Assembly (NCBI GenBank): GCA_964396165.1
Contig: CAYNEF010000009.1
Location: 52,354-84,353 of the forward strand
From: an uncultured Pseudobdellovibrionaceae bacterium
GTDB lineage: Bacteria; Bdellovibrionota; FAC87; UBA2466
Length of the DNA: 32,000 nucleotides
Direction of reading: 5' to 3'
Below, piece by piece: positions 1-32,000 of this stretch. The translations under genes were made by a program, and so were the position numbers. How positions within the stretch are numbered: the stretch's first letter is position 1; each line of letters opens with the position of its first letter. Below the pieces are notes generated by a model. The model had not been told where the DNA came from and ran no database searches. It saw nothing but the letters and a program-made list of their open reading frames with translations.

Positions 1-2931
1 ATCGGCCTTTCAGAAAAAGGAATTTTAAAAAAATACAATGTGGAATTGATTGGTGCCAAAGAAACTGCGATTCGTTTGGCAGAAAGCCGTGAACTTTTCA
101 AAGGCGTTCTTGATCGTGTGAATGTCGGCTACCCTAAGGGTGGCTTTGCAAAGAACATGCAGGAAGCTGAAAAAGTCGTCGAAGAAATTGGTTTTCCTGT
201 GATTATTCGTCCCTCGTTTACACTCGGGGGCACTGGCGCCGGCATGGCGTACAATATTGAAGAATTCAAAATTGAATGTGCGAAGGGGATTGAAGCAAGT
301 CCTGTCAGCGAAGTTTTAATTGAAGAATCTGTTTTGGGATGGAAAGAGTATGAACTCGAAGTCATCCGCGACACAAAAGACAATGTCGTTATTATTTGCT
401 CGATCGAAAATATTGATCCCATGGGCGTACATACTGGCGACAGTATTACCGTTGCGCCTCAACAGACACTCACAGATAAAGAATACCAAGTGATGCGTGA
501 TGCTTCGATTCGTATCATTCGCGAAGTGGGCGTAGATACTGGGGGCTGTAATATCCAGTTTGCGGTTTGTCCAAACACAGGACGCCAGGTTGCTATCGAG
601 ATGAACCCACGCGTGTCGAGAAGTTCCGCACTTGCTTCCAAGGCCACTGGGTTTCCCATCGCTAAAATTGCGGCAAAACTTGCTGTCGGTTACACGCTCG
701 ATGAAATACCCAATGACATCACCAAGAAAACGCCTTCGTGTTTCGAACCCAGCATCGATTACGTGGTCACAAAAATGCCTCGCTTCGCATTTGAAAAGTT
801 TCCTAGGAGTGACAACAGACTTTCTCCCTCGATGAAATCTGTCGGTGAGGCAATGGCGTTTGGGAGAACTTTTAAAGAGTCCTTTCAAAAAGCACTGCGG
901 TCGCTTGAAATTAAATTGTGGGGCTTGAATCCTGTACAAGAACGAAGGAAATTACGTTCTGGCCAAACCTGGGCGGATGGAATCAAAAGTTATATCAAGG
1001 AAGCAAAGCCAGACCGTTTGCTTTGGGTAGCACAAGCTTTTCGTGAAGGTGTCAGCGTAGAAGACGTATATACAATTACAAAAATCGATCCGTGGTTTTT
1101 AAGACAAATTTCCGAAATTGTAGCCGAAGAAAAAGATATCGCTCACTGGGCAGGAAAATTAAATACTGTTCCGCAAGAAAAAATGTATTCCTGGAAGCGT
1201 CAGGGTTTTTCAGACGCAGCTATTGCACACTTTTTAAAATCTTCGGAAGATCAGGTAAGAGCTAAAAGACACCAACTGCATCTGGCACCGGCCTACAAAA
1301 TGATTGATACATGTGCTGCCGAATTTCAGTCGGAAACACCGTATTTTTATTCCACTTACGAAAAGACAAGCGATCTCGTCCCGGATACAGGTAAAAAGAA
1401 AGTCATGATTTTGGGCGGTGGCCCGAACCGAATCGGACAAGGAATTGAATTTGACTACTGTTGCGTTCAGGCAGCTTTTGCGCTTCGTGAAGAAGGCTAC
1501 GAGTGCATCATGGTGAATTGCAATCCTGAGACAGTGAGTACCGATTACGATATCAGCGACAAACTGTATTTCGAACCGCTTTTTCTAGAAGATATTTTAA
1601 ATCTGATTGATAAAGAAAAACCGATGGGCCTAGTAGTCCATTTTGGTGGACAGACTCCTCTTAATTTGAGCAGGCAACTCGCCAAATACAATGCGCCAAT
1701 CATCGGCATGGACGCAAAAGCAATCGAAGTAGCAGAAGATCGCGATAAGTTCCGTGCTCTTTGTTATGAGCTTTCCGTACGCCAGCCCGAAAGCGTGACG
1801 GTAAATCAACCCGTGCAAGCGCTAGAAGCTGCCGAGCAATTGGGTTTTCCACTTCTTGTTCGCCCTTCCTTTGTGTTGGGTGGACGTGGGATGGAAATCA
1901 TTTACAACTCACGTGATTTTCAAAAGTGGATGATGAAGGGAATTGAAATTTCTCCTGAGTCGCCTCTTCTCATCGACAGGTATTTAAGAAATGCAATTGA
2001 AGTGGATGTCGACGCTATTTGCGATGGTGAAGACGTGCATATTTGTGGAATCATGGAACAGGTGCAAGAAGCCGGCGTACATTCAGGCGATTCCGGTTGT
2101 TCTGTTCCCCCGATGACTTTGTCCAAAGAAATTCAGGATGAATTAAAAACGCAAACTGCAAAACTTGCGCTCGCATTGAACGTAAAAGGTTTGTTGAATA
2201 TTCAGTGGGCGATTGAAGACGGAAAAGTTTACGTGATTGAAGTGAACCCGCGTGCTTCGCGCACGGTTCCTTTTGTCAGCAAAGCCAATGGAATTCCGTA
2301 CGCTAAAATCGCGATGAAAGTAATGCTTGGTAGAAAACTAAAAAGTTTTGGCGATTTAAAACCGTGCTCTGATCTATTTTACGTAAAAGAAGCAGTATTT
2401 CCCTTCAATCGATTCCCCGGCACAGACATTATTTTAGGCCCTGAAATGCGTTCGACTGGTGAAGTAATGGGGGTAGGAAAGACTTTCGCTGAGGCTTTTG
2501 GGAAATCCATTATCGCTTCAGGCTTTAAAATACCCCTCTCTGGGACGGCTTTTTTGAGTGTGAGAGACGTGGATAAAGAGGGTATTTTGCCTGTTGCACG
2601 TGAATTATCGGAGCTTGGCTTTGATTTATGCGCGACCCGTGGAACTGCACAATACTTGGAAAAACAAGGACTTAAGGTCGCATTGGCCAATAAGGTAAAC
2701 GAAGGTCGTCCGCATTGCGTTGATCTCTTGAAAAATGGTGAAATTCAGCTAGTTATAAACACTTCGGCCTTAGGAATTCACGAAGTGGGAGCCGCGTATG
2801 ATTTGCGGCGCACGACTCTGATGAAAAACATTTGTTATTTTACAACTGTCGCTTCCGCAAGGGCCGGGGCTCTGGCAATTAAAGAGCTAAAAAAGGTGCC
2901 GCTAGAAACACACTGCTTGCAGGAGAGATAG
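1..2931 (+). CDS. carB: carbamoyl-phosphate synthase large subunit, 5'-truncated by the window edge
   Basis: The frame is open from base 1 ([20 protein letters not shown]...), so the Met listed at 40 is internal. It has duplicated ATP-grasp halves ([15 protein letters not shown] and [16 protein letters not shown]; [19 protein letters not shown] and [17 protein letters not shown]) and an MGS-like C-terminal domain. Confidence 0.95.
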
Positions 2932-3405
2932 ATGAGTCAAGTTCCGATGACGCTGAAGGGGAAGCTGAAGCTTGAAGAAGAAATCAAGCATTTGAAAACA
3001 GTAGTGCGCCCTCAAATTATAGAAGAGATTGCCGTTGCCCGTTCTCACGGGGATTTATCTGAAAATGCTGAATACGATGCCGCAAAAGAAAAACAGGCAT
3101 TCTGTGAAGGCCGCATTAAAGAAATCGATGATAAACTTGCGCGCGCGCAGGTGATTGATCTTTCTACTGTTACCACGGATAAAGTTGTATTTGGTGCGAC
3201 AGTTGAATTAGCAGATACCGAAACGGGCGAAAAGAAAAATTATTCCATCGTAGGTACAGACGAAGCCAATATTAAATTGGGTTTACTCTCTATTGATAGC
3301 CCGGTTGCGCGTCAGCTTGTCGGTAAAAAAGAAGGCGATGTCGTGACGATTCGAATTCCCAAAGGCGAAGTGGAATACGAAATCTTATCTGTTAAGTACG
3401 AATAA
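2932..3405 (+). CDS. greA: transcription elongation factor GreA
   Basis: 157 aa with the GreA signature [20 protein letters not shown] and a C-terminal FKBP-like domain. The ATG directly abuts the carB stop (TAGATG). Confidence 0.93.
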
Positions 3406-4056
3406 TTATTTTTTCCACTCACTCGAGAAAGCTGTTTTTCCTTCAGGAATTTGGGGATAGTTCTGCTTTGCTTTCTCGGCAAAAGGTTTAAGTTGGTTCG
3501 TTTGTTCTAAATGCTTCAGGAAATCAAAGGCCTGATCGCTCGGAAATCTGCTTTCTTGCGTATTCCCGCGATCGCGACGCGCGCGGTTCATATACAGCTC
3601 CGGATCTTTATGAAACTCCGGATCGGAAAATACTCGTTGCTCTAGGAAATCTAATATTTTTTCTCTGCCCTCTCTGGAAGGAGGGTAACGTAAATCGGGT
3701 GATTTAAAATAGGCCCGGGCAGTTTTTCTCAATTCGGGGCTTTTTGCTTCAGCTTCCTCGATGGCTTTTGCTTCTTCTGCGGCTTTGCGTTCTTCCGCTT
3801 CTTTAACTTCTCTTTCTTTACGTTCTTTCTCCTCTCTGAGTTCCTTTTCTCTGGATGTTTTTATTGTATCAAGAATGTATTCGCGTACTCCATCACTTAC
3901 CCTGGCAGCTTTAAGATCTGCATCCACAGCGGCTAGTATTTTTAACAGTTCAGGACAGGTCTCATCTGCGTAACTTCTTGGAGTATAAAGAGTAACAAAC
4001 ATTAAAAGGCTGCAGGTGATGAGTTGAAGAAGAAGACTAAAATTTTTCTTAATCAT
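3406..4056 (-). CDS. hypothetical secreted protein with a Glu/Lys-rich helical segment
   Basis: Signal-peptide-like N-terminus (MIKKNFSLLLQLITCSLLMFVTLYTPRSYA) and a central EK-rich low-complexity stretch. It starts 9 nt downstream of the cytochrome-like gene, with AAGGA before the ATG. I recognise no family. Confidence 0.55.
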   Translation of the reverse strand: MIKKNFSLLLQLITCSLLMFVTLYTPRSYADETCPELLKILAAVDADLKAARVSDGVREYILDTIKTSREKELREEKERKEREVKEAEERKAAEEAKAIEEAEAKSPELRKTARAYFKSPDLRYPPSREGREKILDFLEQRVFSDPEFHKDPELYMNRARRDRGNTQESRFPSDQAFDFLKHLEQTNQLKPFAEKAKQNYPQIPEGKTAFSSEWKK

Positions 4057-4065
4057 GATGCATCC

Positions 4066-4407
4066 TTAATTATTAGGTGCGCCGGCGTTGATCCAACTTG
4101 CGATGGCTGCAAGTTGAGCGACTGATGGCACAGTTCCATCTTTGGGCATTCTACCAGAATTGATTGCAGTATAGAGGGGACTTGTTGCGGCACTTCCACT
4201 GACCACTGCCTGCATGGTGCCGGCGTAACTCTCAAAACTATACCCACCTGAGGTGCCGTGGCAGCCGGTACAACCAGGAGTTAAAATATTTTGTGAAATC
4301 GAGCTGTAGGTTGCCGTGACCGCGACTGATTGGTCAATCGTGGAGCCGCTTTTAGAGCAAGAAGAAAGTAAGATTGCCGCAAGAAGTAAGATACAGGTCT
4401 TTGTCAT
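4066..4407 (-). CDS. small lipoprotein with a single c-type haem-binding motif (planctomycete-type cytochrome c-like domain)
   Basis: Lipobox LLSSC follows a hydrophobic leader. There is one CXXCH (CTGCH), a distal Met-Pro (GRMPKDG) and a C-terminal WINAGA, which is the pattern of PSCyt1-like cytochrome c domains. Confidence 0.7.
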   Translation of the reverse strand: MTKTCILLLAAILLSSCSKSGSTIDQSVAVTATYSSISQNILTPGCTGCHGTSGGYSFESYAGTMQAVVSGSAATSPLYTAINSGRMPKDGTVPSVAQLAAIASWINAGAPNN

Positions 4408-4488
4408 AAAAAGATTATCTTAGCCCGAGTCTACTTCGTCAAACCGGGCTTGTGTAATGGGAACTTAAGATTTAGTCTGCAACTACTT

Positions 4489-6570
4489 ATGAGTGACGTC
4501 CTCGGTAACTCGATTACATACATTAAAGGAGTGGGCCCAAAGCTTGCTCAAGTGCTGCACAAAAAGGGAATCGACACGCTTGAGGATGCACTTTATTTTG
4601 TGCCGCGTCTTTATGAAGACAGAAGGCGCATTATCCCTATCGCTTCGCTTCAGCCCAATACTACAGCCACAATTTCTGGAAAAGTTGTCAGCGCAAAAGA
4701 AGTGGGATTTACGCGTTACCAGAAACGTTTTGAAGTAACGCTAGCTGATGCGACAGGACGTACCGTTCTTACCTGGTTTAGAGCGTATCCTAGTCTGAAA
4801 GAAGAGTTCAAAGTGGGAACTTCCTTTCTCGTGAATGGAGAAGTGAAGTTGTACCGCGGGCTTTCGCAGATCACCCATCCAGATTACGAAAAAATTGAAG
4901 AGTTTGTAGACGGAAAACCAAAGGCTTCGATTAATTTTGGGCGCATTGTTCCTGTTTATAGCGAGACCGAAGGCTTGCACCAGAAAACAATTCGCAAAAT
5001 CATGGGGGAAGTTGTCCGTACTTCCGTAAAAGAATTGCATGACGTCTTACCGGAAGAAATGCGTGCACGTCTGGAACTTCCCACACTCAGACAAAGTTTT
5101 GTGGATCTCCATTTTCCAAAAACATTGCCGGAAGAAGGGCTTCCGTTAGATGCCCTGAAAAGAATCATCTTTGAAGAGTTCTTCGTATTGCAACTTGGCT
5201 TAGGCTTAAGAAAAAGAGAAACGCAAAAGAAAACGGCGCCTGCGTTAGTAAATAAAAACGGTGCTTTGGAAAAGTATATTGCAGGCCTTCCTTTTTCTCT
5301 TACAGGAGATCAGAAAAAGGTAATCGAGCAGGTGAATCACGATATTGCTCGTCCGCTCATGATGACAAGACTTGTGCAAGGGGATGTGGGATCTGGAAAA
5401 ACAGCCGTGGCGTTTGCAGCTGTCTCTGTCACAGCAAGTTCTGGTTACCAAACTGCGATCATGGCACCCACGGAATTACTCGCCATTCAGCACGCAAAAA
5501 GTGCTGCGGCGTTATTGCCTGACTTAAAAGTTGCACTTCTTACGCATAGTACGGCTAAGGACAAAGAGCTTCACAAGACGATTCACTCAGGCGAAGTGAG
5601 TTTGGTGATTGGAACGCATGCTCTCTTTCAAGAAAACGTAAAGTTTAAAAAATTGGGTCTTGTGATTGTGGATGAACAGCACCGCTTTGGGGTAGAGCAA
5701 CGCGCGGATTTACTTAAAAAGAGCGAGAAAGAAAATGCGCATCTTTTAATGATGACGGCCACTCCGATACCGAGAACTCTTGCGCTGACACTCTATGGAG
5801 ATTTGGACTTAAGTATCATCCGGGAAAAACCGCAAAACCGCAAAAAAGTGAATACGACGATTTTAAAAGATCGGGACTTGCCACGCGTTTATCAAAAGAT
5901 CAACGAGACTGTCGCAAGGGGCGAACAGGTTTATATAATTTATCCTTTGATTGAGGCGTCTGAAAAATTGGAATTAAAATCAGCGACTGAGATGTACGAG
6001 AAGCTTCGAAAAGAAATATTTCCTACGCTGAAACTTGCTTTGTTGCACGGTAGGATGAAGGGACAGGAAAAAGAAGACATCTTAAAGGCATTTAAGAACC
6101 GCGAATTTGATATTTTAGTTTCTACTACGGTAATTGAAGTAGGGATCGATGTTCCCAATTCGACGTTAATGGTGATTGAACACCCTGAACGTCTGGGGTT
6201 ATCGCAGTTGCACCAGTTAAGAGGACGGGTGGGTCGTGGAGACAAGCAAAGTACGTGTTTACTTGTGGTGGATAAATTCGTTTTACCTCGTTTAAGAGTA
6301 ATGGAAACATCGGATGATGGCTTTGTGATCGCGGAAGAAGATTTAAAATTCCGTGGGCCAGGAGAGTTTTTGGGTACAAGACAAAGCGGTCTTCCTGGTT
6401 TCAGGGTAGGGCATATCTTAAGGGATGCATCCTTATTGGAACTAGCGCGAAGTGAAGCGGAAGCAATTCTTTTGAAAGATCCCACACTGGATTTAAAAGA
6501 AAATTCCGGCATTCGTAAAATGGTAGAAACCCGCTGGAAACAAAAAATTGAGAGACTTAGAGGAGGGTAA
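4489..6570 (+). CDS. recG: ATP-dependent DNA helicase RecG
   Basis: Helicase motifs GDVGSGKT, VIVDEQHRFG, MTATPIPRT and QLHQLRGRVGRG, with an N-terminal wedge/OB region. I prefer the ATG at 4489 (MSDVLGNS...) over the in-frame TTG at 4450 used by the ORF track. Confidence 0.93.
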   Translation: MSDVLGNSITYIKGVGPKLAQVLHKKGIDTLEDALYFVPRLYEDRRRIIPIASLQPNTTATISGKVVSAKEVGFTRYQKRFEVTLADATGRTVLTWFRAYPSLKEEFKVGTSFLVNGEVKLYRGLSQITHPDYEKIEEFVDGKPKASINFGRIVPVYSETEGLHQKTIRKIMGEVVRTSVKELHDVLPEEMRARLELPTLRQSFVDLHFPKTLPEEGLPLDALKRIIFEEFFVLQLGLGLRKRETQKKTAPALVNKNGALEKYIAGLPFSLTGDQKKVIEQVNHDIARPLMMTRLVQGDVGSGKTAVAFAAVSVTASSGYQTAIMAPTELLAIQHAKSAAALLPDLKVALLTHSTAKDKELHKTIHSGEVSLVIGTHALFQENVKFKKLGLVIVDEQHRFGVEQRADLLKKSEKENAHLLMMTATPIPRTLALTLYGDLDLSIIREKPQNRKKVNTTILKDRDLPRVYQKINETVARGEQVYIIYPLIEASEKLELKSATEMYEKLRKEIFPTLKLALLHGRMKGQEKEDILKAFKNREFDILVSTTVIEVGIDVPNSTLMVIEHPERLGLSQLHQLRGRVGRGDKQSTCLLVVDKFVLPRLRVMETSDDGFVIAEEDLKFRGPGEFLGTRQSGLPGFRVGHILRDASLLELARSEAEAILLKDPTLDLKENSGIRKMVETRWKQKIERLRGG

Positions 6571-6657
6571 TTAATTAGCATATTGTGGAAGAGGGGGTAA
6601 GCGCTCCAACCCCGAAGTCGCGTTACCCCCTCTTCCACAATATGCTAATTAATTACC
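6566..6657. repeat. hairpin A: perfect 35-bp inverted repeat (6566-6600 / 6623-6657) around a 22-nt loop
   Basis: Checked base by base: 35/35 Watson-Crick pairs. The left arm contains the recG stop codon (TAA 6568-6570). No T-tract follows. The loop GCGCTCCAACCCCGAAGTCGCG is the reverse complement of a sequence homologous to the loop of hairpin B. Confidence 0.9.
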
Positions 6658-6690
6658 GACAATCTAAGTATTGGGTTATTTGAGGAGTGG

Positions 6691-7458
6691 ATGATGGAAC
6701 TAGGACTTAAAGGAAAAGTGGCGTTTGTACTGGGGGGAACTTCTGGGATTGGTTTTGCGATTGCCGAAGAACTTGTGAAAGAAGGGGCTGACGTCATTAT
6801 TGCCAGCCGTGACTTTAATCATGTCGATAAGGCTGTAAAGTATTTGAAGCGGATTAATCCCACTTCCAAAGTGATGGGAAAGCAGATTGATTTACTCGAT
6901 AGTAAAAAAATTCAGAAGACCTTAAGTGAAACTCTTAAACAAACGGGTATTGATATCTTGATTAATAATGTGGGCGGCCCTGCCAGTGGTCTCACTCCTG
7001 ATATTTCGATGGAAGATTGGGATAGGGGATACCAAAGTTTGCTTCGTTCGGTACTTTTAACGACTAAAGCAGTTCTTCCCGGGATGAAAAAGAAGAAATG
7101 GGGTCGCATTCTGACTGTTACCTCAACTGCCGCGCGAGAAATTATTCCCAAACTTCCCGTAAGCGCCACTTTTCGTGCGGGGCTATCTGCATATGCCAAA
7201 GTACTTGCTAAAGACATCGGACGTGACGGGATTCTCGTAAACAATTTATTGCCCGGTCCAACGAATACGACACGGTTATCAGAGCTAAAAAAGAAAAGCC
7301 CGGCTTTTTTTAACTCCATGGCAGCTGAAACAGCGCTTGGCCGAATTGCTGAGCCGGAAGAAATTGCACGCGTTGCTGTTTTTCTCTGCTCCCAAGCAAA
7401 TTCCTACATCACAGGCACAGACGTGCTCGCTGACGGCGGTTACACCAAAGCTCTTTAA
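6691..7458 (+). CDS. SDR-family oxidoreductase (3-oxoacyl-ACP reductase-like)
   Basis: Rossmann motif GGTSGIGFAIA, NNVG, and a typical SDR length. GAGGAG lies at 6682-6687, so the second ATG (6694) may be the true start. Confidence 0.85.
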   Translation: MMELGLKGKVAFVLGGTSGIGFAIAEELVKEGADVIIASRDFNHVDKAVKYLKRINPTSKVMGKQIDLLDSKKIQKTLSETLKQTGIDILINNVGGPASGLTPDISMEDWDRGYQSLLRSVLLTTKAVLPGMKKKKWGRILTVTSTAAREIIPKLPVSATFRAGLSAYAKVLAKDIGRDGILVNNLLPGPTNTTRLSELKKKSPAFFNSMAAETALGRIAEPEEIARVAVFLCSQANSYITGTDVLADGGYTKAL

Positions 7459-7540
7459 GGAATAGACACCTTAACATTTGTTGCAACTTCTGTGGCGTGA
7501 CTCTTACTGCTAATGGAGATTGGTTGTATGATTAATTTAT

Positions 7541-8371
7541 ATGAAAAAACTATTCTTGGTTTTTCTACTCCCTGTGATGGTTATTGCTTATTCCGAAGGC
7601 GAGTTCTACAAGTCTCACCCCTTTAGAGGGAATACGCTCCCCCAGGAGCTGTTACTGGATGCAAGTACTCCACAAGTATTTCTCTATAATGGAAAAGGCG
7701 TATGGGATACAGGCTACGAACACCTGAAAATGTTCTTAAGCGAACACAATGTCTCCTACAAAACTGTTTATGCAAAAGATTTAATCGACGGTAAACTCCA
7801 AAGCAATTTGCCAAATACACTTATCATGCCGGGTGGTCAGTCGTGGGAGTATTTGGCGGAGCTTGGCGATCAAGGCGCTGCCAACATCAAGAATTTTGTA
7901 AGAAGCGGGGGCGGGTATATCGGTATTTGTGCAGGGGCTTTTTACGCGACGTCTAACCGAGAAGGTGGGCAGACGACTGGCTCGTACGGAATTGGATTGC
8001 TAGAGGGAACCGCCTATGACGGAACTTCTCTTCACACGACACCCTTTATAGAAGGGATGATGGACATTCCGTTGATGCCGGTGTCATTGAATGCCGGCTT
8101 TCAATCGATGAATCGTATTGTGATGTTTGGTGGACCTTCATTTAAGTACAGCGAAAAGGAAAGTACCGATAAGAAATTGGAAGTACTGGCAAGATTTCAG
8201 GTCGTAGGTGATCCCTCGATGGTTTTATTTCAATATGGCAAGGGCAAAGTGTATTTGTCTGGACCACACTTGGAAATTGAAGAAGATCGCACGGATTGGG
8301 GACAGGCTTTCTATGATCCTGAATCCGATTGGCCACTTTTAGAGCGTGTTTTAAAAACCGTAAGTAACTAA
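7541..8371 (+). CDS. secreted class-I glutamine-amidotransferase-like (BPL_N-like) protein
   Basis: N-terminal signal-like segment (MKKLFLVFLLPVMVIAYS) and a nucleophile-elbow-like GGGYIGICAGAFYA motif, as in GATase1/BPL_N folds. The function is not assignable. Confidence 0.5.
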   Translation: MKKLFLVFLLPVMVIAYSEGEFYKSHPFRGNTLPQELLLDASTPQVFLYNGKGVWDTGYEHLKMFLSEHNVSYKTVYAKDLIDGKLQSNLPNTLIMPGGQSWEYLAELGDQGAANIKNFVRSGGGYIGICAGAFYATSNREGGQTTGSYGIGLLEGTAYDGTSLHTTPFIEGMMDIPLMPVSLNAGFQSMNRIVMFGGPSFKYSEKESTDKKLEVLARFQVVGDPSMVLFQYGKGKVYLSGPHLEIEEDRTDWGQAFYDPESDWPLLERVLKTVSN

Positions 8372-9621
8372 CTTTTCTTTTCGTGTGAGACAAGAGCCGC
8401 GATTACCAAATCGCCACTGACATTCAATGTCGTTCTACACATATCTAAAAACCTATCTACACCGAGAATCAATCCCATCCCTTCAGCTGGCACGCCAACC
8501 GATTGCATTAAGATCATAATCAAAGGCAGTGAGCCTCCAGGTACGCCTGCAGTTCCCACGCCTGCTAAAATAGACATTAATACAACTTGTACTTGCTGGC
8601 CGAGTCCCAGTTGCACACCATAAACTTGCGCGAGGAACAAAACAGTAATGCCTTCAAAAAGCGCCGTACCGTTTTGATTTGCCGTTGCTCCGACTGTTAA
8701 AACAAAGCGCGACACTTTAGGCGGCAGTTTCAATTCTTTTTCTGCGCATTCTAATGAGCGAGGCAAAGTGGCGTTGGAAGAAGCTGTAGAAAAGGCGTAG
8801 AGGTAAACTTCCTTACAACTTCGAAAAAACTGCATGGGCGCGTAGTTAGTAAATGCTTTTAAAAGAAACGAGTACACAACAAATTGCTGGATGAGTAACC
8901 CTACTACCACCACTGCTACATAAAAGATAAGAGATGCGAATATCGTGTAACCGAATTTAAAAGCAGTATTGAATACGATGACAAATACGGCAAAAGGGGC
9001 AAGCTTCATGGCTATTTCAACTACTTTCATCGAGGCTGCAAGAATTTGCTCGAGAACTTTTATCAAAGCATTCTCGTCGTGTTCCTCGGAAGCGTAGACG
9101 AGCCCTATTCCAAACAGCAATGCAAAGAACATGAACGCGAGCATTTCACCGTCGAGAGCGCGAAGTGCGCTGTCTAATGGATTTTTTGTTATCAGTTCTA
9201 CAATAGACTGAGAAGCAGGCTTTGCTTGAGAAGCATTGCCTTGAACTTTTTCCAAAGCTTTTGTTTGTTCGGTAATAATATTGCGATCTATTTGAAAGCC
9301 GACACCTGGTTTTAAAACGTTTACTAATGTGATTCCGATGATGACAGACGCGCTACTTGCTAAAATTGTATAAAATAATGTCTTGCCCGCTACCTTACCT
9401 AAACCCCTCCCTTTGCCGAGCTCATATACGCCTAAAACAAGTGCAGAAAATACTAGCGGCACCACCATCATAAAGATCATTCGTAAAAAGATCTGTCCGA
9501 TGGGTTGCAGCATGTGCGTATTAAAATCGACTAGCCATATCAAATCTGCGTGCGGGTGAAAAACCGTTCCCAGAGCGGCTCCCAGAGTTAATGCGATTAG
9601 TAATTTTGTATGGACTTTCAT
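8368..9621 (-). CDS. dicarboxylate/amino acid:cation symporter (DAACS family)
   Basis: Polytopic membrane protein of 417 aa with the family signature AFSTASSNATLP and a GVPGGSLP hairpin motif. Its stop overlaps the convergent upstream gene by 4 nt. Confidence 0.9.
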   Translation of the reverse strand: MKVHTKLLIALTLGAALGTVFHPHADLIWLVDFNTHMLQPIGQIFLRMIFMMVVPLVFSALVLGVYELGKGRGLGKVAGKTLFYTILASSASVIIGITLVNVLKPGVGFQIDRNIITEQTKALEKVQGNASQAKPASQSIVELITKNPLDSALRALDGEMLAFMFFALLFGIGLVYASEEHDENALIKVLEQILAASMKVVEIAMKLAPFAVFVIVFNTAFKFGYTIFASLIFYVAVVVVGLLIQQFVVYSFLLKAFTNYAPMQFFRSCKEVYLYAFSTASSNATLPRSLECAEKELKLPPKVSRFVLTVGATANQNGTALFEGITVLFLAQVYGVQLGLGQQVQVVLMSILAGVGTAGVPGGSLPLIMILMQSVGVPAEGMGLILGVDRFLDMCRTTLNVSGDLVIAALVSHEKKS

Positions 9622-9880
9622 TTCATCTCCTAATGCAACCCAACATTTATATAAGGGCTACCAGAAAAAAAAGTGACATCAAGTTTAATGTTGCACAGTT
9701 TCAAAATTAAAATGCGCGTCGCAGAAAAATGATTGGATGAGTGCACCATTTTTCAGATCCTATGATGCGGTGTGGATTACTCTAATGAATTAAATACTTA
9801 ACATTCCGCCATAAGTTCGGTAATCTTTTATTAATTCGTTCTTAGTTTTAAAAAGTAGTTGAGTAAACATTAACAAACCG

Positions 9881-9908
9881 TCACCTACACTAGATGTATC
9901 GTAGGTGA
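9881..9908 (+). other. 8-bp stem hairpin (TCACCTAC-N12-GTAGGTGA) 20 nt upstream of the porin start
   Basis: The inverted repeat is read directly from the sequence and lies just before the GAGGAAAC ATG. Its function is unknown; it may be a leader structure. Confidence 0.3.
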
Positions 9909-9928
9909 ATTAACGTAAGTGAGGAAAC

Positions 9929-10987
9929 ATGAAAAACAATAATCCAAGTGGGTTACTGAAAAGTGTAGGCTTGTTTGTGGCGGCAATCGCTTTTTGCGCT
10001 GCTCAAACAAATACAATGGCGGGTGTCGGCGGATTCGTTGATGCTCAAATCTCTGGCGGTACAAATGCTACTGCTGGAACAACTGCATCCAATACGATTG
10101 GTTTTGGAGTAGCTGATGGTGCTGTTTATTTGTCCAAGGAATTGGGCAAAGGTAAGGTCATGGTAGATCTTCCATTCAAAATGAACACATTAGGAGCTAC
10201 ATCTTTAGGTCTAGCTGCTGCTGCTAAAGCTCAAGCCTATGTCAATTTCGGTTACGATTTTGGCATGGATTGGACACTAGGTCGTTTCGACAGTCCATTT
10301 GCTAATGAATCAAATGACTCTGTTGATTTGGCATATGCATTCCAATCTGGATTGTATGCATACGTTCCACACATCCACCAAGGGTTGATGTTGAATTATG
10401 CAAACAGTGGCTTCGCTGTTAAAGCGCTCGTATCTAATAGTGCTGGTGCTGCAACTCGTGAAACTGCTGAAGGCGCTGGTTCTTATGCAGACAATTACGA
10501 ATACGGCGTATTAGCAAAATACACACACGAATCCTTCTGGGTTGGTGCAGGTTACTACATGCACAAGCCAGCTGGTGGTGACAACACAGGTTCTCTCATC
10601 GATGTAAACTTAGGAACAAAGATGAACGATCTGTCTTTAGCACTTGATGTGATTTCCACAAAAGCTGCTGCAGCAGGTATCGATAGCGGTTTTGCTGTAG
10701 CTGCAAACGTTTGGTACGCAGTTAACAAAACTTGGGGAGTTGGATTACGCCCTGAATACGCCAGCAAAGCGCTTGGATACATGGCAACAACTACAACTGG
10801 CGCAAACTACAGCCAGTTCCAAGTAACTGCCGGTTCCACATGTGCACTTACGGATGATCTTAAAGTACGTATGAACTACGTATTTGCATCTTCCAAAGCA
10901 AATGGTGGCACAGGAACAACATGGACAGAAGCTGCCACAAGCACTTCTTCTCATGGTGGTGTTCTTTCCGCTGTGTACAAGTTCTAA
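9929..10987 (+). CDS. outer-membrane beta-barrel porin-like protein
   Basis: Signal peptide ending AQTNTMA, an alternating Gly/aromatic-rich beta-strand pattern, and a C-terminal ...LSAVYKF with terminal Phe typical of OMPs. It is followed by a strong terminator. Confidence 0.7.
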   Translation: MKNNNPSGLLKSVGLFVAAIAFCAAQTNTMAGVGGFVDAQISGGTNATAGTTASNTIGFGVADGAVYLSKELGKGKVMVDLPFKMNTLGATSLGLAAAAKAQAYVNFGYDFGMDWTLGRFDSPFANESNDSVDLAYAFQSGLYAYVPHIHQGLMLNYANSGFAVKALVSNSAGAATRETAEGAGSYADNYEYGVLAKYTHESFWVGAGYYMHKPAGGDNTGSLIDVNLGTKMNDLSLALDVISTKAAAAGIDSGFAVAANVWYAVNKTWGVGLRPEYASKALGYMATTTTGANYSQFQVTAGSTCALTDDLKVRMNYVFASSKANGGTGTTWTEAATSTSSHGGVLSAVYKF

Positions 10988-11009
10988 TTTAGTAATCGTT
11001 TAATAAGAA

Positions 11010-11040
11010 GGCGATCTGGGAAACCAGATCGCCTTTTTTA
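11010..11040 (+). terminator. rho-independent terminator of the porin gene
   Basis: GGCGATCTGG-GAAA-CCAGATCGCC (10-bp GC-rich stem, GNRA-type loop) followed by TTTTTT. Confidence 0.85.
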
Positions 11041-11193
11041 TTTTGCCCTCTCGTTTATCTCATCCATTTTCCGCTCTTGGGGCACAACCTACGACAAAAC
11101 ATTCTATCGTGGCCAGAGCGTCCTACTAGGGTGCTTTCTACACAAGCATAGATTCTGTAAATTGCTTTGATAATAGGAGTTCCGAATAGCAAA

Positions 11194-11271
11194 AACGGGT
11201 GGCACATGCATTTCTAGTGATGGCGCGCCAAGAGCGACAGCACTAGAAATGCGTGTGACAGGACCCGTGTT
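11194..11271 (+). repeat. structured element C1 (GGGTGGC...GACAGGACCCG family), plus-sense copy upstream of the HD-GYP gene
   Basis: Layout is AACGGGTGGC, 14 nt, TGATGGCGCGCCAAGAGCGACAGCA, 12 nt, GTGACAGGACCCGTGTT. A 17-bp stem (11203-11219 / 11241-11257) has one T-G pair. ACGGGT/ACCCGT can close the base. Confidence 0.75.
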
Positions 11272-11384
11272 TCTCGCTCATACACTAATTACGCGCAGCA
11301 GTATAACGCGATACTCCATTGTGAAAAAACAATCATTTTTTATTCTAGTAAATATGCCGATAAGCCTTAGAGGTAATACGGCCC

Positions 11385-13325
11385 ATGTCCTTGTCACACG
11401 ACGTACATTCCAGACATACATTAGTGGTCTTTAAACAGACACCAGACTTGAAAAAAGTCGAAATCTCGCACGACTGGAATACAGCTGTCATTCAATCTCA
11501 CGATCAACTCCTTGCTTGCGTAGATCGCGCATACAAAAACGCACAAAGAATCGTCGTAATCGTATCCGAACTGGATTACGAAAAAACCCGCGTACTACTT
11601 AACTTAAGAATGCAGCGGGAAAACTCTGTTGCCTACGGCCTTCTTGTCGTCGCAAAAGATCCTACTAAATTCATGGAAAAAGAAGGCGGCCCCGCCGAGC
11701 TTCTCGATGCAGTAGGGGATAAAGAAGCCAGAAAAAATATTCAGATATCCCTTCTACGTGCCGTGCGATTTCTTTCACTTTCTGAATCAAAAGGAATGCA
11801 AAAAATCGGACAACGCACACTGGAGAGAATGAACGAAATATTTATCGATCTCTCTGCCGAAAGAAACTCAGAAAAACTACTCGGAAAAATTTTAACGAAA
11901 ACGATGGAAGTCACCAATGCGAAATCCGGTGCGCTTTTCATGGTGCAGGAAACAGATGGCGAAATGTATTTCCGCCTGAAAATCACAGCAGAACAAACTA
12001 AAGAACCTGTCTTTCAAAACACAACGTTAAGAGTTGTAGAAAACAGTGTATGTGGTTATGTCGCGTTGACAGGAAAAATCCATAATATTTCCGACATCAG
12101 CAATATGCGGGCAGGTTCCATCCCACAAATGCACCGTCAGTATGATTATGATTACAACGGCACAGCTGTTTGCATGGTTACGGTTCCCTTAAAAAATAGC
12201 AGACACGAAGTAATCGGCGTGTTGCAACTTGTAAATAAAAAAGACGAACGAGATGTTTCTGGAAATGGAATATGCCCATTCGAGGGAGAAGACGAAAGTA
12301 TTTTGATGTCTTTCGGAACACAAGCTGCCATCTGTTTGGAAAATGTGGATTTGTATGCGGACATCCAAAGACTGTTCGAAGGTTTTGTGAGAGCTTCCAT
12401 TACGGCCATCGAATCCAGAGATCCCAGCACGGGTGGTCACTCAGAACGTGTCGCTAAAATGTCTGTAGCTCTAGCACGCGCAACCACAGAAGTGGATATC
12501 GGCATTTACCGCTCTGTAAAATTTAAAGAAGAAGAAGTTCGAGAGCTCGAATACGCAGCGATGTTGCATGATTTCGGAAAAATCGGTGTACGTGAAGAAG
12601 TTCTCGTGAAAGCAAAAAAACTCTACGCCCACCAGCTCGAAGGAATTCAAGAGCGTATTAAAATTTGTAAAGCGGCTGCGAAAATCAATTATCTCGAAAA
12701 AAGATTGAGACAATCGGGAAATGATTTGGATTTAGAAAAAGACTACTTAAATAGAGTTGCTCAGATTGAAGGATATAAAGATATTATCTTGCAGGCAAAT
12801 GAACCAACTATCCTCATGAATGAAAATATTCAGGTTCTGGATAAGATAAGATCTGAGCAATTGCTGCTGCCTGATGGATCTAATATCGCTCTTCTTACAG
12901 AAGAGGAATTTAAAGCTCTATCTGTAACTAAGGGCTCGTTGACTGAGAATGAACGTGTGGAAATCGAATCACATGTTCGACATACGTATCAATTCTTAAA
13001 AATGATTCCTTGGACTAAGGATTTTAAACACCTGACTGAAATTGCTTACTGCCATCATGAGAAGTTGGATGGCACCGGGTATCCACGCGGTTTAGTTGCG
13101 CATGAAATTCCTTTGCAGTCTAAGATCATGACTATTGCAGATATATTTGATGCTTTAACGGCATCTGATCGTTGGTACAAAGAAGCTGTACCTACTGAAC
13201 GTGCGATTGAGATTCTTTTTAAAGAAGTAGAAAAAGGTAAGATTGATCCTGTCCTCTTTGAGCTGTTCGTAGCTAAGAAAATATTTGAAATTGCCCAGCC
13301 GAAAACTCTTCACCAAGTCGCCTAA
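11385..13325 (+). CDS. HD-GYP domain c-di-GMP phosphodiesterase with a GAF domain and a receiver-like N-terminus
   Basis: HD motif AAMLHDFGKIG and HHEKLDGTGYPRGL (HD-GYP). A central GAF-like region (SGALFMVQE...GVLQLVNKK) is present. The N-terminal ~130 aa look like a CheY-like fold without the acidic pocket. Confidence 0.9.
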   Translation: MSLSHDVHSRHTLVVFKQTPDLKKVEISHDWNTAVIQSHDQLLACVDRAYKNAQRIVVIVSELDYEKTRVLLNLRMQRENSVAYGLLVVAKDPTKFMEKEGGPAELLDAVGDKEARKNIQISLLRAVRFLSLSESKGMQKIGQRTLERMNEIFIDLSAERNSEKLLGKILTKTMEVTNAKSGALFMVQETDGEMYFRLKITAEQTKEPVFQNTTLRVVENSVCGYVALTGKIHNISDISNMRAGSIPQMHRQYDYDYNGTAVCMVTVPLKNSRHEVIGVLQLVNKKDERDVSGNGICPFEGEDESILMSFGTQAAICLENVDLYADIQRLFEGFVRASITAIESRDPSTGGHSERVAKMSVALARATTEVDIGIYRSVKFKEEEVRELEYAAMLHDFGKIGVREEVLVKAKKLYAHQLEGIQERIKICKAAAKINYLEKRLRQSGNDLDLEKDYLNRVAQIEGYKDIILQANEPTILMNENIQVLDKIRSEQLLLPDGSNIALLTEEEFKALSVTKGSLTENERVEIESHVRHTYQFLKMIPWTKDFKHLTEIAYCHHEKLDGTGYPRGLVAHEIPLQSKIMTIADIFDALTASDRWYKEAVPTERAIEILFKEVEKGKIDPVLFELFVAKKIFEIAQPKTLHQVA

Positions 13326-13356
13326 AAATAATTTTTAAGGATGAGATTTTAAGATG

Positions 13357-13434
13357 AACACGGGTCCTGTCACCTGCGAATGGGATGCTGTCGCTCTTGG
13401 CGCGCCATCACCCCATCCACAGGCGCCACCCGTT
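13357..13434 (-). repeat. structured element C2, minus-sense copy downstream of the HD-GYP gene
   Basis: The reverse complement aligns without gaps to C1. All three conserved blocks are identical, both variable blocks differ, and the variable blocks are mutually complementary. All 3 stem mismatches are G-U on the minus strand. Confidence 0.75.
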
Positions 13435-13545
13435 CCCCGTTTTTTTCAATCCATAGTTCTAACGGAAAAAAAACAGTTCTATAAAGTCAGCGGAATGTAG
13501 CAGAGTGGTTCTATTAAACTGATTTATAAAATTTGTAAGTGAGAT

Positions 13546-13723
13546 CCTTTCAGGAAGAGGAGTGTGGGTGGCGCCTTCGTTAAAACCAGTGGCCCCGGGT
13601 AGTGATAAGCAAACTAGCAATGAAAACGAAACTTGCAGAAAGATCTCACAGCGAAGATCCAGTCCAAGGGGAGCATCTGGTTACCACGCAGGTGACAGGA
13701 CCCGCACTCCTCTTCCTGAAAGG
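13546..13723 (+). ncRNA. candidate structured RNA C3 (178 nt), a large member of the GGGTGGC...GACAGGACCCG family
   Basis: A 24-bp closing helix, CCTTTCAGGAAGAGGAGTGTGGGT (13546-13569) / ACCCGCACTCCTCTTCCTGAAAGG (13700-13723), has a single U-G pair on the plus strand. It shares GGGTGGCGCCT and CGCAGGTGACAGGACCCG with C2. Internal hairpins lie at about 13609-13636 and 13642-13659. Confidence 0.55.
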
Positions 13724-13860
13724 TTTGCAATAATCAATACCCTATACAATTTTTTTCTCACACAAGTACTCTACGCAATGAGCAATCAAGTACTTAAAAT
13801 ATTCCCAAGCACACCTGGCATTTTTTTCCCGCACGAGAGGGAAATTCTTGCCGATCTTTC

Positions 13861-13899
13861 TGTCAATACATTGACAAGATTTAGGAACAATCATACAAT
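13861..13899 (+). promoter_or_regulatory. sigma-70-type promoter (TTGACA-17 nt-TACAAT) with a palindrome over the -35 element
   Basis: -35 TTGACA at 13871-13876 and -10 TACAAT at 13894-13899, with exactly 17-nt spacing. TGTCAAT-AC-ATTGACA (13861-13876) is a 7+7 inverted repeat containing the -35. It lies about 115 nt upstream of the activator start. Confidence 0.55.
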
Positions 13900-14014
13900 T
13901 AAAGAGTAATATCCTTCTGTAAAAAATTAATTCCATAAAAAAAGTAGAATAGAAAAAAGCCACAAAGAGTAAGTTATTCCTTACTGTATTGTGAGTTTGT
14001 GTTTAAGGAGCCGA

Positions 14015-15373
14015 ATGAATCGCGTTCTTATTTATGAACCTGACGTTGAATTAGGTACCAGATGCAAAGAATTACTGGAACAAAACAATCTGTGGGTCAT
14101 ACACGAGTGGGACCTTAATAACGCCTTATCGTTATACGCAAAACAGTTATTTCATGTTTGTGTTTGGCGCTGCGATACAGAAGACGATTTGAAAATAATT
14201 CCCACGTTGAGAAATACGCGTATCGAAGCGGGAATTATTATCAGCAGCAATAAAACCGATTCTGATTTCATCGTGAAGACAATGCGCGAAGGCGGTTCTC
14301 ACTATTGGAATAGACAGAGTGAGCTAACGAAACTTCAATCAGCTGTAAAAGAAACTCTTTCTAAAATCGTGGATGATACGGAAACCATCGATTTTACCTT
14401 TCCGTTTCAGGAATTTATTGGAAGACATCCCAAAATCATCGATATTTTTCAAACTATCAATAGCATTAAAGATACGGATTCTACCGTACTCATTACGGGT
14501 GAAAGCGGAACAGGGAAAGAAGTTGTTGCTTCTGCAATCCACAAGCTAAGCCCTCGTGGTAGATCGCAAATGGTGGCAATCAATTGCGGCGCCATTCCCG
14601 GAAGTTTGATTGAAAGTGAACTATTCGGTCATATGAAGGGCGCTTTTACAGGCGCAACTCATAATAGAATGGGACGATTTCAGATGGCAGGAAGTGGAAC
14701 GTTGTTTCTGGATGAAATAACGGATCTTCCTCTTGATTTGCAGGCTAAATTACTACGCGCCATACAAAACAAAACATTTGAGCCCGTTGGCAGTGCTGTC
14801 AGTCTCAATCTCGAAGCTCGCATTATTGCAGCGACAAACAAAGACTTGGAAATCGCTGTCGAAGACAAAAAATTCCGTGAAGATCTGTTCTACCGACTGA
14901 ATGTAATTCCCATTTATATTCCGCCTTTGAGAAATAGAAAATCGGATATTCCGCTTCTTGTGAAATCATTCATGGATAAGTTCAGCAAAGAACATAACAA
15001 GGTCTGTGAAGGAATATCCCAGGACGCCATGAGAACCTTAATGGAATACCAATGGCCGGGTAACGTAAGAGAGTTAGAAAACCTCATCGAACGAGTCATT
15101 GTACTGAAGAGAAGCGTCGGTGCAATCGAATTGAAAGACTTGCCCGTGCATTACTTTAAAAACGTCAGAATGGATCGGTATGTCGCAAATGTGGAGCTTC
15201 CAGACGAAGGTTTGGATTTCAACAATGCGGTAGATGAATTCGAAAACGAATTGATCATTCAGGCTTTACAGAAAACGGATGGCAACCGCAATAAAGCCGC
15301 ATCCTTGTTGAATTTGAATAGAACAACGCTTGTGGAGAAATTGAAGAGAAAGGGAATCAGATTGGCTGCTTAA
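14015..15373 (+). CDS. sigma-54-dependent transcriptional activator (NtrC family) with a divergent receiver domain
   Basis: AAA+ motifs GESGTGKE, GAFTGA and DEITDL, with a C-terminal Fis-type HTH (NRNKAASLLNLNRTTLVEKLKR). The ATG at 14015 is preceded by AAGGAG, so it is preferred over the GTG at 13991. Confidence 0.9.
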   Translation: MNRVLIYEPDVELGTRCKELLEQNNLWVIHEWDLNNALSLYAKQLFHVCVWRCDTEDDLKIIPTLRNTRIEAGIIISSNKTDSDFIVKTMREGGSHYWNRQSELTKLQSAVKETLSKIVDDTETIDFTFPFQEFIGRHPKIIDIFQTINSIKDTDSTVLITGESGTGKEVVASAIHKLSPRGRSQMVAINCGAIPGSLIESELFGHMKGAFTGATHNRMGRFQMAGSGTLFLDEITDLPLDLQAKLLRAIQNKTFEPVGSAVSLNLEARIIAATNKDLEIAVEDKKFREDLFYRLNVIPIYIPPLRNRKSDIPLLVKSFMDKFSKEHNKVCEGISQDAMRTLMEYQWPGNVRELENLIERVIVLKRSVGAIELKDLPVHYFKNVRMDRYVANVELPDEGLDFNNAVDEFENELIIQALQKTDGNRNKAASLLNLNRTTLVEKLKRKGIRLAA

Positions 15374-15382
15374 GCTAGGCGG

Positions 15383-16162
15383 TTACTCTTTTTCTTTGTC
15401 TTTATCTTTTTTGCCATCTTTGCCTGTATCGATGAAGGAACGCATGAAGTATTTGAGAATACTGCTGCGTTTAGCACCACCCATCATCGATTTTAAGTCT
15501 TCATAGACGCTGGGATCGTTTACCAGTGCACCTAAAGTGCCTTCCCCGTTATCTACCTTTGCCAAAATACTTTCCAGATGTTCCATCGACTGGCTAAGTT
15601 TCTCAGCGCTTTTTCCTTTTTGTAAGCTGGCAGTCAAAGCGGCAAGATTCTGGGAAGTTTGGTTTAAGCCAGAAAGCAGTTTGTCTACATTCCCATCTTT
15701 TGCAAATTGCTGGGAGAGTTCATCTACAAAGTTTCCACCTTTAGAAAATAAATCAGGAGCGGAATCGGTTGGAATAAATACGCCGTCTTTTAGTGGCTCG
15801 CCCACGCTACCTATGGATAGCTCGATATATTTATCTCCCAATACCCCTTGCGTGCGCACTACTGCCAAGGTGTCTTGCTTGATTTGATTGGCGTTGGATT
15901 TATCTACCGACATCGTTACCACAAGCTCGCGAGTGTCTTTATCTACGTTGATTTGCTTTACAACCCCCACTCTTAAACCATTCAGCGATACTTCAGAGCC
16001 CTGGTGCAATCCTTTTACTTCGTGAAATCTGCCGTAAAAAGTCATTTGGCTGCTGAATATGCCTTTGCCATCTCCGATGCTAAATACAATGAAGATAAAG
16101 ACTGCGAATCCGACTGTGACGAATGCGCCCACCACCAGATTGTTTGCCAGTTTCTTGTCCAT
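15383..16162 (-). CDS. mlaD: MCE-domain protein MlaD-like (ABC lipid-transport substrate-binding component)
   Basis: N-terminal TM helix followed by an MCE domain (GLHQGSEVSLNGLRVGVVKQINV). It is the last gene of the mlaE-mlaF-mlaD cluster and has a Lys/Asp-rich tail. Confidence 0.8.
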   Translation of the reverse strand: MDKKLANNLVVGAFVTVGFAVFIFIVFSIGDGKGIFSSQMTFYGRFHEVKGLHQGSEVSLNGLRVGVVKQINVDKDTRELVVTMSVDKSNANQIKQDTLAVVRTQGVLGDKYIELSIGSVGEPLKDGVFIPTDSAPDLFSKGGNFVDELSQQFAKDGNVDKLLSGLNQTSQNLAALTASLQKGKSAEKLSQSMEHLESILAKVDNGEGTLGALVNDPSVYEDLKSMMGGAKRSSILKYFMRSFIDTGKDGKKDKDKEKE

Positions 16163-16164
16163 AA

Positions 16165-16902
16165 TTACCAGGCCTCTCCGTGAATAAAATTGGATACTTC
16201 TTTGTTCTCGCTATTTTGCATTTTACTTGCGTCATCGATAGCGGCTATTTTGCCATTTTTTAAAAAGGCGACTCTGTCGCTGACTTTAAAAATTGTCGGC
16301 ATATCGTGTGTCACTAAAATGGAAGTTGCGCCTTGAGATTTCAGCTGGCGAATAATTTTTACAATTTGAGAAGTGTTGTAGGGATCGAGTCCCGTTGTGG
16401 GTTCATCATAGAGAATCACTTCCGGATCCATGATAATACTTCTGGCAACACCCACTCTGCGTTGCATCCCGCCGCTTAAACTCGAAGGTAAAAGATATTC
16501 GCTTCCCTCAAGCCCCAGCTTGCTTAAAGTGAGCATTACTTTTTCATGAATTTCTTTTTCTGAAAGATCAGTATGTTCTCTTAACGGGTACGCAAGGTTT
16601 TCATGTACAGTGATACTGTCAAAAAGTGCTCCGTATTGAAATACATACGCGATCTTTTTTCTGATAGGAACGAGCTCTTCTTCATTCAATTTTACGATAT
16701 CCGTACCGTTAAATAAAATTTTACCTTTATCCGGTTTCTCTAGTCCAATGATAGAACGAAGTAGAACGCTCTTTCCCGAACCGCTTCCCCCCATCAGAGT
16801 CAAAACTTCTCCAGGGTACACTTCGAGTTCAATTCCTGAATGCACAACTTTCTTGCCGTAGCTTTTACAGATCCCTTCGAATTTAATGATAGGCTCTCTC
16901 AT
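16165..16902 (-). CDS. mlaF: ABC transporter ATP-binding protein MlaF-like
   Basis: Walker A GGSGSGKS, signature LSGGMQRRVGVARS, Walker B ILYDEPTTGLD. The start at MREPIIKF gives an ATGA overlap with the mlaE stop, so it is preferred over the upstream Met at 16926. Confidence 0.9.
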   Translation of the reverse strand: MREPIIKFEGICKSYGKKVVHSGIELEVYPGEVLTLMGGSGSGKSVLLRSIIGLEKPDKGKILFNGTDIVKLNEEELVPIRKKIAYVFQYGALFDSITVHENLAYPLREHTDLSEKEIHEKVMLTLSKLGLEGSEYLLPSSLSGGMQRRVGVARSIIMDPEVILYDEPTTGLDPYNTSQIVKIIRQLKSQGATSILVTHDMPTIFKVSDRVAFLKNGKIAAIDDASKMQNSENKEVSNFIHGEAW

Positions 16903-17762
16903 TGAATTCCCTTTTCCCAAATCCAAAATAGTTTGGTCAAAACAAAGTCAAAAATAACAATCAGAACACTTGAAGTGACGACCGCTTTGGTCGTCGAATG
17001 GCCTACACCTTGAGTCCCGCCACTTGTTCTTAATCCGTAATAGCAACCTGTTACGGCTATAAAGAAACCAAAGAAAATCGTTTTTACTATTCCCACAAGA
17101 AAATCTGAGGAGCGTAGACTAATAAGCGCCTGGTGAAAGTAATAATCCGGGTGGATGTAGAGTTCCGTACTCGAAATCACCATTCCGCCCACAATGCCTA
17201 AGAGATCTGCCATTGCAGTAAGCAAGGGTGCCATTAGCAACATGGCTAAGATTCGAGGAATCACAATTCTTTTAATTGGATCGGTACCTAGCGCGCGTAT
17301 CGCATCGATCTGTTGAGTGACATTCATCGAGCCTATTTCTGCGGCAATTCCAGAACCCACTCGGCCTGCAAGCATCAAGCAACTTAATACTGGTCCCAAT
17401 TCTCTTAAAATGGAAAGGCCGACTACCTTTGGCACATACAACTTTCCGCCAAATCGCTCTAGGCCGTAGCCAAATTGAATGGACATAACAAACCCGGTAG
17501 AAACTGCTGTGATAAGTACGATAGAGAGTGATTTAAATCCCAGAATAAAACATTGCTCTACGAAAAGTGCGAAGTAAAAAGGGCGCGAAAACAAGCCACG
17601 AATCGCGGCATACACCATGTTCACACTGCCGCCAAAGAATTCCAACTGTTCCAGTACTGCTTCCCAGATGCGGGCAAGAGAAAATGAAATAAATTTTTTA
17701 GTTTGTTCCATACTTAAAGCTTGAATAAAATAAATTAAATTCTTTTTGTTCGTTTGCATCAA
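16899..17762 (-). CDS. mlaE: ABC transporter permease MlaE-like
   Basis: Family-typical segment RELGPVLSCLMLAGRVGSGIAAEIGSMNVTQQIDAIRALG. The true start may be the internal MEQTKKF (17711), which shortens the overlap with the upstream lipoprotein gene. Confidence 0.88.
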   Translation of the reverse strand: MMQTNKKNLIYFIQALSMEQTKKFISFSLARIWEAVLEQLEFFGGSVNMVYAAIRGLFSRPFYFALFVEQCFILGFKSLSIVLITAVSTGFVMSIQFGYGLERFGGKLYVPKVVGLSILRELGPVLSCLMLAGRVGSGIAAEIGSMNVTQQIDAIRALGTDPIKRIVIPRILAMLLMAPLLTAMADLLGIVGGMVISSTELYIHPDYYFHQALISLRSSDFLVGIVKTIFFGFFIAVTGCYYGLRTSGGTQGVGHSTTKAVVTSSVLIVIFDFVLTKLFWIWEKGIQ

Positions 17763-18201
17763 TTGGTTGCTGGCTTACGAGCGTGAAATCAAAGACGCAA
17801 TTGTTTTTGGTTAAAACAAAAATCAAAAGATTAAAGGGATTATTATCGAGTGTGGCCTGAACGTTCGAATATTGACCATTCTGTCCGTCTACACTCACTT
17901 TTTTCTTTTCCTTATATTTGATTTTTCTCGCACCCATCAGCAATTGCTTAGTGAGTACTTCCAAACTGAATTTTGAATCGTTATTACAGCTAGACGTCAA
18001 AGTGATCACGCTGCCTTTTGAATTCTTGTACGCATAATCACTTTCGCCATTTGTGGATTGCTGTTTCCATTCTGTAACAGGGATTACTTGATAGCCTTTA
18101 GCGCGCGGAAGATCTGGCGTACTGCCACCACCCATAAGCGCACACGCACTTATGTAGAATTGAATTACACCCAAACATAAAATGAAAAGTATTTGCCTCA
18201 T
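17698..18201 (-). CDS. hypothetical lipoprotein, first gene of the mla cluster
   Basis: Lipobox YISAC after a hydrophobic leader (MRQILFILCLGVIQF). It is co-oriented with and overlaps mlaE. I recognise no family. Confidence 0.55.
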   Translation of the reverse strand: MRQILFILCLGVIQFYISACALMGGGSTPDLPRAKGYQVIPVTEWKQQSTNGESDYAYKNSKGSVITLTSSCNNDSKFSLEVLTKQLLMGARKIKYKEKKKVSVDGQNGQYSNVQATLDNNPFNLLIFVLTKNNCVFDFTLVSQQPIDANEQKEFNLFYSSFKYGTN

Positions 18202-18390
18202 GACTTACTAAACTTATCGGAATATTTGGGCTTTTCTTTTATTTTCAGTAAAGGATTTAAACAGGTTTTAATGTGGTGCGGTATCGTCGTTACTAGAAGG
18301 CTTGAGTGGGTGACGCACATAGCTAGCACAGCGAGTAAAAGACAAGTATTTGACGCTCTGACAGTTTTCTTGGTGCTTGGTAGGAAAAAA

Positions 18391-18405
18391 TGGCCATACT
18401 TATGC
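18391..18405 (+). promoter_or_regulatory. candidate sigma-54 promoter (TGGCCATACTTATGC) upstream of the TPR/activator pair
   Basis: GG and GC are at the canonical spacing (TGGC-N9-TGC), and the site lies 55 nt before the ATG at 18460. The -12 element is ATGC rather than TTGC. Confidence 0.35.
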
Positions 18406-18459
18406 CGTTTAATGACCTATTTTTCGGCATGAAGATTGCTCTCTCTAGATGACTCATCC

Positions 18460-20820
18460 ATGAAAAATAGATTAATCAGAAAAATTTTCGCACTCGGCGT
18501 TATATCCTACAGCTGTTTTTTAGTTGCTGATCACAAGTTTGTGCAATTACCCGACTTGTTAAAGCCGGCGCCTTACTGTGATGGGAAGATTCGATTTGAT
18601 GTGGCAAAAGATAGTTTTGTGGAAATAGCAAATGAATTGCCAGGAGTCCAAGACTATAACGAGCTCGTAAAGTTCTATCAGAAAAAAGAATGGGCCAAAT
18701 TTAAAACGGCTTTAACTCAATACAAAAAAATATATGAAACTACTCCTCTCTTAGAAGCGGTGCAGTTTTTAGAAGTTCAAGCGATGTTTGAACAGATAGA
18801 TAGAACGGACTATAACGACTCCGCTGAGGCGGAAAAATTATTTAAACAAGTTGTTCTTCTCTATCCGAAGTCAGAACTTGTACCTGTTCTTTATGCTTCA
18901 GTCGCATCTCTTTGGCTTACTGATGGTCTTGTCCAAAAAGCGCTAGGCTACTTTGAGAAATTGAAAAAAGATTATCCCTTTCATCCACTCTATTGCTATT
19001 TTCAATTGGGCAGTGGAGAAGCTAGCTTTTTAATGCACGATTATGAAACGGCAAAAAGAGACTTAACCCAACTCATGCAAAAGTGTACAGAGCGAAAGTA
19101 TGCAGTAGGTGCGCAAACAAGGCTGAATGATATTGAGTTAAGAAAAAAAGGGGATGCGTACTTAAGTGAATACGAAAAACCTTTTTACTCAGATATTAAC
19201 TTGGTAAACAGATTTTACCCGCATGTTCTCTTCAACCTAGGGGAAGTAAAGTTTCACAAAAAAGAATACGAAAGCAGCAAACTGTTTTTTACCGAATTTG
19301 CCAAGTATGGGGGCAAAGATCCTGTCTGTGGACCGATGACATTAAAGCGGTTGGCTGACATTGCTTTACTGCAAAATGAAAATATTTCCATTGTCACAGG
19401 TAAGTACCTATCTGTAAGAGATCAGGCTCCGTTAACGGATATCGGAAGATATAGTTACGTTCATGCCATGCTCCTTGAATTCAGCGATGTGGGAGAAATT
19501 GAGCAAACAAGAAGAATAAAATTAATAGACGAAGAAATCGAAAAGATCTCTGCCTATGACTTGCGCTCTCTGTCTTTCTTGGAAAAAGGACTGGCTTTGC
19601 TTAGCGCCGGCCGATCTGAGGCACTGGATTACCTATTACATTTAGAAGATAGAACGAATTATGATTTAAAGAAGGGTCCATTGGCTGATTTTGTAAGAGA
19701 TGAAGTAGTGGCGTTCTTAGAGAGGGAAGCCAATGATAAAGTCGTCAAAACCAAGAGAATCGACACACTCGCAGATGATTCTATCTTACAGCCATATGAA
19801 AAAGTTTATGAACAATGGCTAAAAGGCACAAAATACGAAGAAAGATCCAAAAACTTTTACGAGAAGATTGTTCTGCAAAGATTTGATAAGTCCCTTCAGA
19901 AAAAAAATGGACTTGCGGCAGTTGCGAAACTTGCCAGATGGAAAAAATCAAACCTTTGGAGTCCTAAAAAGCTTACAAAAAGCACAAAGAAAAAAATCGG
20001 TGATTCCCTGGCCTTATACATGAAGGGATTAAGCGAGGAAGACTTAAGGGAACTCTCAGGAAATCTGAAAAGGTATCGTCCAGAACTGGAAGTCGTGTTA
20101 AATCCAGAATACCACATGCTTCTGGTTGCACTGGATCTTCCAAATGTGAATAAAGAAGAGATTCAGAACCACTACAAAGAGATGCAAAAGAATAGATCTC
20201 TAGCCTCCTTTAATAATGACATAGATAAAAAGGCTGTAAGCTACCTCTATAGAGTCAAAGGGCAAATGTTTATGGCGATGGAAAAGTACCCCAGTGCAGA
20301 AGAAAGCCTTTTAAAGGCGGTAAATGATAAAGAACAAAAAATTACTGTGGAAAAAGAACTCGTGACTCTTTATGAAAAGAGTAAGCAATATAAAAAGCTT
20401 TATAAATACAGCTTGGATGTTTTTGACTCTAAACCAACGGATGAATCCATTCGTTATCTGGAAACTGCAAAGTCTGCGATAAATATTGGAAAACTTTGGG
20501 AAGAGCCGAAAGCAGTTTTGAAACGTGCCGAAAAATTAGGCCTGACGGATAAAGATATCACTCCGTACAAATTGCTTCAGGCTAGAGGCAGTTTTGAAAC
20601 TGGCAAATGTAAAGTCGCAATTGAAATCTACGAAAATTTAATGAAGGAAGAACTACCAGCTGAAGAGATTCCAGGATCAAAGTTCCGTCTAGCTAAATGT
20701 CTCACTTCTACCAAGCAGACACCAAAAGCACTGAAGCTTTTTGAAGAGGTCATCGCTTTAAATGATTCATTCTGGAGTCCTCTTGCGAGCACAGAAAAAA
20801 ACCTATTGGAGATTAAATGA
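18460..20820 (+). CDS. large TPR-like repeat protein with an N-terminal signal/anchor
   Basis: MKNRLIRKIFALGVISYSCFLVA leader, followed by repeated YbgF/TPR-like helical pairs (e.g. AEKLFKQVVLLYPKSELVPVLYASVASLWL...ALGYFEKLKKDYPFHP). The ATG at 18460 is preferred to the TTG at 18436. The stop overlaps the next gene (ATGA). Confidence 0.65.
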   Translation: MKNRLIRKIFALGVISYSCFLVADHKFVQLPDLLKPAPYCDGKIRFDVAKDSFVEIANELPGVQDYNELVKFYQKKEWAKFKTALTQYKKIYETTPLLEAVQFLEVQAMFEQIDRTDYNDSAEAEKLFKQVVLLYPKSELVPVLYASVASLWLTDGLVQKALGYFEKLKKDYPFHPLYCYFQLGSGEASFLMHDYETAKRDLTQLMQKCTERKYAVGAQTRLNDIELRKKGDAYLSEYEKPFYSDINLVNRFYPHVLFNLGEVKFHKKEYESSKLFFTEFAKYGGKDPVCGPMTLKRLADIALLQNENISIVTGKYLSVRDQAPLTDIGRYSYVHAMLLEFSDVGEIEQTRRIKLIDEEIEKISAYDLRSLSFLEKGLALLSAGRSEALDYLLHLEDRTNYDLKKGPLADFVRDEVVAFLEREANDKVVKTKRIDTLADDSILQPYEKVYEQWLKGTKYEERSKNFYEKIVLQRFDKSLQKKNGLAAVAKLARWKKSNLWSPKKLTKSTKKKIGDSLALYMKGLSEEDLRELSGNLKRYRPELEVVLNPEYHMLLVALDLPNVNKEEIQNHYKEMQKNRSLASFNNDIDKKAVSYLYRVKGQMFMAMEKYPSAEESLLKAVNDKEQKITVEKELVTLYEKSKQYKKLYKYSLDVFDSKPTDESIRYLETAKSAINIGKLWEEPKAVLKRAEKLGLTDKDITPYKLLQARGSFETGKCKVAIEIYENLMKEELPAEEIPGSKFRLAKCLTSTKQTPKALKLFEEVIALNDSFWSPLASTEKNLLEIK

Positions 20821-21761
20821 CAAATTTGTATTTTCAAAACAGGCTTTTAGTAGTTGCTGACGAGAGCATGCAAAAGACCCTGAATCTTGCCCTAAAAGCT
20901 GCGCAAAGCGCGCTGCCTGTTTTGATTTCGGGTGAAAGTGGAACGGGGAAAGAACTGATAGCACGTTTCATCCACGAAAAAGGCGCCCGCTCTGGTGGTC
21001 CATTTGTTTCGGTGAACTGTGCGGCCCTGCCTGAAACGCTAATTGAGTCAGAACTTTTTGGATATGAACGAGGCGCTTTCACTGGTGCTATAGGACAACG
21101 AATTGGTAAGTTTGAACGTGCAAATGGTGGAACATTGTTAATGGATGAAGTCAGCGAAATGCCCTATGGACTTCAAGCAAAGCTTTTGCGCGTTTTGCAA
21201 GAAGGCGAGATAGACAGACTAGGCTCGCGCGACACAATAGGAATAGATTGTAGAATTATAGCCACTACAAATCGCGATCCCATTCAGATGATTGTGGAAG
21301 AGAGATTTAGAGAAGATTTGTACTATCGGTTGAATGTGATACGTATTGAATGCGTTCCGTTAAGAAAAAGGCCTATTGCCATTATTAAGCTAGCCCACGA
21401 ATTTATCAAGCAAGCGTGTTTAAGAGACAGAAAAGACGAAGTTTACTTGTCCGAACAGTCCATTAAAAAATTGGTGGAATATGATTGGCCAGGCAATATC
21501 CGGGAGCTTCAGAATGTAATGGAGCGAGCGATTTTACTTACAGATGGCAATTTAATCGAACAGGATAACCTGCAATTCATGGATCAGTTAAGAAGAAGAC
21601 CAGAGGCAGTCGAGTCGTCTCTTCTCTCAGACTTAGAACAGACACATATTTTGAAAGTTCTCGAAATGAGTCAGGGAAACAGATCCAATGCGGCAAAAAC
21701 TTTAGGAATTAGCGTGCGAACTTTACGTAATAAACTAAAAGAATATAGCGCGGCAGGTTAG
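20817..21761 (+). CDS. sigma-54-dependent activator with only AAA+ and HTH domains (PspF-like architecture)
   Basis: 314 aa. The AAA+ core starts about 12 residues from the N-terminus (…VLISGESGTGKE, GAFTGA, MDEVSEM). C-terminal Fis-type HTH (NRSNAAKTLGISVRTLRNKLKEY). No receiver, GAF, PAS or V4R module. Confidence 0.9.
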   Translation: MTNLYFQNRLLVVADESMQKTLNLALKAAQSALPVLISGESGTGKELIARFIHEKGARSGGPFVSVNCAALPETLIESELFGYERGAFTGAIGQRIGKFERANGGTLLMDEVSEMPYGLQAKLLRVLQEGEIDRLGSRDTIGIDCRIIATTNRDPIQMIVEERFREDLYYRLNVIRIECVPLRKRPIAIIKLAHEFIKQACLRDRKDEVYLSEQSIKKLVEYDWPGNIRELQNVMERAILLTDGNLIEQDNLQFMDQLRRRPEAVESSLLSDLEQTHILKVLEMSQGNRSNAAKTLGISVRTLRNKLKEYSAAG

Positions 21762-21774
21762 GAATAATTTTCCC

Positions 21775-21810
21775 CTAACAAGCAAAAGTTTCCCTTTTCC
21801 TGCTTGTTAG
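21775..21810. promoter_or_regulatory. 10-bp perfect inverted repeat CTAACAAGCA-N16-TGCTTGTTAG just upstream of the flgB promoter
   Basis: Read directly from the sequence. It lies 14 nt after the activator stop and 25 nt before the -24 element. It could be an activator binding site or a weak terminator. Confidence 0.35.
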
Positions 21811-21834
21811 TGTGAATTTTAGTCTTGTGAGATC

Positions 21835-21850
21835 TGGCCCGCGGTTTGCA
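21835..21850 (+). promoter_or_regulatory. sigma-54 promoter of the flagellar operon (TGGCCCGCGGTTTGCA)
   Basis: Matches TGGCAC-N5-TTGCW with exact GG/GC spacing. It lies about 40 nt upstream of the flgB ATG and directly downstream of a sigma-54 activator gene. Confidence 0.7.
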
Positions 21851-21888
21851 CTTATATTTACCAAGTCGTCTCTTATATAAATACCCTT

Positions 21889-22266
21889 ATGCCTTTATTT
21901 GATAAAACAATAGATACTTTGTCTCGATCTCTGGATCTGCATTTGATGAGACATTCCGTAATTTCTGACAATATTGCAAATGCGGAAACCCCGGGTTTTA
22001 AAGCTAAGCGCTTGGACTTTGAAACGGCTTTGCAAAATGCGGTCGAAGCCAGTGAGTCTAATCCAGAAAGCCGCAGCATCGCTTCGGTGAATCCAGTAAT
22101 CTACGAAGATTTCCAGGCTGAAACTGGTCAGGATTTAAACGGTGTAGACATGGATAGAGAAATGTCAGCTCTAACTAAAAATGACATCCAGTATTCTGCG
22201 GCTACACAGGCGATTTCAAAAAAGTTTTCTTTATTAAAGTATGCAATCGGTAGTGAGGAAAGGTAG
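21889..22266 (+). CDS. flgB: flagellar basal-body rod protein FlgB
   Basis: N-terminal rod motif HSVISDNIANAETPGFKAKRLDFE, 125 aa, first gene of the cluster. Confidence 0.92.
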   Translation: MPLFDKTIDTLSRSLDLHLMRHSVISDNIANAETPGFKAKRLDFETALQNAVEASESNPESRSIASVNPVIYEDFQAETGQDLNGVDMDREMSALTKNDIQYSAATQAISKKFSLLKYAIGSEER

Positions 22267-22277
22267 GCAATTAATTT

Positions 22278-22721
22278 ATGGCTGATTTCTTTTCTAGTCT
22301 TGATGTAAGTGCCTCAGCACTTAGTGCCGAACGTCAACGAATGAATGTGACCTCAAGTAATTTGGCAAATGCCCAAACTACGAGAACTCCTGAAGGAGGT
22401 CCCTACAGACGTAAAGACGTTATTTTCGAATCTCAGCCACAGAGATCCTTTGCCTCAGTATTGGATGGTGAATTAAACGACGTTCCATCTCACCAGGTAA
22501 AAGTGGTGGATGTTGTAAGTGATACGAATGCGCCGAAGATGGTGTACCAACCGGATCACCCGGATGCAAATGCGGAAGGGATGGTTGCATATCCCAATAT
22601 CAACTCGATGGAAGAAATGGTGAATTTAATCACCGCTTCCAGAACGTACGAGTCGAACGTGACCGCAATTAACGTGACAAAAAATATGATGAATAAAGCT
22701 TTGGAAATAGGGAGGAAATAG
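22278..22721 (+). CDS. flgC: flagellar basal-body rod protein FlgC
   Basis: SALSAERQRMNVTSSNLANAQTTRTPEGGPYRRKDV and a C-terminal rod-family segment (YPNINSMEEMVNLITASRTYESN). Confidence 0.92.
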   Translation: MADFFSSLDVSASALSAERQRMNVTSSNLANAQTTRTPEGGPYRRKDVIFESQPQRSFASVLDGELNDVPSHQVKVVDVVSDTNAPKMVYQPDHPDANAEGMVAYPNINSMEEMVNLITASRTYESNVTAINVTKNMMNKALEIGRK

Positions 22722-22724
22722 TAA

Positions 22725-23027
22725 ATGAAAATTGATTCCATAGATTTACTCCAAAAGATAAATCCCAGTCCTACGATGGACGGTGCGGATAAACAGGTTA
22801 GTGGAGGTGAAAGTTTTTCCTCTTATCTGGGCAGATCCATTAACGACGTAAATGATTTGTTAAAGGCGTCTGATTCTGTCACCAATGATTTGGCAACGGG
22901 AAAAGTAGAAAATTTACATGATGCGATGATCGGTTTTGAAAAAGCCGAAACAGCTTTTAAGCTCCTCGTGCAAGTAAGAAATAAAGCACTAGAGGCTTAC
23001 CACGAAGTCATGCGTATGCAAGTGTGA
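22725..23027 (+). CDS. fliE: flagellar hook-basal body complex protein FliE
   Basis: 100 aa with the FliE C-terminus ...AETAFKLLVQVRNKALEAYHEVMRMQV. Confidence 0.88.
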   Translation: MKIDSIDLLQKINPSPTMDGADKQVSGGESFSSYLGRSINDVNDLLKASDSVTNDLATGKVENLHDAMIGFEKAETAFKLLVQVRNKALEAYHEVMRMQV

Positions 23028-23101
23028 TAACACATAAATAACTTCTGAATAAAATCGGTTAAACAAGAACAACAAATAATTGCGATTAAGAATTTAATAG
23101 C

Positions 23102-23192
23102 AATTAAAAGGTGGGGATTCCAGGCGGAGTAGTTAATGCGACTGGGGTTCGGAGCACTTAACTACTCCGCCTGGAATCTCCGCCTTTTAATT
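23102..23192 (+). repeat. hairpin B: 35-bp inverted repeat (23102-23136 / 23158-23192) around a 21-nt loop, in the fliE-fliF gap
   Basis: 33 Watson-Crick pairs plus 2 positions that are G-U only on the plus strand (23112/23182 and 23115/23179). The loop TGCGACTGGGGTTCGGAGCAC is homologous to the reverse complement of the hairpin A loop. No T-tract follows. Confidence 0.9.
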
Positions 23193-23221
23193 CTCAATAT
23201 TAACTCGAAAGGGTTTTGACT

Positions 23222-24985
23222 ATGAATGACAAGTTAAGCCAGTACTGGCGAGATCTTAAAGATTATCTCGCTAAGTTTTCCTATAGGAAGAAAGTCCTTA
23301 TGGGATCCTTGGCTGGTCTTGTCGTGGTTGCGGGTATCGCACTCGTCGTAGCCTTGCAACACGATCCCCAACAAGTCCTTTATTCGGGTTTACAAAACGA
23401 AGATGCTAAAGCAGTAGCAAAAAAACTAGGCGAATTAAATATTCCCTACACGATTACCGAAGATCACTCCACCATTTCTGTTCCTGCGAGCCAAGTACAC
23501 CGTTCCCGTATGGAATTGGCTAAAGACGGATTGCCAGGTCAGGATGTAGTGGGGTTTGAAAAATTCGATGGCTCTACTCTAGGGATGTCGAGCTATGTGC
23601 AACGCATTCAGTACGTCCGCGCCGTACAAGGGGAATTAACTAGAAGTATTCAGCGTATCAGTGCAGTTAAAACAGCCCGAGTACACATCAGCGTACCACC
23701 TAAGAAAAATTTCATGGAAGAAGAAGATCCGCCAAAGGCTTCTGTGATATTGGAACTGAAACCCGGACAAACATTGGCAAAATCAGAGACAACCGGGATC
23801 GCGCATTTGGTTGCAAGTGCAGTAGAAGGATTAAAAGTAAATCAGATTACGATTGTCGATACCAAAGGAAATTTTTTACACCGTCCTGAAGACGGTTCGT
23901 CTCAAGCGGCATTAACAGGAGCTCTTCTAGAGCAACAACGCGGGCTGGAAAAAGAGTACGAAAGAAGCATTGAAGATATATTGTCTCCGGTTGTAGGTTT
24001 TGGAAAAGTACGCGCTAAAGTAACCGTAGAAATAGATCCCTCCAGAAGCAATACCACGGAAGAAACATTTGAAGGAGACAAAGCTGTTCCCAGAAGCGTT
24101 GTGAAGAACGACGAACAGGTTGTCGGCCAAAGACCCAATCCTATCGGAATTCCTGGTAGCAGGTCTAATTTGCCGGGTACGGAAGTCAATAATCCCGGCA
24201 TACCGATGGCTACTAACAATAGTGAAAAGAATACCAGTACGACTAATTTCGCTATCCCCAGAAAAGTACAAGTCACAGACAAACCGTCCGGCAGTATCAA
24301 GCGTTTAACTGTTGCTGTAGTGGTTGATGGACATTATGCCAAAGCACAAGGCGCAGATAAAGAAACGTTTACTCCACGTAGCGAAGAAGAATTAAAACGA
24401 TTGCAGGACTTAGTAGCAAATGCAGTTGGTTACGATACCCAGAGACGTGACAGTATTACTGTCAGCTCATTGCCCTTCCAGATACCAGAAGTCATACCTG
24501 AAGAAGAAGTTCCAAAAAGTCCGTGGGATCTCAAAGAACTCCAGAAACACGGCGTAAGAAATGGATTTATCGCAATCACTATTCTTCTCTTCTTCTTCCT
24601 TGTCTTGCGTCCATTCTTGAAATGGCTCACGCAGACAGAAATCAGAAAAACAGTTAGCGTTGTACCCGATGCTCTTCCACGCAAAGTAACTGAAGTGGAA
24701 CAATTGGTACAGGCTGAAAAAATAGCGGACAAGATGGAGTCCGAAAGAAAGATAAGCGAGCTCACGAAAGCACATGAGCAAGCACAGAGTGAACTTATGG
24801 CATTAACCAAAGCAAATGAAGAGGCACTGCTTTCTGAAAATCCGGAAAAAGTAGAAGGCGAAAAACTGAAGAATAAGATTATTGAGCTCATCAATAATTC
24901 ACCCAAAAAGGGTTTCCGGGTCATTCAAGATTGGCTGGATCAAGAAGACACCGTGCCACTACCTCAAACAGGAGAGGGTTCGTAA
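23222..24985 (+). CDS. fliF: flagellar MS-ring protein FliF
   Basis: N-terminal TM segment, the family segment YVRAVQGELTRSIQRISAVKTARVHISVP, a second TM segment, and a charged C-terminus. The ATG at 23222 is preferred to the TTG at 23216. Confidence 0.92.
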   Translation: MNDKLSQYWRDLKDYLAKFSYRKKVLMGSLAGLVVVAGIALVVALQHDPQQVLYSGLQNEDAKAVAKKLGELNIPYTITEDHSTISVPASQVHRSRMELAKDGLPGQDVVGFEKFDGSTLGMSSYVQRIQYVRAVQGELTRSIQRISAVKTARVHISVPPKKNFMEEEDPPKASVILELKPGQTLAKSETTGIAHLVASAVEGLKVNQITIVDTKGNFLHRPEDGSSQAALTGALLEQQRGLEKEYERSIEDILSPVVGFGKVRAKVTVEIDPSRSNTTEETFEGDKAVPRSVVKNDEQVVGQRPNPIGIPGSRSNLPGTEVNNPGIPMATNNSEKNTSTTNFAIPRKVQVTDKPSGSIKRLTVAVVVDGHYAKAQGADKETFTPRSEEELKRLQDLVANAVGYDTQRRDSITVSSLPFQIPEVIPEEEVPKSPWDLKELQKHGVRNGFIAITILLFFFLVLRPFLKWLTQTEIRKTVSVVPDALPRKVTEVEQLVQAEKIADKMESERKISELTKAHEQAQSELMALTKANEEALLSENPEKVEGEKLKNKIIELINNSPKKGFRVIQDWLDQEDTVPLPQTGEGS

Positions 24986-26005
24986 ATGGATAATAAAAAA
25001 ATGGTTCTCTCCGGCATGGAGAAAATTGCAATCTTGATGAATGTGATTGGCAAAGACAAGAGCATGGAAATCTTGAAAGAGATGAAGGACATTGAAGTCC
25101 GTCGTTTACTCGGGGTAATGAACAGTATGAAAAAAGCCCCGATGACACTGATCAACAGTGTTCTCAGGGAGTATCTGGACAAGATATCGGAAAAAGACGA
25201 AATAATTTTCGAAGAAAATCTGACCGAACCTGAATTAATCACCAAGGCACTTGGCGAATCCCGTGCGAAACATATTTTCGGTTCTTCTAAAACGATCAAC
25301 TTGATCGAACGCAGAAACTTAACGGTTCTCGACTCTGTAGATCCAAAAACGCTCGCAGAATTCCTGGTAGAAGAACACCCACAAACGATCGCGCTTGTAG
25401 TGGCGCATATGGAAGTGGAAAAACAAATCGCGATGATTAAAAACTTCCCCGACTCGCTTCGTCCAGAAATTGTCTTAAGAATGGCAAGTCTCGATTATGT
25501 CGCGCCTGATAAGGTCGAAGAGCTGGATGAAGTGTTGAAAAGAGAATTGTTGGGTAAAGGTGTAAAAGGCAAGAGCAACATGGGTGGTGTGCCCGTCGTG
25601 GCTGAACTTATCAACATGCTCGATAAAAAGACCATGAACAGTCTGATGACCCGACTGGAAGATAAAGATCCCATTTTGGCTGAAGAAATCAGACAACATA
25701 TCTTCTCATTCACTGACATTATCAAGATTGATAATAGAGGCATCCAGTTAATCTTGAGAGAAGTACCGAACGAGAAGTTGCTGCTGGCACTAAAGAGTGC
25801 TCCCGAAGAACTCTGCGAAAAAATATTCGCAGCGATGTCGGAACGTGCGGCAACCATGTTGAAAGATGACTTAGGAGCAATGGGTGCACAAAAAATCTCG
25901 GATGTGGAAAAAGCACAGAGAGATATTTGCGCTCTTGTACAGCGCTTAGAAACGGAAGGTAAAATTGTCATCGGCATTGGAGCAGAATCAGACATGGTCG
26001 CCTGA
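24986..26005 (+). CDS. fliG: flagellar motor switch protein FliG
   Basis: 339 aa containing EHPQTIALVVAHM and the C-terminal torque-helix region MSERAATMLKDDL...VEKAQRDI. The ATG abuts the fliF stop. Confidence 0.93.
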   Translation: MDNKKMVLSGMEKIAILMNVIGKDKSMEILKEMKDIEVRRLLGVMNSMKKAPMTLINSVLREYLDKISEKDEIIFEENLTEPELITKALGESRAKHIFGSSKTINLIERRNLTVLDSVDPKTLAEFLVEEHPQTIALVVAHMEVEKQIAMIKNFPDSLRPEIVLRMASLDYVAPDKVEELDEVLKRELLGKGVKGKSNMGGVPVVAELINMLDKKTMNSLMTRLEDKDPILAEEIRQHIFSFTDIIKIDNRGIQLILREVPNEKLLLALKSAPEELCEKIFAAMSERAATMLKDDLGAMGAQKISDVEKAQRDICALVQRLETEGKIVIGIGAESDMVA

Positions 26006-26714
26006 GGAGTTTGAACCGCTAGTTCCTCCTACAGTACGCTTAGAGGAAGTAAAATTCCCTGAGCCACCTGAGAAGGATTTAGAAAGTTCATTCTCGCTCC
26101 CGGCTGCCTTTTGGGAAGATCTATGGAAGGACCCTGTCCTTTCCGTGGAATTTGAAAAGTATATTGCCGATCGTGTGCACCAGCAGGTCAAAACAACGCT
26201 GGATAGCGAGAGAGAAAAATCCTACGCGCTTGGATTCCAAGAAGGCAAGACGGCTGGTTTTGAAGTGGGAAAACAAGAGGGGCTTGAAGCTGGTTATCAA
26301 GAAGTTAGAGCGGCGCAACCACTATTACAAAATATCGTTCAAGAAATAATTTCTGAAAAGGAAAGCTTGATAAGAGAGCATGAAAAGGAATGGGCTCAGG
26401 CGCTTGTGCACACAATACAAAAACTCCAGGTAAAAGAACCTGAATTATTCTCTAATGGAATAAAAAAATGGGTCAGCGATAGATTAATAGATTTTCCAAG
26501 TTATACAAAGCTCAGAATTTTCGTCTCAAAAGTGGATTATGAACGGATTGATTTGATTATAAAAAAAGAAGATGTCCAAAATTGCGAAATCATCGTTGAT
26601 ATTGGGCTCGAAAAGGGCCAGATCCGCTGTGATTGCGGTGAAGGGGGCGTTTTCTTCTCAAAATCAAATGGCTTTAAGATGTTGGACACTTACTTAGAGG
26701 AAAATTTTAATTAA
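25965..26714 (+). CDS. fliH: flagellar assembly protein FliH
   Basis: Positioned between fliG and fliI, with an acidic N-terminus and a central GFQEGKTAGFEVGKQEGLEAGYQE repeat typical of FliH. The TTG start at 25965 has GGAAGG 5 nt upstream and overlaps fliG by 41 nt. Confidence 0.75.
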   Translation: MSSALEQNQTWSPEEFEPLVPPTVRLEEVKFPEPPEKDLESSFSLPAAFWEDLWKDPVLSVEFEKYIADRVHQQVKTTLDSEREKSYALGFQEGKTAGFEVGKQEGLEAGYQEVRAAQPLLQNIVQEIISEKESLIREHEKEWAQALVHTIQKLQVKEPELFSNGIKKWVSDRLIDFPSYTKLRIFVSKVDYERIDLIIKKEDVQNCEIIVDIGLEKGQIRCDCGEGGVFFSKSNGFKMLDTYLEENFN

Positions 26715-26716
26715 AC

Positions 26717-28018
26717 ATGTCTCTTGAAAACTTTATAAATAAAATAGAGGCCGAAAGTTTCAGCCAATATTACGGTAGAGTACAGAGAGTACGGCATGAT
26801 TCCGTTCGCTTTTTTCTTCCCAATGTACGCGTGGGTGCGCTTTGTGAAGTAGAAACAAAAGAAGGACGCATTCCTGTAGAGATAGTCAGCCTCGATCCCG
26901 AGGGACACGTAGGGATGCCTTTAAACGAACTGGGAAGTGTGCGCTTGGGCGATAGAATCTATCTGACGGAAGAACAATCGGTCATCAATGTCGGTGACGA
27001 TCTTCTCGGCCGCGTAGTGGATTCCACCTGTAATTCGTACGATGGGGCAAAGTTGGTTTTAAAAGAACAGATTCCCCTCTATGGAAGCATGTTAAACCCC
27101 ATGGATCGTGCACTTATCCATGAACCCTTGGATGTAGGAGTACGCGCCGTGAACGCTTGTCTCACTACGGGTAAAGGACAACGACAGGGTGTGTTTGCAG
27201 GATCTGGTGTCGGAAAAAGCGTGCTGCTAGGAATGATGGCGCGCATGACAGAAGCCGATGTTGTAGTAATCGGATTAATTGGTGAGCGTGGCAGAGAAGT
27301 AAGAGAATTTATTGCGAAGGAACTCGGCGAAGCAGGACTTAAGAAAAGTGTTTTAGTAGTGGAGACTGCAGATAAGTCCGCAGTACGAAGAGTACGAGGT
27401 GCTTTTACTGCCACTGCGATTGCAGAATATTTTAGAAACAAAAAGAAAAACGTACTTTTGTTGATGGATTCCTTAACCCGTTTCGCAATGGCGCAAAGAG
27501 AAATTGGTATTGCCGCTGGAGAGCCGCCCACCACTAAAGGGTACACTCCTTCGGTATTTAGTCTTTTGTCAAAACTGGTAGAGCGCGCTGGAAATTGGGG
27601 AGAAAACGGTTCCATCACGGGTTTATATACCGTACTTGTTGAAGGGGATGATTTGGAAGATCCAGTAGCAGATGCCGCGCGTGCAATTTTAGACGGTCAC
27701 ATAGTACTCGCTCGCCGGTTAGCGAATCGTGGACATTATCCAGCGATAGATATTTTAACGAGCATTAGCCGTGTGATGGATCAGGTAATTTCCAAAGAGC
27801 ATAGAATTCAGGCACGAAAAATTAAAGAATTATCGGCGCGTTTTCAAGAAAATGAGGATGCTATCCATTATGGGATGTACCAACGAGGTACCGATCCTAT
27901 GATCGATGAGGCGATCGAAAAAGAACAAAAAATTATAAAACTTTTAAGACAAGGCAGAGATGATACTGCGAATTTCATGGATTCAGAAAATTCTCTCGCA
28001 GAAGTCTTTGGTAATTAA
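26717..28018 (+). CDS. fliI: flagellum-specific ATPase FliI
   Basis: Walker A GSGVGKS, Walker B LLLMDSLTR, and F1/T3SS ATPase-family conservation throughout. Confidence 0.95.
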   Translation: MSLENFINKIEAESFSQYYGRVQRVRHDSVRFFLPNVRVGALCEVETKEGRIPVEIVSLDPEGHVGMPLNELGSVRLGDRIYLTEEQSVINVGDDLLGRVVDSTCNSYDGAKLVLKEQIPLYGSMLNPMDRALIHEPLDVGVRAVNACLTTGKGQRQGVFAGSGVGKSVLLGMMARMTEADVVVIGLIGERGREVREFIAKELGEAGLKKSVLVVETADKSAVRRVRGAFTATAIAEYFRNKKKNVLLLMDSLTRFAMAQREIGIAAGEPPTTKGYTPSVFSLLSKLVERAGNWGENGSITGLYTVLVEGDDLEDPVADAARAILDGHIVLARRLANRGHYPAIDILTSISRVMDQVISKEHRIQARKIKELSARFQENEDAIHYGMYQRGTDPMIDEAIEKEQKIIKLLRQGRDDTANFMDSENSLAEVFGN

Positions 28019-28452
28019 TGAAATTTCAGTTCCGTCTGGAAAAAATGCTTCACTTCGTGCAGATGCGCGAAGACATGAAGAAAGCGGAAATAGCGCATCT
28101 ACAAAGTGACTTGAAGATCTTAAGTGAGAGAAAGTTGAAGCTATCAAATGATGCAAGAGACTTACTGGATAAACAATACCAGACTCTCGAGTTAGGTGTT
28201 CAGTCCTTGCATTACTCGACACAGAAAGTTCTTTTAAATATCAGGGAGTCCGAGCGTATCGATGGATTGATTATCAACGCCAAGGAACGGCTGGAATTCA
28301 GAATAAACGAATTGCAGAATCTGATGCGTAGAAGAACCGGGCTTGAGAAGCTGAAAGAAAAAAGATTCGCAGAATTTAAACTGGTCAAAAATCGCAAAGA
28401 GCAGCACGCGATGGATGAACTGTACACATTATCAAAAGGAAAAAGAACATGA
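28018..28452 (+). CDS. fliJ: flagellar export chaperone FliJ
   Basis: 144-aa all-coiled-coil protein immediately after fliI (TAATG overlap), in the conserved position. Confidence 0.72.
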   Translation: MKFQFRLEKMLHFVQMREDMKKAEIAHLQSDLKILSERKLKLSNDARDLLDKQYQTLELGVQSLHYSTQKVLLNIRESERIDGLIINAKERLEFRINELQNLMRRRTGLEKLKEKRFAEFKLVKNRKEQHAMDELYTLSKGKRT

Positions 28453-29081
28453 GATGGCACTATTGGGTTTCTGGATTGTTCTTGGGATTAACCATACTTG
28501 TGGTCGTATGGCTTTGTGTTGAGATGAATATCCTCGGCGCTACTAATGTTATTGCAGCCGATGGCGCACCTCCTGCCCAAGAAGCTGAGCAAGCGAACGA
28601 ATACAGCGCACGAGAACAGATTATCCAGCAAAAAGAACGCGGGCTTCAGGATCGAGAAGGCGTATTAAAAGAACACGCAGGCCAATATGAGAAATCGCTG
28701 GCTGAGCTGAATAGAAAATTTAAAGCCCAAGAGCAAACCAATAAACAAAAGCTGGATGCAAAAGAAGCTGAATACAAACAAAAACTCGTCACAAAAGACG
28801 AAGAAATAAAAAAACTTAAAAATGAATTGGCAAAAGTGAAAGACGCAAGAGCCGAATCTTTTAAAGCTATGTATGAGAAAATGGATTCTAAAAAAGCCGC
28901 AAAAGTACTTGAAGAAATGGATGTGAATCTTGCCAATCAAATTCTTACCGGAATGAAGCAGGATAAAGCCGCTGAAATTATGAGCAAGATGAGCACGGCA
29001 ACTGCAAAAGCCATCACTGAAAAAACTTTAGCTAAACGACAAGTAGCTTCTAAGGATTCTTCTAAAGAAGAAGGTCAATGA
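28449..29081 (+). CDS. flagellar operon protein with an MgtE-N-like domain (YlxF/FlbB-like)
   Basis: N-terminal TM helix, a coiled coil, then KAAKVLEEMDVNLANQILTGMKQDKAAEIMSKM (MgtE intracellular N-domain pattern). It occupies the same slot as ylxF in the Bacillus fla/che operon. Confidence 0.65.
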   Translation: MRWHYWVSGLFLGLTILVVVWLCVEMNILGATNVIAADGAPPAQEAEQANEYSAREQIIQQKERGLQDREGVLKEHAGQYEKSLAELNRKFKAQEQTNKQKLDAKEAEYKQKLVTKDEEIKKLKNELAKVKDARAESFKAMYEKMDSKKAAKVLEEMDVNLANQILTGMKQDKAAEIMSKMSTATAKAITEKTLAKRQVASKDSSKEEGQ

Positions 29082-29114
29082 AGTAAGAAGTGCAAATGAA
29101 GTAAACGAAAGGGG

Positions 29115-30422
29115 GTGAAATATGAAATGGTTAATCCTACAGCTATAAACACGCGTGCAATACAGCATTCGTCCATGCAAGGGATGTTGGGCAATGACGT
29201 TAACGCACCTGGGACAGGAGAAGGAGATTTTGATTTCCTTAACTACCTCTTGGGCCTCCAGGTCGCCCCAACGGATGTGGCCACTGATCTAAATGTCTTG
29301 TCTCTCAAATCGGGTGAACAAACCCAAACTCAGGATGAACCTGTTTTGTCTTTATTTGACAAAAAAGGTTCGGAACTCGTCAATCCAATGATTGTCGGGA
29401 CTCCGCAAATCACTGAAAACAAGACGGCAAAACCCATTGTAGTTCCAGGCAGTGAAATACTGACTGAGACTAAAACCGGGGATGTGAAAGAGGACCGCAG
29501 CACAGAAAAGACAACCTCTCTGTATGACTTTGAAAAAAGAATGTTGTTGGAGTCGAATGTTAAAACTTCCGAGCAACCTGAAGTTAAGGTAACTGAAGGG
29601 CCGAAACAGCAAAACGTTGAAGCTAGTACTGGTGACAAAAAAGACATCAATGCTGGTTACGACAAAGTGCAAAAAGCCGCTTTAGAAAATGCGAAGCAGT
29701 TGAAACAAGATTCCAATGCTACGACAAAATCCCAAGTGGATTTGTCGGATAACAAACAAAATATATCCAATGTGATTCACAATACTGCTTTCACAAAGGA
29801 AACGGTGGAATCCACTGGAACAGAAAAGAAACGCTCCAAGGATGATGAGATGGATATGTTCTCAGCGTCGATGGACGGTTCTGCACCTGTGCCCCAGGGG
29901 ATCCAAGCAGATTTAGGCGTAGATAAGCACAAGCCAACGCAAAAACCAGCGAGCGTACCTGAGATGTTTTCGAAGGTAGAATCGATGGTGCACAATGGCG
30001 GCGGTAAGATGACAATCACTTTGAATCCCCCTTCATTGGGTCATGTCGAAGTGCAAGTTACAACCAAAGGCAAGAACGTGGAGATTCAAATGAAGTCTTC
30101 CAATGATTTTGCCAAAGCTGCAATTGAAAGCCACGTGGCTGAGCTTAAATCGTCGATGCAATCTCAGGATTTAGTGCTGCAAAAACTGGATGTTCACGTG
30201 AATCATGATTTAGGAAGAAACTTTTCTGGTGCTGAGTTTTCTCAGAGCCAGCAAGGCGGAAATCCTTATCAACAGAATCAATCTGGATTCAGAGAATTCC
30301 AGGGCGGCGCAAGATCTTCATTCGGAAATTCCAATCACTCCCAAACTGTAGCCCCAGTTTCTCCTCGTCAAGAGTGGAAATCGGCAAGCATCGGAACGGG
30401 TAGAGTGGATATCCGAGTTTAA
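29115..30422 (+). CDS. fliK: flagellar hook-length control protein FliK
   Basis: Long, polar, poorly conserved N-terminal part, then a C-terminal Flg_hook domain ([34 protein letters not shown]...). The start could be the GTG at 29115 or the ATG at 29127. Confidence 0.8.
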
Positions 30423-30436
30423 ATAAAGGTGAAGCC

Positions 30437-31363
30437 ATGAAAGAAATCTCAGCAACGGTACCTCAACATCTGATGTTGGATGATAAGGCACCGCCAACGA
30501 AAGCAAAAAACAGTCTCGGCAAGGACGATTTTATGAAATTGCTGATGACTCAGCTCACTCACCAGGATCCTATGAAGCCGATGGATCACGAGCAATTTTC
30601 TGCTCAGTTAGCTCAATTTGGTTCTTTAGAGCAGCTGCAGAACATTGGAAAAGGGATCGAAGGCCTGAAGGGCGGGATCGGGGACGGAGCAAAACTTTCG
30701 GCGCTTACCTTGATTGGAAAAAAAGTCCAGACTATAGGGAATGAGGTTCAGCTTGTCGAAGGACAATCGGTTTCCTTAAAATATCAACCCAAAGATGGAC
30801 TCACACCAATCAAAGCATCAGTCTACGGCGAAAATGGAAGTAAACTCGTTCGAGAAATTTCCATCGACGCTCGTAAGGAGGGTGCTGAGATAGTATGGGA
30901 TGGCAAAGACACTGAAGGAAAAACATTACCAGCCGGTAACTACACGTTCAGAGTGCAAGGTACTGACAAGCAGGGACAGTCCGCAGAAATGGGAACTGAG
31001 CTCTCTGGACGTGTTACCGGTGTGGATATGGAAGGGGCAGATACCGTTCTTCTCGTTCAAACACCTAGTGGTTCGACAAGGGTAGACATGGCAAAAATAA
31101 GAAATGTAAGCGTGGATGACACGTCATCCGTGCCTGCAGCCGTACCCGCGACCGTTCCAAAAGTTGCAGCAAACGAAAAGAGTGATAAACTAAAAGTACC
31201 CATCCAGAAATCTATTCCTTCAGCAGTGGAAGAAAACGCAGAAGTTGTTGGAGCTAAGGAAGTTGAAGAAACCGGTGATGAGCCGGATCCTTTCAGCGAA
31301 CGTAGTGCAAGTAGAACATGGAATGGTGTACCGTCCCACTTTCTATCTAGATTAGGAGATTGA
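30437..31363 (+). CDS. flgD: flagellar hook capping/assembly protein FlgD
   Basis: [40 protein letters not shown], followed by a FlgD Ig-like domain ([11 protein letters not shown]) and an unusually long acidic, Pro/Val-rich C-terminal tail. Confidence 0.9.
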
Positions 31364-31764
31364 ATCTTTTGAGTATCTCGGAAATATACAGAGGCATAGT
31401 AACAGTACCGGGTGTAGATCCGGCGCTGCCTACTGGTCAAAATGGAATTTCCAAGCCCGAAAAACAAAACGGGTCGTCGGAGTTCCACGAGATACTACAA
31501 AAAGAGTCGAGAGCTCTTAATTTATCACAACACGCTGAAACGAGAATCAAGTCGCGAGAAATTCCGTGGAATGATGCTCTAGAACAGAGAATCAGTAACG
31601 GAATCGATCAGGCAAACAGTAAGGGAAGTCGCGAAACGCTGATTATCGCCGATAATGTCGCGGTAATTGCCAACGTGAAGTCCCGTACAATTGTCACAGC
31701 GATGGATAAGTCTCAACTGAAAGAGCGCGTTTTCACCAATATCGACAGTGCAGTTCTAGTGTAA
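31360..31764 (+). CDS. small flagellar operon protein of unknown function (flgD-flgE intergenic family)
   Basis: The conserved-looking core [16 protein letters not shown]...[27 protein letters not shown] resembles the small protein encoded between flgD and flgE in Firmicute-type operons. The start could be the TTG at 31360 or the TTG at 31369 (AGGAG at 31354-31358). Confidence 0.55.
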
Positions 31765-31827
31765 GTAAAAACAATTTGTAATTACTAGTTTGATCTGAAG
31801 CTGACACTTCAGATTACGTCAATTAAC

Positions 31828-31865
31828 CCCAAAGCTGGCCCGTGGAAAACGGAGGCTTTGGTTTT
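31828..31865 (+). terminator. terminator-like or attenuator-like hairpin in the flgE leader
   Basis: CCAAAGC-TGGC-CCGT-GGAAA-ACGG-AG-GCTTTGG followed by TTTT. It sits between two other hairpins (31791-31816 and 31868-31890). Confidence 0.4.
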
Positions 31866-31907
31866 CAGGACTTTATTTCGCGTAGAGTCCGAACCAAGGA
31901 GAAAAAC

Positions 31908-32000
31908 ATGGGTGTAGTCTCGTCAATGGCAACGTCTATTTCTGGCCTGGAAACAAACGGCCAGGCATTAGCCGTAATCTCAGATAACATCGTAAACGCA
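31908..32000 (+). CDS. flgE: flagellar hook protein FlgE, 3'-truncated by the window edge
   Basis: AAGGAG lies 6 nt before the ATG. The N-terminus MGVVSSMATSISGLETNGQALAVISDNIVNA carries the flagellar rod/hook N-terminal motif, and the gene follows flgD. Confidence 0.75.
   Translation, partial: MGVVSSMATSISGLETNGQALAVISDNIVNA

Follow-up and report, generated by a model that had tools for sequence, protein, structure and literature searches.

A family of hairpin repeats with an identical asymmetric core in at least 12 phyla, including three copies beside an HD-GYP gene

Three hairpins beside an HD-GYP gene of an uncultured Pseudobdellovibrionaceae bacterium are members of a widespread family of hairpin repeats that is outside Rfam. 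All copies in the family share a plan: an outer stem, an internal loop, an inner stem, and an apical module. What is conserved is a core of 17 nt, which is asymmetric and is divided into two blocks. Our best explanation, in which we have moderate confidence, is that this is a new family of palindromic elements, similar to the REPs or the RPEs, that is recognised as a folded single strand. Throughout, "the window" is the whole stretch of 32,000 nucleotides that we analysed.

Three copies in the window

The first element, C1, occupies 11194-11271 on the + strand, and the second, C2, occupies 13357-13434 on the - strand. The covariance model CM R1 matches them with 33.6 bits (E = 1.9e-6) and 31.2 bits (E = 8e-6), respectively. 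Between them is a gene with GAF and HD-GYP domains (11385-13325, + strand), as identified from Pfam domains, homologues, and synteny. C1 has an outer stem (ACGGGU/ACCCGU), an inner stem of 17 bp, and the apical module TGATGGCGCGCCAAGAGCGACAGCA at 11218-11242 (+), of which C2 has an identical copy at 13386-13410 (-). The core blocks of C1 are GGGTGGC on the 5' side (11197-11203) and GACAGGACCC on the 3' side (11257-11266), both on the + strand. In + strand coordinates, C2 reads GGGTCCTGTC (13362-13371), then the centre (13386-13410), then GCCACCC (13425-13431). A repeat search describes the pair as 78-nt arms that are 77% complementary and 2085 nt apart, and the window has exactly two occurrences of the 25-nt centre, against 0 expected from 100 shuffles.

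A previous reading of this DNA, made from the sequence only, had described the flanks and the centre of C1 and C2 as identical and their inner stems as different, yet self-complementary, and we confirmed this on the sequence. The same reading spoke of a conserved loop. This is correct for C1 and C2, whose loops are identical, but not for the family, in which the apical module is specific to each lineage. Its quasi-palindrome, ACNGGNCCNGT, is not characteristic of the family either: the conserved unit is an asymmetric internal loop.

A third element, which was absent from that description, has the same cores as C1 and C2 and lies at 13546-13723 (+), so that the spacer downstream of HD-GYP carries a -/+ pair of elements. 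Its outer stem of 24 bp pairs 13546-13569 with 13700-13723, its core blocks are at 13566-13572 and 13694-13703, and its interior is branched and is 121 nt long. The predicted folding energy is -85.6 kcal/mol. There may also be a decayed copy in the - orientation upstream of C1: at about 11072-11083, CGCTCTTGGGGC is similar to the apical module in reverse complement. CM R1 does not detect this putative copy. Finally, C1 contains a possible sigma-54 promoter (TGGCAC-N5-TTTC), which we consider to be a coincidence, as it is without the -12 GC and other copies have TGGCGC instead.

The gene order does not depend on the elements

The inverted geometry of C1 and C2 is real, and it had raised the idea that HD-GYP is cargo, i.e., that a pair of inverted ends, 78 nt each, would move or flip the gene. 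In its favour, an inverted pair with the same geometry is present at another locus (L035), and a short-read contig (L001) breaks inside both repeats. The gene order in relatives contradicts it. The HD-GYP protein has hundreds of full-length homologues at 50-64% identity, and all three of the relatives that we examined keep the order, with a sigma-54 activator after HD-GYP. At the same three sites, a 92% relative carries elements whose interiors differ; in L002, the orthologue of the third element has an interior of just 30 nt. In L003 and L004 (83% protein identity), synteny is intact without any element; L003 lacks all three copies. Also, in an Omnitrophota genome, elements with the same inverted geometry surround lpxB and an oxidoreductase, both of which are core genes, and single copies in adjacent intergenic regions will trivially give inverted pairs. 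As the sequence-only reading had stated, the window has no transposase or recombinase: we found no transposase, integrase, or reverse transcriptase in it. Because the synteny holds whether or not the elements are there, the cassette reading fails, and we give a composite transposon or an invertible unit almost no credence. HD-GYP is an ordinary resident gene that has a copy on each side by happenstance.

A family that spans phyla

We scanned species-representative genomes for GGGTGGC-N28-58-GACAGGACCC and obtained 138 matches in 120 loci. A strict hairpin filter is passed by 92 of these, and hairpin copies come from at least 12 phyla. Within 100 loci, CM R1 gives 83 matches (E <= 0.01). An identical core is shared by Thermoleophilia, Omnitrophota, Bdellovibrionota-like bacteria, Spirochaetota, Melainabacteria, and Patescibacteria, and hosts also include Acidimicrobiia. 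Several loci have two or three copies per 8 kb. The elements are 58-141 nt long (47-138 nt from core to core).

The core forms an invariant 2x5 internal loop, GGGU-GG-C ... G-ACAGG-ACCC, in which GGGU pairs with ACCC, GG lies opposite ACAGG, and C pairs with G. The stems on either side of this loop are variable in sequence and covary; the outer stem, for example, has CCGC, TAAC, TAGT, or other sequences depending on the copy. The apical module is specific to each lineage. A motif of the form GCGCGCAG-loop-CGAGCAC or GCCCGCAG-loop-CGAGGAC recurs in other phyla, and the apical module of C1 and C2 resembles it.

Within the stems, 78.8% of cells are paired, as compared to 58.7% in shuffles and about 41% with slid partners, and both sides have changed in 515 cells versus 206 in shuffles. 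The sequence-only reading had proposed that the variable blocks of further copies should be complementary, and this proved true on a massive scale (the 92 strict hairpins). We also asked if the stems could be guides that were copied from nearby DNA, but their longest local match is 9.2 nt, versus 8.8 nt after shuffling. The core itself tolerates little change: in about 1 Mb with roughly 100 exact copies, only four copies with 1-3 core mismatches are structured. Between orthologous copies, the core is 100% identical, the flanks are 70-87% identical, and the interiors are anywhere from 26% to 95% identical. At some orthologous sites the interiors are unrelated (26-43% identical).

Viral contigs, which served as a negative control, gave 52 matches to the pattern and 0 convincing hairpins, and no match to the family was found in plasmids, phages, or viral contigs. 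The flank and the central block together have no exact match in species-representative genomes. A scan of metagenomes with the apical 17-mer GGCGCGCCAAGAGCGAC listed 120 matches, and all of those listed are chance matches in GC-rich DNA, with neither the hairpin nor the cores. Elements from the window and from 18 other element-bearing loci have no match in Rfam 15 at the gathering threshold, and at E <= 10 the only match is a chance one to mir-219 (E = 8.9). Searching the literature for the element sequences yielded primer coincidences only. To our knowledge, neither the K-turn, loop E, the tetraloop receptor, the known small ribozymes, nor Y RNA fits the core, and Rfam lends support to none of them.

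Placement within genomes

Most copies lie 2-80 nt past a stop codon, in either orientation. At high-GC loci, 14 copies are at convergent gene pairs and 1 is at a divergent pair, and copies between co-directional genes are also common. The neighbouring genes are housekeeping genes without any recurrent family. Because these neighbours are unrelated to each other, we reject the idea that the element is a riboswitch or cis-regulator of c-di-GMP genes.

Nine copies at high-GC loci have coding flanks with which they are in frame, and they contain no stop codon (our ascertainment favours in-frame copies). In-frame copies are found in a DnaE-like gene (within the HHH_6 domain), in E2 (in the linker from the lipoyl domain to the E3-binding domain), in RecG, and in a membrane protein from a Melainabacteria genome (31% GC). 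The extra stretch that is encoded runs to 20-30 residues and falls in loops or linkers. We considered whether copies within genes might be spliced or bypassed, but we found no gene that is split by a frame-breaking copy. Where same-strand flanks are in different frames, they look like separate genes, as with the aldehyde dehydrogenase and acyl-CoA dehydrogenase at L101. Nor are element lengths usually a multiple of 3: in high-GC genomes there is just a weak excess of 1 mod 3 (35/20/15).

Presence and absence vary between relatives, as for the window and L003. Similarly, a site that is filled in L051 is empty in L076. In neither comparison (L051/L076, with a single, moderately diverged empty site, or the window/L003) did we see a target-site duplication or a clean insertion boundary.

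One strand is favoured

By hand check, the inner stem of C1 has 17 pairs, of which one is U-G, and that of C2 has 14 pairs, of which three are G-U or U-G. All of these wobbles would read A-C on the opposite strand. Thus the claim that non-Watson-Crick pairs are G-U only on the GGGTGGC...GACAGGACCC strand is borne out for C1 and C2, and we call this the favoured strand. The favoured strand also folds better: C1 has -43.5 kcal/mol (z = -7.5) versus -38.0 (z = -5.3) for the opposite strand, and C2 has -47.5 (z = -5.0) versus -29.7 (z = -1.15). Across 90 distinct members, isolated 1x1 mismatches on the favoured strand are G:U in 45 cases and A:C in 17 (p = 5e-4), and they are G:G in 14 cases and C:C in 1. 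This excess of G:U, along with the strong covariation of the stems, upholds the earlier view that selection acts on the hairpin in its single-stranded form.

The orientation of the elements shows no preference relative to transcription. After stop codons at low-GC loci, 7 copies are forward and 11 are reverse; of the in-frame copies, 5 are sense and 4 are antisense. There is a weak association with local GC skew (55:35, p = 0.03), which is confounded by gene strand. Because the wobbles are on one strand and the orientation is independent of transcription, the element is most likely read as single-stranded DNA.

Nevertheless, C2 probably doubles as the terminator of HD-GYP. It lies 31 nt past the stop codon, and on the mRNA strand the hairpin is followed by a run of seven Ts (13440-13446, +) that starts 6 nt past the outer stem and would be the tail of an intrinsic terminator. 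The L002 orthologue of C2 is followed by a T-run too (GCCACCCGTTTTTG). A simple terminator scanner did not call C2 because its limits on loop and stem were exceeded. On the other hand, the mRNA strand of C2 is opposite to the favoured strand and folds weakly, as given above. A terminator role had been put forward for both elements; it is plausible for C2, but neither C1 nor the third copy has the layout of an intrinsic terminator. Several low-GC copies do resemble Rho-independent terminators in being GC-rich, next to an A- or T-run, and past a stop codon. Such terminators do not have a conserved asymmetric core, and high-GC copies are without T-runs and some copies are inside ORFs.

More broadly, the hairpins could be structured RNAs that are selected by the host, i.e., 3'-end, terminator, insulator, or protein-binding elements. 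A conserved RNA-binding factor would read the apical module together with the purine-rich loop (GG/ACAGG), and the stems would be no more than spacers. Purine-rich internal loops are typical of RNA motifs that bind proteins. The preference for G:U over A:C on one strand, the covariation of the stems, the location of copies right after stop codons, the T-runs after C2 and its L002 orthologue, and the persistence of the core at orthologous sites as the interiors and flanks change would all be expected of such an RNA. But sense and antisense placements of the favoured strand relative to the adjacent gene are about equally common, and C2 would have to terminate HD-GYP on the disfavoured strand. 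Also, with respect to the downstream genes, C1 and the third copy are not in leaders but further upstream, beyond conserved promoter regions; no neighbouring gene recurs, and no Rfam family matches the window or the 18 loci. We consider a structured RNA to be unlikely.

Comparison with known systems

The closest resemblance is to REP and BIME elements. Passages of PMC3733652 describe REPs as lying downstream of ORFs, as favouring convergent and unidirectional gene pairs, as having G-T pairs in their stems, and as occurring in frame in DnaE2 and repair genes; passages of PMC6006769 also mention in-frame insertions and give the rule that GTAG or GTGG lies 0-2 nt 5' of a GC-rich hairpin. Our elements are similar in the following respects: they are dispersed and multicopy, lie past ORFs, prefer convergent or co-directional over divergent gene pairs (14:1 for convergent to divergent), form inverted dimers, have G-T pairs in their stems, and are in frame in genes for DNA replication and repair. 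They are GC-rich hairpins with GTGG at the foot, directly 5' of the stem: all 92 hairpins read GG-GTGG-C and then the stem, which is by construction of the search.

The differences are also substantial. Classical REPs are 20-40 nt, with a single hairpin and only a 5' tag that is unpaired. Our elements are longer, the GT of the tag pairs with the AC of the 3' block, and the invariant 10-nt 3' block GACAGGACCC and the outer stem across the foot create the 2x5 loop. The identical core in at least 12 phyla is another difference, and hosts such as Thermoleophilia, Acidimicrobiia, Omnitrophota, and Bdellovibrionota-like bacteria are outside of the phyla named in those passages of PMC3733652 and PMC6006769. 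Finally, in about 1 Mb, no gene for a RAYT (TnpA_REP, a Y1 HUH enzyme) adjoins any copy.

The RPEs of Rickettsia, as described in passages of PMC3733652, are likewise palindromes that are found both between genes and in frame within functional genes, where they add 20-30 residues in loops or linkers. RPEs are confined to one genus and are alike over their whole length. In our family, which spans phyla, nothing is fixed except the core and, among copies of one lineage, the apical module, and the stems differ. MITEs differ as well: our elements do not have conserved terminal inverted repeats (the outer stems vary and covary), and we saw no target-site duplication.

Another possibility is that these are attC-like sites for integron-like recombination of single strands by a tyrosine recombinase, which would explain why interiors are swapped at fixed sites. 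The resemblance to folded attC is in the paired terminal boxes, the asymmetric unpaired spacer, the strand-specific structure, the terminal hairpin of variable length (47-138 nt from core to core), and the location at the 3' ends of genes, directly past stop codons; the unrelated interiors at some orthologous sites would fit as well. However, the ends are NNNCGGGT and ACCCGNNN, with variable N, rather than the R''/R' boxes RYYYAAC and GTTRRRY. Copies are in both orientations and are also inside coding sequences, they flank syntenic core genes rather than cassettes, no cassette arrays were seen, and we found no integrase (intI) in the window or at a distance of up to 8 kb from about 90 copies. 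So we think that attC-like sites are quite improbable.

The subterminal hairpins of the IS200/IS605 family (TnpA, Y1) offer an analogy only. In IS608, a short guide 5' of the foot of a hairpin pairs with a tetranucleotide that is 3' of the hairpin, and here GGGT could pair with ACCC, but there is no IS body or tnpA/tnpB nearby, and both "ends" would be on one small hairpin.

Discussion

If the family is REP/RPE-like, as we favour, then the elements would be read in single-stranded, folded form (most likely DNA), and a trans-acting, structure-specific enzyme would recognise the foot of the hairpin. The inner stem has GTGG immediately on its 5' side, which matches the REP foot that is bound by RAYT (GT[AG]G), and the GGGT/ACCC pairing resembles that of guide to cleavage site at the ends of IS200/IS605 elements. 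By analogy with those systems, the partner may be a Y1/HUH enzyme. The elements may be mobile, with copies settling where they do little harm, i.e., past stop codons and in the linkers or loops of proteins. As a secondary role, copies might also act as terminators or insulators, and C2 is a candidate for this at HD-GYP.

We did not find a Y1/HUH transposase or any other candidate enzyme that is linked to the elements. A regular expression for HUH...Y motifs, which was applied to all ORFs in about 1 Mb, identified none that adjoins a true copy. The single RAYT-like gene in this sequence (at L087) is beside a chance match that does not form a hairpin and that lies inside a ybaK-like gene.

Two further observations sit poorly with a REP-like family. 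First, an identical 17-nt core in at least 12 phyla exceeds what has been described for any REP family. Second, the core is kept while the flanks diverge, which looks like purifying selection at the level of the host rather than decaying selfish DNA. We also suggest, tentatively, a bolder idea that we think has a lesser but real chance of being correct: the bipartite core GGGUGG-C / G-ACAGG-ACCC could be the site of a widely transferred machine that acts on folded, single-stranded DNA or RNA across 12 or more phyla, keeping hairpins at fixed sites and sometimes swapping their interiors, even inside essential genes. If this is true, then the family would represent a new class of structure-guided mobility or recombination, or else a ubiquitous structured nucleic-acid motif, rather than another pairing of RAYT and REP.

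Dispersed palindromic repeats such as REP, RPE, and Correia elements are usually restricted to a lineage, and their copies are alike over their whole length. In this family, a 17-nt asymmetric core is identical across phyla, and the rest of the hairpin is free to change provided that the pairing persists. The core survives at orthologous sites, even in coding sequence where synonymous changes would be free. This pattern suggests that the family has a partner which is itself conserved and which reads the strand in folded form.

In practical terms, the covariance model is ready for annotating these elements. Annotation matters because the elements break short-read assemblies (L001 ends within both copies), create spurious ORFs, and are predicted to add 20-30 residues to DnaE, RecG, and E2. 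As for the partner, it could prove to be a new single-strand transposase or recombinase, or an RNA-binding system.

Three hairpin elements beside the HD-GYP gene

The HD-GYP gene of the window (11385..13325, + strand) lies between two inverted 78-nt elements, C1 (11194-11271, + strand) and C2 (13357-13434). The sequence-only reading had described this pair exactly: C1 aligns without gaps to the reverse complement of C2, both have the layout AACGGGTGGC, 14 nt, TGATGGCGCGCCAAGAGCGACAGCA, 12 nt, GTGACAGGACCCGTGTT, and the variable blocks of each copy pair with each other (C1 has 17 bp, one of them U-G; C2 has 14 bp, three of them wobbles). In a repeat search of the window, they appear as 78-nt arms that are 77% complementary, with 2085 nt between them, and their 25-nt centre occurs twice against 0 expected. 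That reading was correct about the pair but overlooked a third element past C2 (13546-13723, + strand), which has GGGTGGC at 13566, GACAGGACCC at 13694, a 121-nt interior between these cores, and an outer stem of 24 bp (13546-13569 pairs with 13700-13723). C2 may have an additional role as the terminator of the HD-GYP gene.

We also note some other features of this region. A 2191-nt Logan contig (SRR12487046_108935) carries an identical HD-GYP gene, and its two ends fall within the centres of C1 and C2, because inverted repeats break assembly. About 120 nt upstream of C1 is CGCTCTTGGGGC (11072-11083), which is similar to the apical module, or hairpin tip, in reverse complement (CGCTCTTGGCGC). 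By this similarity, it may be what is left of an inverted element that has decayed; a covariance model of the family, run on the window, gave no match there. The window has two genes for sigma-54 activators, and a stretch of C1 (11200-11215; TGGCAC-N5-TTTC) nearly matches a -24/-12 promoter, without the GC at -12. We consider this match to be a coincidence.

A family of elements in several phyla

Between the window and a relative whose HD-GYP protein is 92% identical (L002), only the termini of the elements are conserved, so we scanned other genomes, one per species, for the cores alone (GGGTGGC-N28-58-GACAGGACCC). There were at least 138 matches in at least 120 loci. Under a strict test, which asks for an interior that is one hairpin, closed at either end, and for pairing that extends into the flanks, 92 of the 138 matches listed were hairpins. 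As a negative control, viral contigs gave 52 pattern matches and 0 convincing hairpins. A covariance model built from the hairpins that passed gave 83 matches at E ≤ 0.01 in 100 loci, and it recovers C1 and C2 in the window (E ~1e-6). The self-complementarity that was first noticed in two copies is thus found in other genomes as well. No family in Rfam 15 matches the element, and nothing similar was found in plasmid and phage collections.

Going by record titles, the hosts among the matches listed include Solirubrobacterales, Thermoleophilaceae, Conexibacter, and Acidimicrobiia; Omnitrophota, Myxococcota, a "Deltaproteobacteria" RIFCSPHIGHO2 genome, Planctomycetales, Rokubacteria, Latescibacteria, and Krumholzibacteriia; Gammaproteobacteria (Legionella and Coxiellaceae); and Nitrospirales, Treponema, Melainabacteria, Phormidium, and Nanosyncoccus.

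All members share one fold. From the base upward, there is an outer stem of 4-24 bp whose sequence varies; then the core, in which GGGU pairs with ACCC, GG lies opposite ACAGG as an internal loop, and a C-G pair follows; then a long inner stem; and then the apical part. We measured covariation across the basal 25 pairs of a fixed-register alignment. In this alignment, 78.8% of cells are paired, versus 58.7% when shuffled and ~41% with the partners slid. Both sides have changed in 515 cells, versus 206 in shuffles, and such changes are seen at 20 of the 25 pairs, the other 5 being invariant core pairs. Because an exact core was the search criterion for every member, the case for core invariance rests on orthologous pairs (below) and on secondary copies: core mismatches (1-3 each) occur in just 4 structured copies across ~1 Mb, which has ~100 exact ones.

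The apical part is lineage-specific, with a motif that recurs in several phyla (GCGCGCAG-loop-CGAGCAC or GCCCGCAG-loop-CGAGGAC). The "conserved loop" of the sequence-only reading, GGCGCGCC-AAGA-GCGAC, is indeed identical in C1 and C2, but it is a variant of this motif rather than a constant of the family. One locus (L050, 3662-3770) has two 3' cores in tandem (GACAGGACCCgttttcacctGACAGGACCCgttttcc).

The window also contains two long palindromes of another type, at 6566-6657 and 23102-23192. Their 35-nt arms (100% and 94% complementary) are unrelated between the two, and their 21-22-nt loops (CGCGACTTCGGGGTTGGAGCGC and TGCGACTGGGGTTCGGAGCAC) are mutual reverse complements at ~18 of 21 positions. 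The loop has TTCGGAGCAC in common with the apical module of locus L123 and GAGCG/GAGCAC in common with other apical modules. L003, a relative with an HD-GYP homologue, lacks the first palindrome, which begins at the stop codon of recG; L002 lacks the second, which is located between fliE and fliF.

One strand is favoured

C1 folds at -43.5 kcal/mol on the GGGUGGC...GACAGGACCC strand versus -38.0 on the opposite strand; for C2, the values are -47.5 (z -5.0) versus -29.7 (z -1.15). Across the family, we derived helices with G-U pairs forbidden, which makes the method neutral between strands. Isolated 1x1 mismatches on the GGGTGGC strand were G:U in 45 cases versus A:C in 17 (p = 5e-4), and G:G in 14 versus C:C in 1. 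Both kinds of evidence agree with the preference for this strand that had been claimed from C1 and C2. Strand-biased mutation would largely cancel, because copies take both orientations relative to genes, and it is simpler to assume that selection acts on one folded strand.

Copies between and within genes

Gene calls are reliable in the low-GC loci, and there the copies are found 2-80 nt past stop codons, with the favoured strand sense in 7 and antisense in 11. In high-GC loci, where coding flanks were taken from GC3 periodicity and gene calls are heuristic, 14 copies lie between convergent genes, 12 between co-directional genes, and 1 between divergent genes; another 9 keep a single reading frame open, with neither a frameshift nor a stop (5 sense, 4 antisense). 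The neighbours are unrelated housekeeping genes, and the largest shared family occurs in 6 of ~85 loci.

In a Melainabacteria locus with 31% GC (L114, 724-791), a GC-rich copy in an AT-rich genome lies in frame within a membrane-protein ORF of 730 codons (...QAGGTGREGPRADSSGGLPVGDRTR...) and adds ~24 hydrophilic residues between hydrophobic segments. RecG carries a copy at the same place in L043 and L066, and in L097 and L082 the copy is in the lipoyl/E3-binding linker of an E2-E1 fusion. A DnaE-like ORF in L075 (domains DNA_pol3_alpha, finger, HHH_6, and OB) has one copy within the HHH_6 stretch and another past the OB fold. The usual peptide is AGG...RQDP from sense copies and RVLS...RHP or AGPV...PPA from antisense copies. 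A motif of host RNA would explain the strand asymmetry and the retention of the core, but it leaves both the independence from orientation and the copies within ORFs unexplained.

As side observations, the DnaE-like ORF of L075 (2035-5235; Thermoleophilaceae chromosome OY970394.1) is a single ORF with up to three copies in mixed orientation. Stop-free frames run across pyrK-like and pyrD genes in L085 (element at 864-924) and across aldehyde dehydrogenase and acyl-CoA dehydrogenase genes in L101 (element at 2317-2386), with the element between the two genes. These could be element-mediated fusions or chance open frames in high-GC DNA.

Interiors are replaced at some sites while cores persist

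In eleven pairs of orthologous loci from different species, the core is 100% identical in 11 of 11, the flanks are 70-87% identical, and the interiors are anywhere from 26% to 95% identical. C2 and its orthologue in L002 are just 43% identical (random pairs, 41%) next to a protein that is 92% identical. Given this divergence around a persistent core, we infer that the interior was replaced at some sites while the core and the site stayed. An attC-like recombination site would account for the architecture and for such swapped interiors, but attC boxes, arrays, and an integrase are all missing from the loci covered.

A filled and an empty site could be compared once, upstream of lepA: L051 (filled) and L076 (empty) differ there by an indel of ~87 nt, and a target duplication is not evident. 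Also, where L071 has a full element (2112-2185), the orthologous site in L019 (~3690-3740) has only a short hairpin, GGGCGCGGAGCGGCGCC, which aligns to the apical part of the L071 element.

The HD-GYP gene is a resident

The sequence-only reading had likened the HD-GYP gene to cargo carried between inverted ends, but gene order is conserved in relatives with and without the elements, which contradicts this. L002 keeps the order of HD-GYP and then sigma-54 activator and has elements at the same three places, with different interiors. L003/L004 (83% protein identity) keep this order with zero elements, and their spacers are shorter (143 nt upstream of HD-GYP and 242 nt downstream, versus 398 nt and 666 nt in the window). 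The order is also retained in L005 (64% identity). For both downstream genes, the conserved sequences near the promoter are on the far side of the elements, so C1 and the third copy occupy spare intergenic DNA rather than conserved leaders.

The window itself is ordinary chromosome: it encodes carB, greA, recG, an SDR, a symporter, a porin, the GAF-HD-GYP protein, two sigma-54 activators, Mla proteins, and a flagellar cluster, and we found no transposase, integrase, or reverse transcriptase within it. Full-length homologues of the HD-GYP protein, 50-64% identical to it, number in the hundreds, and the few with a labelled source are from metagenome-assembled genomes of Bdellovibrionales, Bdellovibrionaceae, or "Deltaproteobacteria." An Omnitrophota locus (L035) repeats the layout of the window around lpxB and an oxidoreductase, with a copy, the two genes, an inverted copy, and another copy ~190 nt further; two of the copies lie past the stop codons of a convergent gene pair, one copy per gene. 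Inverted pairs are thus a by-product of copies settling in adjacent spacers.

Relationship to REPs

We found no RAYT gene at the elements among the ORFs in ~1 Mb of loci. The only HUH...Y ORF, a RAYT/IS200-like Y1 transposase (NHVH ... YIDTNP; L087, 4092-4580) in a Lawsonibacter genome, is ~100 nt from a pattern match that we rejected as an element: it is a coincidental, non-hairpin match within a ybaK-like gene.

REPs are described (PMC3733652) as lying downstream of ORFs and preferring convergent and unidirectional contexts; they have G-T pairs in their stems, form inverted dimers, and occur in frame within DnaE2 and repair genes. The placement, stem G-T pairs, inverted pairs, and in-frame copies of our family match what that source describes. 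Furthermore, the inner hairpin fits the prediction rule for REPs as given in PMC6006769, which is GTAG or GTGG 0-2 nt 5' of a GC-rich hairpin. On the other hand, the element is unlike a classical REP in its length (58-141 nt), its second invariant block at the 3' end, its outer stem, which makes a 2x5 internal loop of the foot, and a core that is common to several phyla. Because it behaves like a REP and fits the rule yet differs in these ways, we think that the family is most likely REP/RPE-like and distinct from classical REPs. The element would be recognised as a folded single strand, most likely of DNA, and its recogniser would be a trans-acting, structure-specific enzyme.

Follow-up and report, generated by a model that had tools for sequence, protein, structure and literature searches.

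A large hairpin between an HD-GYP gene and a sigma-54 activator gene is an atypical member of a cross-phylum family of intergenic hairpin elements

The window analyzed here, a 32-kb stretch of DNA from an uncultured Pseudobdellovibrionaceae bacterium, contains a GAF/HD-GYP-type gene and a sigma-54 activator gene on the same strand, and a 689-nt gap separates the stop codon of the first (13325) from the ATG of the second (14015). Three hairpin-forming elements, designated C1, C2 and C3, are located around the HD-GYP gene. C1 lies 117 nt upstream of its ATG, and C2 and C3 are arranged head-to-head in the gap, forming an inverted doublet. The features are as follows.

11189..11274 (core 11197-11266), + strand: C1, a typical family copy (covariance model, 67 bits; fold z -7.1)
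11385..13325, + strand: GAF/HD-GYP-type gene (Pfam HD_5, 2.4e-31; GAF, 7.5e-11), bracketed by C1 (+) and C2 (-)
13354..13439 (core 13362-13431), - strand: C2, a typical family copy (covariance model, 62 bits; fold z -4.95)
13440..13446, + strand: run of seven T's that comes after C2 when C2 is read on the mRNA strand of the HD-GYP gene
13546..13569, + strand: 5' arm of the C3 closing helix, CCTTTCAGGAAGAGGAGTGTGGGT; the last 4 nt (GGGT) belong to the family helix and the outer 20 nt are copy-specific
13562..13909, + strand: 115-aa ORF, judged spurious
13566..13576, + strand: conserved 5' block of C3, GGGTGGCGCCT (GGGU helix strand, GG bulge and start of P2)
13577..13686, + strand: interior of C3 (about 110 nt), which stands where P3 and the apical loop usually are
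13687..13704, + strand: conserved 3' block of C3, CGCAGGTGACAGGACCCG (P2 strand, ACAGG bulge and ACCC helix strand)
13700..13723, + strand: 3' arm of the C3 closing helix, ACCCGCACTCCTCTTCCTGAAAGG (from pairing and BLAST)
13871..13899, + strand: sigma-70-like promoter match for the activator gene, TTGACA-17-TACAAT (11 of 12), downstream of C3
14015..15373, + strand: sigma-54 activator gene (Pfam Sigma54_activat, 2.2e-67), whose true start is the ATG at 14015

The exact activator product is on record only with the start at 14015, and its homologs are named as proteins of Bdellovibrionaceae or "Deltaproteobacteria" metagenome-assembled genomes.

A preliminary description of this DNA had proposed that C3 is closed by 24 consecutive base pairs, 13546-13569 with 13700-13723. 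This pairing was confirmed: the reverse complement of one arm differs from the other at one position (BLAST, 95.8% over 24 nt). T13565-G13704 is the sole non-Watson-Crick pair: it can wobble on the + strand, whereas the - strand has a C-A mismatch there. The + strand is the one that folds, as had been stated. The 178-nt element had a folding energy of -82.2 kcal/mol, compared to -51.0 +/- 4.6 kcal/mol in dinucleotide shuffles (z -6.8; 0 of 200 shuffles were as stable), and values close to that of the + strand were obtained for the - strand (z -6.5) and with DNA energy parameters (z -6.7). Just two other local inverted repeats of this size were found in the 32-kb window. A rod and two apical hairpins had also been proposed for the insert. 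These were present in the minimum-energy fold; however, the insert alone (13576-13689) folded at the level of shuffled sequences (z -0.71 on the + strand and -0.75 on the - strand), and the inner rod and apical hairpins therefore provide no evidence of structure. The tail that follows the hairpin, GGUUUGCAAUAAUC, has no U tract, and a simple terminator scan made no call of an intrinsic terminator at C3.

Inside the closing helix, the two blocks reported to be common to C3 and C2 proved to be exact, GGGTGGCGCCT over 11 nt and CGCAGGTGACAGGACCCG over 18 nt. The kinship of C3 with C1 and C2 was likewise upheld by a covariance model of the family, which matched all three elements. With the core of C3 placed at 13566-13703 (+), the model matched 13558-13711 with 30.1 bits (E 4e-4, 605 kb searched), a match that was not reported when the model was run with filters off, possibly because C3 spans more than the window length of the model. 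No further family copies were found in the 32-kb window. With only three copies, all around one gene, a high copy number is not demonstrated for the window genome.

The family unit is a rod of about 75 nt with the order P1 - (AC)GGGU - GG - C-N-C - P2 ... P2' - G-N'-G - ACAGG - ACCC(GU) - P1'. Its fixed module includes the pairing of (AC)GGGU with ACCC(GU), the pairing of C-N-C with G-N'-G, and an asymmetric loop in which GG is opposite ACAGG, while the outer helix P1, P2 and P3 are the variable parts. The family ends, GGGUGGC and GACAGGACCC, differ by a conserved 3-nt asymmetry. An unbranched-rod fold was obtained for 114 of 125 members, and an apical loop of the form CGCGCAG-N3-7-CGAGCA was present in 35 of the 125; C1 and C2 carry a variant form of this loop, which is not obligatory.

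The family helices are maintained by compensatory change. Among 96 distinct sequences, standard pairs occupied 89.5% of cells, compared to 70.0 +/- 0.7% when partners were shuffled and 33-46% when the partner column was slid, and double-side changes were found in 333 cells, compared to 116 +/- 10 in shuffles. Compensatory changes were seen at 12 of 18 pairs. The pair adjacent to the loop occurred as G-C, G-U, A-U, C-G and U-A, and never as A-C. In P1 and P2, G-U combinations were far more frequent than A-C combinations (88 vs 16), which identifies the GGGUGGC strand as the one that folds, either as RNA or as single-strand DNA. The covariance model, which covers P1, the GG/ACAGG loop and P2, was built from 18 members. 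Since the scans used for collection accepted only exact end motifs, the ends are in part invariant by design and their invariance is overstated; slightly divergent or decayed copies found by the model included GGGUGAC...GGCAGGACCC in L045, ACAGGCCCC in L067 and a truncated copy in L096.

The first scan, in one genome per species, used the 3' block only (pattern GCNNGTGACAGGACCCG) and was too loose: approximately 60% of the 120 loci listed were fortuitous, falling within genes in genomes of high GC content. As the 5' block had been left unconstrained, the scan nevertheless proved informative, with approximately 45 loci having GGGTGGC(A/G)C at the distance expected of a hairpin. When metagenomes were scanned for the two blocks together, at least 120 loci were detected, in contigs of 33-75% GC. 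Model matches were found in at least six phyla, in Omnitrophica (56.7 bits), Acidobacteria, Krumholzibacteriia, Solirubrobacterales, Nitrospiraceae and Acidimicrobiia, and members in Microthrixaceae, Vicinamibacterales, Aldehydirespiratoraceae and Ilumatobacteraceae were matched as well. Viral contigs gave 13 pattern matches; the model scored none of the seven on which it was run and the flanks of the others had no P1 pairing, so there was no sign of phage carriage. A blastn search of a plasmid collection gave no family match.

Comparison with Rfam (6S, SRP, c-di-GMP-I/II and others) agreed with the preliminary description in that no known housekeeping RNA or riboswitch was found at C3. The window had no match at gathering scores, 18 member loci likewise had none except for one tRNA, and no relevant match appeared in either set at E <= 10. 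Searches of the literature by sequence string, on both strands and in DNA and RNA spelling, returned primer coincidences only. Neither Rfam 15 nor the searchable literature contains the family.

Within this family, C3 has extreme dimensions. Its 24-bp closing helix is the longest among 105 distinct measurable copies (median 9 bp, 90th percentile 13, second longest 20), and its 138-nt core ties for the longest (family median 74) in a comparison for which the metagenome pattern bounded the length and the genome scan did not. Other enlarged members include L075, which has a 24-bp perfect P2, as well as L090 and L098, which are also long. The typical interior, with P3 and the apical loop CGCGCAG..CGAGCA, was not found in C3. 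Its own interior is unlike that of other members, and a BLAST search with it against all collected loci matched only a contig of the same organism.

We then compared the locus with that of related genomes. L122 is a contig of the nearest related genome; its activator is 91% identical and its gene order is that of the window. Family copies in L122 occupied the same three places as C1, C2 and C3, with interiors that could not be aligned to those of the window. Both full L122 copies were matched by the covariance model. The counterpart of C3, GGGTGGCACGGAGTGAACTCCCGTGTCGTCTTTCAGTGACAGGACCC, comprised about 50 nt, with approximately two extra outer pairs and a weak fold (z -1.1). In L123 (activator 79% identical), the spacer between the HD-GYP and activator genes was 240 nt long and had no family copy, and in L258 and L259 (activators 65-66% identical) the spacers were 214 and 110 nt, with no copy in the 21 kb of each locus. 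The presence of copies in the window and L122 and their absence in L123, L258 and L259 (for C1, which is common to the window and L122, the absence refers to L258 and L259 only) indicate that the C1-C3 elements are insertions in one sub-lineage. C2 and C3 were probably inserted into the spacer behind the HD-GYP gene in an ancestor common to the window and L122 genomes. By comparison of these sequences, only the window genome has the 24-bp helix and the insert of C3; the closing helix, whose preservation in homologous regions the preliminary description had regarded as a test of its proposal, is not preserved in L122. The P2 of C3 resembles that of the C2 counterpart in L122 (GGCGC-TTCGT ... 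ACG-AG), and C1 and C2 have a common apical loop; the copies are thus reticulately related, as expected under sequence exchange.

Other parts of the spacer were also poorly conserved. The direct repeats AGTTCTA/AGTTCTA/GGTTCTA, noted earlier in the region between C2 and C3, do exist at 13455-13461, 13475-13481 and 13507-13513, but they are missing from the corresponding L122 spacer. The 115-aa ORF, previously dismissed as spurious, was indeed called by a gene caller in a Logan assembly contig of the same organism; however, it has no match to any Pfam family, starts inside the closing helix and lies in a region that is missing or different in L122 and L123. It is hardly credible that 13562..13909 encodes a protein. 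The block around the promoter-like site of the activator gene was conserved in L122 and looser in L123. As this site (13871-13899) is downstream of C3, C3 is located upstream of the promoter and outside the activator leader.

These comparisons bear directly on the earlier suggestion that C3 is a discrete regulatory RNA of about 180 nt, or a leader, serving the HD-GYP and sigma-54 activator genes. A very stable fold and a long non-coding gap between two signaling genes are what one would expect of such an RNA. However, the helix and insert were not kept in the closest relative and the element was absent in L123, L258 and L259, the insert was unstructured beyond chance, the promoter-like site of the activator gene was downstream, the spacer repeats were not conserved, there was no Rfam match, and the same end blocks were found beside unrelated genes in many phyla. 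The proposal is not supported. It is already largely refuted, and we regard it as very unlikely. C3 is an atypical member of the family rather than a novel regulatory RNA, and it is unlikely to serve the HD-GYP and activator genes in any specific way. For this locus, C3 provides no evidence for a regulatory RNA linked to c-di-GMP, and a tempting false lead is removed.

The reverse complement of C2 lies 35 nt past the HD-GYP stop codon and is followed by CCCCG and the T7 run, a loose fit to an intrinsic terminator that was not called by the simple terminator scan. The counterpart of C2 in L122 is arranged alike, and there the hairpin runs straight into TTTTT. Judged from this arrangement, C2 on the mRNA strand together with the T7 run probably terminates the HD-GYP transcript. 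C3 sits between this putative terminator and the promoter-like site of the activator gene.

We lean towards the view that the family is a REP/REPIN/MITE-like class of non-autonomous intergenic repeats that form hairpins, and that C3 is an enlarged copy. Copies of the family have been gained, lost, decayed and multiplied within genomes. For example, the complete Acidimicrobiia chromosome OZ241886.1 has at least eight dispersed copies on both strands, several of which are identical, including P1; OZ241894.1 and OY759762.1 are further complete genomes in which the family occurs. Tandem arrays of 3' halves were found in L062 (five 38-nt units) and L075, with further arrays in L077 and L080 as judged from reading the flanks; 5' halves were duplicated in L200 and L232, and whole units were duplicated in tandem in L033, L170, L200 and L250. 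Head-to-head inverted doublets were present in L122 and L096 in addition to the C2/C3 doublet of the window. Many family copies were located at contig ends. No target-site duplications were found in the flanks of near-identical copies, and no long ORF-carrying version with matching ends and P1 was detected, as the one 1-kb candidate sits inside a gene.

The position of copies relative to genes was examined using neighboring ORFs of at least 250 aa only. In this count, 52 of the 70 reliably placed copies were within 120 nt of a gene 3' end and 18 were near a 5' end; at the 3' ends, the folding strand was antisense in 34 cases and sense in 18. The 133 adjacent proteins belonged to 204 Pfam families, such as chaperonin, FtsH, H+-pyrophosphatase and EF-Tu domains, without enrichment of any neighbor gene. 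Among the best 25 of the 204 families there was no transposase, Y1_Tnp or other mobility family, and none occurred more than three times. A Y1_Tnp gene was present in the related locus L258, where no family copy lies. A tblastn search with E. coli RayT against approximately 1.4 Mb of flanks found nothing below E 0.1. Single-strand DNA transposons are often orientation-biased with respect to GC skew; family copies had no bias relative to GC skew (25 vs 34, p 0.30) or to the coding strand of the locus (29 vs 34). The failure to find a mover, target-site duplications, a long ORF-carrying version or a skew-related orientation bias weighs against the repeat reading, and so does the small number of copies in the window.

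These data also bear on a second reading, in which the family is primarily a class of functional structured RNAs, such as 3'-end elements that bind a protein, factor-dependent terminators or small RNAs, with the GG/ACAGG module and the apical loop as its functional core and C3 as an insertion-bearing variant. Strong covariation with a one-strand wobble asymmetry, a module shared across phyla, the recurrent apical loop, copies located 2-60 nt past stop codons, and A-rich 5' flanks of C1, C2 and C2', which on the opposite strand read as a U tract following the hairpin, are all consistent with this possibility, as is the observation that in some contigs the hairpin is the 3' module of a conserved non-coding unit of about 268 nt. 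However, copies occur in both orientations relative to the adjacent gene, with an excess of antisense folding strands, high-GC copies have no U tract, and C3 itself has no apical module. Copies also decay and are absent from close relatives without replacement, and near-identical dispersed copies and half-copy arrays are repeat behavior. A primary role as RNA is rather unlikely, but the two readings overlap if a mobile element was co-opted and are not mutually exclusive.

If C3 is a copy of an intergenic repeat, the fixed loop module might be what a trans-acting factor recognizes in order to copy or move the element, and an HUH-type single-strand DNA enzyme would be the leading candidate for such a mover. 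C3, the inverted partner of C2, would have acquired its perfect outer helix of 20 bp as well as an unrelated interior of about 110 nt. An inserted copy would act at most as a generic hairpin that terminates transcription, blocks read-through or protects a 3' end.

More tentatively, the GGGUGGC/GACAGGACCC hairpins could represent an undescribed cross-phylum class of structured single-stranded elements whose fixed GG/ACAGG loop module, together with the apical CGCGCAG..CGAGCA loop in many copies, would be read by a dedicated partner, either in a new single-strand DNA mobilization system unrelated to GTAG-type REP/RAYT or in a widespread RNA-protein system at gene 3' ends. We consider this broader proposal possible but doubtful. 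In any case, a hairpin of about 75 nt with an asymmetric loop module and strong compensatory evolution was found at 33-75% GC in at least six phyla. If mobile, it would be a REP-like system without the defining GTAG tag or a known transposase; if RNA, it would be a widespread 3'-end motif. The family also has practical consequences, as it breaks metagenome assemblies and its copies are mis-annotated by gene callers, the 115-aa ORF being an example.

Several known elements with partial resemblance were compared and rejected. A kink-turn has a 3-nt bulge followed by tandem G-A/A-G pairs; the family loop agrees with it in its 5-by-2 size but has GG facing ACA-GG and lacks an A where the motif requires one. 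A retron non-coding RNA was dropped, as the next gene downstream encodes the sigma-54 activator and not a reverse transcriptase. The TGGCAC string recalls the -24 box of sigma-54 promoters, but the -12 element is absent and, to our knowledge, Actinobacteria have no sigma-54. The GGGUGG of the T-box and the P4 strand of RNase P (ACAGAACCCGG) did not fit in architecture and had no Rfam support, and neither architecture nor Rfam fitted SRP domain IV, the CsrA GGA site, tRNA-His ends, ops/JUMPstart or self-cleaving ribozyme cores.

Integron attC sites share with the family a conserved paired base, unpaired spacer bases that set the active strand and a terminal structure that is very variable in length. 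The hairpins might accordingly be folded single-strand DNA sites for a tyrosine recombinase, with C1 and C2 bracketing an HD-GYP cassette. The conserved paired base, the asymmetric unpaired spacer with extrahelical bases, a second box, the length-variable terminal structure, the strand asymmetry and the inverted orientation of C1 and C2 around one gene fit this idea. However, the RYYYAAC/GTTRRRY core sites (R and L) are absent from family sequences, and the copies are dispersed rather than in co-oriented arrays beside an integrase. In addition, the HD-GYP and activator genes are syntenic in L123, L258 and L259 without the elements, so the HD-GYP gene is not a cassette delimited by them. This explanation is highly improbable.

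MITEs such as Correia/NEMIS or ERIC are, like the family, small non-coding palindromic insertions able to supply hairpins to neighboring transcripts. Unlike them, the family has no target-site duplications, its ends are unequal (GG vs ACAGG), and its outer helix covaries instead of being a fixed terminal inverted repeat. A DDE-type MITE was ruled out by the lack of target-site duplication in the flanks of near-identical copies and the 3-nt asymmetry of the ends.

The mycobacterial TRIT motif is a multi-copy palindromic terminator-like hairpin of conserved sequence found in close association with gene termini, often bidirectional, for which the authors proposed the need for an extra cellular factor (PMC3152330). 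It is like the family in being a conserved-sequence hairpin at gene ends; TRIT is reported to be restricted to Mycobacterium and centered about 8 nt before the stop codon (PMC3152330), whereas family copies lie 2-60 nt after stop codons in many phyla. Identity with TRIT was dropped on account of the reported restriction to Mycobacterium (PMC3152330).

REP and REPIN elements are repetitive extragenic palindromes moved by RAYT/TnpA-REP tyrosine transposases (PMC3116915, PMC6006769), and in a canonical REP the hairpin foot bears the 5' tetranucleotide GT[AG]G (PMC6006769). A string search of a survey of REP sequences (PMC3733652) found no sequence matching the family. In the family, the foot is (A/G)CGGGU; the 5' tag is absent, and GT[AG]G does not recur consistently in the flanks. 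No RAYT turned up in the approximately 1.4 Mb of flanks searched. The unit is also longer, about 75 nt (178 nt in C3) compared to 20-40 nt in REP, and has a conserved apical loop. Moreover, REP families are normally specific to a lineage, whereas the end module of this family has the same sequence in at least six phyla; an identical end module across phyla and a conserved apical loop are more typical of a functional RNA or a horizontally spreading element. On the other hand, both are extragenic hairpins whose strands are unequal owing to mismatches or bulges, both occur as many near-identical dispersed copies, which lie in either orientation and for the most part beyond gene 3' ends, both form inverted doublets and mosaic clusters with other modules, and both have neither target-site duplications nor an ORF. 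REP and REPIN elements are the closest kind to this family, with the defining tag missing and RAYT not found in the flanks.

In one group, represented by high-GC metagenome contigs, the family hairpin was the 3' module of a larger conserved non-coding unit of ~268 nt that was tandemly repeated. The upstream module of this unit had a separate long-range helix of its own, GGCCGGAGAU...AUCUCCGGCC, and a coding function is argued against by a 1-nt indel that distinguishes the copies.

L170 1444-1977, tandem ~268-nt units
L250 8874-9409, tandem ~268-nt units
L148, L183, L215 and L235, further contigs with the ~268-nt unit

Two additional intergenic hairpins with long stems were identified in the window:

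6566-6657, intergenic hairpin with a 35-bp stem
23102-23192, intergenic hairpin with a 35-bp stem

Their stems, which were paired at 100% and 94% of positions, respectively, were unrelated in sequence to each other. The loops (21-22 nt; CGCGACTTCGGGGTTGGAGCGC and TGCGACTGGGGTTCGGAGCAC) matched in opposite orientations, and their ends (GCGNA...GAGCAC) were similar to the apical loop of the family that includes C1, C2 and C3. These hairpins may be modules of a second type within the mosaic system to which the family belongs, and no others of their kind were found among all other loci compared.

A 7-mer, CTTTCAG, present in the outer arm of the closing helix of C3, the enlarged copy (window 13546-13569), also formed the loop of the inner hairpin in the C2 counterpart of L122, a contig from the closest related genome, and occurred inside its C3 counterpart (L122 2135-2160 and 2330-2345 were the regions compared). 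This may be a hint to the origin of the outer helix of C3, or a coincidence. The start of the neighboring sigma-54 activator gene was GTG 13991 in the mechanical ORF list; in public assemblies the product is on record only from ATG 14015, not from GTG 13991. The OmpL-like porin gene (9929-10987) has a terminator of its own:

window 11005-11038, canonical intrinsic terminator with a 15-bp stem, GAAA loop and T-rich tail, 3' of the porin gene

C1 is located about 160 nt downstream of it and is therefore not the terminator of this gene.

In the relative L258, whose activator is 65% identical to that of the window, a Y1_Tnp gene was inserted between the activator gene and mlaD. No copies of the hairpin family were detected in L258 or in L259, another relative.

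L258 11318-11791, minus strand, Y1_Tnp gene (PF01797, IS200/RAYT-type), 157 aa

Directly 3' of full copies, the 3' half of the family element, together with about 20 nt of flank, occurred in tandem arrays, for example as five 38-nt units of GTGACAGGACCCGCCGGCCGGAGGACACGAGCACTTTC. Such arrays may be the footprint of a copying mechanism. In a 46%-GC organism, a palindromic repeat of another kind, CCTGGATTCCCGC...GCGGGAATGACA, came after the family hairpin.

L062 150-400, minus strand, tandem array of 3' halves
L075, L077, L080 and L117, tandem arrays of 3' halves
L161 2810-2900, family hairpin with the different palindromic repeat
L201 585-700, family hairpin with the different palindromic repeat

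The arrangement in L161 and L201 is BIME-like, i.e., a mosaic of unrelated repeat modules.

What the first reader, a model, noticed from the sequence alone, without database searches (positions are those of the whole stretch)
23102..23192. 35-bp stem hairpin inside the flagellar operon (fliE-fliF gap) with plus-strand-specific G-U pairs
The only sizeable non-coding gap in the 10-kb flagellar operon (23028-23221) is occupied by a 35-bp stem and 21-nt loop. 33 pairs are Watson-Crick. The two exceptions (T23112-G23182 and G23115-T23179) are wobble pairs only on the plus, mRNA-sense strand, which argues for function or selection at the RNA level.

The stem length (35 bp) and loop size match hairpin A, and the loop is homologous to hairpin A in the opposite orientation. 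No T-tract follows.

The left arm contains a Shine-Dalgarno-like AAAGGTGGGGA that is sequestered by the right arm.

The element sits between the rod/FliE genes and fliF. It could set differential stability or stoichiometry of the upstream and downstream mRNA segments, act as a processing site, or simply be a selfish element tolerated at that position.
Basis: partly seen in the sequence, partly recalled or inferred. Interest (0 to 1): 0.65.

Follow-up and report, generated by a model that had tools for sequence, protein, structure and literature searches.

The report
Mobile hairpin repeat inside flagellar operon
The long hairpin between fliE and fliF is real, but it is one of about 23 scattered copies of a small, gene-less, genus-specific DNA repeat that keeps the same tip while its long stem differs in every copy yet stays almost perfectly paired, so it is an inserted repeat and not a purpose-built flagellar regulator.

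Summary
Window 23102-23192 folds into a 35-bp stem (33 Watson-Crick pairs and 2 G-U pairs on the + strand) with a 21-nt loop, far more stable than chance (z = -11).

It is not a dedicated fliE-fliF device. The genome holds 22 intact copies, one cut by an assembly gap and one degenerate. All are intergenic, in tandem, convergent and divergent gene contexts. They share an asymmetric apex (GCGAC..GGGGTT..GGAGC). The 29-41-bp arms are unrelated between copies but about 95% Watson-Crick paired, and 30 of 34 pairs show double compensatory changes.

The sister species has one copy, at a site that is empty here. No copy was found in about 186 other genomes of the phylum. Ten of eleven relatives have fliE-fliF spacers of 4-66 nt without the element.

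The G-U bias follows apex orientation (20 G.U : 7 A.C), not the direction of transcription.

Two results point to DNA-level copying of one arm from the other by intrastrand template switching. The arms show a strong 5'G:3'C excess (200:70). Palindrome tips include native coding bases at three sites.

No target duplications, reverse transcriptase or linked transposase were found, although 12 Y1/HUH genes are present. No Rfam or literature match was found. Any effect on flagellar mRNA, such as RNase III cleavage, is probably incidental. The scan has noted similar architectures on other DNA.

The parts
23102..23136 (+). 5' arm of the fliE-fliF copy. It is G-rich and C-poor, and its sequence is unique in the genome apart from its partner arm.
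23137..23157 (+). Conserved apex (the 'loop'), apex-sense on the + strand. T23137-A23156, G23138-C23155 and C23139-G23154 continue the stem, C23157 is bulged, and the asymmetric core is GACT..GGGGTTCGGA.
23158..23192 (+). 3' arm of the fliE-fliF copy, with 33 Watson-Crick pairs and 2 G.U pairs to the 5' arm.
23028..23221 (+). The fliE-fliF spacer, 194 nt here against 4-66 nt in 10 of 11 relatives, so it also contains roughly 50-100 nt of extra non-hairpin sequence.
22725..23027 (+). fliE, the upstream gene.
   Evidence: PF02049, E = 5e-28
23222..24985 (+). fliF, the downstream gene, with its own AAAGGG ribosome-binding site at 23209-23214.
6566..6657 (-). Second window copy ('hairpin A'): 35/35-bp stem and 22-nt apex, apex-sense on the - strand. 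The outermost 5 bp (6566-6570, GGTAA) are the native end of recG.
6658..6690 (+). Extra inserted tail after hairpin A. It now supplies the GAGGAG ribosome-binding site of the downstream SDR gene. In relatives the recG stop codon overlaps or abuts that gene's start codon.

Best explanation
The hairpin is a copy of a genus-restricted, gene-less, palindromic repeat that inserted into the fliE-fliF spacer after this lineage split from its sister species. Only the asymmetric apex of about 15-22 nt, plus the adjacent GGGGAA/TTCCCC pairs, is constrained in sequence. I infer that the apex is the recognition site, on one strand, for a mobilising or binding protein that has not been identified. The 29-41-bp arms only have to pair. 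They are kept, and slightly extended, as near-perfect palindromes by a DNA-level process in which one arm is re-copied from the other (intrastrand template switching or snap-back synthesis). This lets the arm sequence drift or jump freely while staying complementary. In the flagellar operon mRNA the element would form a 35-bp duplex. By inference only, that duplex would be an RNase III substrate or a 3'-end stabiliser, and this effect is a by-product tolerated at that site, not the reason the element is there. Shown: the family, its genus restriction, the lineage-specific insertions, the pairing statistics, the pair asymmetry and the junction overlaps. Inferred: the template-switch mechanism, protein recognition of the apex, and the consequences for the mRNA.
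For: (1) Family. There are 22 intact copies, one truncated by a gap and one degenerate, on 19 contigs. All are intergenic and occur in every gene context.

(2) Conserved apex with unrelated arms. Mean identity of the outer arms is 0.29 against a null of 0.27. Thirty of 34 pairs carry double compensatory changes.

(3) Lineage-specific insertion. The covariance model finds 23 copies here, 1 in congener G001 and 0 in 36 + 150 other genomes. The G001 copy sits in a spacer that is 25 nt and empty here. The fliE-fliF spacer is 56 nt and empty in G001, and 4-66 nt in 9 other relatives. At recG the ancestral spacer was 0-3 nt, so all of the roughly 120 nt present here is insertion.

(4) The arms are carried by the element, not taken from the target. 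They match nothing else in the genome. The copies C17 and C33 are still 65% identical in the arms, with about 12 compensated differences against 1 loop change.

(5) DNA-level arm copying. Eight copies have perfect stems of 30-38 bp, including one with a diverged apex. 5'G:3'C pairs outnumber 5'C:3'G pairs 200:70 (p = 1e-15, 19 of 22 copies), as predicted for intrastrand template switching that corrects to the 5' base (PMC8794818). Palindrome tips include native coding bases at three sites: recG GGTAA (5 bp), C35b CTGTAA (6 bp) and C81 TAA (3 bp).

(6) Strand polarity of the element itself. There are 20 G.U against 7 A.C mismatches on the apex-sense strand (p = 0.019), and the apex-sense hairpin is the more stable one in 20 of 22 copies.

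(7) There are no target-site duplications and no conserved tail. No reverse transcriptase was found, but 12 Y1/HUH transposase genes are present.
Against: No near-identical strain with a filled/empty polymorphism was available, so mobility is inferred from comparisons between species at about 73% nucleotide identity. No transposase is linked to the family: none of the 12 Y1 genes is flanked by the core. The apex is conserved in every copy, which could also mean selection in place for a host function. The second half of the template-switch prediction (T:A over A:T) is not significant (176:159). Only one clearly homologous pair of arms exists. Everything rests on one MAG (92.6% complete, 4% contamination) plus one congener. 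Neither the RNA consequences nor the DNA mechanism were observed directly.
Confidence: 0.7

Rival explanations
1. Host-serving hairpins. The family is a set of functional sites, either RNA or DNA. A host protein binds the conserved apex and the long duplex does the work, for example as an RNase III processing site, an mRNA 3'-end protector, a bidirectional transcription barrier or a nucleoid-protein site. Copies are kept by selection where they sit.
For: The apex is conserved in all copies while the arms are saturated. All copies are intergenic. About half have A-rich outer 5' arms and T-rich outer 3' arms, which resembles a terminator. The apex-sense strand is favoured. One RNA-library contig reads from fliE into the loop.
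Against: Apex orientation is random with respect to transcription (about 6:5), and copies also sit between divergent genes. Only 1 copy exists in the sister species and none elsewhere. The sites are not shared between the two species. Selection on RNA would not explain perfect 30-38-bp stems with only 2.6% G.U pairs, nor palindrome tips copied from coding flanks.
Confidence: 0.17
2. Arms rebuilt at every transposition. The transposing unit is a single strand made of a C-poor 5' arm plus the apex. The apex is itself a mini-hairpin, so it folds back and primes synthesis of the 3' arm. An error-prone step randomises the arm at each jump.
For: Arm mismatches within copies (about 2.4% per nt, transitions to transversions 27:10) and apex variation are both small, while arms between copies are saturated. 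The one sister pair differs by 8 transversions and 4 transitions, a different spectrum. The 5' arm and the apex are both G-rich and C-poor on the sense strand. Palindrome tips run into native flank, as run-on copying would give.
Against: No polymerase or reverse transcriptase candidate was found. The strand on which the tip copy lies is not consistently the apex-sense strand. Template switching in place, together with selection on the apex, explains the same data without a new enzyme. The spectrum comparison rests on a single pair (n = 1).
Confidence: 0.1
3. A dedicated cis-regulatory RNA of the flagellar operon that sets the FliE:FliF ratio or sequesters a ribosome-binding site.
For: Its position inside the operon, two G-U pairs on the mRNA strand and an SD-like run in the left arm. 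There is a weak sign of read-through transcription.
Against: It is one of about 23 copies in unrelated loci. It is absent from the same spacer in 11 relatives with the same gene order. The G-U bias does not track the mRNA strand across the family. The G-rich arm is a family trait.
Confidence: 0.03

Closest known systems
REP / REPIN elements with RAYT (Y1 HUH) transposases (Bertels & Rainey 2011, PMC3116915)
   Same: Both are short, gene-less, intergenic and hairpin-forming, with tens of copies in a lineage-restricted distribution. Neither leaves target-site duplications. Compensatory changes are common within the hairpin, and there is strand polarity. The host genome carries many Y1/HUH genes.
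   Different: The architecture is inverted. In REPINs the outer REP ends are conserved and the inner spacer is variable. Here the inner apex is conserved and the outer arms are unrelated between copies. No cognate RAYT flanked by the element was found.
Template-switch (quasipalindrome) mutagenesis that creates and maintains perfect hairpins (Monttinen & Loytynoja 2022, PMC8794818)
   Same: It explains several simultaneous compensatory changes, perfect stems, stem extension and an excess of G-C over C-G pairs. All of these are seen here.
   Different: That work describes a mutational process acting on rRNA and miRNA stems of 2-10 bp. It does not describe a dispersed repeat family with 30-40-bp arms and a conserved apex, and the predicted U-A excess is not significant here.
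MITEs (miniature inverted-repeat transposable elements)
   Same: Small, non-autonomous, palindromic, intergenic and multi-copy.
   Different: MITEs have conserved terminal inverted repeats and target-site duplications. Here the termini are not conserved and no duplications exist.
Conserved-core, variable-arm hairpin repeats noted earlier in this scan on other DNA (CPR bacteria, Collinsella, Magasanikbacteria)
   Same: The same architecture is described: a conserved centre with long, perfect arms that differ in every copy, read as DNA-level rewriting of one arm from the other.
   Different: These are different phyla with different and longer cores (37-65 nt or more). They are unchecked AI notes, no sequences were available to compare, and common descent is neither shown nor likely.

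Membership tests
REP/REPIN-RAYT | The conserved REP sequence forms the arms or ends of the hairpin, and the spacer is less conserved. | tested here: not met
   The arms are unrelated between copies (0.29 against a null of 0.27). Conservation is confined to the apex and 6 adjacent pairs.
REP/REPIN-RAYT | A cognate RAYT gene flanked by copies of the element. | tested here: not met
   There are 12 PF01797 genes in G000 and 8 in G001. No flank resembles the core above background. The nearest gene is 2.2 kb from copy C6.
REP/REPIN-RAYT | Multi-copy, extragenic and without target-site duplication. | tested here: met
MITE | Conserved terminal inverted repeats and a target-site duplication. | tested here: not met
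Intrinsic (Rho-independent) terminator | A short GC-rich stem followed directly by a U-tract. | tested here: not met
   The stem is 35 bp, no T-run follows it and the scan does not call it. Copies also lie between divergent genes.
Any Rfam family | A score at or above the family's gathering threshold. | tested here: not met
   There are no hits at gathering thresholds in the window. In permissive mode only generic miRNA-precursor hairpin models hit, on both strands and well below their thresholds.
Integron attC site | Conserved R''/R' core sites (GTTRRRY) at the ends, an imperfect stem with extrahelical bases and a variable centre. | tested here: not met
   The ends are not conserved, the stems are near-perfect and the centre is the conserved part. 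No integrase search was done.
Retron / RT-made hairpin DNA | An adjacent or genomic reverse transcriptase. | tested here: not met
   No PF00078 hit in G000 or G001. The assemblies are 91-93% complete.
Template-switch-maintained hairpin (a process, not a family) | Multi-base compensatory changes, stem extension from the flank, and G-C over C-G together with U-A over A-U. | tested here: inconclusive
   Compensatory changes and extension into native flank are met. G-C over C-G is met at 200:70, but U-A over A-U at 176:159 is not significant. The process itself was not observed.

The most novel reading that the evidence does not exclude
This family, together with the look-alikes the scan noted in other phyla, represents an undescribed class of bacterial replicator. 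In it, only a tip of about 20 nt is heritable information, and about three quarters of the element (the arms) is regenerated by fold-back copying primed or nucleated by that tip, either during transposition or continuously in place. That would explain perfect, copy-specific stems and palindrome tips that run into host genes.
Probability: 0.25. Interest if true: 0.85.

Novelty: new variant of a known kind. Interest (0 to 1): 0.6.

Why it matters
For annotation, long perfect hairpins inside operons of this lineage should not be read as bespoke riboregulators. Strand-specific G-U pairs in a single copy are weak evidence for RNA function.

For genome evolution, the family is a natural example in which 30-40-bp palindromes are kept perfect, are skewed towards 5'G:3'C pairs and are extended into neighbouring genes. 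This is the signature predicted for intrastrand template switching, here acting on a dispersed bacterial repeat.

For mobile DNA, the layout is the inverse of REPINs and MITEs (conserved apex, free arms). No transposase is linked, and there are no target duplications and no reverse transcriptase. If the same layout recurs in several phyla, as earlier scan notes suggest, there may be an unrecognised mobilisation or maintenance mechanism.

The insertions also have local consequences. At recG the insertion broke a translationally coupled gene pair, and the inserted tail now supplies the ribosome-binding site.

Tried and rejected
- A fuzzy-regex search for the loop was too permissive and then too slow. 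It was replaced by a structural hairpin scan.
- The first hairpin scan was swamped by 100-N scaffold gaps.
- Exact loop-motif scans gave 12 hits in genome contigs and 16 in metagenome contigs. None has a flanking palindrome, and the first count matches the chance expectation of about 9, so I rejected them as family members.
- Laying four other runs gave no contig bridging either hairpin and no joints, so there was no filled/empty polymorphism.
- Arms as copies of, or antisense to, other genomic sequence: nothing longer than 16 nt matched.
- Arms as captured phage or plasmid DNA: no blastn hit for the two window copies. Only two of the 22 copies were tested.
- Target-derived arms: rejected for the bulk of the arm. 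The empty sites are AT-rich and unrelated to the arms, the recG site had no spacer, and the arm composition is unlike intergenic DNA. Only the outermost 3-6 bp derive from the flank.
- A conserved tail or target-site duplication: none found. The similarity between the recG end and the new ribosome-binding-site region is too weak to call.
- Linkage to a Y1 transposase: none found. A 12-nt core match 680 nt from the C86 Y1 gene was judged to be chance.
- Reverse transcriptase: none found.
- A small ORF starting at the ATG in the loop (23137): not conserved in the commonest apex type, so I dismissed it.

Full report
**1. The observation.**
The sequence at 23102-23192 is as described. It has two 35-nt arms and a 21-nt loop. 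There are 33 Watson-Crick pairs. T23112.G23182 and G23115.T23179 are wobble pairs only on the + strand.
- The 194-nt spacer folds at -75.2 kcal/mol on the + strand (z = -11.1 against dinucleotide shuffles) and at -66.8 kcal/mol on the - strand.
- Pfam confirms the flanking genes as flgB, flgC, fliE | fliF, fliG. The spacer is the only sizeable gap in the gene run.
- No Rfam family reaches threshold. In permissive mode only generic miRNA-precursor hairpin models match, on both strands.
- The hairpin is not an assembly artefact. An independent Logan assembly is identical. A 151-nt contig from another study's RNA library covers 23011-23161 without a mismatch. That contig is also the only, weak, sign of read-through transcription.

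**2. It is a member of a dispersed family.**
A repeat scan found 'hairpin A' at 6566-6657. A search of the whole genome found the 25-nt loop alone on another contig. A structural scan of all 140 contigs, followed by an anchored search, gave 22 intact copies. There is also one copy cut by a scaffold gap (C5:30337) and one degenerate copy (C51).
- All copies are intergenic. They lie between tandem, convergent and divergent genes.
- Aligned by the apex, only the apex and the six adjacent pairs (GGGGAA/TTCCCC) are conserved. The invariant blocks are GCGAC and GA.C.
- Outside that region, the mean pairwise identity of the arms is 0.29 against 0.27 for shuffled arms.
- RNAalifold finds 34 pairs, 30 of them with double compensatory changes. 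The first pair inside the 'loop' also covaries (C:G in 11 copies, U:A in 7). The truly unpaired, asymmetric part is therefore about 15 nt.
- With arms defined by Watson-Crick extension only, the 22 copies have 726 Watson-Crick pairs, 20 G.U, 7 A.C and 10 transversion mismatches. Eight copies have perfect stems of 30-38 bp.

**3. Distribution and insertion.**
A covariance model built from the 22 copies finds 23 hits in this genome and exactly one in the same-genus genome G001. It finds none in 36 other genomes of the order or in 150 genomes sampled across the phylum. Exact loop-motif scans of the named genome collection and of the metagenome collection returned only chance matches without palindromes.
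- The G001 copy has 37-nt arms, one G.U pair and a related apex. It sits between two tandem genes whose orthologues here are separated by an empty, AT-rich 25-nt spacer.
- Conversely, G001's fliE-fliF spacer is 56 nt without the element. Nine further relatives have spacers of 4-66 nt.
- One relative (G008) has a different repeat inserted in the same spacer.
- At hairpin A the comparison is sharp. In G001, G002 and G004 the recG stop codon overlaps or abuts the start codon of the next gene. The whole ~120 nt between them in this genome is therefore insertion. It consists of the hairpin plus a tail of about 35 nt that now carries the downstream gene's GAGGAG ribosome-binding site.
- The elements therefore arrived after the two species split, and they arrived at different places.

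**4. What the arms are.**
The arms are not copies of anything else in the genome. The two window copies have no phage or plasmid matches. The arms do not resemble the empty target sites.
- Their composition is unlike intergenic DNA. The 5' arm is 36% G and 10% C, against about 21% each in the genome.
- One pair of copies, C17 and C33, is still recognisably homologous. The arms are 65% identical, with about 12 differences all compensated in the other arm, against one change in the apex.
- So the arms belong to the element, change much faster than the apex, and stay complementary.

**5. Evidence for DNA-level arm copying.**
Three observations go beyond 'selection for pairing'.
- (a) Stems are perfect even in a copy whose apex has diverged (C35b, 38/38 pairs). 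Only 2.6% of pairs overall are G.U.
- (b) In the variable part of the arms, 5'G:3'C pairs outnumber 5'C:3'G pairs 200:70 (p = 1e-15, 19 of 22 copies). 5'T:3'A against 5'A:3'T is 176:159, which is not significant. Monttinen and Loytynoja (PMC8794818) argue that intrastrand template switching corrects a stem to its 5' base, and that this enriches G-C and U-A pairs. The first half of that prediction is met strongly. The second half is met only in direction.
- (c) Where a copy abuts a conserved gene end, the palindrome runs into native coding bases. It covers GGTAA of recG (5 bp), CTGTAA (Leu plus stop, conserved in G004) at C35b (6 bp) and the TAA stop at C81 (3 bp). The tip of the far arm is therefore a reverse-complement copy of host sequence. 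That can only have been made in place at the DNA level.
- There are no target-site duplications and no shared tail.

**6. Polarity.**
- On the apex-sense strand there are 20 G.U against 7 A.C mismatches (p = 0.019).
- In tandem gene contexts the mRNA-sense strand has 7 G.U against 6 A.C. The apex points with transcription in about 6 cases and against it in 5.
- The apex-sense hairpin is the more stable one in 20 of 22 copies with RNA parameters and 18 of 22 with DNA parameters. The apex alone is more stable in the sense orientation in 22 of 22 copies.
- A strand-specific single-stranded form is therefore implied. Because orientation is random relative to genes, single-stranded DNA is more likely than mRNA. 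This fits recognition by strand-specific HUH/Y1 enzymes, which is an inference.

**7. Who moves it.**
The genome encodes 12 Y1_Tnp (IS200/RAYT-type) genes and G001 encodes 8. Neither genome has a detectable reverse transcriptase. None of the Y1 genes is flanked by the family's core. Several are flanked by other hairpin repeat families of this genome. The mobilising enzyme is unknown.

**8. Comparison with known systems.**
REPINs are the nearest known kind in lifestyle, but the layout is inverted. In REPINs the REP ends are conserved and the spacer varies, with compensatory changes (PMC3116915). MITEs, intrinsic terminators, attC sites, retron products and all Rfam families each fail on a defining feature (see the membership table). 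Full-text searches found no description of a conserved-apex, free-arm bacterial repeat. Earlier notes of this scan describe the same architecture in CPR bacteria, Collinsella and Magasanikbacteria, with the same reading of DNA-level arm rewriting. These are unchecked AI notes on other DNA and I did not test them.

**9. Verdict.**
The reading 'dedicated flagellar riboregulator' is not supported. Whether the arms are renewed in place by template switching (my preferred reading) or regenerated at each transposition by fold-back synthesis from the apex remains open. So does a host function for the apex. A 35-bp duplex in the flagellar mRNA may well be cut by RNase III or may protect the upstream 3' end, but this is inference and is probably incidental.

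Noticed in passing
L026 (G008:C115), fliE-fliF spacer, about locus 1088-1250: One relative of another genus has a fliE-fliF spacer of about 140-160 nt filled by a different repeat (units such as ctcctagggctggtc and gcgaagcggacgagccc, each seen twice). The same spacer has therefore been invaded independently by another element.
   Followed up: no
window 6658-6692: The hairpin A insertion broke an ancestral recG-SDR translational coupling (TAATG/TGATG overlap in G001 and G002). The inserted tail now provides a GAGGAG ribosome-binding site. It weakly resembles the recG end, which could be a diverged duplication or convergence.
   Followed up: partly
G000 genome-wide, e.g. C5:12532-12630, C13:20171-20263, C15:60462-60557, C79:2288-4297: A second abundant palindromic family has conserved arms (aaaaggtacggcattcctttcgtgaat) and variable loops, the classical REP/REPIN-like layout. 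There is also a third family built on gtcattgcgag...ggcaatccc. Some copies lie next to Y1 transposase genes (C15:8731-9285, C15:58752-59297).
   Followed up: no
G000: C7:62981-63700, C24:21174, C20:43304, C21:35527, C15:8731, C61:14417, C48:26352, C6:41681, C10:46397, C48:4477, C86:3452, C15:58752: There are twelve Y1_Tnp (IS200/RAYT-like) genes in a 3.8-Mb genome, and 8 in the congener. This is unusually many, since RAYTs are typically single-copy.
   Followed up: partly
window 11194-11271 / 13357-13434 and 13531-13738: Other long inverted repeats lie in the window (78-nt arms bracketing a gene, and a 39-nt-arm hairpin). They belong to different hairpin families already followed up by earlier notes (e1-2515200, e1-2515201).
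   Followed up: no
G000:C49:2006-2093 and 2242-2337: Two family copies with unrelated arms and opposite apex orientation sit about 150 nt apart in one convergent intergenic region.
   Followed up: no
G000, many contigs (e.g. C5:30364-30463, C9:43403-43502): The assembly contains many exact 100-N scaffold gaps. At least one (C5) starts directly inside a family hairpin, which suggests these palindromes break short-read assembly and that the copy number is underestimated.
   Followed up: no
window 14492-14542 and 20925-20975: Two sigma-54-type enhancer-binding-protein genes share the Walker A region (GESGTGKE-coding repeat D2) upstream of the flagellar cluster.
   Followed up: no
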